Below are positions 1-64,000 of a stretch of 64,000 bases of DNA, piece after piece. Position 1 is the first letter of the stretch, and every line of letters starts with the position of its first letter. The translations under genes and the position numbers were made by a program. Source of the DNA: Guillardia theta CCMP2712 (taxonomy: Eukaryota; Protista; Cryptophyta); the NCBI RefSeq assembly GCF_000315625.1, contig NW_005434647.1, positions 687,998 to 751,997 of the forward strand. The letters are read 5' to 3'. The notes below the pieces were generated by a model that did no database searches, was not told the DNA's origin, and saw only the letters and a list, made by a program, of their open reading frames with translations.

Positions 1-988
1 GGGAGAGGTTTGGATTCGACGTGTGGAGGGGGTAAGGAGAGCAAGGAGGGAAGAAAGACGACGAGGGACGACGAGGACGACGAGAGCAATGAGGAGGATG
101 GCGAAGAGGAGGAGGGGGGGGGGGGGGGGGAGGAGGAGATCGGCGAGGACAGGGAGGCAGGAAGGCAGAGTATCTTCGGCTGCTCACCAGCATTGCTGAA
201 AGAATCCCTGCAGGGGGTGGGGTAGCAATTACTGAAGTACGGGTACTACAAAGCTCTTGAAAGTGGGTAGGGGGTGAGAGGGGCCTGGACTTTTAAGGGA
301 TTGGGGGGGTGGTTGTAAGACGGTAATAAGAACCGGTGAGGGCGACCGCAGTGTGTATTCAAGGGGGTGGTCAAGTAGCGGTGGTATGATGTACCCCTTG
401 ATGCCCACTTTTGAGTTTATATACCCCGTCAAAATACCAGAAGCCATGGATTATACAAGGGTATGGTTATATACCCTACCTGGTCAACAAGCCAATCTTT
501 ATTGGAGTACCCCTCCCTTCCATCACCCATCCTTGCCTGAAAGGGGGGCACTAAAATAAAAACCCTCAAGGTTTTGCGTATGTGTAACCATAATGATGGC
601 AGACCAAATGTTCCCGGGGCCCGGGCCGGGAAGCTGGCCGGGAAGAACTCTCAGTGACAATTGGTGGTCTACCGGTTTACGCGGCTACAGCACAGGTGGG
701 GGAGAAAGGCTTCAAAAATGCACAAAAGCAAATGAGGGCGGATGAAATGCTGAGCGTGCGAGGGAGGAGGAGGAGCTGAAGGTGTAGAGAGGACAGAGAT
801 GGAGACAGAGATCAAGACGGAGATGCAGATGCAGATGCAGATGATGGCAGAGACGGAGATTATGCTGTAAGAGTCCTTGAAAGATTGTGCGAGGTACTTG
901 GTAGAAGAAGAGAGCAGAGAAGGAACACAGCACAGCTAGATCGCGTGCTTCCTGAGCAGCTTCTGCTGACAATAGAAATCGTCTGGAC

Positions 989-3900
989 ATGGCGAACCTG
1001 GTCGCCAGGGTGCTCGAGAAGCGCATCGCCCACATCTTCACAAACTTCCAGCCTGGCAAGAACGCAACCTCTTCCTTGCTCAAAGGTGAAGGGACGGCCA
1101 AGGACCTGGAATTCAACAAGACCTTCATCAACAGCTACCTCCCGCTCAACTACACGGCCGTCTCAGCCACATGCAAGAAGATGCAGTGGTACGTGTCTGT
1201 GATGTCTCTGGGCAAGAGCGGGAAGGATCCCATCGTGGTGGTAGTGACGGGGATATCGATCGTGATCCAGCAGCTGCCAGCACATCAGGTGCGGACAGCA
1301 TGGAAGGACAAGAAGAAGAAGCGGTCCAAGGGGAAGGAGCAGATGCGGGTGAAGAGGAACGCCATCATACAAGGGATCAAGGTGCAGGCGTCAGACTTGA
1401 GCGTCAAGATCCAGTTCCTTAGTGACGCAGGTGGCGCATCCTCGATTCCTCCTGCCCCCTCGTTCGTCCAGCTGGAGATGGGGAGCGTGCGGGTGACGAG
1501 CACAAACTCGCAGTGGCAGGAGGTCAACGACATCAACAAGGTGTACGTGATAAACGGGGTGACTAACGAGGCGCTGTCCTTCAAGAAGGTTGAGATTACA
1601 GGATGCGCGACTCGCTTCTGGCACCCGCTGTCGCAGAGAGGGCAGGGAGGAGGAGAGGCGAGGAAGCTGTTCGAGGGGTTGAGCATACACTGCAAGTTCT
1701 CAACCAAGAGGAGGTGCCAGGACTGGAAGCTGCAGAGCTTCAAGGTTGATCTCGAGATCCCGCAAGTCTCGTCCTCGCTGTCTAGGAGAGACGTCATGAT
1801 GCTCAAGGCGATCGCTGGGGCCCTCAAGACGGTGAGCAAGGGGAAGACCGACGACCTGCACGCGCGGACGTTCTCCTCCAACTCTCTCTCGGACATGGTG
1901 GATGAGGCGGCGGAGGACGAGGCGGAGGACGAGGCGGTGGAGTCGCAGGAGAGCATGGACGCTGAGAGCTTGGACTCGCTCCTCGAGTCTCAAGCTCGCT
2001 GGTCAGACAGCGACGCCAAGTGGTGCCCCTACATCGACAACAGCATCGAGCTCCTCGTCCGAGAGGTCCAGCTCAGCACGCACAAAGAAGAGGAAGGGAG
2101 GGGGAGGGGGAAGGGAGGGAGGAAGGAGGAGGAGGAGGAGGAGGAGGAGTTCTTGGCGCTTCTTACAGGCATGCACATTCGTTTCTGGCCCGCTCAGAAG
2201 TCAAAGACGTCCATGCCCAGCAGGACTGACAACCTCCTCGAGCTCGTCGTCCGTCTCTTCACGCTGAAGCAGAGCAACGCGGAAGAGGATAAGCTTCCTC
2301 CGCACCTCTCGCTCGTCAAGCCCTCGACGGATCAGGAGGGGGAGGCGGCGGCTGACTCATTTCAAGATGTTCTCTCCCTCTCTGCCCAGTGGCCGTCTTA
2401 GCTCCACATGGGAGGAGGAGGAGGAGGAGGAGGAGGAGGACGAGGAGGAGGAGGAGGAGGAGGAGGAGGTGGAAGCAACGCCTCGGTCCGGGTCCAACTC
2501 GCTCCCCTTGTGCTCGTGTGGGATGCTTCTGCCTGGATGAAGCTGTTCCGGACATTCCTGACGGAGGACGTGAGCCAGCGGCTGAGCAAACATGACCTGC
2601 TGCTTTCCTCGCCGCTGGGGGAGAAGAAGAAGAAGAAGGACAAGGTAGGGATGAACTTCCAACTGGAGACCCGCTCCCTCTCCGTCCTCCTCCCCGTCTA
2701 CAGGCAGGAGCAGGAGGACGGCGAAGTTCGTCTGCGCGTGACTGAGCTGCGGCTGGACATCTCCGAGCTCTCTGCCAGCTTCCTCCCCAGCTCGAAGCAG
2801 GAGTGCCTCACTGCTGGGGGGCTGCAGGAGATTCGAGCCTCCTCCTTCCCCTGGGCCCCGGGGGACAGCAGGGAAGTCTCCTCCCTCCAGGCCCTCCAGT
2901 CCACTGTGGATGCGACCAGGATCGAGATGGCGAGCGTGTCGCTGAGCTGTGCGGAGGAGGAGGAGGCGTACGCGCGGGAGCTCTTGTCGATCCAGGAGGG
3001 GAGGATCATCCTACTCCGCAACAGGAGGTGGAACGTGGACAGCGAGCTGCGGCCCGATGAGAGGAGGGTGCATGTAGAGGTCAGAAGAAGCGCGCAGGCG
3101 GAGCTCCGGTCTGAGGATCTACTCCTCGTCCTCTCCCTGTGGGACAACTTTCGGAACAACCCGGTGGCCCGTGCGATGAGGGAGGAGGAGGAAGAGGTGA
3201 AGCAAATGCTGCAAGCTCTGCAGGCTGCTCACCTTGGAGCCACGTCCTACAACAACTCGAGGAAGGGGATGCAGCTGCTGCAGGAGCCCAAGAAGAGAAA
3301 AGTCGCCCTCCTCTCCGCGAGGGTCAATGGTCTGCTCCCTCGTCCTCTACCTCGACTATCGTCCCTCCTTCAATTGTTCCGTCCTCACTTTCCACCTCAT
3401 TCACTCCTTCTCTCCTCCCCTCCTCTCCTCTCCTCTCCTCCCCTCCCCTCTCCTCCCTTCCCCTCCCCTCTTCTCTCCTCCCCTCCCCTCCCCTCCTCTC
3501 CTCTCCTCTCCTCTCCTCTCCTCTCCTCTCCTCTCCTTCTCTCCTCCCCTCCTCTCCTCTCCTCTCCTCTCCTCCCCTCCCCTCCCCTCCCCTCCCCTCC
3601 CATCCTCTCTTCTCCTCTCCTTCTCTCCTCTCCTCTCCTCTCCTCTCTTTGCCCTTCACCCGCCGTTTGCTTCATCCTTGTCATTGCCATCCTCCCTCCC
3701 ATTCTCCTTCTGTCCGTCTCTGACCGGCGGCCCTCAGGTCTCGCTCTTGCCGTGCTCTGCAGCTCAGGGGAAGAATTTCGCGTCTCCTCAGGTTTCGTAG
3801 ACGCCATCGTTGAGAGCGCCTCCTCCTCCTCCTCCTCCTCCTCCTCCTCCTCTCATCTCAAGCTCCTCTGCGAGAACTTCTACGTCTTCCTTGGCACTGG

Positions 3901-4283
3901 AGGTCTCAGACCCTGGAGGACAGGAGGAAGCGTGCTGTGCAGGCTGGAGAGGAGGAGGATGAGGAAGAAGGAGGACAAGGCTTTGCTTGCTGTGCTGCAT
4001 GTGGACGGCGTGAGGTTGGAGGTGGACAGGAAGGCGATCAAAAGCTTCAGGAAAATGGCGAAGTCAGTGAAGGAGGAGCTGGGAAGGAGAGCAGGCAGCG
4101 CGCAGCTGAAGACCAAGGGGAGCGGTGGGAGCAAGAAGGACAAGAAGGGGGAGAGCGGTCTATCGTCCTCCTCCTCTTCCAAGGGAGGGAAGGAAGGGAA
4201 GATGATGCGGGGAGTACACTTTCTCCTCCGCTTCTCGCAGAGCTCACTGGTGCTCTCCAACTTCTTCCTTCCTCCCGGCACAG
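989..4283 (+). CDS. BLTP3/UHRF1BP1(SHIP164)-like bridge-like lipid transfer protein (chorein-N type N-terminus); multi-exon, runs into the assembly gap
   Basis: N-terminal LLKGEGTAKDLEFN, IIQGIKVQASDLSVKIQF and QLEMGSVRVTSTNSQWQE..EALSFKKV recall the UHRF1BP1L N-terminus (LKGEGELKNLELD, VVEGISVSVNSIVIRI, FELSQLRIYSVNAHW..EVLTFKEI) from memory. In-frame TAG at 2399-2401 is unresolved. CT-rich intron at ~3325-3740. Confidence 0.7.
3405..3650. repeat. (CTCTC/CTCCC)n polypyrimidine microsatellite, intronic
   Basis: Directly visible pentamer run. Confidence 0.9.
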
Positions 4284-4383
4284 NNNNNNNNNNNNNNNNN
4301 NNNNNNNNNNNNNNNNNNNNNNNNNNNNNNNNNNNNNNNNNNNNNNNNNNNNNNNNNNNNNNNNNNNNNNNNNNNNNNNNNNN
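4284..4383. other. Assembly gap (100 N)
   Basis: Run of N. Confidence 1.
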
Positions 4384-4525
4384 TGGTGTACAACCCGTGT
4401 TCAGCCAACCCCCCCCCCCCCCCCCCCAACCTCCTCCCTCCCCTCCCCTTCCTCCTACTGTTGCCATCGTCCCATTCACCTTGCTCAGCAGCTTATCCAC
4501 TTTCAACCTCTAGGATACGTCAGCA

Positions 4526-5868
4526 TCACTTCAAGCTGCACAAAAACTCACAGGCACGGGCTCTGGCGCGGCCGTCTCCTCCTCCTCCTCCTCCTCCTCC
4601 TCCTCCTCCTTTCTGAGAAGCTGCTGCTGCTTCCTTCGTGCTCCATCCTGCTGTTCTCGCGCCCTTCTCTCTTCCCCGGACGAGTTCGTGTCATCAAGGA
4701 ACATCTGCGCAGACCTGTCGCCCTGCTGATGCTGCTGCTGATGCTGCTGCTGATGCTCCTCCTCCTCCTCCTCCTCCCTTCCTCCTCGACGGTCCCTCGG
4801 CTCCTCGTGTTCCTCCTCCTTGCTCCTGCTCGCCGCGATGCAAACCAGAGCAGAACTGTCGGTGAGACCTGCTACCTGAAGGAAGGGGTGAGCAGAAGCT
4901 GGTGGGGGAGCAGGAGGAGATCGGAGGAGATCTTCTCTTAAACTGGAGAGAGATCAGGAAGGAAGAGGGGGCACAGGAGGAGCAAGAAAAACGGAGAGGA
5001 GGAACATGAGAACGAGGAGGAGGAGGAACATGAGAACGAGGAGGAGGAGGAGGAGGAGGAGGAGAAAGGCGAGGAGGGAAACCTGGATCTGGAGGGCATG
5101 AACTTTGTTTTGAAGCGAGTTCAACCTCTGAGAGGAGCGGGAGAAACGAGCGTGAGCGACAAGAAGAGAAAGAAACAAACAAGGAGGAGAGGAGGAGGAG
5201 AGGAGGAGAGGAGGAGGAGGAGGAGGAGAGGAGGAGGAGAGGAGGAGGAGAGGAGAGGCGAAGAGAGCAGAGGGAAATTTAAAAGAGGTGGGGAAAGAGG
5301 GCAGAGTGACCACACGGAAGAGAGAGGAGGAGAGGGGAGGCGAAGTGGGAGCAGAACAAGGGAGGAGAAGAACGGGCAAGGGAGAGAGGAGGGAAGGATG
5401 GAGGGGAAGGAAGCCAGGAGGAGGAGGAGGAGGAGGAGGAGGAGGAGCAAGGAGGAGGAGGAGGAGCAAGGAGGAGGTGGGCTGTGAACCTCTTTCAGAG
5501 GCTGAACTTGCAACTTGAGGTCGAACACGTCGTCTACGAGCGAGGATGTTTCTGCCCCTCCTGCTGCTCTTGACTGCACGTCATACATCATCTTCCGAAA
5601 CGAGGACATGTCCTGGTCCACCTCCCCCTGCGATGGACAGAAGGAACTTTTCAGCATCCTCCTCTTCCCCACCCCACTCAACCACGTCCCCCAACTCCTG
5701 CTGCTGCTCCTCCCCCCACTCTCCTTCTTCTCTATGCTATCCTCCTCCTCCTCGTACTACTACTACTACTGCTACCTCTCCTTCTTCTCTATGCTATCCT
5801 CCTCCTCCTCGTACTACTACTACTACTGCTACCTCTCCTTCTTCTCTATGCTATCCTCCTCCTCCTCG

Positions 5869-5908
<40 letters not shown>

Positions 5909-8438
5909 ACGGTCCTGCATCTTCTTCATTCTATCCTCCCCCTCCCTCTCCCCTGTTGTCTCCTCTTACTCCTCCATCACCTTGATCCTCCTCATCTCCT
6001 CCAGCATGCGAGCAAGGGACTGGGACCTCCCGCCGACTCCAGACTCGCCGCTCTCCGTCTCGCTCTCCTCCTCCCTTCCCTTCCTCAGCGTACTCAGCAA
6101 CATCTCCTTCCCGCCTCCGCTCATGCCAATGTGTCTGATCATCACAGCGATGTCATGGAACCGTTTCTCATACACCTTGTGCATCTCCTGCAGACGTTCC
6201 TCTACCTGCTCCTCCTCTCTCCCCGTCCGCCTCCTCCCCGGCTCCTCCTCCTGCGACATCTTCGCGCTCATGGCACCGATAACTTGCACGACCTCGTTGA
6301 TCATCCCCTGCATCCTCTCCATCCCTGCTCCCTGCTCCCCCTCGACGCTCTTCAGCTCCTCCACTGCCTCCTGCAGCGGCACCATGCTTGCTTGAAGGTC
6401 TTCCGCCTGTCAGCAGAAGGAAGTGAGATGGAAAGAGGAGAGGGGACTGAAGGAAGGGAATTTGGAGGAGGAGATCAAGGAAATGAAGTTGTTCTTGGCG
6501 GTAAAGGAGATGCTCAAGGTAAGGTGATGTTCGTGACAAAAGAAATGATGACGACGATGACGATGACGATGACGATGACAATGGGAGGAGGAGGAAAAAG
6601 AGGAGGTAATGGTGGTGGAGCAAGAAAAGGAGGAGGAGCAAGAAAATCCATCAAACGCATGGAGAGGAAGAGAAGGGTCAGAACAAAGGGGATGATGTTG
6701 TTACCAGCTGATTGATCTTGATAGCAGTCGAGCTGATGTTGTCTTCCTGCTCTACATCTCAATCCCCTTCCTCACCCTCGTCATCAGCTCACGCAGTGTC
6801 GAATCTTATTCAGAAGCTCCAAACTTCTTGCCTCCTGGTTGGACGCGAGTGAGCGAGAAAACAGAATGTCATCCTCGACGAACCTGCGCCTGGGCCAAGT
6901 CTCTTTCCTTCTCATCCTGTTGGTCCAATATCAATGCGGGAGAGAAAGTACATGATGAACAAACTCCATCAAGATACCCGATGGCCATCAATGACATTAT
7001 CATCGTGATCGTAATCGTCACCATCATCTCAATCAGTACCACCACCACCACCACTACCAGTATTATTACTGATGATCATCTAGCAGCTGACCTGATAGTT
7101 TGTTTTGATCTGCAACGCGCGAATCTTTTCGTCCTGTTGATACAATCAGCAATTACTAGCAAGTGACTACAGAAAGACATGGAGAGATGAAGGCACAGGA
7201 ATGCAAACAGACAGACACAAGAACCAACATAAGCTCCAACAAACGTCCATACAAACATGCACAGCGCAACTCGTCAACTTTGATGATCATCCCACAGCAA
7301 TCAGCACGAGCAATCACAATCAACCAGAGATGAAATTTTCTTGTCCGCTTCATCTCGAGCGCTTTGAGCATGCTCCCGCGTCTCCATCGCGTGCTCCAGC
7401 CTGTCGCATCGCGCTACCATGGCGGCTATACTCTTCTCCATGCTCTGCACCGCCTGCACTGCCGTGCCTTCCTTGTCCACTTGCTTCGCGTTCAACCTGC
7501 TCCGCAGCTGCTCTACTTCCTTCCTCAGCTCCGCATGATTCTGATTCACCTCCTCCTGCTTCTTAACCATCTCCCTCCGCATCTCCTTCCTCTCATTGTT
7601 TCGGTGCTCTTCGATTTCATCCACCTTCCTCCTGTAGTCATCCATGAAGTACCTGACTTCTTCTTGCCAGCGGAGCAGATTGTTGAGAGTCTTCTCGGCC
7701 TTGCTCCTCTTTTCTCTCTCCTCTGCCAGCTTCTTCTTCACCTCCTCGAGCTCCTCGTCCACCCCGACGAGGCGCGACGAGACCTCAGTCAGGACCTCCT
7801 TCTTGGACTCCTCCATCTTCGTTTGCACCTGTTGGCTTTTACTCTCCATCTCGTGCTTCACGTTTGCAAACAGCCTGTCGATATCGGAGGAGAGGGTAAA
7901 TCGTTGACGATACTGATACGACACGTCTAGGGGTTGAGCCGACATGTCTACACTGCCCTGAAGAGATTCAGCAAGCGAGTTGAGGATAGAACTTGATCTG
8001 TTGCTCTTCGGTGCCGACGATCTGGTTTGAGAGATGGAGCGAAGGATACTTTCTGTGTTGGCAAGAGATCTGTCCGTCGACGCTTTCCAGTCGTCCAGCA
8101 TTGCGAGGTACTACCCTTACCCGAAAGTTCTGCAGCATGAAAATTCAGTTCACGACGATTCTGCTAATGGTGGCAAGTGCATGAATTGGTTAAGAAGTCA
8201 ACATCAAGATTCGACGTTGTCCAACAGATAGTGTTAATGACTGCAGCTTTTGTATATCTCAAACAACAATTCTCATACGGCTTGTAATCCAGCGAAACTC
8301 TACTACGTTCCTCCTACGTCGCTGGTTGAGGTATCTTGTATCTAGCTGATACTGTCCTTCTCATTCACCATTCGTTTTTTGCCTGCGCTCTTGCTACCAA
8401 CCATCATGCCTTCGCTCGCCTGTTCCCACTCTCGCCAT
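4526..8438 (-). CDS. Multi-exon coiled-coil protein of unknown function (ends approximate)
   Basis: E/K/Q/L-rich heptad ORFs at 7301-8101 and 5966-6385, plus smaller exons with GT-AG boundaries. Confidence 0.45.
5721..5888. repeat. 57-bp tandem repeat x3, intronic
   Basis: Unit ctccttcttctctatgctatcctcctcctcctcgtactactactactactgctacct at 5721, 5778, 5835. Confidence 0.9.
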
Positions 8439-8604
8439 GTAGAACAGTGTACACGCCTAGGCGAACGTAAGAGTGACAGTTTGAGAATATTCAATTAATT
8501 TTGAACATTTCACAGTGAGAGTTCAAATTACTGAGCATGTTCAATTTGATTGTTCAATACCGTTAGAATTTTCTTTTTTTTAGTTCAATCTACAGCCTTG
8601 TAAC

Positions 8605-9240
8605 TCCCGGATCGCGGCCCGGAGTCGCCGGGCGTGAACGAGCGGCCACGGCCGGCGGGCCCGGGCCGGGAGCGGCCTGGCTCACGCCCGCCGGCGGGGG
8701 GGCCGGGCCGGGCGCCGGGTCGCAACCGCGCCCGGCCGTCAGGCTCAGGGACTCGAAGTTCTAACTGACAGACGGTGTGACGGAAGTTCCGACTGGGCGA
8801 TTCAACTTGACTCTGTGATCCGACTCTACGGGCGTTTCGTACGGTCGCCGTGCCGTACCGTACTGTAGCCGGGTACGGTAGACTAAGTCAGTGTATCTTA
8901 GTAGCAGTGCTGATCCGCCGCCATGATGATCATCATGGCACTGTTCGGAACGCCGCCGGGCACTGACCGATGACGTGCCCGGACTTGCAAAGCCTCTGAT
9001 CGCCGTCGGATCAGCTCGGCCGCGCCGCGGCGAGCCAGTTTCATCACATGATTGAAATGACTAGTTATTCTGCCAGGCTGCTCAGCTACTAACTTGAGTT
9101 TGTGACAGTTACACTGTGACGGGTGTTGCAGAGTCAGTCATGCCATGACCGTCCGATGATAGGATGAAGTTGGATCATCGGATAGCAGAGCAGTTGCGAG
9201 TCACGGTCTGTCAGGTCTCTCAGCAGAGGCAAGATTGCTG
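8605..9240. other. GC-rich intergenic island
   Basis: Dense ccgg/gccg/cggt/agt/act/tcag words, no credible ORF. Confidence 0.7.
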
Positions 9241-9321
9241 TCAAGTTTCAGCTTATTCATCACTCAAGTCCACGTCCATAACACTCGTCGGCTTCGTCTT
9301 GTGTCCTCTCTCTCAGTCTCC

Positions 9322-9873
9322 TCAAGCCTGAGCTGATCCCCACACCACCTTGCCAAATTCTGGGCGAGTCTCGAGCTGCTCACGCACCCACTTGACAGCC
9401 ATGATGATGGAGTCCGGGACAGGGCGTGCGGTCATCGGAGCACTGCCGATGTCGAGGTAGCGCACGGAGCCATCCTCCTTGATGAAGAACCAAGCAGGCT
9501 CGCTGAACTTGTGCTTCTGCTCGATGTAGTTGGTCGGGTCGCTGATAAAGAGTCCCAGCTTCTGCATGGTCGAAGGCTCCAAGCCGTAGGCGACATCGAA
9601 GGAGATGCCGCAGTTAGCGACGGTCGTCTTGGCTTCGGGCTCCTTGTCTGCCGAGATCGCGATGACCTTGACGTTGATCTCCTCGAAGGACTTGAGAGCT
9701 GCTTGCAGGCTCTTGAGAGTGCCCTGGCAGAAGGGGCAGAAGTTTCCACGGTAGAACACGACGAGGGTCTCGGTGTTCTTGTAGGGGAAGGTGACCTCTC
9801 CTCCTCCGACCTTGGGGAGAGTCAGAGAGGGGAAGGCGCTGCCAGGAGCAAGGGAGGTACGTGTGGACGACAT
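9322..9873 (-). CDS. Peroxiredoxin-like (AhpC/TSA, PRX_like2-type) redoxin, copy A
   Basis: Intronless 183 aa; VVFYRGNFCPFC CxxC motif, VIAISAD, FSEPAWFFIKEDGSVRY. Confidence 0.9.
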   Translation of the reverse strand: MSSTRTSLAPGSAFPSLTLPKVGGGEVTFPYKNTETLVVFYRGNFCPFCQGTLKSLQAALKSFEEINVKVIAISADKEPEAKTTVANCGISFDVAYGLEPSTMQKLGLFISDPTNYIEQKHKFSEPAWFFIKEDGSVRYLDIGSAPMTARPVPDSIIMAVKWVREQLETRPEFGKVVWGSAQA

Positions 9874-10029
9874 GGCGGTGTGAGAATGACGTGGGTGCAG
9901 GACCGGTGTTTTGACTAGGGATTAAGGGGGTAGAGGGTTACCCGTACAGCCTGTCGTGCCGAGTCACGGGACAATCCCGGAAGGCCGCATGATCCACTGC
10001 TGTTCCTTAAAAAAAAGAGCTGTAAAGTG

Positions 10030-10570
10030 GCAGCTGACCAGTGACACTTTACTCAACCAGTAGTAGTCAAGACTCGACTTGTACCCGGACCGACTCGACC
10101 CGGTGCCTGCCCGGCCGCTGCCGGGCGGCAGTGCTGAGTGCCGTCGCCGGACAGTCCGATCATCGTCTCACAGAGTCACGAGTCAGTCGGAGTGCCTGCC
10201 AGTCACAGTGGCACCGCCGCCTCGCCGGGGGGCCCGACCCGGGCGGTGCCGGCGCCCAACTCGGGCCGGGCCGGGCGGCCGCCGCCACTGGCTGGGTCAC
10301 AGCGACGGTCCGATCTGGCACCAACAGTTGGTGATCGGACCGCCGAGGTTCCGGGCCATCATGGCATCGGATGGCACATGATGATGCCATGGGCTGTGCA
10401 GTGCGGACACACTCAGCTGGCGGCGCCCCGGCCCGGGCCCGCCAGTCGGAAAGATGCTAGGGCCGGGCTACTGTAGCCTAGTAGTGACTCTGTGAGGTGC
10501 CACTCCCCGCCAGTCGGGTGACGGTAGTATAACTAGTCCCGGACGGTCACTGAGTAATGTACGGTATGCC
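10030..10570. other. GC-rich intergenic island
   Basis: Same vocabulary as 8605-9240. Confidence 0.7.
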
Positions 10571-10631
10571 ATGATAGTTTCAAGTAGCATATCAGTGTGC
10601 CGGGTTTTCAAGTTTCATTGTTTTAACATTC

Positions 10632-12363
10632 TTATTTCCTGTCTCCATGCATCGCGCTCTCTGCTCAGCAAAGTCACCGGGAGTCCTTCAGCCTCTCCCC
10701 TCCGACCTACCAAGAACCAGCAGCGTCTCCCGTGCCCTCGCGTGCTGAGGGTGAACCTTGAGCGCCATTTCGATGGTCTTCTTCCCGGTTTCTACTTGCC
10801 CCGCCTGTCCTCCTCTCACCATCCTCCGAGACTCCCAACCCTTCCTCCCCCTCACCTGGATCGCTGCTATCCCCTGTGCAAAGAAGTGCTCAGCATAGTC
10901 TGGCCCCTGTCGCTGCGCTCAGTCGCACGCAGCAAGACACGAGAGGTAGTTGCCTGTCCTGATGCGGCATAGGAGCGAGCGAACAAGTCGTCGGCCAGGT
11001 CTTGATGCCCTTCAACGTCCTCAGCTACACTGAACGAGCTTCGCCCATGTACCTGACGCGTCCAGAAATTCTCCATGGAGCCAGAGGATCTTGGCGTTGA
11101 CCTCCGGCCTGTCCACTCCGGACTCAGCGTACCTACCGCACCGTCACTAGGAGCAGGGCCCTGAGTCGAGCCAGTGCTCACTGGTCAAGGATGGCGTGAT
11201 TCCTAGCGGCGAGCTGGAAGTAGCGGACTCTCTCGTTCAGATAGTCAGCTGATTTCCTAACAGCTGCAGCCAGCAAGTCTGTCAGGATGCTGCAGCGGCC
11301 AGAAGCGCCTGACCCTCTGACTTGTCGTTGGTGGCGCAGGAGGCGATGATGAAGGTGTGTCGGAGACCCTCGGTGATATCATGAACCTGCGGCTTCCACA
11401 TAAGAGGAGAGCAGGGGGAAGAGATGGAGGGAGGAAGAGGGAGGGAGGGAGGGAGGGAGGGGCTGGCACAGCTATTGGATACAAGGCAGCATACCTTGTG
11501 AGGAAAGGCAGCAGGATAGAAGTACATATCTCCCTGCTCCGCGACGACGTTGATTGCACCCACCTATCAGCATCGTCATTGCAAGTGTGATGGTAGAAAG
11601 ACAACAGCGAACTTGAAGCTCTCCCCCCTTGTACTTGTCCCTTGCAGATAGCATGATGTTAATGTTGATCGTTCTGCTCGTCCCTGCTCAACTTTTCAGA
11701 ACTGCGCGAGCGATGGCAAGTTTGATTCACCATCGTTGGGTTTCGTGTCAATGTGGAAGTCAAAGAAGTATCCGGCCTTGAACTCATGAAGGAGATTGAA
11801 TTCCACCTGCATGTCCGAGTCAACCCTGACAAGCAGCAGAATGTCGGGCTGGTGCACATGATTGCGAAACTGCTCCGAGGTTGTTTCTGTCACGTTGAAG
11901 CCCCAGGGCAACATCAGCTTGGAAGTCTTAGAGGCCTGCAAGGGAGACCGCGTGAATGGGAGGATGTGCGGTGGTGGCAAGCAGAGTACATTGATCACTC
12001 TCTCGTAGATCCAGTCAAGCTTGCTCTCTTTCATGAGTTTGTTTTCCGCGTCTATCCGATTGATTCTTCTTACTCCCTTGTCATTCCGATGGTCCTGACA
12101 CCCTCATCTTCACTTCATCACAAGACAGCAGCTTGAACAACCTCGTCTACTTTGCATCTTTCCTTGAACAGTTCGATGATCGACTCGCACTCCTCCGGAG
12201 TGAACACCTTGTGAAAGAAAGCAACTCCGTGCTTCGCATACTCCATCACTTGCATACCCCTATCGGCTTCCTCCGGCAACTGTAGACGCCCGTCAACCCG
12301 CCCACCGAACCACATCAGAAGCACTCCCAGGCAAGTCAGTGATGCCCTAGTGACTCTCCTCAT
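10632..12363 (-). CDS. 2OG-Fe(II) dioxygenase (prolyl-hydroxylase/PKHD-like) with signal peptide and C-terminal TPR-like region; multi-exon
   Basis: VFTPEECESII; FDFHIDT (HxD); YKGGELQV; GDMYFYPAAFPH-KVHDITEGLRHTFI (His and 2OG-binding Arg); C-terminal IEMALKVHPQHARARETL. Confidence 0.8.
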
Positions 12364-12761
12364 CCTGTTCTCCTGGGCAGGAGGGGATCAGAGCTCCCAC
12401 TGTCGCTTCCAGTCTCTAGTGATCGTCACTGCCTTCTCTCTTTACATGTCTACTTCATTCTCTGCCTGTTCTTCTATCATCTGTCTATTCTGAATTGAGG
12501 TCACCGTGACAGCGTCCTTCCGCTGATTGCTATCGTAATAAGTGCTAGTCCTGTTTGCATCTGTTCTCCTCCTGCGAGCCCTCTCTCTCTGTCTCCCAAC
12601 CATCTTGTTGCTCAGGTTTAACTCTCCCCAGTTCCTTCCTCTCATCGATCGTTTCGTACAACATCTTGCCTCGCCACTCTGACGCGCTCGCATACCCGCT
12701 CCATTCCCTTTTCCCTCCCCCTCCTCCCCCTCCCCTTCCCTTTCCCCGTCTCCTTCATCCC

Positions 12762-12812
12762 CTGTCCTGTCCTGTCCTGTCCTGTCCTGTCCTGTCCTGT
12801 CCTGTCCTGTCC
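12762..12812. repeat. (CCTGT)n microsatellite
   Basis: Directly visible. Confidence 0.9.
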
Positions 12813-13441
12813 GTTCCTGTCCTCCCTTCCCCTGTCCTGCCCTCTTTCCTGCCCTCCTCTCACCTCTCCTCCCCCCCCCCCCTCCTCCTTCTCCTTCGGT
12901 TCCTTACCTCCATGGCCTCCTCCTGACAACACGTATGAAAATGCCCTAGGAAATGTCCTTCCGATATCCTACTTTCTTCTTCGTATGGCTGGCACTTTCC
13001 CCACACTGTTTACAGGGTATCCTTACACTCCCGGGTGGGGGTAATAATCTGTGCCAGTCACACAGAGAAAGGTGAGGGTACAAAAGGGACTTTATGAGGG
13101 TGGGGGTAATGTAAAGGTGGGTGAGGGTAGTTGATGTTGAATTGGTCGCTATGTCGTCGATTAGATGGTTGATGGAGGGAGGGAGGAGGAGCCGATGGCA
13201 TGGGGCAGGGAGGAGCGAAAAGTTCCGTGCCATGCCCATCAGCTCATTGACATCGAACAGAAACTTTGACGGAGGTGAGAAATCGCTCAGCTGCATCAGC
13301 ATCTTCAGACCATCGAGATTAGTTACAAGTTTGATCCTTGATGGAAAGACACCGGCGTCGGGAGACGGATGCATGTCTTTCTCGCACCACCACGTCGCAT
13401 CGAACAGTCTATACACGTCAACAAGCTGCCATGCTCGTTTC

Positions 13442-14971
13442 ATGAGAGTCGCTCCTCCCTTTGCGCATGTTGCGATCGTTCGGGGTGCGATAGCGCGTAA
13501 CCTCATTTATTCATTGCGAAGCAGTGATCCTCGAATGCACTCCCGGCCAACATTCCATCGCTCTACCAGGCCAGGAACTCATCTTGTCTCGAGACGGATG
13601 CTTTCTTCGGATGAATCCGTCGCCAGGAAGGAGGAGGAAAGTAGCGACACGTCGGGTAAGATCTCTTTCCTCGGGATGCCTATCGGGACCCTTGCGGGCA
13701 CCTTTGGAAGCATACTTGGCGTCGGAGGAGGGGTGATCATGGTTCCCCTGCTGACGTGCAAGCCCATGAGCATGCAAGCAAGACACGCTTCTGCCACGTC
13801 CTTGGTGGCTGTGCTGGGCACAGGGCTGGTTTCGGCAGTGCTCTACTTCAGGTATGCAGGAATGCTGCATCTCGCTGCTTGACGAGCTTCTTTTGCGACA
13901 GCTACGGGCAGGCGGATCCTTTTGGCGCTGGAATCCTCGCAGTGGTAGCCATGTTCTCAGCGCCAGGTTTGCTGACCTCAATCCTTCCGCCGTCTGACTG
14001 AGGGTACAGCCGGCGCTCGAGCCACAATGAAGATCTCGCACAAGACCCTCAAGAAGGTCATGGGGGTATCGCTTGCTATGCACCTGCTCACTGCAGCATG
14101 AAGAGGTCTTTTAGGTGTTCCTTACGATATCGGCGCCGCTTGTCCCCTTGAGGGAAGGGCTCCTTGAGTCCAGCCACAAGAGTAACCTCCTGTCGGATCC
14201 GTTCTTCATCTCGTTGCACGGTTACCCAGCGCAACGGCGTCATAAGTTGTTGATTGGCTTCTGCAGACGCAGAGAAGAAATATTTCCCGTACCTCGATGT
14301 CGTCTGCGATCAGTGCAAGAAATCCTTCGGAGAGTTTCCAGGTTGCCGTGCCTGTCATGTGTCCGGGGCAATGTGGCTGAGAACTCTGGCAGGTCTCATG
14401 TCTGTTCCCAGTCACGCGAGGGTCCCCTACATCAGCATCCTTGTTGCAGCAGGTTGGCAGCTGCTGCAGAGGCACGACTGACGTTCCACGGGATTGATGT
14501 TCCACTCAGGGGGGACTGCGGGATACTTGTCGGGATTGCTGGGAATCGGAGGAGGTATCATAGTTACACCCTTGCTCGCCTTATTCTCAGGTGAAGGAAG
14601 GAGGGTGAGTGAGAAAGACTGAGAGAGCTGCAGGAATGTCACAACATGCTGTCGTGGGAACATCGATGGTGGCGATGATCTTCCCTTCGGCAGTTTCTCT
14701 GTATACTCATCATCGCTTGGGCAATGTAAGGTGGCGAGGTGAGCTTCAGTATGCGGAAGAACGTCAGTTGACATCCATGAAAGTGGGGAGGATGCTGTTT
14801 CTTGGATCGACTATCGGGGCAGCTCTTGGAGTGCAGGTAGCGGCTGCTTCCGGCCCACTGGCGCATTTGACGCTCCCGCTACAGATAGCACAACATGTAC
14901 AGGACGACACGTTGAAGTATATCTTTGCTGTTGGGATGCTGGGACTCGGGATAAAAACTTACAAAGCTTGA
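13442..14971 (+). CDS. TauE/SafE (TSUP) family membrane transporter, possible organellar presequence; multi-exon
   Basis: Two internal repeats: GSILGVGGGVIMVPLL..ASATSL and GYLSGLLGIGGGIIVTPLL..AVVGTSM..HHRLGNV; R/S-rich N-terminus. Confidence 0.85.
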
Positions 14972-15081
14972 TACATCGGAGCAGACTACCCACATTCCTT
15001 GTGCACAGAAGAAACCAAGCTTCTCCTCCTGGCTATGCATGCTCCATGGGCTCATCTTACAGGGATCCAAAGGCTTCATTT

Positions 15082-15477
15082 TTATCTCACAAGCGGCCTC
15101 TTTCTTTCTTCACAACCGCAAGAGCTGCTGCGATACTTCTGCATCTCAATCAAATACTCGTCTCTCCTCCTCTTCCTCATCCGATCTTCAGGTTCTGGTT
15201 CAAGTGAGGGGTCTTTCTCTTTCTTTGGTTTGGTTGAGAAGCTTGTCAACATTGTTCTGGTTGCAACGATCTGCTTTCCATCCACCTTGATCGTTGTTTT
15301 CTCTGCTCCTTTGTCCTGTCTATTCTCCTTCTTTTTCGCAGCAAGGAACTGCTCCATGAAGCTTCCATCGTTCGCAAACAGCAGCTTCATCGTTGAAGAT
15401 GAGCGCTCGTTGTTAGCAGAATCACGCTCCTTGCTCTCATGCTGACTGTTCTGCTCCTTTGATTTGCTCTCAGTCAT
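15082..15477 (-). CDS. TRIR/C19orf43-like protein
   Basis: LFANDGSFMEQF and C-terminal YLIEMQKYRSSSC..RPLVR match family hallmarks (FANDGSF...KY...C...RPLVK). Confidence 0.75.
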   Translation of the reverse strand: MTESKSKEQNSQHESKERDSANNERSSSTMKLLFANDGSFMEQFLAAKKKENRQDKGAEKTTIKVDGKQIVATRTMLTSFSTKPKKEKDPSLEPEPEDRMRKRRRDEYLIEMQKYRSSSCGCEERKRPLVR

Positions 15478-16469
15478 GGGCTGCAACTGCACAAAAATGT
15501 GAACATGTCACAAACTTCCATATCGCTTGCTGTGAGATCATTGCTAAAGCATCTGACATGACATTACCTACCCAGTACAGGTATGATCAAAGGTAAAGCC
15601 GATGGCTGCAAGTCCGAAACACTCCCTTCCGCCTCCTTCCCTGACGATTCAGCATGCAGGTCAGTTTGAGCCTGGGCATGTTTGTGTAGATCTTGATAGT
15701 GGTAGATCTAGACCTCAAGAATATTGCGGATCTTACAAGCCAGTTGTTTGTATCGCTGGTGTTGTTTCTGTACCCTTGCGCTACTGTCTTCTTGTATCTT
15801 GATACATTCTCACGGGTCCCTTCATTTCTGTTCTCAATCGCCGCATGTTGATATGGCACCAATACTTTCACACTGCCCAGTCTCAATCCTGCTCCCCTCC
15901 CACTCCCTCCCGCACAGCTCCATCACTCCTCCTTTCCCTCCTTCTCCAAGCATGGCACCGCCTCTCTAGCTTCATGCTCTACCGAGCATTGCAGCTTCAT
16001 ACTGAACAGCATCGACTCTGCTGCCGCTGCACCGCTAGTTGCGCCATCGCTGCCTTCACGCTGCGTTGCCCGCGCATCGGGACCACAAACTCGCATCGAA
16101 AGAATTCTCGGTCTGTGTGGGGATGTGGTTACCCGGGAAGTGGGTATGTGGGGTATGTGGTCCCGGGCTCGCGCGGAGGTGGACTCGAAAAATGCAGAGG
16201 GGAAGGGAGGGGAAATTGGCGGAGAGAGGCGGGAAGAGAGCAGGGGGAGAAGGGGGAGCAGGAGGAGGGTGGGGGGGGGAGGGGCAGAAGGAAGAAGGAA
16301 GAAGGAAGAAGGAAGAAGAAGTCAGAGGGATGGTTGAGCGAGGTCAGACAAGAAGTGCTCCATGGTGAGGGATGTCTGAAATGAAGGGATGGTCGTGATG
16401 CCTGAATGCAAGAGATGTCTGATATGAATGAGAGCACAAGCAGAGCGATTGAGGTTGAGAGATGTATGT

Positions 16470-16470
16470 G

Positions 16471-16496
<26 letters not shown>
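16470..16496. repeat. (GT)n microsatellite
   Basis: Directly visible. Confidence 0.9.
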
Positions 16497-16502
<6 letters not shown>

Positions 16503-17043
16503 GTCCGCTCTGGAGTTGGAGGACGAAAAGAATCGAGAGGACGGGTGGATGCAGGAAGGGAAGGGACTGAGCAGTGCTGTGAAGAGGCAGAGAGAAAACA
16601 AGTGGGAGGAATGCAGATGAGTGTAGGCGTGATGGTGAACTGTGTGGACCGAGATGCTATGTGATACTGAGGCCGTGTGAGTGTGCATGAAGCGAAATCT
16701 GTCCTTAAAAGTTAGTTTTGTCGTGTGATCAGAAAGGTGTATCAGCTTTCATGTTGTCCGTCTCGAATTTGTCATGATGAGCCATCAGCATGTGCCCAAG
16801 ATGAAATCATTGATGTTAGATCAGTCTACAACCATCATGTTGTAGCCATCTTATTGAAGCTCTGATGCTGTTTCTCGTGATGTTATCAACAAAATTGAGC
16901 GTGTCATGGCTGAGGGCTGAAGCTCAACAGGCTCAGTGCAGCGCCTGTAGCGATCAACACATCCTTCCCCTCGGCAAGAAACGTGCGATGACACTAATGA
17001 CATCTTTACAGGCTCTTGCTTGCTCGACCTGAGGACCCGGACT

Positions 17044-20000
17044 ATGTCCAAAAGGAGTCTTGGCAATGAGTCCGGGCTACGAGCCCTTAAGAGGATCCAA
17101 CTACTGCGGAAGGATCAGGACTTCAACAAGACCCTGCTGACCTCGTGGAAGGAGCGGAGGAGTGCTCCAACCTTGCTGCTGCAGTCGGAGGCTGTGGATG
17201 TCTCGCCAGCTCTCCAACACCTCTGTAAACTCTTCTTCCATGGACCTTGTCCGAGCCCGATGCTCAAGGAGTATATCAAGGAAGCGATCGTCAGCTGGTG
17301 GCCCACTCACTCTCAGACGGTTGCAGAGACGATGATGGGGATGGTGGAGAAAGCTGATCCGAGCAAGGCGCACCAGTATCAAGCCGTTGTTGAGATCGCA
17401 AAGGTGTTTGTGTGGAACGGTTGGTGCAAGCGTGAGGCGGGCAAGCTTTCTCTGTGCGATATGCCGGAGGATCAGCTGCCGACAAATGTCGTGCTGCCAT
17501 GCCTGAGAATGTTTTTGAAGGGAATCAAACATTGGAACGAGACCGTGAAGCTCTCTGCGACTGACCCACTGGCGATGCAGGAGCTCGTGGACGGATGTGT
17601 GGAGATGAACATGGAACTCTGTGTTGCTTCGCTCAAGAGCGTTCTTCATTCTGACTTCTTCTTTGAGAACATGGTTCACATCGCGATGGTCAACGCGCAA
17701 GATTGGGAGGGATTTTCATCCGACGTCCATGAGCTGTATCAGAGCAACAAATCGTCTACCAAGTTGCAGAGCCTATGGAATGACCTCAAAGTCTACAACG
17801 ATCCTCTGCAGCTCTGCCTCCTATGTGAGCCCTCTCATCTCAGAGACACTCTTGGTGTAGACATGCAGAACGATGACGTCACGAGGAGAACGCTGATGTT
17901 GGCTATGTGGTCGACCATGGATCGCTCGAGTCACAGCAGTGCGGACATTGACGACATGGCCTTGTTCATGCATGACATCAGAGACTTGCAGGGCTCTCGC
18001 AGCGTTCACTTTGCCTACAACCTCTGGCTCTCTTTGCTCTTCATCTTGAGCAGCTCCAAGCTCGGGACCCCCGACCGTATCGTTGCCCGTCACTTCCTCC
18101 TCTGGCACTTGCCCAAGATCATCCTGTCTATCGGGCAGGTCGAGAACGAGGTCAAGATCTGGACGCGGTCGCCCTTCATGGGCATCTTGCAGGTCGAGGA
18201 CCTCCTAGGAGCGCAGGGCGTCATCGAGCAGGCGTTTGCACGCGTGCGGCAGTGGCCGCAGTTCCTGCATGTCAATGTTCCCTCAGCTCCCACCAACACG
18301 CCCGACGTCTGGAACCTAGTCTGTGACGCCTTCACTGATCTTGGAGCCATGGACGAGCAGCAGGTCCGCATGCACATCAAGCCGCTGGTCCAGTGGCAGA
18401 AACCCGCGCCGGAGAGCACGAGCCGGGATGACCTGCGGAAGAACGTGGCTCCCAAGTGTGTGGAGGACGTGCTTGCGATCGAGAGCATGGTACAGGACGA
18501 GTGCCGCAACATGGCGCACATCCACAGCCAGGTGACTGGCAACGCGCCCGTTCTGCAGCTCTGGAACTTGCTGTGTGAGGAGGTCACCAAGGGCTCCCGG
18601 TGCAGCGCTGAGTCAGCGCGGGTGATCGCGACCTTCCTCGGAGTTCCTCCTGACCTCGCCAACGACCCTGTGCCCGTAGCCGTCTACGTTCACTTCCTCA
18701 ACAACGTCATCAAGTCTCCTGCCACCATGGACATCGTGAAGGCTCAGCGGTACCTCGAGAACGTTCTGTTCGGCATCTCCTTCCGCCTCGACGTCCTCGG
18801 GAGCAGAATGCCGAGCTCAGCGCCGGACTCTCCGAACTTCGAAGTTCACAAGCAGTTTGGCGACATCTTCCTGATCGCCTGCCTGATCGTCAACCGTTAC
18901 AAGCTCCACCAGAGCGACATCTTCATGGAGAGTCTGGAGCGCGAGTCCCTCAAGTGGACGGCAGAGGATGCGCGGGGCTGCTACGCCTGCTGGCTGCGGC
19001 GGCACTCGGAGATACAAAAGTATGGCAAGCTGAACATGGAGGACCGAACGGTCGAGAACAAGCTCGTCGAGTCTGTTTTCAATCAGAACTGGGGCAAGAA
19101 GGCGGAGCTGGAGAAGGCTGTCAAGACCTTCACAGCTTGGGCTGTGCTGGAGTGTGTTCCAAGCTTTGCCGAGCGAGTGTTTCAAGGGTGCTGCGCTGAT
19201 CGCATGCAGTCTCAGGCAGCTGCGCAGGCGCTGCACATGCTCATCAGTGTCGTGCGGTACGCGATGGTGGACACTGTCGCTCATCTCTGCATGCAAGCGA
19301 CTTCGCACAGGACGGAGCAGGGAGGGAAGAACGAGGCCGTGTCTTGCAAGAAAGCCATCGAAGTCCTGCTGAAGCTCCTCACGGACTTGACAGCAGACGA
19401 GACGAAGCCTCTCATCGTCATCGATCGCAACATGTCCCTCGTCCTCCACAGGCTGCCGGAAGACAGCGCATCTCAGGTGAGCCTTCCCCGCCCCCGCCTC
19501 TCTGACCCCCTGAGCAGCTCAAAAAGAAGCTCCAGAGCTCCCTCGACCTCTCGCCCATCGACCTTCTCAACCACAAGAAGGTCATCTATGACGTGCTCGT
19601 CAGCATTCACCGGGGAGGCCCCCAGCTGCAGCATAGCGAAGCCATGCGTCTCCTGCGTCGGAGGATCGAGCCCTACGAGCTCGCCAAGGGGATGATAGAC
19701 GAGGTTATCTTCCTGTCCTCGCAGGTCACGCCCCACCCGCTCCTGCTCCCACCTGATGCGGATGCAGAGCTCGACTGCTGCAAGCATCGCGACGACCTTC
19801 AACCTGTGTTCCATTGGCACTTTCCTCCTCTCGCACGGATCCCTTGTACCGTTCCTCGTGCTCCTCTTCGCACATGACGTTGCGATGCAGGATGTCAACG
19901 GAAGGAACTTGATAGCCGAGTCTTTCATGCTCGAAGTCCTTCCCTCCATGCTCCTGCGGCTTGAGAATCAACGCCATGCGCTGCTGCTTGCCAGGTCCTG

Positions 20001-20666
20001 CTCCCCTGATCCTCCCCTGCTCTAACTGGAACTGGCAGATTCACCACCATGCTCGCCATAGCCAACGGCTGCAACGCATGGAAGTCTCTTCGGCAACGGA
20101 ACTTGATGGGCACTGGCGACATGTCTGTCAACGACGGGGCCTCGCATGCGCAGGCGGGTGAGAGGAGCGAGGGGCGGGAGGTGAAGTCGCAGCAGGTGGC
20201 GGTCGAAGCAGCCTTCGGTCAAGTGCCGCACATCCTGACTAGGCTCTCCACCTTGTACTCCACTAAGACTGGCCTAAGGTTATGAGCCTCCCCGTCCTGG
20301 CGCTTCTCTCACCCTCATGCAGGGATGCTAAGGAGGCGTCGATGCTCTCCTTCGCTCTTTCCATGCTGTCCAACGCCCTCCGCGTCCGCTGGTACGATGA
20401 GTTGAGATGAGGACGAAGAGGAAGGGAGAGGGTGAGGGAGATGGAGAGCGAGGGAGATGGAGGGAGGGGAGGATGGGGACGAGAGGCTGACAGGCGTTCA
20501 GGCTCTCGCAGTACATGGACCTGATGGTGGCGGCCGAGGCACTAAGAAGGTGACATAGATGTCTCCTCCTCTGCCGCTGTCCCTCACCCCGCACAGGATG
20601 GGCTTCCACCGCCTTGCTTGGCTCGCCATCGACACGCTAAACCGACCGCAGCAGAACCCCATCTAG
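17044..20666 (+). CDS. Large alpha-helical hypothetical protein; multi-exon
   Basis: ~810-codon first exon with strong codon bias, then short introns (e.g. ~19477-19517 with CTGAC). Confidence 0.7.
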
Positions 20667-20823
20667 AGGTAACGCAGCAGGGAGAAGGAGCGTTCTACGT
20701 GAGCAGGAACGGAGAGGGTGAGCGGCTGACGAGAAGGCAAGGGAAGTAAACCTTACAGGTGTATTCTGAAAATCGAAACAAAACTAGACGCCTCTACAGC
20801 GTTAAATCTATACTACACGTCCT

Positions 20824-22597
20824 TTACCGTCCCATGACAACTCCCTGTAACAAGGGCATGCCCGTCAGCCTTGCAGCTGAAAGGTCCCAGCAAGGCTCCG
20901 AGTAGTCACGAGCTGGAAATTGAACAGAAGGCCGGAGCCCGCCCAGGACTGAGGTGTTGTTTGCAAGCAGTCCGAGGGAGAGAGGGCTCGTCAGCGAGTT
21001 CAACAACTGGTTCTGCGAGTTGAGTGCCAGGAGGGCTGAAAGGTCCAAGGACTTGCTGGTGCTGGGCTGCATGAAGCTCAGCAAGTTGACAGACTGGGTG
21101 AGGCTCTCAGGAGGAGAGCTCGCCGCGCTGGTGTTTTGACTCGACGTCTCCTCAGAGATACTTCCACGTGCCTCCTCAAAGGGATTTGAGATCTGCACAG
21201 GATGTACAACCTTGTGCCACGAGGAAGGTTTGTGCGCGTCAGCATTGAGCACTGCCGAGAACGTTGGGACTTTCGGCTCCTCACTGCTCTTCAAGTCAGC
21301 CAACAAAGAGAGCAAAGAAGGAGGAAAACACTGACCTGACATGCGCACTCAAATCAGTCGGGCTTTTCTTGTCGTTGACCTCCCCCAGGGAGCTCATGCA
21401 CATGCTCTCCTGCCCAAGTCCGACGCAACGAGAGCAAGGTCTTTCCGTGTCGCATCGAACCTTGGACCTCCTACACGTGTCGCAAGCCATCTTCTTCGCC
21501 ACTCTACACCTCTTTGCCTTAATCTCGGTGAGTTGAGAATCAAAACCATCCATAGGCAATAAGGAGTCGGTGCTTGAAACGCTGTTGTTCCTCTTTGCCT
21601 CCATGATCGAGGACTCCTCCTTGTCATGCGCAATCTCAGCATCTGTCGCGCTTCCAGAGCACAGGTCTCCTTGTCCATTCCGCACACACCGCGTGCAAGG
21701 CCGCATGTCTTCACACTTGACTTTGGAACGTCTGCACGAGTCACAAGCTCTCTTGGTGGTGATTCTGTGACGTTTGCGAGCCTCCTCTCCCGCCCCACGT
21801 TCATGCTCCAACGAAGATTGATCTTGAGGATTCCGTAGAGCCACCAGTGAAGCAACGGCCTCGTCGGCATTGGAGGGCTCTTCCTGGCCTACAAAGTGCT
21901 GTTGATGCGAGAACAACCCAGCGATGTTGGATTGAAGTTGTTGTGGATTGACGTTTGTGTCGTGGGCAACGTTGTTGCTCAACTTCGCCTGGAGCTGCTG
22001 GATCAAGAGCAACGGATCGATACCTCTGGGCTCTGTCTTGGGTGCGATCAGATTGCATTGCTGCAACATGTCGAGTTGGAGCTGCTTTTGCTGCAAGTCC
22101 CGAAGTTGCTGTTGGATTTGTAGTTGCAGTTGAAGCTGCTGCTGGAAGTTTTGCTGGGGAAGAAACAAATCCGTATTCAGGGTCGGGGGGTGCTGTTGCA
22201 GGACCTGTGCAGCTGACATGCTTGGAGAGATTGAAGTTGGAGAAGCGAAGGACTGAGGTGACGAATTGTGCGCAAGGGCCTCAGAGCTCGAGCTCATTGC
22301 CGTCACTTGATGCTGAACCAACGAAAGGGATCCATTGAGAGTTTCGAGAACGCTTGAAGGAATGCGCTGGGCTGACTCCGGCATTAAGGAATGGGTCATA
22401 TGCAGAGGTGAAGTTTCTCCGAGTTTGGGATCGTGCGTGCTCCTGCTCAAGCATAGTTCCGCGTGGCCATTTCGAAGGCATCTGGAGCAGGGTCTAACTT
22501 CGTCGCACTTGACTTTCGATCTCCTGCATGGCTCGCAAACATTCGTGACATGCTTTCTTCTTCCGCGCGCTGCAATCGGTTCGCCTCCTGCCGCCAT
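20824..22597 (-). CDS. Transcription factor with three Zn(II)2Cys6 binuclear clusters and a Q-rich region; intron 21284-21335
   Basis: CEPCRRSKVKCDEVRPCSRCLRNGHAELC, CDSCRRSKVKCEDMRPCTRCVRNGQGDLC, CDTCRRSKVRCDTERPCSRCVGLGQESMC. Confidence 0.9.
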
Positions 22598-24219
22598 AGT
22601 TTCCGTCGCTTTTTTCCGAAAGCTCACCTGCCTCACAGGAATAACCCCTCTCTAACCCCTTTATACACCCCACCCCTCAACACAGTGCACCCTATCTACC
22701 ACGTCGTACGATGTGTGCATTTCATCAAATGTACCGGTACCTTTGTCGTATTTTTTAGGGGTCTTTTTCATAGAGTCTCAGTACCCACCCCTTGCAATCC
22801 TGATTTCCGGTCAAACCACCACCACCCCATTCCGATTGCATCCGCTCATTTTACCCCACGATCGTGACCAACGTGTGTCACGTCGATACCACTTATATGG
22901 CCCCACCCCCTTCCGCCCTACCCCACCCCTGTCTCCTACTCCCGAATGCGAATCGTTGCATCTTGTCATCCTGCCGAGTTTTCCGAGCGAAGCTCTACCC
23001 CGTTATATTAGCATCAAATCACGGGTACCGGGGTTTCCAGTACCCCCTCGGAACTGGTCTCTGGTATACGAAATCGGACGCCTCCCGAGACCACCCCCTA
23101 CCCCCTATTTTACCAGTACCATATTCGGTTTCCACCGATTCTGTCTTGCATATCCCACTCGGACACTCCGGTCCGGCCAAATCCGATCGGGTAATTCCAC
23201 TACCCTACCTCATTGCTTCCTTTTGTGTATACCTACCCATACTTTCACCATCAAGGATTAGGAAACCACACCCCTCCTCTGACTTTGGAATTTTCTGCAT
23301 AACCCGCACCACCCCACTAATGCCGTGCCTGGCAATTTTTCTGCGACTCCGACCGATCCGAGGAGTTGAAGTCTATTAAGGGACGGACTAAAAGATATAA
23401 CTCAGGTCCCTACACATTCGATTTTCTAAGTCAGCTTCTAAGTCAGATGCGATATCCCTCGACCTATCAGGATATCTCCTCCCATCGGAGCTGGTCCGTC
23501 ACCACCCTCTAGGATCCGCTCAGTACCCAGTGTTTTCCTATACAACAGGACCCGTTTAGAGCTTTGCTGTACCGACGGATGCTGACACGTTGGCATGTCA
23601 TCTCCGGTACCAGAACAAACTCTTACAATGACCCCTCCCCAGTATCTGGTACAAATTACTGGTGGTTACCCGGGAGTGCCGTGACTGTGCTGTAGTAAAA
23701 ATCTCTCTTAGTTGAGAGGTGTCACGCGTTTTTCGGGCAGTTGTCACGAGCCCCTTGAAATGAAGCATTGACCCGGTGAGCACCCATGAAATCCCTCAAA
23801 GAAGGATGGAAAAGTGAGGGGTAGGTGGTGTCAAAAGGGATCAAACGAGTATGAGGGTGATGATATTGCGGAAGTGCATTGCAAGTCTCCGAGACTCCGT
23901 CGACAGGTAGAAAGTTGGTAGCCCGTGACACCCGGGAGGTGAGATAGCGAGGGCAGTAATCAAGAAATAGGAGAGACTCTATTAATTTCATGCGGGGCAG
24001 CCCTTCAAGCCCGGATGATCGGTGATCGATGGTTCCGAGATTTTTTTTCTTAAAAAAAACATTTTTCCACACGCATGAAGCGATACCTTGAAACTTTTGA
24101 GTTGAGGGCTCCCGAGACTCCGATCGGATCTCCTCGGGTCGGAGATAGATATCTCGCTTGATTCCGAGTTGTAAAGATTTCACGGGCCCCCCTCAGAACT
24201 ATCTCAGCTGATCGGAGCG

Positions 24220-24480
24220 GCAAACGCCGAGGGCGGTCAGCAAGTCACGAATAATTGCCCCCCGAAGTCCAAAGGTCAGTCGTTTGCAGTCAGCCGCCTC
24301 GGAGCCTCCGATTCGGATCTTTCCGAGTGACTTTGACTAGGCGTAGTGGTACTGATCTTTAAGTCTCGGATCTTTAACCGTCCTCCGGGCCGGCGGCCTC
24401 TCCGACGGGGCCCCGGGTGACCACCGGCGGGCCAGACCGGGCCCGCCCCGGGCGGTTGACTCTGTGAAAGTCTCCTTGCC
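24220..24480. other. GC-rich intergenic island
   Basis: ccgggccggcggcc/ggccccggg words. Confidence 0.55.
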
Positions 24481-24865
24481 ACACACGGGGGTTGTGCGAG
24501 TAAAGTAAGCTCTTTATACAGTTGTGCTCTTTATATCCGGTTCAATGCCATGATGCGAGACGGTCTCTCTTGTCTCTTCGTTGTAAAGGTTCTCTTGATA
24601 TTGTTCCGCTCTTTTGGGCCGTCACGGGGAGATGTTGCCTCGGATACCGCCTTAGTTGTGGATGCCACATCATTCAAGCAAGCAACAGTACAGATTTGTT
24701 TGCGTCATTCGACGAATTCATGACTAAGACAAAAGGGTACAACACGACAACAGACTGGCAATGATCTAAGCTGCTATCTCGGCGTCGCACATCAGAAAGA
24801 CTCTGCGGGCAACATCATCAGTAATCAGCAAGCATATATCGACTCGTACCTTGATCCTGTTCAAG

Positions 24866-25853
24866 TCATGGCTTTGGCTCGCTGTCGTCCTCAGATTTTC
24901 GCCTATGCTTTTCCAGGATAGATTTAGTCTCCATCAGCTCTCCCTCTTCTGCTGACGCGTCATCGAAAAAGTCCACCTCCTTCTTGAAAACATGTGCAAC
25001 TTCGCTGAAAAATCTGATCTCCTCCTTAGCTGTACGTGAAGATAAAAACACAAACAGCCCCGTCGGTCCATGGATGTGTTCCGACAGGTACCCATACAAC
25101 ATCTTCTCCTCTGATAAACCAGGCATCAAAAGGTCCTCTGGTAACCCGATCCGTTTCCATACGGCCAGTCGTAAGCTATTATTCGTCTGCAAGTGCCTGT
25201 TCATGGAGCGCATAGAAAGCTGTCTTTGAATCATCAGCTCCAAGTCCTTCCGCGGCAAGCCTTTCTGTACAGAGTTGATCTCCTCGCCGCCGTCCTCACT
25301 GTTGGCAATGATATCCATAGCTTTCCTAAAAAGATCCTCAACCAGATACCTGTGTTTGTGCAATCATTCAGTAGAGGCCACACCATGGCAAACAAAGTCT
25401 TCACCTCTGAGAGATGTATGACACTTGCCGTTTGTAGTAGTTGACAATAATCTGATGATAGTTCTCCGCCTTCTGCAGCTGCAGCTGCTTCTCCGCATCC
25501 TTATCATTCAGCGCTAGTGCAACGACATAGGCGGTCCCATTCGGATCTTTAATCTCCAGCAACTCACACGCATGCTTGAGATATGTTGAAGCGCGATAGC
25601 GAGATGACGCATGAGTATCTGTGGTGAAGGAGTGATAGCGAGATGATGTATGAGTAGCTGTGGTGAAGGAGTGATAGCGAGATGATGTATGAGTATCTGT
25701 GGTGAAGGAGTGATAGCGAGATGATGCATGAGTAGCTGTGGTGAAGGAGTGTACTCGCGGGTGAAGGCCTGAGGGGCTTGTATGGAGGCTTCTCCGAGCA
25801 GACCAGACAAAGCGGCGCAGTAGTTGCATGGCGATAGTTACGCTGTTTTCCAT
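24866..25853 (-). CDS. Two-exon hypothetical protein with mitochondrial-presequence-like N-terminus containing 13-aa repeats; probable GC-AG intron
   Basis: ORFs 25401-25853 and 24866-25363 join in frame using the donor CG|GCAAGT and acceptor CACAG|G. Confidence 0.6.
25595..25750. repeat. 39-bp coding tandem repeat x4
   Basis: gatagcgagatga(t/c)g(t/c)atgagta(g/t)ctgtggtgaaggagt at 25595, 25634, 25673, 25712. Confidence 0.95.
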
Positions 25854-26179
25854 GAGGGGTGCTAGACTGGGGAGGCTTGAGCTTTCGGAGGTCGAAATCA
25901 GAGCTCAAAGAGAACTTCGGCTTGGGATGATGACATTGAAATGGGTACATGATCCTAAAAAGACCGGGTAGTGTTGAGAGCATTGAAATACTTTCAGACG
26001 AGCTTCAAACTGGCGCGAAAATCAAGACCCACAAACCTGCGAAAAGGATTCTTTTCGTTAGACAATAATATTTCAGAATCTTTTTCAGTGACAGTTCAAA
26101 ATTTCAGAACCGTAAAATCAAAATATTTGAGAATAAGAACCCTTTTCGATACGTGAAAAATTCCAGAAGGGAATTGGAA

Positions 26180-26562
26180 CTCGGAACCGTCGGAACGGAA
26201 CCGGCGGAGGCCCAACGGTTACCGTACCGGGTGGGTCCCGGAGTCCTCAAAGTGCCAGGCTCATCCGGTCCGTTTTGGCTCGAAGCCTGCCCACAGTGTG
26301 GGCGTGGGCCGGGCCCCGGGCCGGGCGGCCCGGGCCCACGGTCACCGCGGGGCCCCCGGTACTAGCCTTAGTACTGACTCACTGACGCGGGCCCGCATCC
26401 TAGTGACTTGGCCCGGGGCCGAGCCAGTACTATAGTACCGGGGGGGGGGCCGGGGGGCGCTTAGTACCCCGGGCGACCCGCCGCTGATCGGACCGCCGCG
26501 TGACCCGTAGTACCGTGTCACAGCATCATAGTAGGGCGGCCGGAGCGGCCCGGCCCGGCCGG
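26180..26562. other. GC-rich intergenic island
   Basis: Same vocabulary; AT-rich TTCA/GAA flank at 25970-26180. Confidence 0.7.
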
Positions 26563-26899
26563 ACATTTTTCAATCCTTTTTACAGGGGTGGGGTAGTAGA
26601 ATTTGTTGGGAATCGCAATGGCGATCCCGCGACAAACTGTTTCGAGGATGAATATCTCAAGAATGAAAATCTGTACAATGCAAAACAAACATTTTGTATT
26701 TAGAGATACATACAAATTGTCATTCTCTATACTTGTTCGCTTTGTACACGTCTTAATGTTTGACATTTTGTCCTTTCTATCTCTTCTTCCGTAGACTTAC
26801 AACCAGACAAAGTTCGTAAACCCTGAAATCTAGGCATTTGTCCTGTGAATCCTCCTCGTGTATCCAAAGATTGAGTATGTATACGTTTCCGAGATCGAG

Positions 26900-28886
26900 G
26901 TTGGGACCTGCACTCATTCTCTTTGTCCCGTGTTCCTTCCTCTGCGTTGAAAAGCTTCTTCTCCCCACGCACTTAAACTTTTGGCACTTAAACCGTTTTG
27001 GTTGAAAAACCAATGTACATGGGGACAGGGGGTGTGCTCGCACATCCATCTTGTGCAACCACACTGATGGCATCTTCAGCCAGTCCAGCAACTGTATGCT
27101 TGTAAAATTTCTCATTGTACTTGTACAACTCGTTTTGAAGTTCTGATTCGTTGACAGGCAGATCGCCATTCGCCATTCCCTCCAGTTTTCCTATCAATCG
27201 AGGAATTTCTACATCCATCTGTTCACAGCCTTCAATTACTGTCTTGAGGTAACGTTGATGTGGTGTGAACCTGACATCCTCTGGAGATTCGCCTCCGGTT
27301 CTATGCTTGGCAACAAATGCATTTCGAACCTTCTTGTATGCTTGCTCCATATCACCCTTCCTCTGATGCACACTCTGTTGATCGGATCTCAACATGCCAA
27401 CCAGCTGTTCGCTGATATAGTGTTCTGTCTTTCCTGTCAAACAAAACTTTTCCTTGCGATCTTGAAGCAGGTCAAGTCGCTGAGCCAAGTCAGGTTCATG
27501 ACTTGTTATACCCCCCAGATCTGCTTCACATTCCTCAAACACAGAACAAAATCCTGCATTTATCATTGTTTTGTCGATCGCACAACAATTCACTCCAGTC
27601 TGACAATGCTCAGGATTCATTCGACGGAATTCATCCATCATAAATGTGCACACTCTGGACCTATCATTGCCATGCAGTTTCATGAGATGCCTATCTCGTT
27701 TCTGAAGAGTGGATGTGGATGGCAGAGGTAAGTTGTGTAACATCTGGTCCGTATCAAAAGTTCCAGTATTTTTGTTCCCCGGCCCTGTGAGCAAGCGATA
27801 TAGACCTGAGGTGCCGACATTCCAAATTGATGCAGCAAAACTCATGACTTGCTCAGAGTATCGCATGCCTCTAGTGTCCTTTGTTCGAAAGCCTTGTCGT
27901 ATCCAGTCGCTCACTATGAATGGCATGATTTGGTGTTTGCTCTTCATGCCATCTCCTTCCTGACTGGCGAACATTACGATATCTGAAACTATGTCGGGAA
28001 GCTCAGCAGAACGGAGGTTATCCATCGCCCTTTCAACATGGCAGATGGTGAGAAAGCACTTGGCAGTAGGACTTTCGTCATTGGATTCTTCAAGAGACTC
28101 ATGCTCTTCAAGAATGCTTCGGATGAAATCACGTCTATCCTCCAATGGCATTGACTTGAAGTTCTCGCACATTGTATGTGCGAGGAGAGAGAATGCTGTT
28201 TTGATATTGCTGTTCTGGTCTTGGCTAATATGTTCAGGCCTTACATACCTGCATGTGGCATGTCAGTGCTCTGGTGCATTCCAGCTCGCTGGTTACCTTG
28301 AGTGATAATCGTGTATTTGCTTTTGTAGCTCGTCAACAGTGTCATAGTGCGAAGTGGCCCAATGTCTGATTTTCTTACACAATGCCTTTTGCTTTTGCCG
28401 ATGATTCTTTACTTGACTTCGAAGCTTTTGCGCGTCTATGTGCAGCTGGAATTGATCATGATGCATTTTGGAATCTGCTCCTTGTTGAAACGAGGTGAAG
28501 TAATGAAGGAAACAATTTTTGACGCCCTCTGCATTCTGTCCAAAGAGGTCACCTAGAAGCGTCAACTTTGCTCGTACATGAGAAGTGTTGATGGTATGCT
28601 GGCTCAGCTTGAGATAACTAGCCGCTACTTGTAGCAAGCTATCATCCGCGTCGCTTATCTTCAACGTTGCGTGCCCGATGTTTTGCAGAAAATGTAACAA
28701 TTTCAGCACCAGTGCGTCAGTGAACACTGCATAATCCTGTACAGTTTTCAAGTCGATGTCTTTGAAAGCCCGTCGACAACGTGAACAAGCTTTGATGCAG
28801 TGTTCAGGGATCGTCCGAATACTGTTCGTACTCTATCTCGTCTTACAAATAGGGCATTCCTCTCTGTCTGCTGTCGTCTTGCTCAT
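26900..28886 (-). pseudogene. Decayed P-element/THAP9-like DNA transposase with N-terminal C4 zinc finger
   Basis: RYSEQVMSFAASIW..GLYRLL..LPLPSTSTLQKR, CCAIDKTMI and LAEDAISVVAQ resemble P-superfamily motifs. CPIC..CSRC finger is interrupted by TAG at 28833-28835. Frameshifts near 28250 and 26990. No TIRs found. Confidence 0.55.
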
Positions 28887-29404
28887 GGCAAGGATGCAGA
28901 GCAGATTGCCCGCCAAAATTCGGATTTGAATTTCTCCCCATGGCGCGTCATAGATCTTGCATCGTTGCCTTATACCCCCTGCATGACCACCGCCCTCGAT
29001 GTGCATCGCGGTGGATGGGAGGGGTATTTAACTGAAAATTAGTACCAGGTATGGGCTAGAGGCAGTGGTTGGCCCGCGGATGAGATCGAATATAGTAGTT
29101 CCACCCCCGTGACATTGCCACAAAGACTGGACGGGTATGTGGGGGGATGTGGTACCAGATGTGCCACGGTGTTAAAGCCACGGTGTTACACACAAGCACA
29201 AGAGTAAACATGCAAAAGGGCGCAATGGTAGAAGGTATGCCAGGACAGGGAGGCATGTGCGGGAAGGGACGAAGTTAAACGATGATTTTAGTAGGAAACA
29301 TGTATACATGCGTGAAACAGCATGCTGTCGTACTGATCTTGACTGATTCTAAATTGTTTCTAGAACAATGGAATGTTCATAATTACCTGCACTCCACGTC
29401 GCAG

Positions 29405-31134
29405 TTAGAGGGAGCCAAAGATACGATTCTTCATAATGTTCTCCTACCTACTGGATACGGAGAGTAAGACGCACTAATCGCAGTTTCCCTGCCGCACCTG
29501 ACGTTTTCAATGGTGTCAGGTACCAAAGGAGAGATATACTCTTGAGCGGGGGGAAGATATCAAGAATAGGCGAAGCTTGCTCCATGGCTGCATCAGCTGC
29601 GGAGACGATCGACTGCAGCGAGAGGATGGTTCTCCCAGGTTTTGTCAATGCTCACACTCACTCTGTTGAGCATTGGGCCCGTGGTCTGATCCGACCCTTG
29701 CCCCTTGAGCTGTGGGTCCAGCAGCTGATCCGTCATGAGCCAAGAGGATGCTGCGGATGGTTCAAAGAGGAGAGCTGGAGTGCAACGCCTGCAGAAGCCA
29801 TCGGCCTGTCTGCCATGCTCTGTGGAGTAGAGGCCTTGATGAGCGGATGCACGGTGGTCCTCGATCACTTGCTCATCAGAAACCTGGAGGACCTCGAGCA
29901 AGCAGTGCAAGCTTACAAGGCGTTGGGGATACGCGCCTTCATCGCTCCCATGCTGGGGGACGACGCCGACATGTACTCCAACTACATCCCAACAGTACCA
30001 GATGCTGCTGAGAGGAACGGTAAGATGCGGGAGGACGGCTCGTGTTGCAGGGGCATGCGGGGGGACGGAAGTTTCCGAACCGAGCGGGGGCAGCGAGATG
30101 TCAAGAAGACAGAGGAGGTGATAAGGCTGTGGGAGGACGCGGCGACGCGTTTTCATGCTCCAGATGAAGGCATTGAGATAGTGATTGGGCCCGTCACTGT
30201 TTACAATGCATCATCGGAGCTGCTGGCAGCTGCGACTGAGATCCGGAAGAAGTACAATCTGAGAGGACACATTCACTTGCTTGAGACGAGAGCACAGGCG
30301 ATGATGGCGCGACAATGGTTTCCTTCAGGGAGTGCAGTCAAACATCTGCGTGACCTTGGCTTCCTCCAACTCCCCGGCACATCCTGTGCTCATGGCATCT
30401 GGCTAGATGACGAGGAAGCTTCGATCATGGCGGAGTGCGGAGCTAGCATAGTTCACAACCCTCTGAGCAATCTCAGATTAGGAAGCGGTATCATGCCCCT
30501 GCAGAAGTACGAGCATGCTGGCGTTAATATCACGCTCGGATGCGATGGCTCGTGCTCCTCAGACGGGCAAGACATGCTCGAGGTGCTTAAACTTGCTACC
30601 ATCCTGCAGACGGTCTCGTCGCCGGAGTACAGAGATTGGCCTCTTCCCTCCAAGACTGCTCTGCAGCTTGCCAGTGCGAACGGATATGCTGCCGTGGGCA
30701 TGAAAGGCAAAGCAGGAGAGATAGCTGAGGGGATGGAGGCCGACCTTACCTTGTGGGACCTGACATCGCTAGCATTGCTTCCTCGCACGGACCCCCTCAG
30801 TCTCCTCGTGCTCGGCAGTCGGTCTCAGGCTCCAGGATCGGGCTCGACGCTATCGGACGCTTGGGTTCGAGGGAGACGAGTTATGCGAGATGGTCAACCA
30901 GCCGGTGTCTCGCTGCAGAAGCTGAGGTCTTTTCTGCTCGCTGCTCAGCCTCATTATCGTCATCCCAACGTCACCGAGCCCAGCACAAGCGACATGACGG
31001 CAGCGTGCGAGGAAGAGTATCGAGCTGCTCTGATGCTCTCCCCGCCGGTAGCAGCATGGCCTCCTTCTATGACTGAATATCCCCAGGACAGGGTGATTTA
31101 CGACTCATGCATGACAACGCCGGGGACAAGTTGA
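29405..31134 (+). CDS. Metal-dependent amidohydrolase (MTA/SAH deaminase - AtzB/chlorohydrolase group); first exon unresolved
   Basis: VLPGFVNAHTH, HIHLLET, AHGIWL, VHNPLSNLRLGSG, LGCDG motifs. Confidence 0.9.
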
Positions 31135-31530
31135 CTCCCGGCCGGTGACCCAGTGGGCGAGTCCCGAAGTTTCACTGCGCCGGGGTATGAGGCTACCAAG
31201 CTGAGAGTCCCACTGGACTCCGGACATGCTTCCGGACTGAGTTCCTAACTGACTAGTACTCCGTAACTTTCAAGTTTGTATCTGTGTTGAAGCCTCCAGC
31301 CGCTTCCCGGCAACTCGCGAATATAAGCTACCGTGCCGATGCCACTCATGATCAGCGACCTACTAGGCGGCTACTGACGGATGCGATCACGCCGGATCGG
31401 ACTGTCGACCGGCGGACCGCCCGGCCGTCGTACTAGTTCATGTTCGACGGTAGCCTATCTATCTCAGTCTATCTATCATGCTATCGGCCTTGGGCCCGGA
31501 AGCCGCCCTACTAAGCCGCCCGAAAGAAGC
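31135..31530. other. GC-rich intergenic island (weaker)
   Basis: ccgg/gact/agt/tact words directly after the stop codon. Confidence 0.55.
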
Positions 31531-31816
31531 AACGGTTCAAGACCCCGACCTACATGCTCCTTGAAAGATAGCAGTAAAGAGACACCCTACCCCCTATATC
31601 CACTTCGAGGTTCCTTATAAACAGTAGGGTACAAAAGATAAGATGTTTAAAATTGTTTTATGCCGCAACCACTGTTGCTAATGAGATCACCCCCTACCCC
31701 ACAACTTCTGGATTGATGCACCGGTCCTTACAAGCCAGGTCGCAATGGTCATGTCCCTCCCCCCGATGCGGTTGATATAAAAGAAGGATAGGGAGGGGAC
31801 GTCGCAGCAAACAACC

Positions 31817-32368
31817 ATGCCATCCACCCACACCTCCCTTGCTCCTGGCAGCGCCTTCCCCTCCCTGACTCTCCCCAAGGTCGGAGGAGGAGAGGTCACC
31901 TTCCCCTACAAGAACACCGAGACCCTCGTCGTGTTCTACCGTGGAAACTTCTGCCCCTTCTGCCAGGGCACTCTCAAGAGCCTGCAAGCAGCCCTCAAGT
32001 CCTTCGAGGAGATCAACGTCAAGGTCATCGCGATCTCGGCAGACAAGGAGCCCGAAGCCAAGACGACCGTCGCTAACTGCGGCATCTCCTTCGATGTCGC
32101 CTACGGCTTGGAGCCTTCGACCATGCAGAAGCTGGGACTCTTCATCAGCGACCCGACCAACTACATCGAGCAGAAGCACAAGTTCAGCGAGCCTGCTTGG
32201 TTCTTCATCAAGGAGGATGGCTCCGTGCGCTACCTCGACATCGGCAGTGCTCCGATGACCGCACGCCCTGTCCCGGACTCCATCATCATGGCTGTCAAGT
32301 GGGTGCGTGAGCAGCTCAAGACTCGCCCAGAATTTGGCAAGGTGGTGTGGGGATCAGCTCAGGCTTGA
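31817..32368 (+). CDS. Peroxiredoxin-like (AhpC/TSA) redoxin, copy B
   Basis: Differs from copy A at 3 aa (S2P, R5H, one E->K near the C-terminus). Confidence 0.9.
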   Translation: MPSTHTSLAPGSAFPSLTLPKVGGGEVTFPYKNTETLVVFYRGNFCPFCQGTLKSLQAALKSFEEINVKVIAISADKEPEAKTTVANCGISFDVAYGLEPSTMQKLGLFISDPTNYIEQKHKFSEPAWFFIKEDGSVRYLDIGSAPMTARPVPDSIIMAVKWVREQLKTRPEFGKVVWGSAQA

Positions 32369-32547
32369 GAAGACTGAGAGAGAGGACACAAGACGAAGCC
32401 GACGAGTGTTATGGACGTAGACTTGAGTGATGAATAAACTGGAAACACTGACAAGCTTTCTCGTTCGTACCGTTCTCACGAATCCTAAGGTATCAGTGCT
32501 CGAGTCTGCAATTTTCACACGCGCATATCGCGTAACTCACAAGGCTA

Positions 32548-35500
32548 TTACTTCATGCTTCCCCATCGACCTGCTTTGGTTTTGCGACCGTCTCCCTGTG
32601 TTATTCGATGAGAACAACTTGCAAGCTGAATGAAATCGGTCACCGTCGTATCGTTTGCAGCTGGTTTCCTTTTGCCTGTGGTTGGTTCACCCTTCTGTGC
32701 CGACCTTTGGGTGGTTTTGACATCTTCTTCCTCTCCAGAAACCCCTCCGTCAAGTGCAGACTTCCCTGTAAGAAAAATCATCTCAATTTCACAATACGAT
32801 TGAATTTCACACCAAAAGACGCTGGCTTTCGGTTCTGAGAGGGTGGTTTGGGTTTCTTTTCTTTGGCGCCATAGGATACATATTGCTCTTGGTCGTCGAC
32901 TGGAGACTCTACCTTGTTGGAGTCGGACGAGTCATCGTCCCTTGTTGATCTAGCTTTGCGCTTGCCACGCGCTGCCGACGTGGCCGCAGCTCCTCTACCA
33001 CCTCGGGCTCCTCGTCCCCCTCTAGTTGTTGTAGCGGCTGTCTTTCCTCTCGCTCTCCCTCGAGCCTGTCCTCTTGAAGGACCTAGTCGTAAGTCGTAAC
33101 TTCCAAGTCTGTCAAGTCCCAGCAGCAGGAGAAGATACCTTGTTCGGGGAAGTCTGGATCAGAAGCATTCTGATGATCCTCACAGTCCATCTGTTCTGAC
33201 GATTTCACGGTCTGATAAACACATCAATAAACGAAAATGCAACATCGTCGGTGACCAATAAAATATTTTCAGCGGATTCGGTGTGAAACTAATTTGCGCA
33301 GCATTAGCGTACAGTGTAAGTCTGAATAATTATCACATGACCCATCGACTGCTTCTTTGATTGCCTGCAGAAGGGGACAATTACACTGTGCTCATTTGAT
33401 ATCAGGGTATTGGAGATAACCTTTGCTCCAAGAATGGTTTCAGCTTTTCTAAGCAATCATTTTCGTCTTCGAAAGCTTTGTAGGTTTCGGCATTCCCAAC
33501 TAATTCTTCCAACTATCAAAAATTTCAGTTTGAGTCTTATTAGACATTTCACGAGTTTTTCTTGCTAAATGCTAAGTTTCGGTCATTGTCAGGCATCGAG
33601 CAGAAAGAGACCTCTTTCATTGTCGAAGCAACCATGCCTCCTATCGACTTGTTTTCATCTTTATCGACAAACTCCTTCACAGCATTTAATATCTCATTTC
33701 TTGAGAGAAGCTGTTGCAAAGACTACGTCAGCACAAGTCTCCCAAGATATCAGACCTAACCTGCAATCCGGATTTTTTTGACTTTTCCATATTCTCCAAT
33801 TCTTCTTCGATGAGCGTATTCATGTCTACTCCCTGTCATAAATGAATTAAACTTGTAAGTTAGGCCACCAAAAACCTCAAGGATCTCCACGGGTCGATTT
33901 TGTCTTTGGGAAGACGTTTCTTCTTGCTTCAGTCTTTTTGATTTGCGCCAGAACCTGACTTCAAGTGAATACGTCCTGCACCCGAGCAAAACAGTGATAT
34001 TGGGATGCAATCTCTTACAAGAGCATATCGGACGGATTTGCAACTTTCCAATTGGACAAGGTCTTCCCTGCAAATATCTTCGCATGTTTCGTGCTTGAGC
34101 GATCATGCGACTGCAATTATTCAACTTTTACCTGCCCGAACCCCCTGGGATGTAACATAGGATAATCCGTGTATTCTACCTGCATAAATACACAGATATT
34201 ACCAAGTAGGAATGGCATGTGTGAGCATACCTTCAATCGAATTAGAGGTTGCCTCAGACATTCAGGGGTATCTGGATTATTTTCCTTTGCTCTTTGAATC
34301 ATTTGTTCGATCTGTCATGAACTCACTCGTTGGCAAGCTTGGACAAACCAGGTACCTTTTCAACCAGAAACGCCTTCACACCCTCCTCATTCTGTTTAGG
34401 TTTCGGATCTTGGAGACTAAGGTTACACTCCTCGTATATGAACGGCCGAACATTTTGATGTCTGATCTTGACATGCCTTGACAAAACGTCAGAAAGTAGA
34501 ATTCGGAATCAATTTGATACTTAGTCTGATATTCGCCGTGCTTTCCAAGTCGAATATCAAGAACTGCCATATGCTTGGGCTTCAAAAAAGAGAAATGTCT
34601 TACATATCTAACAGGCAATTCGGGATCCTTAAAACAAATTACAATAGATTCTGCAGCAACTAGCGACGTCTGGACGCTTGACCCTGGCTGAGAAATTCGA
34701 ACTGTTCCATTGTTGGCTGATCGAAAGACAGTCAAGCGCTAAGGCGCACAAAAAGCTAATCACCGCTAGGTTCGGATTCAAAATCTATTCTGCATTCATG
34801 CTCATGCCCCCAAATTATCGCATGCAACCATTCAGGTAAAAGGTTCGCTGGTATGTAATCTTTCCCTTGTTGTGAACGTTGAAACTGCATATAAGTTATG
34901 AGAACGCTAGCGACAATGAAATATGCGCACTCTGTTCTGATGTATGACCATTAGATGAAAATACTCTTCCTTGGGTTCTGTTTTAGAGCAATGCAAGTGA
35001 GATTGCATTCCCTGCCTTGACTCAGGGTGGGTCTACCGGCTCGCTCAAATTTTACCCTGTGGTTACAAAAGTTCTTGAAGAGAGTGTCATAGGAATGATG
35101 CAAAAAAGGTAGAGTAAGCATGCACCTGATACAATCTATCGTCTCGCATGTTCCCAAGTCCATATAGTGCAATCTTTACATTTCCCTTCTTCAGGCAGAT
35201 TGGTCGTATCACGACATTCTCGACGTCTTGCTATGAAAATCCAAAGCATATCACGTTCATGGTGTAGAGTAGAACAATTGTCATGGTCAGGGAAATAGCA
35301 ATCGGTCCCTACCTGCTTGCCAAAGTAATTGACCAGCCCAGCATTCCACAGAACGTCCAACGCAGAATAACTGCCTTTGCCAGCCGGATCGTCGTGATTG
35401 CCGTGTATGATAAACACCTATTTGCGTACAAATCCGCTATCTTAACAAAAACTTGCTCTTGCTTTAAGTCACAAGGAAAAGAATACCGGTAATGATACAT

Positions 35501-36049
35501 TCATGCAAGGGTCCTCATAATTCACAAAGCCACCCTGTGATTTGAAATGTCAACCCCAATATTTCATTCAATGCAGCATACATGATGCTTGTCTCCTATC
35601 GAATCCAATGCTAATGGTTGCAAAGCGACTGGCCTTTCCGAACAAAGTCAATTTTCATAGGGATTTCTGAACCCAAACATGGTGAACCTTTCTCCAAGAC
35701 AATATTTTTTGAACATCTTCACGCTCTTCACCATAGTGTTCCTCGATGGTTTATTTTTGTCAAACAAGTCTCCACCAAGCAGCAAAAAATCAGCCTGGAT
35801 TGTTTGAAGAAGAGTCAGTGAGTGATCTTTGTTCCTTTTGGCGAGAACCTCGCATCCAGTAGCTCGCTGGAATACTTCTTCCATGGCCAAGAAGCTGTCG
35901 TCTTGCCGCATCTCGTTGTCTTCAGCATGTCCGAGGTGATTGTCAGTGGAGATGAATATCCTCATGACGTCTTTGCTGGGCGGTGCCATCCTGATTCCTC
36001 CCCCTCCTCCCAGCCATGCTCCTGCTCCCATCGACTCCTGCGCCTCCAT
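32548..36049 (-). CDS. MRE11: Double-strand break repair nuclease MRE11; many introns
   Basis: [67 protein letters not shown]-terminal GAR ([11 protein letters not shown]). Confidence 0.95.
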
Positions 36050-39000
36050 AGCTGAGAGACTGCAGCTGATCGGATTATTCGTGGTACGGGTAGTGTGGTT
36101 TTGGGGGGTTACATGGGGGTGGTCGTGTGATGCTGGCACGGTGGGGTGGTACGCGTACCCACAAACCTTTCGAGTTCCCGCCAAAATCACGCAGGAGCGA
36201 AACATGGCACAAGTCTGATGCAGAGCCTCGATGTAGAGGAGGCGGCTGAGCTCGGCTAGACGTTCGACGAGCCTACTGCCTTCTTCGATGGCACCTTGAA
36301 CACTCGTCATGGGTCCTCTATACCATGGACAAGAGAAACTTCAAGTGCGTCTCCTCTCCTCAGGTGCCCGGCTGCTTCGTTCCTGACCAAAGTGGCTGCA
36401 GCACTCGATCCGCATGTAGCCCCTGGTCAGATAGAGTGACTCTATTGGTGAATACCGTTAAACAATGACGAACAATCATTCATGGTCCCAGCTCGTGTGA
36501 AACAGCAAAGTACAACCTCGAGGTCCGTGTGCGAGACTATCAGAAGGTCCTTGGATCTTACGCAAGGAGCACACTACCAAGCAATTCCGTTCGCTTCAGT
36601 GCTTTCGTGGTTCGACTGCTGAAGGTGGACGACAAGCATCAAATTCTTGTCAAGTTTCGACTATCTCCGTCGTAAATATGCGCTTGATTTCTTCCTCAGT
36701 TGCTTGTTGGTTTGTATGATCGTTAGAAAGGTGTGACAATTATTCGGGTTTATAAAGACTCGACTCGGTTCGCCATAGAGAGTGAAAGCATCTAGACGTT
36801 CACAGGCGTGCTGATTAATAGAGAACAAAATTATCCAATTTTCCATATCCAGGAAGATGACGACCGGGTGATGAACGCGTGCCGTTATCCAACATAGATG
36901 GGGGCTAGACAGTAGGTGAGTACAACAGGGAAGAATCTTCACGTGAAGAAAAGTGAACTGCAGAATCAAACTTATCATTCTCTTCGTCTTCCCCTTTCTC
37001 CTCGTTTTCCTCCAACATCTCGGCCTCCCATTCTCCAAGAAAAGCTACGGGCAATCAGTTCGCTGACAGCTCTCCTGAGACTAGCGTACGGAGATCGCTA
37101 GGGCGCAGAAAGAAGTTCCTTGTATTCATAACCCAATACAAGACTGTTGACTTCCAGCAAAACTTGTCTCAACTGCAAACGATCAGGCCTGCCAAAACCC
37201 TGGGCCCCGCTACTTCATCTTGATAACGCGTCTCTCTCCGACAGGAACATCGCATACTGCGTGGGTTTTGTTCCACGCCGACTCTCTTGGCACCGCCCTC
37301 TCAAATTGGAAGCTTTGGCAGAGACAGCGATAGATTAAGACGGATATAGGAAGGGAGAAAAACTGAGGAAGAAAGAGTAGGTTAAGGAGGTCATTTGGAC
37401 AAGAAAGATTTCATGGGGTGATTGAATCAAGCATGCTGGGGTCTCGGGAAAAGTTAGATTCCAATCTGCCTTTTATGTATAACAACTCACAACGAAAAAT
37501 TCACAGTCGTCCATGCGGCGAAAAGAAGACTCAGAAATTCACCTCAAAAAGAAGTCGGCAAAGAATATAATGAATACAAGTCTCACTACTGAACAGATCG
37601 CTTGTTTAAAAGTAATTTTGCTCTGTCATATCAGATGATTCACAGCGATTTCAATGACTTCGAACATTTCCTGGATGGCGGTATCCACACAAGAGGAGAA
37701 ACATTGTGTACACTGATGTGTAGAAATCGAACAAGTATACAGAATGGATATACAAAGTTTGTGGATCCTGAATATACAAATTTTGTTCTGCTGCGTACAA
37801 GCTGTTTGCTCCCGTTCCTCCCTCCCTTCCTGCCTCAGGGCCTTCCTCCTTGCAGTCCCCGGCCTTGATCCTCCCTATTCTCTTCCTCCCAAACCGATTC
37901 TCTTACCTCCCTCCTCTAGAATGTCACGGTTGACAAACCTCTCCCAGGCTTCATTCCCAAATCCATTCACCCATAGAACCCACAGTCTTTCGTGCCTCTG
38001 CATGCAGAAGTGATTCGGCCTTACAATAGAGAACATTCAACACAGCTCATGGTATCTAAAGATTCAGGATGTGTGCGGTCATCTACTTCAACTTGCGTCA
38101 GCCACAGGTGCATACTATAGCCTCGGGTTGTGGGAGTTTGATTTTTGAAGCAAAAATCAATTGACTCTAGCTAGTACCGTACATTTCGAAAAGAGGAGCA
38201 TGTTTTTCAGCATTGTTTCATTTTTTCAAGAAACGACCGTCTCTTGGTGTCTCTTCTTTTCTCCCCTGGGTCGCGTGACCCCGCGAGATTTCAATCTCCA
38301 CCCGAGCTACCGTCCGCTCACAGTAGTGGTAGCCATGTAGTCTACCAGGCCCGCTTCGAGGACTGCGACCCACCTCTATGAGCTCGAGTACCATCCGGTG
38401 CCCAAACTGTACCGCCGGTGGGAGCTCGGTTCCAATAGTACGAGGCTTGCTAGGTTTCAGTACCAGGACAAGGGGTCATATTTGTAGCTCTGGGTACAAA
38501 TTGATAGCTTTTAATAATTATTGTAACCTACACCGCTTCAGACCCTGCGCCCTACCACATGCGCACTGAGGCGGACTGTCCTTGATACCACCGGTTTATG
38601 CCCTGGATAATGGGGGGGTTCCAGATATTCCCTAGGGTGGGGTAGGATCGGTAGGTCTCCCGCCCTTGCCCTTCGACCTTAAAAAGCAACCAAGTTTCGG
38701 ACACATTTACAAATAAGAAGAATCTTATTAAATACCGGTAATTTAACGAATATTCTCTCTAAATTTGATAAAATCTACCTAAGATAAGGGGGAAATGAAA
38801 TGAAAAAGAACTATTTCGTATTGTAGAAGAGCTCCAAGTTGTTGTAGGGCCTGAGTAGCTTTTTAAGGCCACAAGTCGCTTCCACCATTGCTAGAGGTAT
38901 AGACTAGCAGCCCTTGATTGCTGGGTGGGTGGGGTGGGTTTCCAACATGGCACAGAACGGTGGGGTAGTGTGTCCCTTATGTACCGAAAGATTTGTTACA

Positions 39001-39988
39001 TGGGACCTTCCTGCAAGTCGGGTTGGTGGGGGAAAAGGAGGGTGGGTGGGGTGGAGGCTCCAAACACATTTGGTAGAAAAAGTCGGGAGTGTTGGGGTGG
39101 TTGTTGCAGGCAGGGTAGGGTATTAGGGGACATTTGTTGTACCGGTACTAGAACCCCGGGCTCATTGCAAAAAAAGTGATGAATTGGGTGGGGTGGGAAA
39201 GTGGAGAGATTGATTATGGGCGGCACTAGGGGTAGTAGGGGTGAAGAGGGTACGGTGAGCAGGGGTCTTTTGTTGGCGAAAATATGTATGATGGGCCCGG
39301 GTGCTGGGTCCATGGGGTAGGGGGTGGGGCAATCAATAAAGGGGCGGGTGTAGTAATGGTCAGGGCAAGGATGGCGGGTTCACACATCAGAGATGAGATA
39401 GAGAAGATTGCAGAAGAGACAGAGAAATACACATGCGTCTAGTTGAAGACAGCTGCAGGATATGATGCATTTGAAAACACATTGTCTGTTATTACTTGAG
39501 AATAACTTGAGAAGTTTGATCCATCTCATTTTGACTGTGCCTCATTGTTAGGACCTTGTGTATGCTGCGCTGCAAGGAAACTGTCCATGTTAGCCCATGA
39601 TCGTGCGACGGATTCATCAACATGTTGTCAAGTTGTGATTGTGTAGTGTTGTAATCTTGTCTGATCTCTTGCTTGAAATCGTCGCTGGTGAAGCAGACTT
39701 TGTTTGGACTGTTTTCGATCTGTAAGCTAGGTATCATGCGCTTACCTCAAATACGAAAGTGCAAAACAACATTTGCACTCACACTCTGATCGTCCAGGTT
39801 GCATCTTGACCAAGAGCGCTCTCTTCCTTGCTTGTGGGAAAGTGCATCCGGTGATAACGACGGCTCGGGGTTGGGAACAGTCGTTCAGGAGTGAGGGTCG
39901 CATCCTGTGACGTCAATTGCCGCGAGAGTGCCCTTCCTTGTGGCACGAGAACAAGAGGACTTAAGTCGGAAGGCCCTCTCGATCGCGG

Positions 39989-41204
39989 ATGATGATCACT
40001 CGTGCAGCATTCGTACTAGCTATCCTCGCTGTTGCCGGTGAGGGAATGGTCATATCACAGAAGGAGCAAGAAATGCCTGCGAAGGGTCTTATGCTCAGGG
40101 AGGGTTTCGTGCCTACACCGCTCTTCTCAAATACTTTCAAGGGAAAGGACAAGTTATTTTCATTGCCCAACAACAAGAAAGGACTGTCTGCACTGAAGTG
40201 TGGTTAGTTTGTTGTTTCTCATTTCCCAATTTCACATCTCATGATGGATACCTGCAGGGTTGTATGGGGACGACATTGCAACTAAGAAGGATGCCTTGTT
40301 CATTCCAGCCACTTCTAGACTGCACTGGAGGGAATACCGTTCTAGACTGATCAAGGTAGATTGTGTTGATTTGGAAGCGTTTGGATTGATAAGCTGTAGG
40401 CTGAGACGCCTTTTTGGATGAGACGGGCAAGTCTGCACACGGGGCTGTGGGCCCATGAGTTGTGGGACATCGAACAGGGATGCCTGATGATCGAGACGGG
40501 CAAGCCTTCGACCATGAGATCCGATGACTTTCAGCGCGCTTACGAAGGCCGGGTAGTCTTTGTACTGCACCACAGCCAGGAGCACGGAAGCTACGGGCTG
40601 ATTCTTAACAAGGCTACACCGTGCACCATAGGAGATTTCACTGAAAAGTTGCCTCACTTCGATGATAACACGATACACTACGGAGGGTAAGAGCTTTCAA
40701 TCTTCATTTGAAATGTTCTCACTCGTTGAATCTAGGGAGGGCCACAAGGCATTGCAAGGACAAGTTGCCAACCGAGAGTTGCACACTATCCACTCCTGCT
40801 CCGAAGTCGTAGGATCAGAAGAGATTATCGACGGGGTGTTCCTTGGCGCGGATCTTAGACATGCCAGCAAGCTCGTGGAGCAGAAGCGAGCCAAGGCAAG
40901 CCAGTTCAAATTCTTTTACAGCGCCACCCAATGGCAACCTGGACAGCTTCAGAGGGAGTTCAAGGAGGTTTGCTATTCCGATATCTGCTCTCCGATTCTG
41001 AACTTGTAAGTAGGGGCGATGGGTCGCTGCTGCATGCTCGAAGGAACTCATTTTGTATCCGAACTCGTACTGGGAAAAGCCGCTCTGGAAGATAGTGATG
41101 GAGGTATGGTGTGATAGACATGCTCTGGCTCCGTCTTAAAGCTGCTGCAGGTGATGGGAGGAAAGTTCAGCCTTATGTGCAGGGAGCTGTGTGATGACTT
41201 GTAG
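39989..41204 (+). CDS. DUF179/YqgE/AlgH (UPF0301) protein with signal peptide (possibly plastid-targeted); multi-exon
   Basis: WREYRSRLI, WAHEL..IEQGCLMI, GSYGLILNK, IHYGG, FKFFYSATQWQPGQLQRE, GRWVAAACS. Confidence 0.85.
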
Positions 41205-41359
41205 CGATGGGGCACCTCCTCGTGTAGTAATAGATGTATCTAAGTTGTTTTTCAGCCTCGTGTGAGGCAAACTTTCAGCCTCGGAGCCCTCCAACCGGGA
41301 CCGGCATGTTTTGCCAAGTTGTTTCATCGTTTTGTATTTCTAGTACAGCTTTAGTTTCA

Positions 41360-42560
41360 CTCAGTGTGATTCCATCATCCGAGCCATGACTCGAATGAAT
41401 CCGGGTCGCCCGGCGGGCTCCCGGAGTCGAGTCCGGCACTGAATCATTACCAGTGTTACAGCTCCGGTCCGGGTGGCAGGCCGACTCACTACTCTGACAC
41501 GACCGTGCCGGTAGCGGCCGGGCGTCGCGGCGGGCCGGGCGGCCCGGCGGGCCACTGCCGCTGGGCCGCGTACTACGGTACAGTCAGTCGGACGGTACGG
41601 CCCCCGCCGCCGCGTCACCGTGCGCAGTGGCTGAGTGCCGGCTTCCGGGAGCCTGCCAATGTGCCGGGGCCCGGACTGGACCGGCCGGGCCGAGCCTCCT
41701 CACACCGCCGCCGCGGCTGCCGCCTCGCCGGGGGGGGCCGGGGCCCGGCGGGCCGAGACCGGCCCGTTGTGACGGCTGCCGCCACCGTCGGTCGGCGGGT
41801 CACCCGCCGACCAGTGGACCGTCTTACTAAGTTAGCGCCGGGCCACCCCCCGCGGCAGCCCGGCCGCGGGCCGGGCTGGGCGGCGTGCAGCGCCGGGCCG
41901 CCAGTCCGAGGCTCAGGCTCTGAGCGCGGCTGTCCAACTTCGCGAACGCACAGGCTGGCCGCGGGTACTGCCAGCCACACTACGTGATCATACCGTCACA
42001 CGGGCGTGGCCCCCGCGGGCAGCCACGGTGACCGGCGGCGGCCGGCCCCGCCGCACTGACTCACGCCCGGCCCGTGTTAAACCGCCGGGGTCCCGGAGTC
42101 CGATCAAAGTTTCCGAGCCTCCCGGGGCCCGGCCGACTCGGTTCTGCGGACGGGAGGCTTCAAGAGTCAGCTGTCCGAGTGCACGGTGCCCCGGTTCAAG
42201 CGGCCCCGGGCGGCCCCGGGCCCCGAACCGTTGAACCGTGCCCAGTGCAGTGCCGGGCACCGGCGGTCCCGAATCCGATGCGGCCGCCCGGCCCGGCCCC
42301 GCTGAAGTGACCAGGGACTCCGAGAGGCTCTACTAGGCTATGTCCGACGGTCGACTCGGTGATCGCGGCAGATGACTCAGTCCACCGCACTGAGCTGCCG
42401 GGACCGTCACAGGCTGCTGCCTGAGTGCGGCTCATCGTCTCAGTGCTTCTCATACTTGGCAGTGTGAAAGGGCCTCGCCGCAGTGCTCAGTCAGGTTGTC
42501 AGTTCGGATACTACGGTACCCGGCGTGAACGGTCGACCGGCCCACCGTCCGAGGCGCTAT
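41360..42560. other. Large GC-rich intergenic island; right part is the outer left arm of the palindrome
   Basis: Extreme GC, cgg/ccg-rich, alignable in patches to 44870-45206. Confidence 0.75.
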
Positions 42561-42928
42561 TGGTTTTACTTAGTAACGACCACTCTATTCGTGCCAAGTT
42601 GTGCGATGGGCAGCAAACGAGTCCGTCAGCCTGAAGCAACACTGAGTACGGTAGCAGCATTGGGACTCCGGGACTCCGAGAACAAATAAGTTCATCGATG
42701 ATTCTACATTCGGCCCAAGTTCTTGTCAGCCAGATCATTCAATGACTCGGACTGACCTATTCTGATGTACAACAAATTTCCCAAATCCGGTCCACGGTGA
42801 CTCGTCACTCTCTTCTCACGCTTCTAAGCTCAACCACCACCATGCCTTCAAGATCGTCTGCTTGATCCTTGTAGATCACTGTCCCGTCATCTCTCCGCGT
42901 GTTTGCTCCGAGGTCATTGCTGATTCTT

Positions 42929-43372
42929 CTAGCTGCTCGCGTGCGCGATGGCCTCGTCCATCAACCTCTCCGTCTCAACGCACACACGCCCTCCTGTCCA
43001 GGTCCAGCACGTCGTGATCACGTCTTGTGCTCGAGGCGACGGGCATGAGCCCGGGTCTGCAAGGTGGGACGCGCAAAGAGGCTGCGAGTCACGGTCCGGC
43101 AAGGGAGTCCTCTTGTAAGGCCATCTGCGTATGCCCAGCCGTCTACACGCGTTCTTGAGCGCCGTGAGGGAGATGCCCTGTAGCAAGTAAGCCGAGAAAA
43201 CCCTCCAGGCAAGGAGGCTACACACCAGGCTGACGGCAGCATCAGTCTGCCGCATATCGAACAGGCTGAGCAGGCTGTCGGCAGTGATAGCGATCTTAGG
43301 CTTCTTGGTATGGAGGGAGAGCTGGGACCCTCTTCTGCGAGGGGAGACGAAATGGGGAGGGGAGGAGGTCAT
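42929..43372 (-). CDS. RWP-RK domain transcription factor, copy 1 (intron 43178-43225)
   Basis: ITADSLLSLFDMRQTDAAVSL|GISLTALKNACRRLGIRRWPYKR. Confidence 0.9.
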   Translation of the reverse strand: MTSSPPHFVSPRRRGSQLSLHTKKPKIAITADSLLSLFDMRQTDAAVSLVCSLLAWRVFSAYLLQGISLTALKNACRRLGIRRWPYKRTPLPDRDSQPLCASHLADPGSCPSPRAQDVITTCWTWTGGRVCVETERLMDEAIAHASS

Positions 43373-44066
43373 GGGAAGAGGGAGAGAAGGGAGAGACGTA
43401 CGAGAAGAGAGGATGAGACTACTTGCGGGAGAGGGAAGGGAGGAGAGGGCTGCGAGAGGGAGGAGGGGAAAGGAGTACGATGCGAGGAGTCAGGGGGATG
43501 GTGTAAGGGAGGAAGGGCAAATGCTCGGCGCCTGGACAGCAGCCACAGGGACAGGAAGTGGGGCGTCGGTTTGCAAGGAGTTTTCGTTATGCCTGTCGGA
43601 GTTCCGGTGTGGAGAGTAAAAGGGCCATAAGCGGAAACATGATACAAGGAAGCGAAAGGAGACGATTACAGCCTTCTGAAGCGCCGCGAATTCGATTTAT
43701 CAAGGAATGCGTCGAGTGAAGGTACCTCGCTCATGTCCATTGACTGAAAGTTAAGGGCGGCAGGAGGCAGGCAAACTTGGGGGATCTTTCCGTCTGCTGG
43801 GCCAAGGAAACGAAATCTTCTGTTTTCAAATCATCCGGGGTTGTCCGAATGTCGGGGTTAATGTTGATATCGGCCATGTTCGGGGAACTGACTTTTCTCG
43901 ACGTGCACGGTGCAAACCGTTGAGCTTTCCTTTTCCTGCTCTAGCCCTCTTATTCGTTGTCTTGATCTGTCCCCTCCTCCCTCTCGCAGCCCTCTCCTCC
44001 CTTCCCTCTCCCGCAAGTAGTCTCATCCTCTCTTCTCGTACGTCTCTCCCTTCTCTCCCTCTTCCC

Positions 44067-44510
44067 ATGACCTCCTCCCCTCCCCATTTCGTCTCCCCTC
44101 GCAGAAGAGGGTCCCAGCTCTCCCTCCATACCAAGAAGCCTAAGATCGCTATCACTGCCGACAGCCTGCTCAGCCTGTTCGATATGCGGCAGACTGATGC
44201 TGCCGTCAGCCTGGTGTGTAGCCTCCTTGCCTGGAGGGTTTTCTCGGCTGACTTGCTACAGGGCATCTCCCTCACGGCGCTCAAGAACGCGTGTAGACGG
44301 CTGGGCATACGCAGATGGCCTTACAAGAGGACGCCCTTGCCGGACCGTGACTCGCAGCCTCTTTGCGCGTCCCACCTTGCAGACCCGGGCTCATGCCCGT
44401 CGCCTCGAGCACAAGACGTGATCACGACGTGCTGGACCTGGACAGGAGGGCGTGTGTGCGTTGAGACGGAGAGGTTGATGGACGAGGCCATCGCGCACGC
44501 GAGCAGCTAG
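44067..44510 (+). CDS. RWP-RK domain transcription factor, copy 2 (intron 44214-44261)
   Basis: Identical spliced protein to copy 1. Confidence 0.9.
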   Translation: MTSSPPHFVSPRRRGSQLSLHTKKPKIAITADSLLSLFDMRQTDAAVSLVCSLLAWRVFSADLLQGISLTALKNACRRLGIRRWPYKRTPLPDRDSQPLCASHLADPGSCPSPRAQDVITTCWTWTGGRVCVETERLMDEAIAHASS

Positions 44511-44929
44511 AAGAATCAGCAATGACCTCGGAGCAAACACGCGGAGAGATGACGGGACAGTGATCTACAAGGATCAAGCAGACGATCTTGAAGGCATGGT
44601 GGTGGTTGAGCTTAGAAGCGTGAGAAGAGAGTGACGAGTCACCGTGGACCGGATTTGGGAAATTTGTTGTACATCAGAATAGGTCAGTCCGAGTCATTGA
44701 ATGATCTGGCTGACAAGAACTTGGGACGAATGTAGCCTAGAATCATCGATGAACTTATTTGTTCTCGGAGTCCCGGAGTCCCAATGCTGCTACCGTACTC
44801 AGTGTTGCTTCAGGCTGACTGACTCGCTTGCTTGTGTTATCATCAAGTTTCCCTGCCCATCGCACAACTTGGCACCAACTTAAGAGTGGTTGTTAAACCA
44901 ATAGAGTGCTCGTTCAAGTTAACTGACCA

Positions 44930-45350
44930 CCTGACTACTGCGGCGGGCCGCGGGCGAGGCCCTTTCACACTGCCAAGTCACGGTAGGCATGGCCGTAGTA
45001 TGAGAATAGAGGTATCGGTATCGGAACTGAGCACTGAGACGATTAACAACGGCTCAGCGGCTCGGCCCATCATGGCATCGGACTCTCAGTCTCGGATGAG
45101 TCAGCCTGTGACAACGGTCCGATGGCTCAGTGCGGCGGAACGGTCAGCCGCATCGGACCAGGTGCAACGGTGCAACGGCCCTGACTGTGACAGCTGAGCT
45201 GAAGCCAAGTTCGACGAAGTGCGGGGACCGTGGTCACCGGGGCGGTGCCAGCCCGGCGCTGAGCGGCCTGCCCGCGGCGACCGGCCCGGGGCCCGGCCGG
45301 CGGCGGCCCGGACCGTATCGGACTCGACGATGATGGGGCTCCGGATCCGA
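44930..45350. other. GC-rich intergenic island (outer right arm of the palindrome)
   Basis: Same vocabulary; AT-rich flank at 45350-45400. Confidence 0.7.
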
Positions 45351-45588
45351 AGTTCATAAAAAAGGAAACTGAAAGTTTGAGTTTGATTCAAAGTTTTGTT
45401 GAGAGGCGTGTATGAACAAGGGGCAGGAAGCGAAGGCGAGGCTGACAAGAAGCAAGAAGATAACAGAGCAGGGCAGGGAGAGAAGAGGATAGTCTATTCA
45501 AGAAGGTTGAGGCCTTTTCTTCCTTCCCTCTGTCCATTTCAAGCACCCGAAGCAAGTCCGACAAATCAGCTCTTGCCCTTGTCTCACC

Positions 45589-48500
45589 ATGGCTCCTTTC
45601 AAACAAATCAACGTTCACTTGAGCCCCGTGGCGCCGTACAGCAATGCTGAGGGAGGAGTGGCAGAGCGGTGTCGTGTGCTAGTGCGCTTTCGTCCTCTAC
45701 CGGACTCGAACCATGGAGATTCTCCCTTCATGATACGGGATGATGTTCGAGTGTCGGTGGCCACAAAAGATTCGAGCGCGAACGATCAGGCTACGTATCA
45801 GTTTGATCGGATATTCACACAAGATGCAACCCAAGAGGAGGTGTTTCATGTAGTCATGAAGGACTCTGTGGACTCAGTCTTGAATGGTAACTTGCATCTT
45901 TATCTACCGTCATGTGTTGAAACCGTTTTTGTTCTTTCAAGGGTTCAATGCAACCGTGCTGGCCTACGGGCAGTCAGGGGCTGGCAAGACACATACCATG
46001 TTTGGGACAGAGAAGAGTGATCAGGGGATCATCCCGCGATCTGTGAAGGAGATCTTCAGGAGAATCTCATGCCATGACTCCGGAAGCATGTTTGTGGTCA
46101 AGGTAGGAAGGAGGAGTGTGTTGTCAACAGAGGAGGGAGAAGTAAGCTAGGCATCAAGGGGGGAGGGAGGATGTAAGCTTGGTTTCAAGGGAGGAGGGAG
46201 GGGTTAAGTTCATGGTGGAGATGCAGATATCCAAGTGATGGCAGGGCATGCAGGCATCGATGCTGGAGATCTACATGGAGGAGATGAGAGACCTTCTGCG
46301 ACCGTCTGCCAGCAAGTCTGTTTGACCGTTGGCTCCTCTCCTTCATTGCTGAGCTCCTCTCAGACTAAAACTCCGCGAGTCTGTCTTCGACGGGGTGTGG
46401 GTCGAGGGACTTCATTATACTTTCATCCATTCCGCTGAGGCACGACGACATGCTACTTGTTCCCTCCCTTGTGCAACTCCCCACGATCACCCTTCCTCCT
46501 CGTTCTGTTTCTTCCTCCCTGTCTTCTCCCTTCTGAAAGCGTTGACTCCTTTCTATGACCCCTGTCTTCTCCCTTCTGCCGTCTGTTCGCTTAAACTCTT
46601 CGTCTCAGGCTGCAATGGATCTGGTCAAGAAAGGAATGGCGGCGCGAGCAGTAGGAGTAACCAACATGAATAGTCACAGCAGCAGATCTCATTGCATCTT
46701 TTCTCTGCGTGTTGAGCAGCAGCATCCGGTCGTCCTCCGCTGGCCTTTCTCACTCTTTCTGCATCCATTTCCAAGAGCCTCCTGCCCTTCTTCCTTCTTC
46801 CTGTCCTTTCCATCCTCTCTTTTCCATCCTCCCTTACCTGTCTATCTTCTCCTTACTCCCTTTCTGCCTGAAGCTACGTCTACGTCTCTTATTTGCCAGC
46901 AGGATGGTTACCTGCAACGAGGCGAGCTTCACTTTGCTGACCTTGCAGGGCTTGAGCGAGTTGATAGGACTGGTGCACAAGTATGAGGGAGGGGGAGGAG
47001 CGGGAGGAGATTTCTGAGAATGGGTTTCCTTAGGGACAAACGTTCGAGGAGGCTAAGAGAATCAACTTGTACTGTATTGCCTTGTGTGCTTCTTTCTTCA
47101 CTCTTGTCATGACAGATCGCTCTCTGCCCTTGGCAACTGCATCGCTGCTCTGGCACAGCCCGGAAGGAATCACATTCCCTTTCGAGACTCTAAGCTCACC
47201 TTCCTCCTCAAGGTCTCAGCCCGCTGTTTACTCTTGATGCATACCATTCCTTCCCCTCCCCTCCCCTCCCCTCCCCTCCCCTCCCCTTCTCTCCCCTTCT
47301 CTCCTGTCTCACCTCTTCCCTTCGCTTCACCTCTATCTCCTCTCCTTTCTTTCCTCCCTCCCTCCTTTTGCTCTCTCTTCCCTCCTCTCCTCTTGTACTA
47401 GCTCAAGACGGTCCATAGAACTCTCTCGGAGGGAACGCCAAGACCACTCTCCTCATCGCCGCGTCCTCGAGCTGGAAGGTGTTTGGCCAGGCGGCGCGTC
47501 TACAACTGAGCCTTCCGCAGGACCTTGAGGAGAGCGTGACGGCACTCAAGTTTGGAGCTCGAGCACGCGCGATCAAGAACGTGGTGAAGGTGAACAGGAA
47601 GTTAAGGTGAGGCCCTGCCATGCTTGACTTTCACTCACTTCCCCTCCCCCCAGCGCCGAGGAGCTGGAACGCCTGCTCAACAAGCTGAAGCAGGAGCATG
47701 ACAACCTGCGGCAGTACTGCCTTGCGCTGGAGCAGAGGATCGTTGAGTTGACCAAGGGGAGGAGGAAGTCGTCTCCGAAAGAGGACAAGGAGAACTTCAA
47801 CAGCAACGTCACCCCTGACGCGCACAGGAGGGGCAGGACGAGCTTGTTGGAGGAGGAGGAAGATAACCCAACATTCTCTGCTGTCTGCAACCGATGGAGG
47901 AGAATGCAAGCGGGCGGGGAGGACGAAGTTCCTTCACCTGTGCACAACCTCGACCCCCTCCAGCTCCTCCACCACATTTCTCAGCTCGAGAGCGCCAACG
48001 TTGACATGCAGATGGAGATCGAGTCGCTAATCATGAAGCAGCAGACCTCGTCCCCCACTACAGGTACATCCAACCACTTGACCCTCTCTCTTCATCCGCA
48101 CCATTTGACCATGTGTTCGTTCCTCTTCATCCACACCACATGTGTCTCCCTCTTCCTTCTCGCTTCGTCGCGCGCTCTTCCTCTCTCTCTTCCCTCTTCT
48201 TTCTCTCATTTGCCTCCACCGTCAGCTTCACTTGTCTCACTTGTAGCTGCAGTGGTTGGGACCTCCTTCTCCGGCGACAGGTCGCAGCAGATGTCACCTG
48301 GATGTGCGAGGGGGGAGCAGGCAAGTGCTGTGCAGTTCTGTAGCAGCTCTTTGCGGACTGAGCGTGTTGACTTGTAGTGGCAGGAAGGGCTCGGGCAGGG
48401 GCAGGAGACTGAGAGCGGAAAGGAGGCGGTAGACCAGCACCTTCAAACTTCTCTCCTCGACTTCGCCTGGAGTTTGGCACTTCCCAAGCAGGACACGTCT

Positions 48501-49054
48501 GTTCAAACTTCCTTTCTGCCTTCACCCAAGCAGAACTTGATGAGCTTGCTCGACACGACTCAACCTCCGTCTCATGTCAGTGAGGGGTTTTAGCGTCACC
48601 TCCTGCTGAATCCCTGCTGTTTGCTGCAGCAGGCCGACCCTCTTCCACGGGAGGACTCGAAGGATGTGCTCACAGGGTTCTTGAGGAAGAGAGGGAGGTC
48701 CATCATGGGAGGTACCAAGAAAGCTTCCTGCGTCCTGCGGAAGGACAGCATGCTCTATCAGCACTGCGACGAAGACGGGTCTCCGACCTCCTCTCTCCGC
48801 AAGGAGATCCCTCTCCGCAACATTTCTCATCTCGAGAAACTCGACAGGTGAGCTGAGGAGCCCGAGGAAAAGAGGCGGAGAATGAGTGAAATTGAGGGGA
48901 GGGGAGGAGCTAATATAGAACATGACGAGTATCTTGCAGCGGCCGAGTGCATCGCTTTCGCTTCCGATGTCGTGCACGCGAGTTCATGTTCGAGGCGGAG
49001 ACGCTGCATCAGAGGAACGAGTGGTTCGACAACATTCAAAGCCTTGTGCAGTAG
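45589..49054 (+). CDS. Kinesin motor protein with short coiled coil and C-terminal PH domain; multi-exon
   Basis: [65 protein letters not shown]; PH: [29 protein letters not shown]. Confidence 0.9.
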
Positions 49055-49255
49055 TGAAGGAGTCAGGTTAGCCTGAAGAAAAAGTACAGAAGGGTTCATT
49101 GAAGTGAATCGAAGAGGCACGCATGCTACAAACTCCTACGAGCTGAAATCAGCACATTGCTCCTCTCCTCTCAACGATTTCCAGCGCTCATTCGCCCTAA
49201 CTGGAGGACGAGTTGCTCCCTCATGAGAAGCGTTGATACATACAGGGTCACTCGT

Positions 49256-50906
49256 CTACTCGAACGACTTGAGAGTCTTGTGGATGATTTCGCAAGCATT
49301 GTTGATGTCTTGTTCCGTGCTCGTGAGGGGAGGAGCGAGGCGAATGATGTCGTCATGCGTGGGCTTGGCAAGAACTCCGTTCTTAGCCATCTCCAAGCAA
49401 ACATCCCACGCAGTGACAGTCCTGCCCTTGATCTGGGTGGGCTTGATGACGATGGCGTTCAAGAGACCCTTGCCACGGATGGTGGTCACGAGCGGAGACT
49501 TCATGTTGTGAAGGTTGGCGCGGGTCAGCTCTCCATTCTTCTCGGCTTTGGCCACCAAGTTCTCGTCCTTGAGCACGTTGAGAGCAGCCATGGCGATCTT
49601 GCACGCGAGGGGGTTGCCTCCAAAGGTGGACCCATGCTCGCCGGGCTTGACTTGAAGGATAACCTCATGGGAGGACAAGACAGCAGACACAGGGTACGTT
49701 CCTCCTGACAACGCCTTTCCAAGTACGACAATATCAGGCTTCACGTTGTCCCACTCAACGCAGAGGGTCCTTCCGGTACGTCCGCATCCCGTCTGAACTT
49801 CGTCAGCAATGAGCAACACCTTGTACTTCTGACAGATCTCCTTGGCTTTCTTCATGTAGCCTGCGTCGGGAACCATCACTCCCGCCTCTCCTTGGATCGG
49901 CTCGACCATGAACGCGCAGTACTCGTTCGCATGCTCCGCGATTTTCTTCTCGAGAGCAGCAAGATCGTTGTAAGCAACAATGTCAAAGTTGGGCATAGCA
50001 GGTCCAAATCCAGCATAGGAGGAAGGATCGGTGGAGGAGGAGATAGCAGCGAGGGTGCGGCCCCAGAAGTTGTTCTCCGCGAACAAGATTCTCGCCTTGT
50101 TGTCAGGGATGCCCTTGACAGCGTAACCCCATCGGCGAGCAAGCTTGCAAGCCGTCTCTCCTCCCTCAACACCAGTGTTCATGGGAAGCACGCGCTCGTA
50201 ACCAAAGTACTTGGTAACAAACTCGCAATAGGGTCCCAACACATCATTGTGGAAAGCCCTGGAGGAGAGGGTAAGAGTCTCAGCCTGCTCCTTCATGGCA
50301 GCGATGATCTTTGGGTGGCAATGCCCCTGGTTGACTGCAGAGTATGCAGACAGGTAATCATAATACTCCTTGCCATCCACATCCCACACTTTCACTCCCT
50401 TGCCCTTGGAGAGAACCACGGGCAGAGGGTGGTAGTTGTGAGCACCAAAGTCATCTTCAAGCTTCATCAGCTTCTTCTGCTTCTCAGACAGATGTGCTCG
50501 CTCTGCATCAGAAGCACTTCCACCCATACCACGTGCAAAGGTACGAGATACAGATCGGTTGAGAGCCCTGCCGAAGACAAGGGTCAGTACACAGCGTTAC
50601 ATCTCAGAGGCCTGGGTGTTGGCTTGCATGAGAGGATTTGTGAAAAAAGACCACAAGAATACGAAACCAAGGTAACCATGCCAGGAAACCACCCCCAGCC
50701 CTTGAACGACTAGGATACACACTAGACAGCAGCGCCGGGTCATTTACTGGGGCAAGTCTGACGAGACTATGCCACGGCAAAAGATGATGGGATGTCCGAC
50801 ATCATACAAACATGAAATTGAAATGCTTGGGATGTTTTTTTCTGTGGGTGCAAGAAAGGAGAGCATCTCACCGCATGGCGCCCCTGCATCCAACAGTCTT
50901 CAGCAT
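49256..50906 (-). CDS. OAT: Ornithine aminotransferase, mitochondrial (intron 50568-50871)
   Basis: [63 protein letters not shown]; presequence [25 protein letters not shown]. Confidence 0.95.
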
Positions 50907-51689
50907 GGCCGCGCTCGTGCTTTTCCGCTGCCTACGGTCTCTATATACTGATCAGAAGGGTAGGGATGCCTCCAATACCGGGTAGGGGTAGTTGAGAACA
51001 GCCGATATGGTAAGGGTGATAAATGGTCAAGGAGGGGGTGAGGGTGGACTTTTGGTCTGGTAGATAGAGCCTTTTGGACACCCTGTTACTAAAATGACTG
51101 TTGATTTTACCTTGTGAAATATTGACTGAAAAATATTATTCAAATAAAACTAAAGTAATGAACTGTCTGACTAAATCAAGAACTATGGAGGGCGTTCATC
51201 GAATATCTTTACCTATGTGGTACCACATTCGAAAACTATTTCCCGGTACTTTGGGGAGAGCTTGGTTTCTTAGGCAAGGGTAGGGTGTTTCAAGGTCCAT
51301 CTTGGGGTAGGGTGGAAACTCGGGGAGGGTGGGGGAAAATGGTTGGTATACGATGATAAGTAAAAATGTTCAGGATGTTCCCTTAAAGTAGGGGTACTTC
51401 AACAGGTCAAGCAGAGGGTGGGATGAACCAAAAAGCAGTTACGCATCTGTAACCACTCTACCGACCTCACACCACCCTACCACACCTCGCATAATTGCAA
51501 CGCATAGTACCCCCTCATTTGTTTACTAATCTTGGATTCAATTCCATACCCGTAGGTACCCCTACCCACTCAATAAGTCTGAGTGACCCGACCTTGAACT
51601 TACGGCTGGGAGTCGCCCGGGCGCAAATCGGAGTACCTTGCAACACAAGGGCAGTACACTGGCCTCCAACTTGACGCGCCCGAGGTTGA

Positions 51690-52020
51690 TTGAACTCAGT
51701 CAAGTTCAAAGATCAAAACAGAGGCGGCGCTGAAGGCACAAGGGTCACGGTGGCTGTGACCAGCGGCTGGCCCGGCACCGTCGGGCCGGGGCGCGGCGGG
51801 CACTGCCGCAGCGCGGCCCGGCGGCCGGGCCCCGGCGGCCCACCAGCCTGGCAGTGGAATGGCGGCCGTTCTCCTGATTGGCGTAGATCCCTTTACTCAA
51901 AGTTAAGTTAAAAATCAGTACGAGGACAATCAGGAGAGAGTGGTGGAGCTGACACCACCCCACCCCCCTGCGCGACGGTCGGACCCGGTGACCCGGCGAG
52001 GGGTGACCCGGTACTACTAT
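51690..52020. other. GC-rich intergenic island
   Basis: gcggcccggcggccgggccccggcggcc etc. Confidence 0.65.
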
Positions 52021-52578
52021 TGGCATAACTTCTCTACAAAAGTTTACTCAAAACTTTCATGGCAAGACAAAATTGTACGCGGGCCAGGCTTTACTGGTGA
52101 ATGGGGGTGGGTGCAGGCACCCACACCCCATTTGATACCATTGAATGAGTCTAAACGGGGGTCATCCGGTGGGGCGGAATGTCCTGGATTGACAAGGGGA
52201 TTATGGGGTGGGGTAGAAAGCCTCAGGTGTCAGGACTGCCGTTGTCCGTTGAAGCAGTCTATGCCGGCGCAAGGTTGCTGTCACAGTGTCATGCTCGCGA
52301 GGCTGCTGAAGGCCGGAGATGATCAAATCAGTGGCCCTTCAACGGCTGAGGGGAGGAAGTAGTGTAGTGATGCCTGAGAACTTGCAAAGATAGTCAGGTA
52401 TCGCCCTGAAAAGTTAGGAACCGTAACAGTGCTAGCCTTTCAGCCAAGGACAGGTAGAGTATCAAGCCGCGAAGTGAGGCAAAGATGGCTGAGAATAGAA
52501 GTACAGCTTGATAGCACGTGGCCGGCTTTAGCTTTCGAATGGCAGACTGATGCAAGGTTGAGGAAGCCATGATATTGC

Positions 52579-54535
52579 ATGGGTCTCATGCATAACCAAG
52601 GGAGAGTCAAGCCAGGGCTTGTGAATTTCTTTGAGTGGAAAAGGGACAGGAGCATGGTAGAGGTTATGCGATGGATTTTAGGCAGATATTGGTCATCCTT
52701 TGATAATTGTTATAGAACATTATGGCAACGCATTACGCCCTTGTATCCGGAGCCTCAAGTAGATTGGCAGATCAGTACTATCTTGTCAAGCAGGTCAGTC
52801 ACATTGCTGAAAGCATGCGATGCCTCTGATTGATTTCGAAGGCTTGCGACGAGTATTCCACTAACCATGGTAAAAGCACCCTGTCAAAGCAACAGTTGGA
52901 CTACATCCTGGGAAGATTCAACGTAATACTTCCAGAAGTTGCCTTTGAGAAGTTTTGGGAGATGTTTGCAAGCTCTTCAGAGACGGAGATTTCTATTAGC
53001 CACTTCTTGCAGAAGCTGAAGCCTTCGCAAGCTTCAAATATCCGAGCAGCTGGACTGCGAGCCAAAGAGATCCCGTTCGCAAGTGCATCCTCTCCCAAGA
53101 AGCCCAAGAAGCTCTTCAACTGGAATCCAGCTGAGCTGGGTCCAACCCCTATCTGGGACAACGAGTGGCGCCAGGTTTGCGGCCCCTGCCACTCCTTCGA
53201 GAGGTCTGACAACTTGTGCAACAGGAACAGGATGAAAACCTTGGAGCCCCGACGATGACTGGGATTATGTCAGGAGCCTACTACTTTCAGCGTGGTAAGA
53301 TGGGACCAACCAAGGCGCCGCGACAGGAGTGGGACTACGAGATGCGCGCTCCTCTTGCTACGGTGCTCATAGAAGGTCCGATGACTGCTACAAGGATATG
53401 AGTGACGTTGATGCAGGAAAGTTTTACGGGGGCTCAGAAAAGGACATGGAGGATATGCACAAAAGACGCAAGCAGGAGAGAGCAAGGATGACAGCTCTTA
53501 TCAGACGAAACAAGCAGGTAGCATAGTGAATGACGTTGAATGCATCTTGACTATGCATGTGTACTTCTGTTTGCATCGTCTGAAGTGTGTTCCTTCATTT
53601 TGTCGTCCAGTATAACTTGTTCGCGATGCTCATTGATTCCAACAGGTTGTGAAACATTTTTCTGAGCTGATGTCGGAAAGTCGGTCACAGCAGCAATCAG
53701 CACAGTCGTCCCAGAGATCCACACCGAGGTAAGTTTCTGCGTTAAGGCTGATAGAGAGCGATCTTATGTACAGCTCGTCTCTTTGCCGGAGCCTGCCCTC
53801 TACCTCCCTTATGTTGTGTTCAGATCAATGCAATTCACTCCGCAAGCTGTGCAAGGAGCGATCAACCCGAAACTTCGTCTGTCGTTCTCTGCTGATCGGA
53901 CACGGGCGAGTTCGTTCGAAGAAGCCATGCAACAGTTCAAGGTCTGCGTTCGTGCTTCTCATGCTTGTCATCTCACTGCGACTATAGAATTCTCAGCTTG
54001 TGACAGCAAGGCCGTCTGGAGCAGTCACCAGCAGAGTGATATCTTTCAATGTGTCCCAAGGAAATGACAATCCATGCAGGTGCGAGAAGCGAAAGCAGAA
54101 GAAAGGATGAGCATGAACGAGTCAAGGAGGTGAACTGATTTGCTTCTGCTTCCTCGTTCCTTTCGTCATCGTCGTGTCAGAGTGCAAGCCATCGTTACCC
54201 CAAGAGCCAACACATCTCAGAGCTCTCTCTTCCTCAAGCAAGCCTTCCAAAACGTCCGAAACTCGCTTCCCGATGAGGCCTTTGCATCCGCAAAGCCAAG
54301 CCCTGCTCGGCCTAAAACAGCGTACGTGAGCACCCCAAGACTTATGACTCCAAGACTTGGTGAGGATCACGCGGGGAGAAGAGAAGAAAGCGGGTTGACG
54401 CTAGACAGCAGGAGGAAGCAGACCTTCAAGCGCACCCACACGTCAGCTCCTCCGATCTCTCCCTGCAGACTCAGCAGCGGTGACAGTCGTGGAGGGACAA
54501 GAAAGAGAGTGATGTGCGGCCTAGGTGCTGATTGA
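52579..54535 (+). CDS. Multi-exon hypothetical protein, possible degenerate EF-hand pair (ends uncertain)
   Basis: LSKQQLDYILGRFNVILPEVAFEKFWEMFASSSETEISISHFLQKL; several spliceable ORFs. Confidence 0.4.
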
Positions 54536-54959
54536 GAAGCTGGAAGCGATGGAAGAGGAAGCGCTTGTGCTCACGAGTTTCATCCAGTGATCTCTGTACC
54601 ATATCCTCTCTTCTCCTCAAGACGTTTTCAGGCTCGTTCGATCTATTCCCATCACAGAACAAGCTATCTCGGACGATCAGGTATCTCTCTCTACTACTTC
54701 TAGGCTAAGATGTCACTCACAATCATCGCTACCTTCAGTTGTCCCTCCTCGCTAAATTGTCTGGTGCGCATGCTACCGGTATGGTAAACAGGAAGCAGAT
54801 GATCTCTTTGCTGCAAATCAACAGACAATCCCAGACTTGAGTTTCCTCCCAGTCATGCCTGATGTATTGTAACGATAAACAGTTCCATCAAATAAACAAA
54901 TAAGCTCTTCAAGGCGATGAGGGAACGAGAGCTGAAGACAAGGAAACCATGATTCAACT

Positions 54960-57900
54960 TCATCCCAGCGAAATGAAGTGATACACATCCTTCCTCTGGA
55001 TGACTTGTTAGGAAAATCGTCGCATTCCTCTCCTCCTTCACCTGATACTTCGCCGCCCACTCGTCTGCTGGGTTGAAGTCTGTCCCGTTCTCGTACAGCG
55101 AGCCCACATTGTGCATGAGATCCACCGTGTAGCTGTGGCAGACGTTACAGGAGCAAATGGAAAGAGAAGGAGGGAGGAGAGGGAGGAGAGGGAGGTGGGG
55201 AAAGGAAGCTGGTGGAGGAGGTCCATGCTTACGTCTTCTGCTGACCCTCCTGATCCACATCTCCAAAAAACTTGACGACATTCCAGGCATGTCCGACATG
55301 CGCCCCGCGCTCGATCTTGGTGCGTTCGAGTCTGCAGAGGTAGGGGAGGACCAGGTCGCAGAGGTACTTGAAGAGGAAGGCGCGATGGCGGCAGCCTGCC
55401 TTCTTCAGATCGCCCACCCACACCACGTTGGACTTGCGGAGCTGCTTGCACCTCTGAATCTCCGTGGAGTAGCCGAAGTCCATGTACTTGTCGTAGAGGA
55501 TGCTGCCGCCGAGGCGCTGCGAAAGGATCTCAGCGATCTTGACCACACACTTCTTCTTGATGTCTGTGCTCGCAATGTCTCGCTTGTCGAGGATAATCTG
55601 CGTGAGGCCGAGGGAGGCACATTCACCCTTCACCTCCTCCACCAGCTGCTTCAGCCGGTTGTCCTGAGAGGCGTCGGCAAGCAGAACTTCTCTGTTGGTG
55701 TTAATCGTCTCTTTCTGCAGGTCCGTAAGGGACGTGTAGGGTCGGCCGACGCCCATGTCGAACCATCCGTCACTCGTGCGATCCTCGAAGTCGACTTCTC
55801 CTCGCAGCCACAGCTTCGCTGATTGACTTTTCTGCAGCAGCCGCTCCACCGCATCTTCAGCTGCCTGTGAGTGTCTGTCAGAAGGCAATGAAAGCAAGTG
55901 GATGCGGCGGCGAGAAGGAAGCAGCGGGGACCTGTCCAAGCTGCTTCCAGTGAGTGTCCATGAGCGACAGCAGCTTGCTAAGGGCGCCGATGTCGCACAA
56001 CTCGACAGCAGACGAGCGATCAGAAGCACATTTTCCGATGGCGAGGATGGCAGCACGTCGTGGCTCGATCGCATCTTTGCCGTTCTCATCCTTTGCCTGG
56101 ACAAATGACATCAGGACGCAGTAGCAGCAGCAGCGCTTTCATCATCGACCTCGAGCTGCGCGACCAGAGGTGCCATGGCCTTGCTCTCGAACAGCTTCTG
56201 CCGTCCATAAGAGTCCATGGCGAAGTTGCCGATCGCTCGAGCAGCGGAAAGCTATAGAAAATGGTTCAGGACGTGCCGAATGTCAATAAAGGATAAGGGA
56301 GAGAGAGGAAGTGATAAGTGAGTTGATTGCGACACGCAATCCAATAGTCGAATGGTTCTGTCGCTCACTGACCCTCAGGAAGACGAGGGCCATATCGCAA
56401 AGCAGCATTATAAGAAACAAGACGAAACGTGAAAGCAAAGCAAAGAAAGAAGATATACACGAATAGACAGCAGATAGAAGAAATTCGTGTCTCAAGAATC
56501 TGAGAGTTCTGAGAGAGACCTGAGTATCGACATCCTTGTAAGTCAGGCATTTTACAAACTCCGGTATCGCGTTCATCTCCAGCAGCATCGGTCTACCCTC
56601 AACGTCGAACGCTGCGTTCGCAAGAGCCTGGCAAAAAGAGTTCAAACAAGAATAGAGAGGCAAAAAGACCAGAGAAGTTCATAGCAAATGATTCAAAATA
56701 TCATCAGTTTTGGGAGAAAAGGAGTAAGTAAGAAATAAAAGAAAGGACGGGATGAAGGCAAAATGAGAAGAAAGAGGAAACGAAAGTTAAGGATCAAGAA
56801 GATAGCAATAACCTGACATGCCATCCCGCTCACGATTTCATCTTCATGCTTGATCATCCGAAACATGTTGCCGAAAAAGTTTTCTTCTTTCCTCATCTCC
56901 TCCCTGACGTTTCCTGTCCATCATCTGAGCGAAGTTTGGAATTGCTCCTTCGAAATACCTTGTTCTGCACAACTCTTACAGTTTTCAAGGATGGCTCGTC
57001 CCAGTCGTAGATCTGGAATCTCCAACTTTTCTAGCGCATCTTGTGCAGCTTTTTTTGCCTCCTGGTCGAGATCTTCCTTACTCAGATCCTCCACGTGCTT
57101 TTGCTTCGACTCGACAAATTGATCGTAAAGTTTGCAGTAGTTGCTGAGAACGCTGGCAAGCTGGCAGCGGAGGAGCCAAACACAGCAATATCGTTTGGGT
57201 TTAGGGACCAGAAATCGAACGGATGATGAAATCAGCGAAAATCGTGGGACAAAAAGAGCGATGACATTCAAATTCAAAGTATAGCAAGCACAGAGAAGAC
57301 AGCATTGAACCCCCATAAGAAACAGAAGAAGAGAAAGAGAAACAAAATGTCAGATGAACCGAATGCAAAATACAATGTCCATGAAGAACCTGCCCAACTC
57401 CGCCTTCTTCCACAAAGTCCAGGCCAGACATGAAATCAAATACAAGTCGAGACAGCGCAACACAGCTGGCAAGTCTGTGTCACTTCTTTCGATCAGCCTC
57501 CCCGAGACTTACGCATTTGCAACAACAGAAAGTTCCCCATTCGAGAGCAGGCCAATCCCATTCTTCATTCCACCAAGAGCACCAATCGTCTGCAATCCAA
57601 AACATGCGTTAAAATTAGTTTGAGAAACCAGCCTTGGTGATCATCATTGTATGCATGCGCACTCCTTTTGTCATTTGTTTCTCATTATAGCATTCTCCAA
57701 TTTTCTCACCTGCTTGCAAGGGATGTCGAACGCGCAGTTGGCAAGTGCCATCAGCGCTTCTTCCTACATCCTCACGTGTCAATCATTCACATGAAGAAGA
57801 GAAAGAGGGACCTGCACACGAGCTTCTTCAGAGGCAAGGCAGTTGCTCAAGGCCCGCAGCCCCTCTTTCATCCTGATCTCTGTGCGGCACTCCGAGTCGA

Positions 57901-59102
57901 AGGCGCTCAAGCTCAACGCAAACGACACAGACTGACGAACTTTGTCGTTGGGCACCCGATCCTTGCATGCCGTCAAAACGTCTCTGTGCTAACATTGGGC
58001 ATGATACCGTGTCCGGAAGAGCAGCTAACATCTCGATCAGCTTGTCGATCCCTTCCAGCCGACGAAGGTCTTTGAGATTTCCTTCTTGTTCGATAGCATA
58101 CGCCAATGCTCGCGCAGCATTTTCCTGCTCCACGTCAATATTTGAATGAAATGATATTTGCGAGAGAGACAGGTCAAATCAGCAGGATACCTGAACATCA
58201 ACGCTGTCGCTCATCAGCCCTTGGTCGATCAACACCTTCATCCCCTTCAATCTGTACAACTCATCCTTGGCCTCAACATGCTGCAGCACTGTTGACAGAG
58301 CCAGTGCAGCTTGATTCACAACCCCGTCATCTGCATTCTTGTTCGACATGAGCTGTAGAAGAAGCGCCACTCCTCCAAGAATGTGGATGCCAAGACGAAC
58401 AGGAGAGTCCAGGGCGTGGCAAGCTATGCAGTAAGCTGCTTTCCCAGCGACATCCAGTTCTTCTGACTTGAGATGCTCCACCATCGGTTTCAGACCACCA
58501 AGCTCTACAGTCTTCAAACGACATTTTTCTTCTCCGTTTTTGTCCGCCTGGTGCCTTGTTATTGAAATGGAAACAACCCATTTCCCATGTCACCTGACAC
58601 GACTCCCCATTTCTTTTCCTTAGGATGAGTCTCCCATCTGCAACCGCTTCGCCTGCACACCGAGATAGAATATTCAAGCATACAGCCTGAACTTCGAAGT
58701 CCGCGCCACACCATGCTTCCTGATTATCCAGTCAATAAAGGTAGTTCGAGTTGAACTCCAAAACCTTGGTGAGGAGCTTGATTACAACAGGAATTCCACC
58801 GCCATCACCGAGAGCCCCTCGCAAGTGCATGATGATCTCTGGCTCATTCCCCTCGCCACCATCTTTAGCAAACTGGTACAAGGCTTTTGCTGCAGAGAGT
58901 GTGACGGGCTGCTCAGGTGACTGTAAACAAGACTTTGTGAGTCCCTCACGAGAGCAGTACATGATGAAAAAGCATGTAGGAAACATCAGTGAAATCAAAC
59001 CTGAAGAAGCATTATCAGAGTCCCTGGCTGCTCAACAGTCACGGGTAGTGGCAGCTGCGCCATGCGGCTTGAACCCTCTTGCTTCGCCTCGTCCTCCGCC
59101 AT
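54960..59102 (-). CDS. ARMC3: Armadillo-repeat protein with C-terminal EDR1-type domain, ARMC3-like; multi-exon
   Basis: N-terminal TLIMLLQ-SPEQPVTLSAAKALYQFA; ARM repeats (LGGLKPMVEHL, EGIDKLIEML); DGWFDMG, NREVLL, SNVVWVGDLKKAGCRHRAFLFKYLCD, HAWNVV, YTVDLMHNVGSLY. Confidence 0.8.
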
Positions 59103-59159
59103 CTTTAACCTGAAATTAACGCTCGGGTGTAGTTTAGAGTTAAGCAAGTTCAAAACTAA

Positions 59160-60060
59160 AACCTGACCGTCCGACCGTGCCGTCACCGTTCAGTGTGACT
59201 AACTTGTAAACAGGCTTGAACCTGAACTTTCACTAAGTTCAACGGTTCCGAAGTTCCGAAGTTCCCGAGTCCCAGGCCCGAGAGTCCCGGCGGAGCATCG
59301 GAGTTCCGGATCGGCCCCGGGATGTCCGGCGGCCGGCGCGAAGTGAAGTACGGTCCCGGCCGGAGGCGCGGAGTCCGCGCGGCGGCTGCCCGCCCGATGA
59401 TCCGATGTCGGACCGTGAGTCACGAGTCACGTGATCCTCTCACGGTACAACGGTACGGTCTTGCAGCACTGAGTCACAGCCCGCGGTCCGGCGCCGGACC
59501 GGACCGTCGCCGGGCGGTGCGGCTGCGGCCTCGGACAGTCCGACTGTCACGCCACGCCGTGACGGACGGACCCCGGGACACTGATTCCGACGGGCGGCCC
59601 GGCGGCGGCCCCGCCGGGGCGGCCGGGCGGCCGGACCGCCGCCGCCGCCGGTACCGTCCTCAGTCAGTCACCGCGGCCGCCGGGGCCGGGACTGGGCCTG
59701 GCGGCCAGTCTCGGATCATCATCACAATGATGATCGGATGATGCCACCGCAGCGGCCGCCGCCTAAACTGTGACTAACTTACCGGCGTCTGTGGCCTGAT
59801 TGTCGGACTGCCACTGTGACCGCCGGTCCCGGATCTCAGCCGGCAGTGTCCGATCCGCGGCTGGGCCTGCCAATGACTCTTGAACTCAGCGGAAGCGCGG
59901 CCAGGGCCGCCGCCGCCGGCCCTGGCAGTGCAGGGCTACCGCCGCCGTACTACGGTATCAGGCCGGGCCGCGCGCCGGCGCCGCCCGGTCCGACTGCAAA
60001 CCGTTGAACTGGCAAAGGCTTCGAAACTTTACTCAAAGGCGGTTCAGTGCCGATTGCTGA
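59160..60060. other. GC-rich intergenic island
   Basis: Same vocabulary; AT-rich AAGTT/GAAC flank at 59110-59260. Confidence 0.75.
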
Positions 60061-60716
60061 CCGTGAAGGAGTAAACTTTGCTGACTCCATCGTTTCGATA
60101 ACACGTCTTTTAGGCCGTTCAGTTGGGCAGTTAGATGTGATTTCATGACCCCACCCCGATTTCCGTCTCCGTCCAACACTTTGAGGCAACCCTTGGGGGT
60201 TGCTGGTTAACTCAGGTGAGCAGGGGGGTTACCATGAGTCATTTTCTAGATGTGGCATTAAGAGATTTTGCAATAGCATCGTTCTTGGTCTGCTTTGTTG
60301 TTCCGACCGGCAGCGAACGAGGAGGCAACTGAAGGAAAAAACGGTACTAATGACCACCCTACTACCCATCCTTTCCCTCAAACTACCCCTCTATATCTCC
60401 CCATCTACTCACTATAACTTCAGCCTCTCCCACAACTGAGCGTGAATTCCATGCACTGCTTATTACTGCTATCTCCCCGCTGCCGCAAGCTGAAATCACT
60501 TCTGTACCGAAAACCTTCAGGTCTTACCAGGTGAATATTTCTGCGCTTTGAGACACTTCTGTCCCGACAAGAATTTTCTGTTGAGGAGCATTACACTCAT
60601 TCCGAGAAGATTCCTCTAGAATTTCTCCCTGTACTTCAACCACGAAGCGAACAAGGGATATTTTTTGTAATTCTTGCCGACTGAAAACACGCACACGGCT
60701 CTGGGTGGAACTGAAC

Positions 60717-61130
60717 ATGGGCAATACCTTCGGCAAGCATCCCGACAAATATTGGTCTAGGCTGACCAAGAAAAACACTAAAGTAAACAAGAAACACCTT
60801 CAGTCAGAAGAATTCTTGAATTTTCACAGCGATCATCGACTGAAGGGGCGTTCACTGAGTGGGATACGATTTGAGCACGTCGTCACGGAGGTCCTGTATG
60901 ACTATGGTGATGATGAGCTTCATATCTTCAGGGGATATGTGAACAACGGAGAAGAAGACGAAGACGATTGTGGTCTAGATAACGACTCATACATGGACAT
61001 GGAGACTGACTTTCACATTGAAAGAATTTCACCGAATCTTTGTCACAGCTCGGATGGAAGTTTTAAGGGTATCCTGCGTAAAACTGATTCTGAATCGGAC
61101 AGTTCGTGTGTCACTGTTGAAAAGGAATGA
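60717..61130 (+). CDS. Small acidic hypothetical protein (MG- start, GILRK motif)
   Basis: Uninterrupted 137-codon ORF downstream of a TACCC-rich promoter-like zone. Confidence 0.5.
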   Translation: MGNTFGKHPDKYWSRLTKKNTKVNKKHLQSEEFLNFHSDHRLKGRSLSGIRFEHVVTEVLYDYGDDELHIFRGYVNNGEEDEDDCGLDNDSYMDMETDFHIERISPNLCHSSDGSFKGILRKTDSESDSSCVTVEKE

Positions 61131-61955
61131 TCCAAGCCTGTTCTGCTTAAAACGCATTTCTTACCTTACTGTCTTTATCTTACATTGGAGTATTCTATGC
61201 ACTTTTTGGTTTCCTCCTTTTATCTACTGAAAGATATCAGAAGGACAGCGGCAAAACCATCCAATTCAGACCCATTGTCCTTTGTTCTCCTTCTGCTGTA
61301 CATTGATTTGTTATATGAAGTACCCGAGTAAATGAAATTTGCTTGATGAAGAATTTCCCTTCCCTTGCCTTGCAAGATACGTTTGTGTGACAGAACAAGA
61401 TTTGCAGTATTTTTTTCTCATCTGAATGAGACACATCTGCTAACTTTCCTCGTGTTTGGTTAACATCACTTGGATGATGTCTTTGGACGGTGTCAATGGT
61501 TTTGGCAGATGTAGAGCCTTTTGATCTCTGGAAGTTTTGGTGTAGTTGCAAGTGAAACACATTATGTGCATTACAGAAGAGCTGAGTGCATGTGAGTGAT
61601 ATCCAGTGCAATGTCAATACATTCATGTGAGATACCGAAGAATTGGGTTGTGTGTCAAGAAGTATCCGGAGGTTTCACAGTCTTAGGTACAGACGAAGGT
61701 AAATGTTTGATGATACGCTGCATGTAACAACGATCATTCCTTTCCAAGCAATGCCTGTGACTGGTGTAATGATGACGGGGAATGTAATGGGACGAGTTCA
61801 TCGCATGAGGAGAAGATGCTTGTGTGATTGGGATGCGGATGATCGTGCCAGTGTACCAAAACTTTCATACAATTAGGCAAGGGACTGATGGTTGAACGAA
61901 GCCTTTTGAGATGGTCTCGTGTTCAAATGATTCTGTATTAAATCTTTTCATGTGT

Positions 61956-63112
61956 TCAATCAAGATATTTTCCTTTCTTTAGAACACGAAAAAGATCGTG
62001 ATACTGTATCATGCTTGTGCCTATACAAACCTGTGATTTGAGAAGTCAAGATCGTACGTAAATGCAAATGATACGATCGATACCAGAACAGTGAAAACTC
62101 CAAACCACATTACCCTTGAGCATCTGTGTGTAATGGAGCATCAGTTTAAGTATCATTTCTCACAAATGAGTGAGCAAGCAATACGTTGTTTCAGTCAGAT
62201 CTCTCAGATACTCTTCTCGTTTTCTCTGGATTCCATCGTTAATCACTCGAATCGCAATTTTCACTTAGAACCTCGGAAACAAATTGTTGTCGTATTTCTG
62301 TCAGTCGATCTTCCATTTCTCTCAACGCACCCTATTGATTGTTGTTGATCAATGCTCTCTGGGTCGTTCATCACAAGGATCTGTTCAAACCTGTACTCCT
62401 GACAAATGTTCTTCTTTCATTACTTGTGAATAATCGCGAGCATCTATTCCATGCTTCAAAACAAGACTTACTCTCCTCTGTGTCTGCGATTGACAAATCA
62501 GGATCTATTTTTGTAGCTGAAAAATCTTTGCTGACCATGAATTCAAGTCCACCTTTGTTATGGAAACAGACAATATAGTCTCCCGTAGTTGCAGTTGTAA
62601 ATGCAAACTTGCCCTGTGATATGTCGTCCTTGGTGTAGCTGATTCACGAAAACATCATAACCACCATATCATCCATCGGATTCAAAACAAGTACATTATT
62701 TTTTCAAACGGGTCTGTCACCTGCCAAGCGTTCAGGTTTGCCAGGGAGGGCTTAAACCCTTTACCTGAATTTCGATAGGCATGTTGTTTTGTCCATCGGG
62801 AATTGCTTCAGCTGCAAAGTCTCCAGTCTACGTGAAGTTTACAAATGACTCTTAAGGATTGATGGTAAAATTGTGCACACACTGCTTGACATAGGATAAC
62901 ATGAACGAGTTTCTTACCACAAGTGTATTGGAAGGGAGATCCTCACTGAAGCACTTGACTTTTCCTGAAGGAAGGTCGAACTAAACATACAACAAGTATA
63001 AGTAACAACTTTACTACTTGAAATTCAAAGAGTGGTCCTGTATATCTTTGTCCCATACCTTAAGAGCGGTCGTGACAGTCAACAAAGAAAGCAAGTGCAA
63101 ACATCGCAGCAT
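61956..63112 (-). CDS. p24/emp24/GOLD family cargo receptor (TMED10/p24-delta-like); many small exons, not captured by the ORF track
   Basis: Exons read by hand: signal MLRCLHLLSLLTVTTALK, GKVKCFSEDLPSNTLV, YTKDDISQGKFAFTTATTGDYIVCFHNK, SRVMWFGVFTVL, QYHDLFRVLKKGKYLD*. Confidence 0.85.
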
Positions 63113-63210
63113 GAATCACAAGGCACGGAACCGTTACACACACCGTTATCCTCCCTAAAAGGGTTTTAAGATATTTAGGGTTTAAGTTTACAGACCTGGA
63201 GAGGATCACA

Positions 63211-63796
63211 ATGGAGGCAGCATCTCCGTCAAGCCAAGAGGACATGCAGCTCGTCAGCGAGCTGTCAGCAGTCATCGAAGATGCAGCTTCTTTGAACGAG
63301 GCGGGGACGAGCGAGCCGATCAAGCTGGTCCTGGACAAGGCCGTTGGCAACCTCCACGAACGGCGTTCTACTCTCCGGGGAGCCTGGAGTTCATGTCGCT
63401 GGGAGAGTGGGCGAAGATGCCAGAGGAGCAGGGAGTTGGGCGCAACGTTCTCAAGGAGAAGCTGGGGAAGTGGCTGCAGAGCAAGCGCTGGACTCGCGTG
63501 CAAGGAGAGAGCAGGTGGTGAAGCTGGGACTGTCCTGTGGGCTCGTCTCCGCAACGGCAGCTGCTGAGCTTGAGCAGGAGGCGGAGAGCGACGACATAGA
63601 GCGTCGATCTCTTAGCTTCCTGTTCATAGCACTGAGTAAATTCGCAGAGATGCATGTGCTGGCCTGCTCGCTGAAGGTGGACAAGAAGGACCGACTGCGG
63701 GTGGAGATGAGGGAAGATGACGAAGAAGAGGAAGACATGGAGGAAGAGCAAGGCGAGGGCGAGGAAGAAGACGGGGCGAGCCCGTACCGAGCTTGA
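63211..63796 (+). pseudogene. Coding-like region that appears to switch frame twice (pseudogene or sequence error)
   Basis: Codon-biased segments in three successive frames with no obvious introns. Confidence 0.3.
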
Positions 63797-63820
63797 GCTG
63801 AGCTCAAGGTAAGTAGAGAA

Positions 63821-64000
63821 GGTGGAGGCGACCGAAGGCCAAGGTGAGGAGAGGCAACTCTCCTGACTGAAGCTGAGGAAGCTGAATGGAGGAGGAGTAG
63901 GTGGCGACCGAAGGCCAAGGTGAGGAGAGGCAACTCTCCTGACTGAGGCTGAGGAAGCTGAATGGAGGTAGAGTTAGGTGGTGACCGAAGGCCAAGGTGT
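63821..64000. repeat. 76-77 bp tandem repeat (>2 copies, runs off the window)
   Basis: gaccgaaggccaaggt at 63830, 63906, 63983. Confidence 0.9.

Follow-up and report, generated by a model that had tools for sequence, protein, structure and literature searches.

An inverted RWP-RK gene duplication in Guillardia theta points to localized, indel-dominated remodelling beside GC-rich palindromic islands

Comparison of the two arms of an inverted gene duplication in Guillardia theta supports a localized, indel-dominated process at the flanks that face neighbouring GC-rich islands, and this process probably helps to build those islands. The window analysed here is the whole stretch of 64,000 nucleotides, and all coordinates refer to it. 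The duplication is a genuine inverted repeat, with core arms of 769 nt at 99% identity separated by a 494-nt spacer, and a second paired stretch of 95 nt (42612-42706 / 44738-44832) at 98%. Each core arm carries an RWP-RK gene, the right and left proteins differing at a single residue (Y/D). No homology was detected between the two halves of the spacer (score 4.7 versus 2.9 ± 2.1 for shuffles), and nothing else in the genome matches the left arm. Contigs from an independent DNA run, X1, were compared with the reference. The parts of the duplication are as follows.

42612-42703: left second near-identical block, in the 3' flank of the gene; 90 of 92 positions identical to 44741-44832, with a 5-nt indel parting the block from the core
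42704-43472: left core arm, 769 nt, 99% complementary to 43967-44735; collapsed X1 contig at depth 126
42929-43372, minus strand: left RWP-RK gene, 147-aa ORF; Pfam PF02042 RWP-RK, E = 2e-11, above the curated cut-off
43473-43966: unique spacer, 494 nt, 52% GC and not an island; divergent 5' region of both RWP-RK genes
43967-44735: right core arm, the other half of the 769-nt pairing, on the same X1 depth basis
44067-44510, plus strand: right RWP-RK gene, 147-aa ORF; Pfam PF02042, E = 1.7e-11
44741-44832: right second near-identical block, partner of 42612-42703

The inverted duplication with its frayed outer arms is not an assembly artefact, because independent contigs reproduce the outer arms exactly and read depth doubles over the core. 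Contigs from X1 covering 41300-42654 and 44790-46000 show zero differences and zero gaps against the reference; depth was 126 in the core, compared with about 70 on the flanks, and 50 across the spacer, which is spanned by one X1 contig (43440-43999). Both outer arms agree with contigs of two DNA data sets, one of 2021 and one of 2011, and pieces from a metagenome run, X6, are identical to the reference. With nothing found in its favour, an origin of the frayed arms in assembly or consensus error has a negligible chance of being correct. An RNA run placed almost no reads over the locus, and no Rfam family was found in 40500-46500.

Outward of the second block, the arms dissolve into short shared blocks separated by segments present in one arm only. 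Homology of the outer arms is well beyond chance (gapped score 104 versus 2.6 ± 2.0 for shuffles), with modest support beyond left position 42434 and right position 45043. In that outer part, right positions 45103-45157 match best, of all places in the window, at the mirrored site where a partner is expected (32.5 versus 24 for the next), but the chain score of the outermost zone does not exceed that obtained against unrelated islands. Every insert listed by a first-pass annotation of this DNA was located at its coordinates, as was a long left segment of about 96 nt (42285-42380) facing a short right one of 7 nt (45140-45146) between shared anchors. From left to right, the frayed zones and their arm-specific segments are as follows.

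42167-42433: left outer zone; shared anchors of only 10-15 nt and left-only segments of 18, 96, 34 and 47 nt, GC-rich and dense in odd palindromes; homology modestly supported
42285-42380: left-only 96 nt (7 nt on the right), between anchors TCCGATGCGGC and TCC[A/G]CCGCACTGAG
42434-42611: left frayed zone, secure homology; shared blocks of 7-25 nt split by indels (left-only 4, 8 and 52 nt); X1 contig identical
42505-42556: left-only 52 nt (16 nt on the right), island-like; contains TACTACGGTAC and a 10-nt even palindrome
42566-42573: left-only 8 nt; with the shared flank creates the 11-nt odd palindrome TTACT-T-AGTAA
44736-44740: right-only 5 nt; creates the odd palindrome TAG-G-CTA, with a 3-nt terminal repeat
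44833-45043: right frayed zone, secure homology; right-only 22, 3, 11, 21 and 24 nt, and 16 nt against 52 nt on the left
44833-44854: right-only segment of 22 nt that is rich in AT and unlike an island; it may equally have been deleted from the left arm
44946-44956: right-only 11 nt, 100% GC and strongly island-like; 4-nt terminal repeat and a 9-nt odd palindrome across the junction
44979-44999: right-only 21 nt, unique in the genome; 3-nt terminal repeat; with a T of the shared flank forms the island word TACTACGG
45007-45030: right-only 24 nt, unique in the genome; holds a 6-nt tandem duplication
45044-45197: right outer zone, carrying anchors that match the left outer zone

Indels outnumber substitutions in the outer arms, where the first-pass annotation had them rivalling or exceeding substitutions. 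The secure zone (left 42434-42611, right 44833-45043) contains at least nine indels of 3-52 nt and four substitutions, against a pooled baseline from other duplicates of the genome of 476 substitutions to 35 indels, or about 13.6 substitutions per indel (Fisher P = 5e-8). The pool comprises retrotransposon copies (447:33), a second RWP-RK palindrome (11:1), a repeat pair of the window (12:0) and the core itself (6:1). The second RWP-RK palindrome, on contig C39 (L004/L003), served as a control; it pairs over 582 nt at 97.8%, with 11 substitutions and one gap, then stops abruptly, its flanks being at chance level. The repeat pair of the window, likewise inverted (9249-9875 / 31815-32441), has abrupt ends too, with 12 substitutions and zero indels. 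Among the retrotransposon copies, polarized by majority, all indels of at least 7 nt are deletions, and the small insertions (ccgg, ctaagc, cct) also reflect their flank. The sole retroelement locus with a GC island, L029, had no nucleotide relatives among the loci compared. One 10-kb stretch that was examined holds a single LTR.

The junctions of the arm-specific segments carry terminal repeats of 0-4 nt. Summed over eight clean events these reach 14 nt, against 5.9 ± 2.7 expected (P = 0.009); the earlier remark that inserts often end with short copies of their flank is thus upheld, at a frequency above chance. The suggestion of Top2 cuts with a 4-nt stagger fares poorly, a 4-nt terminal repeat being present in only one of the eight. 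As first read, the inserts do not represent copies of a single element: the two tested, of 21 and 24 nt, have no further copy at up to two mismatches in the 87-Mb genome. A short mobile element, whether a MITE or a GC cluster, was also considered and set aside, since several copies would be expected and each of the two tested inserts occurs once. Filling-in from the flanks, another early suggestion, found no footing beyond chance: within ±80 nt, the longest direct or inverted matches were no better than those of shuffled inserts in 16 of 17 segments. Short tandem duplications with periods of 6-17 nt are present, and tandem repeats are otherwise trivial. Events fall at different positions in the two arms, contrary to the idea of breaks at fixed sites, and the hotspot is therefore a zone, not a site.

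The frayed zones lead on either side into a GC island, with the following extents.

41392-42166: left GC island proper, 70-81% GC, with a 23-nt perfect odd palindrome at 41790-41812
45198-45380: right GC island; a kinesin gene on the plus strand starts near 45589, just downstream

Perfect palindromes that turn on a single base crowd all seven of the window's GC islands, with over 100 in 4.5 kb. Palindromes of this loop-1 type number 113 against 27.6 ± 4.9 expected (z = 17), whereas even, loop-0 palindromes are not enriched (31 versus 25.5) and loops of 2-9 nt reach z = 1-5, so that strong enrichment is confined to the single-base pivot. No larger fold-back structure was found in the islands. 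The ccgg/agt/act vocabulary that had been noticed on first reading is real, and its words are the centres of these palindromes. Considered together, the arm-specific sequence has a higher GC content (67% versus 56%) and holds 12 odd palindromes with arms of at least 4 nt, against 2.4 ± 1.5. Within the secure zone, arm-specific segments hold six against 4.8 ± 2 (P = 0.35, not significant). Palindromes across insert-flank junctions are only weakly enriched (15 versus 9.7, P = 0.04). A k-mer model trained on other islands scored three of seven secure-zone arm-specific segments as island-type, compared with none of nine shared blocks, a difference that is not significant at the segment level (P = 0.13); three secure-zone segments, of 22, 16 and 24 nt, resemble ordinary non-island sequence. 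The palindrome-rich left-only segments of the outer zone, where homology is modestly supported, may simply be island sequence.

The RWP-RK gene with its 3' flank forms a genuine and fairly young inverted duplication, and we favour, with moderate confidence, the view that its island-facing parts were later remodelled by break-and-repair. The island-facing parts of both arms would have been broken and repaired within a confined zone, with short indels rather than base changes as the main products. We infer that most events added new, unique sequence, in lengths from 3 to about 50 nt and at joints with 1-4 nt of microhomology, and that some microhomology deletions occurred as well. The same process probably writes the hallmark of the islands, perfect inverted copies turning on one base. 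A DNA end would gain a few untemplated nucleotides and then serve as template for a reverse copy of itself, through fold-back synthesis or the opening of a hairpin-capped end, before being rejoined; recurrence near the same places would let islands grow outward into ordinary flanking DNA. A fold-back end-joining or hairpin-end process fits the observations best.

The enzymes that might carry out such repair were sought in the genome, where an expanded Pol X/TdT set had been anticipated. There is a single Pol X palm-domain locus and there are about five family-A polymerase loci, a count in which Pol theta and organellar enzymes are not told apart. Purely non-templated, TdT-like addition is incapable of producing palindromes. 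Pol-theta-like end joining, also proposed at the outset, stays viable, but its usual multi-nucleotide snap-back loop does not match a 1-nt pivot (PMC11292364).

A doubtful but possible alternative reverses the direction of change: a longer, island-like 3' flank was duplicated, and microhomology-mediated deletion or replication slippage then removed different pieces from each arm, making the 'inserts' ancestral. Terminal repeats of 2-4 nt are a classic mark of such deletions, every polarized indel of at least 7 nt in the retrotransposon copies is one, and both the non-island look of the 22-, 16- and 24-nt segments and the non-significant palindrome enrichment of the secure zone are in keeping with it. 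Differential deletion would nonetheless require a per-substitution deletion rate about a hundred times the baseline and would have to favour island-type and palindromic segments while sparing all non-island blocks, and some insertional process must have written the palindromes anyway. It is very improbable that the duplication is instead old, with a core kept identical by arm-to-arm gene conversion and outer flanks in ordinary neutral decay. The secure outer zone does carry a higher density of substitutions, with 4 in 114 nt against 6 in 861 nt for the core. At the baseline ratio, however, at least nine indels should be accompanied by more than 100 substitutions over some 200 nt, which would leave the blocks unalignable at the 96% observed and is contradicted by the substitution-to-indel ratio.

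Two further explanations concern how the palindromes arise. Repeated cutting of islands by a hairpin-forming nuclease or transposase, as in hAT/Ac excision or V(D)J recombination, would leave hairpin-capped ends whose off-centre opening yields single-base-centred P-nucleotides together with untemplated GC-rich nucleotides. The enrichment of single-base-pivot palindromes alone is the exact geometry of Ac/Ds footprints (PMC5873905), and the genome holds MULE-like transposase fragments, MULEs being elements that also make flank hairpins (PMC5499845). Those fragments are few and weak (about six matches), searches for hAT domains (PF05699, PF14372) and a CACTA transposase gave no match in runs that had no positive control, the controls themselves lacking the hAT family, the events show terminal repeats of 0-4 nt and not target duplications of 8-9 nt, and junction-straddling palindromes are enriched only weakly; we regard this origin as unlikely. 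Less probable again is replication template switching with slippage in hard-to-replicate GC-rich DNA, in which short U-turns of the nascent strand and tandem duplications would arise without a double-strand break. Template switching is known to create perfect inverted copies (PMC5453318), the small tandem duplications accord with it, and an inter-strand switch, needing no hairpin loop, could in principle give a pivot of 0-1 nt. Against it, insert bodies show no direct or inverted match within ±80 nt beyond chance, and simple switching at self-complementary dinucleotides predicts an excess of even palindromes that the islands do not have.

If the arm-specific segments are insertions, a break-repair signature usually left as rare scars, in the form of fold-back or P-nucleotide additions, would dominate the evolution of a class of intergenic regions and set its base composition, and a mutational origin would be at hand for GC-rich islands near promoters in a eukaryotic lineage that has been little studied. 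Such a process could be tested for by a precise sequence signature, in which palindromes are exclusively odd and pivot on 1 nt, and the RWP-RK palindrome, with arms validated by independent sequencing, offers a built-in before-and-after comparison. More tentatively, G. theta may have an active, island-targeted 'palindrome-writing' insertion process, perhaps using a dedicated hairpin-forming nuclease or an unusual mode of an end-joining polymerase. Short GC-rich inverted copies with a single-base pivot would be added continually to the islands that flank genes, and mutation, rather than selection or transposons, would build and spread these regulatory-looking regions. The literature searched contained no description of these islands in cryptophytes or of such a process.

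Among known systems, the organelle genomes of yeast and algae contain mobile palindromic clusters that are also GC-rich, lie between genes and inflate spacers, and that form families of repeated elements. The Guillardia islands differ in lying in nuclear DNA, and the inserts tested are unique in an 87-Mb genome (compare PMC3162594, PMC4524435 for algal organelles). Short-range template-switch mutations (Loytynoja and Goldman; PMC5453318) share perfect inverted repeats and changes clustered in one event, but they copy a nearby pre-existing template, and none was found for the Guillardia insert bodies. The hairpin footprints of Ac/Ds are palindromes centred on one base (PMC5873905), and hAT footprints and P-nucleotides (PMC5873905, PMC5499845) resemble the islands in their perfect one-base-centred palindromes, whose arms reach about 20 nt, and their microhomology joins; they differ in that Guillardia gave no hAT transposase match, in a search run without a positive control, and its events lack 8-bp target duplications, and the palindrome density of its islands is far above ordinary hAT footprint loads. 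Pol theta switches between untemplated and snap-back synthesis (PMC4912351), with a preferred snap-back loop of about 6 nt in Drosophila (cited in PMC11292364). Its end joining (PMC4912351, PMC11292364), like the events at this locus, leaves short unique inserts of random and self-complementary tracts, microhomology of 1-4 nt and scars of 3-50 nt. Pol theta end joining, however, normally leaves a snap-back loop several nucleotides long and commonly has flank-templated patches, whereas the Guillardia locus has a single-base turn and no detectable patches, and the Guillardia process, unlike Pol theta end joining, appears to be restricted to island margins and evolutionarily recurrent.

The inverted repeat in the window (G000:C27:687998-751997 of the 87.1-Mb assembly) was recovered exactly as the first-pass annotation had described it, with a 494-nt spacer between the arms. 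Each arm carries an ORF of 147 aa in which an RWP-RK domain is recognised (PF02042, E = 2e-11), and the genes lie head-to-head, the left running leftwards and the right rightwards, so that the outer arms are their 3′ flanks. A search of the assembly found only these two copies of the arm sequence. The left outer arm leads into a GC island of ~1 kb (70-81% GC) and the right into one of ~250 bp directly upstream of a kinesin gene (+ strand).

Features of the palindrome and its flanks (window positions, left / right arm)
40662-41009, + strand: AlgH-like gene, left neighbour of the palindrome
42704-43472 / 43967-44735: core arms of the inverted repeat, 769 nt, 99% identity
42612-42706 / 44738-44832: continuation beyond the core, 95 nt, 98% identity
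42434-42611 / 44833-45043: secure zone of firm homology, blocks of 7-25 nt, identity 110/114
Secure zone, right-only indels: 22, 3, 11, 21 and 24 nt
Secure zone, left-only indels: 4 and 8 nt
Secure zone, replacement: 52 nt against 16 nt
5-nt event: further in than the secure-zone blocks
42167-42433 / 45044-45197: outer zone, shared anchors of 10-15 nt only

The large left island (41392-42400) lies between the 3′ ends of the AlgH-like gene (+) and the left RWP-RK gene (-), apparently a convergent setting. The inner arm ends (43341-43472 and 43967-44098), which are the RWP-RK 5′ regions, are long purine-rich tracts of the GGGAGAGG type, and the divergent promoter between the two genes is without a GC island. 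Elsewhere in the window, 4284-4383 is an assembly gap of 100 N.

Contigs from an independent DNA run (X1, 2021) matched 41300-42654 and 44790-46000 with 0 differences and 0 gaps, at depths of 126 in the collapsed core, about 70 in the flanks and 50 in the unique spacer, and a 2011 data set (X2) agreed. Both arms and all arm-specific segments thus exist in the organism's DNA, as confirmed at the contig rather than the read level. Pieces of a freshwater metagenome run (X6) sharing words with the locus were identical to the reference, apart from a stretch of one contig; this contig equals the window in 45751-46000, whereas 45563-45750, adjoining the right island, differs by 18 substitutions and 0 gaps, perhaps through strain variation or a contig end of poor quality.

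Gapped alignment of the outer arms scored 104, against 2.6 ± 2.0 in shuffles, and its blocks and gaps placed every insert named by the first-pass annotation at its reported position. Secure-zone blocks are interrupted by at least nine indels, counting the 5-nt event. Further out, the annotation had proposed nested left insertions between shared anchors, a contrast that reads as 96 against 7 nt in the alignment. The right-arm segment 45103-45157 does match best, across the whole window, where mirror symmetry predicts (score 32.5; the runner-up, an unrelated match, scores 24), but the overall chain score of the outer zone is no higher than against unrelated islands, so this contrast is plausible from the sequence rather than firmly established.

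The secure-zone indel excess is unusual for this genome. Substitutions and indels there number 4 and at least 9, bearing out the claim that indels outnumber substitutions in the frayed flanks (compared with the pooled baseline, Fisher P = 5e-8). The ratio is 6:1 in the core, 11:1 in another palindrome of RWP-RK genes, on contig C39, 12:0 in the other inverted pair of the window and 447 to about 33 in ~75 kb compared among four young retrotransposon families, a mostly coding baseline in which just 13 indels reach 3 nt or more. The baseline ratio also disposes of an old duplication with a core kept uniform by gene conversion: nine indels would then be accompanied by >100 substitutions in 200 nt. 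The C39 pair (about 70810-71389 and 73989-74570; L004:1206-1785 / L003:1288-1869) spans 582 nt at 97.8% identity, with 11 substitutions, 1 gap, copies ~2.6 kb apart and sharp arm ends; RWP-RK genes seem prone to palindrome settings in this genome. The other window pair (9249-9875 / 31815-32441; 627 nt, 98%, 22 kb apart, 12 substitutions, 0 indels) has one copy flanked by two GC islands, yet is without fraying. Loci L012-L041, on several contigs, comprise four integrase-bearing retroelement families with copies 97-99.8% identical, open frames reaching about 2,100 aa and, in one family, LTRs of ~635 nt; they are young and probably active elements.

As the first-pass annotation had held, the inserts are not copies of one element: the 21- and 24-nt inserts have no second occurrence in 87 Mb at ≤2 mismatches and the left arm matches nothing else in the genome, so the segments are not a mobile element. 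Terminal repeats of 0-4 nt of flanking sequence exceed chance (sum 14 versus 5.9 ± 2.7, P = 0.009), in line with the annotation, and some segments contain short tandem duplications. A k-mer model trained on the window's other islands scored shared blocks as non-island (-0.1 to -0.3) and secure-zone arm-specific segments at a mean of +0.42, of these seven, the segments of 52, 11 and 21 nt are clearly of island type and those of 22, 16 and 24 nt look ordinary, a contrast that is no more than suggestive when tested by segment (P = 0.13). Across both zones, GC content is 67% in arm-specific and 56% in shared sequence.

The seven window islands are rich in perfect palindromes pivoting on a single base (odd palindromes): 113 with arms ≥4 nt against 27.6 ± 4.9 expected (z = 17), and 49 with arms ≥5 nt against 7.4. 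Even palindromes are not enriched there (31 versus 25.5), and other spacings only 1.5-2-fold. Of the odd palindromes, 84% pivot on G or C, and the central triplets (CCG, GCC, ACT, TCA and complements) account for the previously noted ccgg/agt/act vocabulary. The longest, at 41790-41812, is 23 nt with 11-nt arms around a single C. An island word, TACTACGGTAC, readable as overlapping odd palindromes (GTA-C-TAC, TAC-G-GTA), occurs 313 times genome-wide, compared with 118 occurrences of the reversed control word, and its copies often lie in pairs a few hundred bases apart. Arm-specific sequence pooled over both zones holds 12 odd palindromes against 2.4 ± 1.5 (even, 1 against 2.4), and the left-only 8 nt forms TTACT-T-AGTAA with its flank; TAG-G-CTA, GCA-G-TGC and GCGG-C-CCGC are similar cases. 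Because the excess is gone in the secure zone alone (6 versus 4.8, P = 0.35), the link between indels and the palindrome-writing process is suggestive rather than proven at this locus.

Direction was judged from the two arms and from retrotransposon copies; the metagenome pieces, being identical, gave no polarisation. Insertion is favoured by the confinement of island-type and palindromic sequence to arm-specific segments, by the need for some process to write the palindromes, and by small insertions (ccgg, ctaagc, cct) that mirror their flank in retrotransposon copies, with polarity taken from the majority of copies. Junction microhomology suits deletion equally well, polarised indels of ≥7 nt in those copies are deletions in every case, and three arm-specific segments resemble ordinary sequence. 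A mixture of both, with net insertion of island-type sequence, is most likely.

Most of the annotation's mechanisms fared less well. Purely untemplated TdT-like addition cannot produce palindromes, and the genome has one Pol X locus only; Top2 fill-in of a 4-nt stagger predicts a 4-nt duplication seen in one of eight events. Local templating, direct or inverted, was at chance level within ±80 nt, which also counts against replicative template switching (PMC5453318), a process that could yield a loop-free turn but predicts a nearby template. Pol theta is known to switch between untemplated and snap-back synthesis; the resulting inserts are unique, have internal complementarity and are joined by microhomology (PMC4912351). 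This mode fits the locus except for the turn, which is one base in the island palindromes but in snap-back usually a loop of several nucleotides (PMC11292364). Palindromes centred on a single base, as in the islands here, have just one well-documented source, hairpin-capped ends that hAT transposases leave and that are then opened (Ac/Ds footprints; PMC5873905). Genome searches for CACTA transposase and for the hAT domains PF05699 and PF14372 gave no hit, the hAT family being missing from the controls too, and events lack target duplications of 8-9 nt. About six weak MULE matches occur, near-identical and with open frames of 114-142 aa (transposase domain; G000:C25:383473-383637 and five other places). 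These comparisons lead us to favour break repair at island margins, in which one process would add a few untemplated nucleotides and copy by fold-back around a single base; of the candidate enzymes, an end-joining polymerase has a modest edge over a hairpin-forming nuclease.

The locus contributes read-validated, internally controlled evidence for an indel excess. Full-text literature searches turned up no account of islands of this kind in cryptophytes. As repair scars, microhomology joints and fold-back additions are familiar. What sets this case apart is that they crowd into a narrow zone, outweigh substitutions, pivot strictly on a single base and apparently help to build GC-rich islands.
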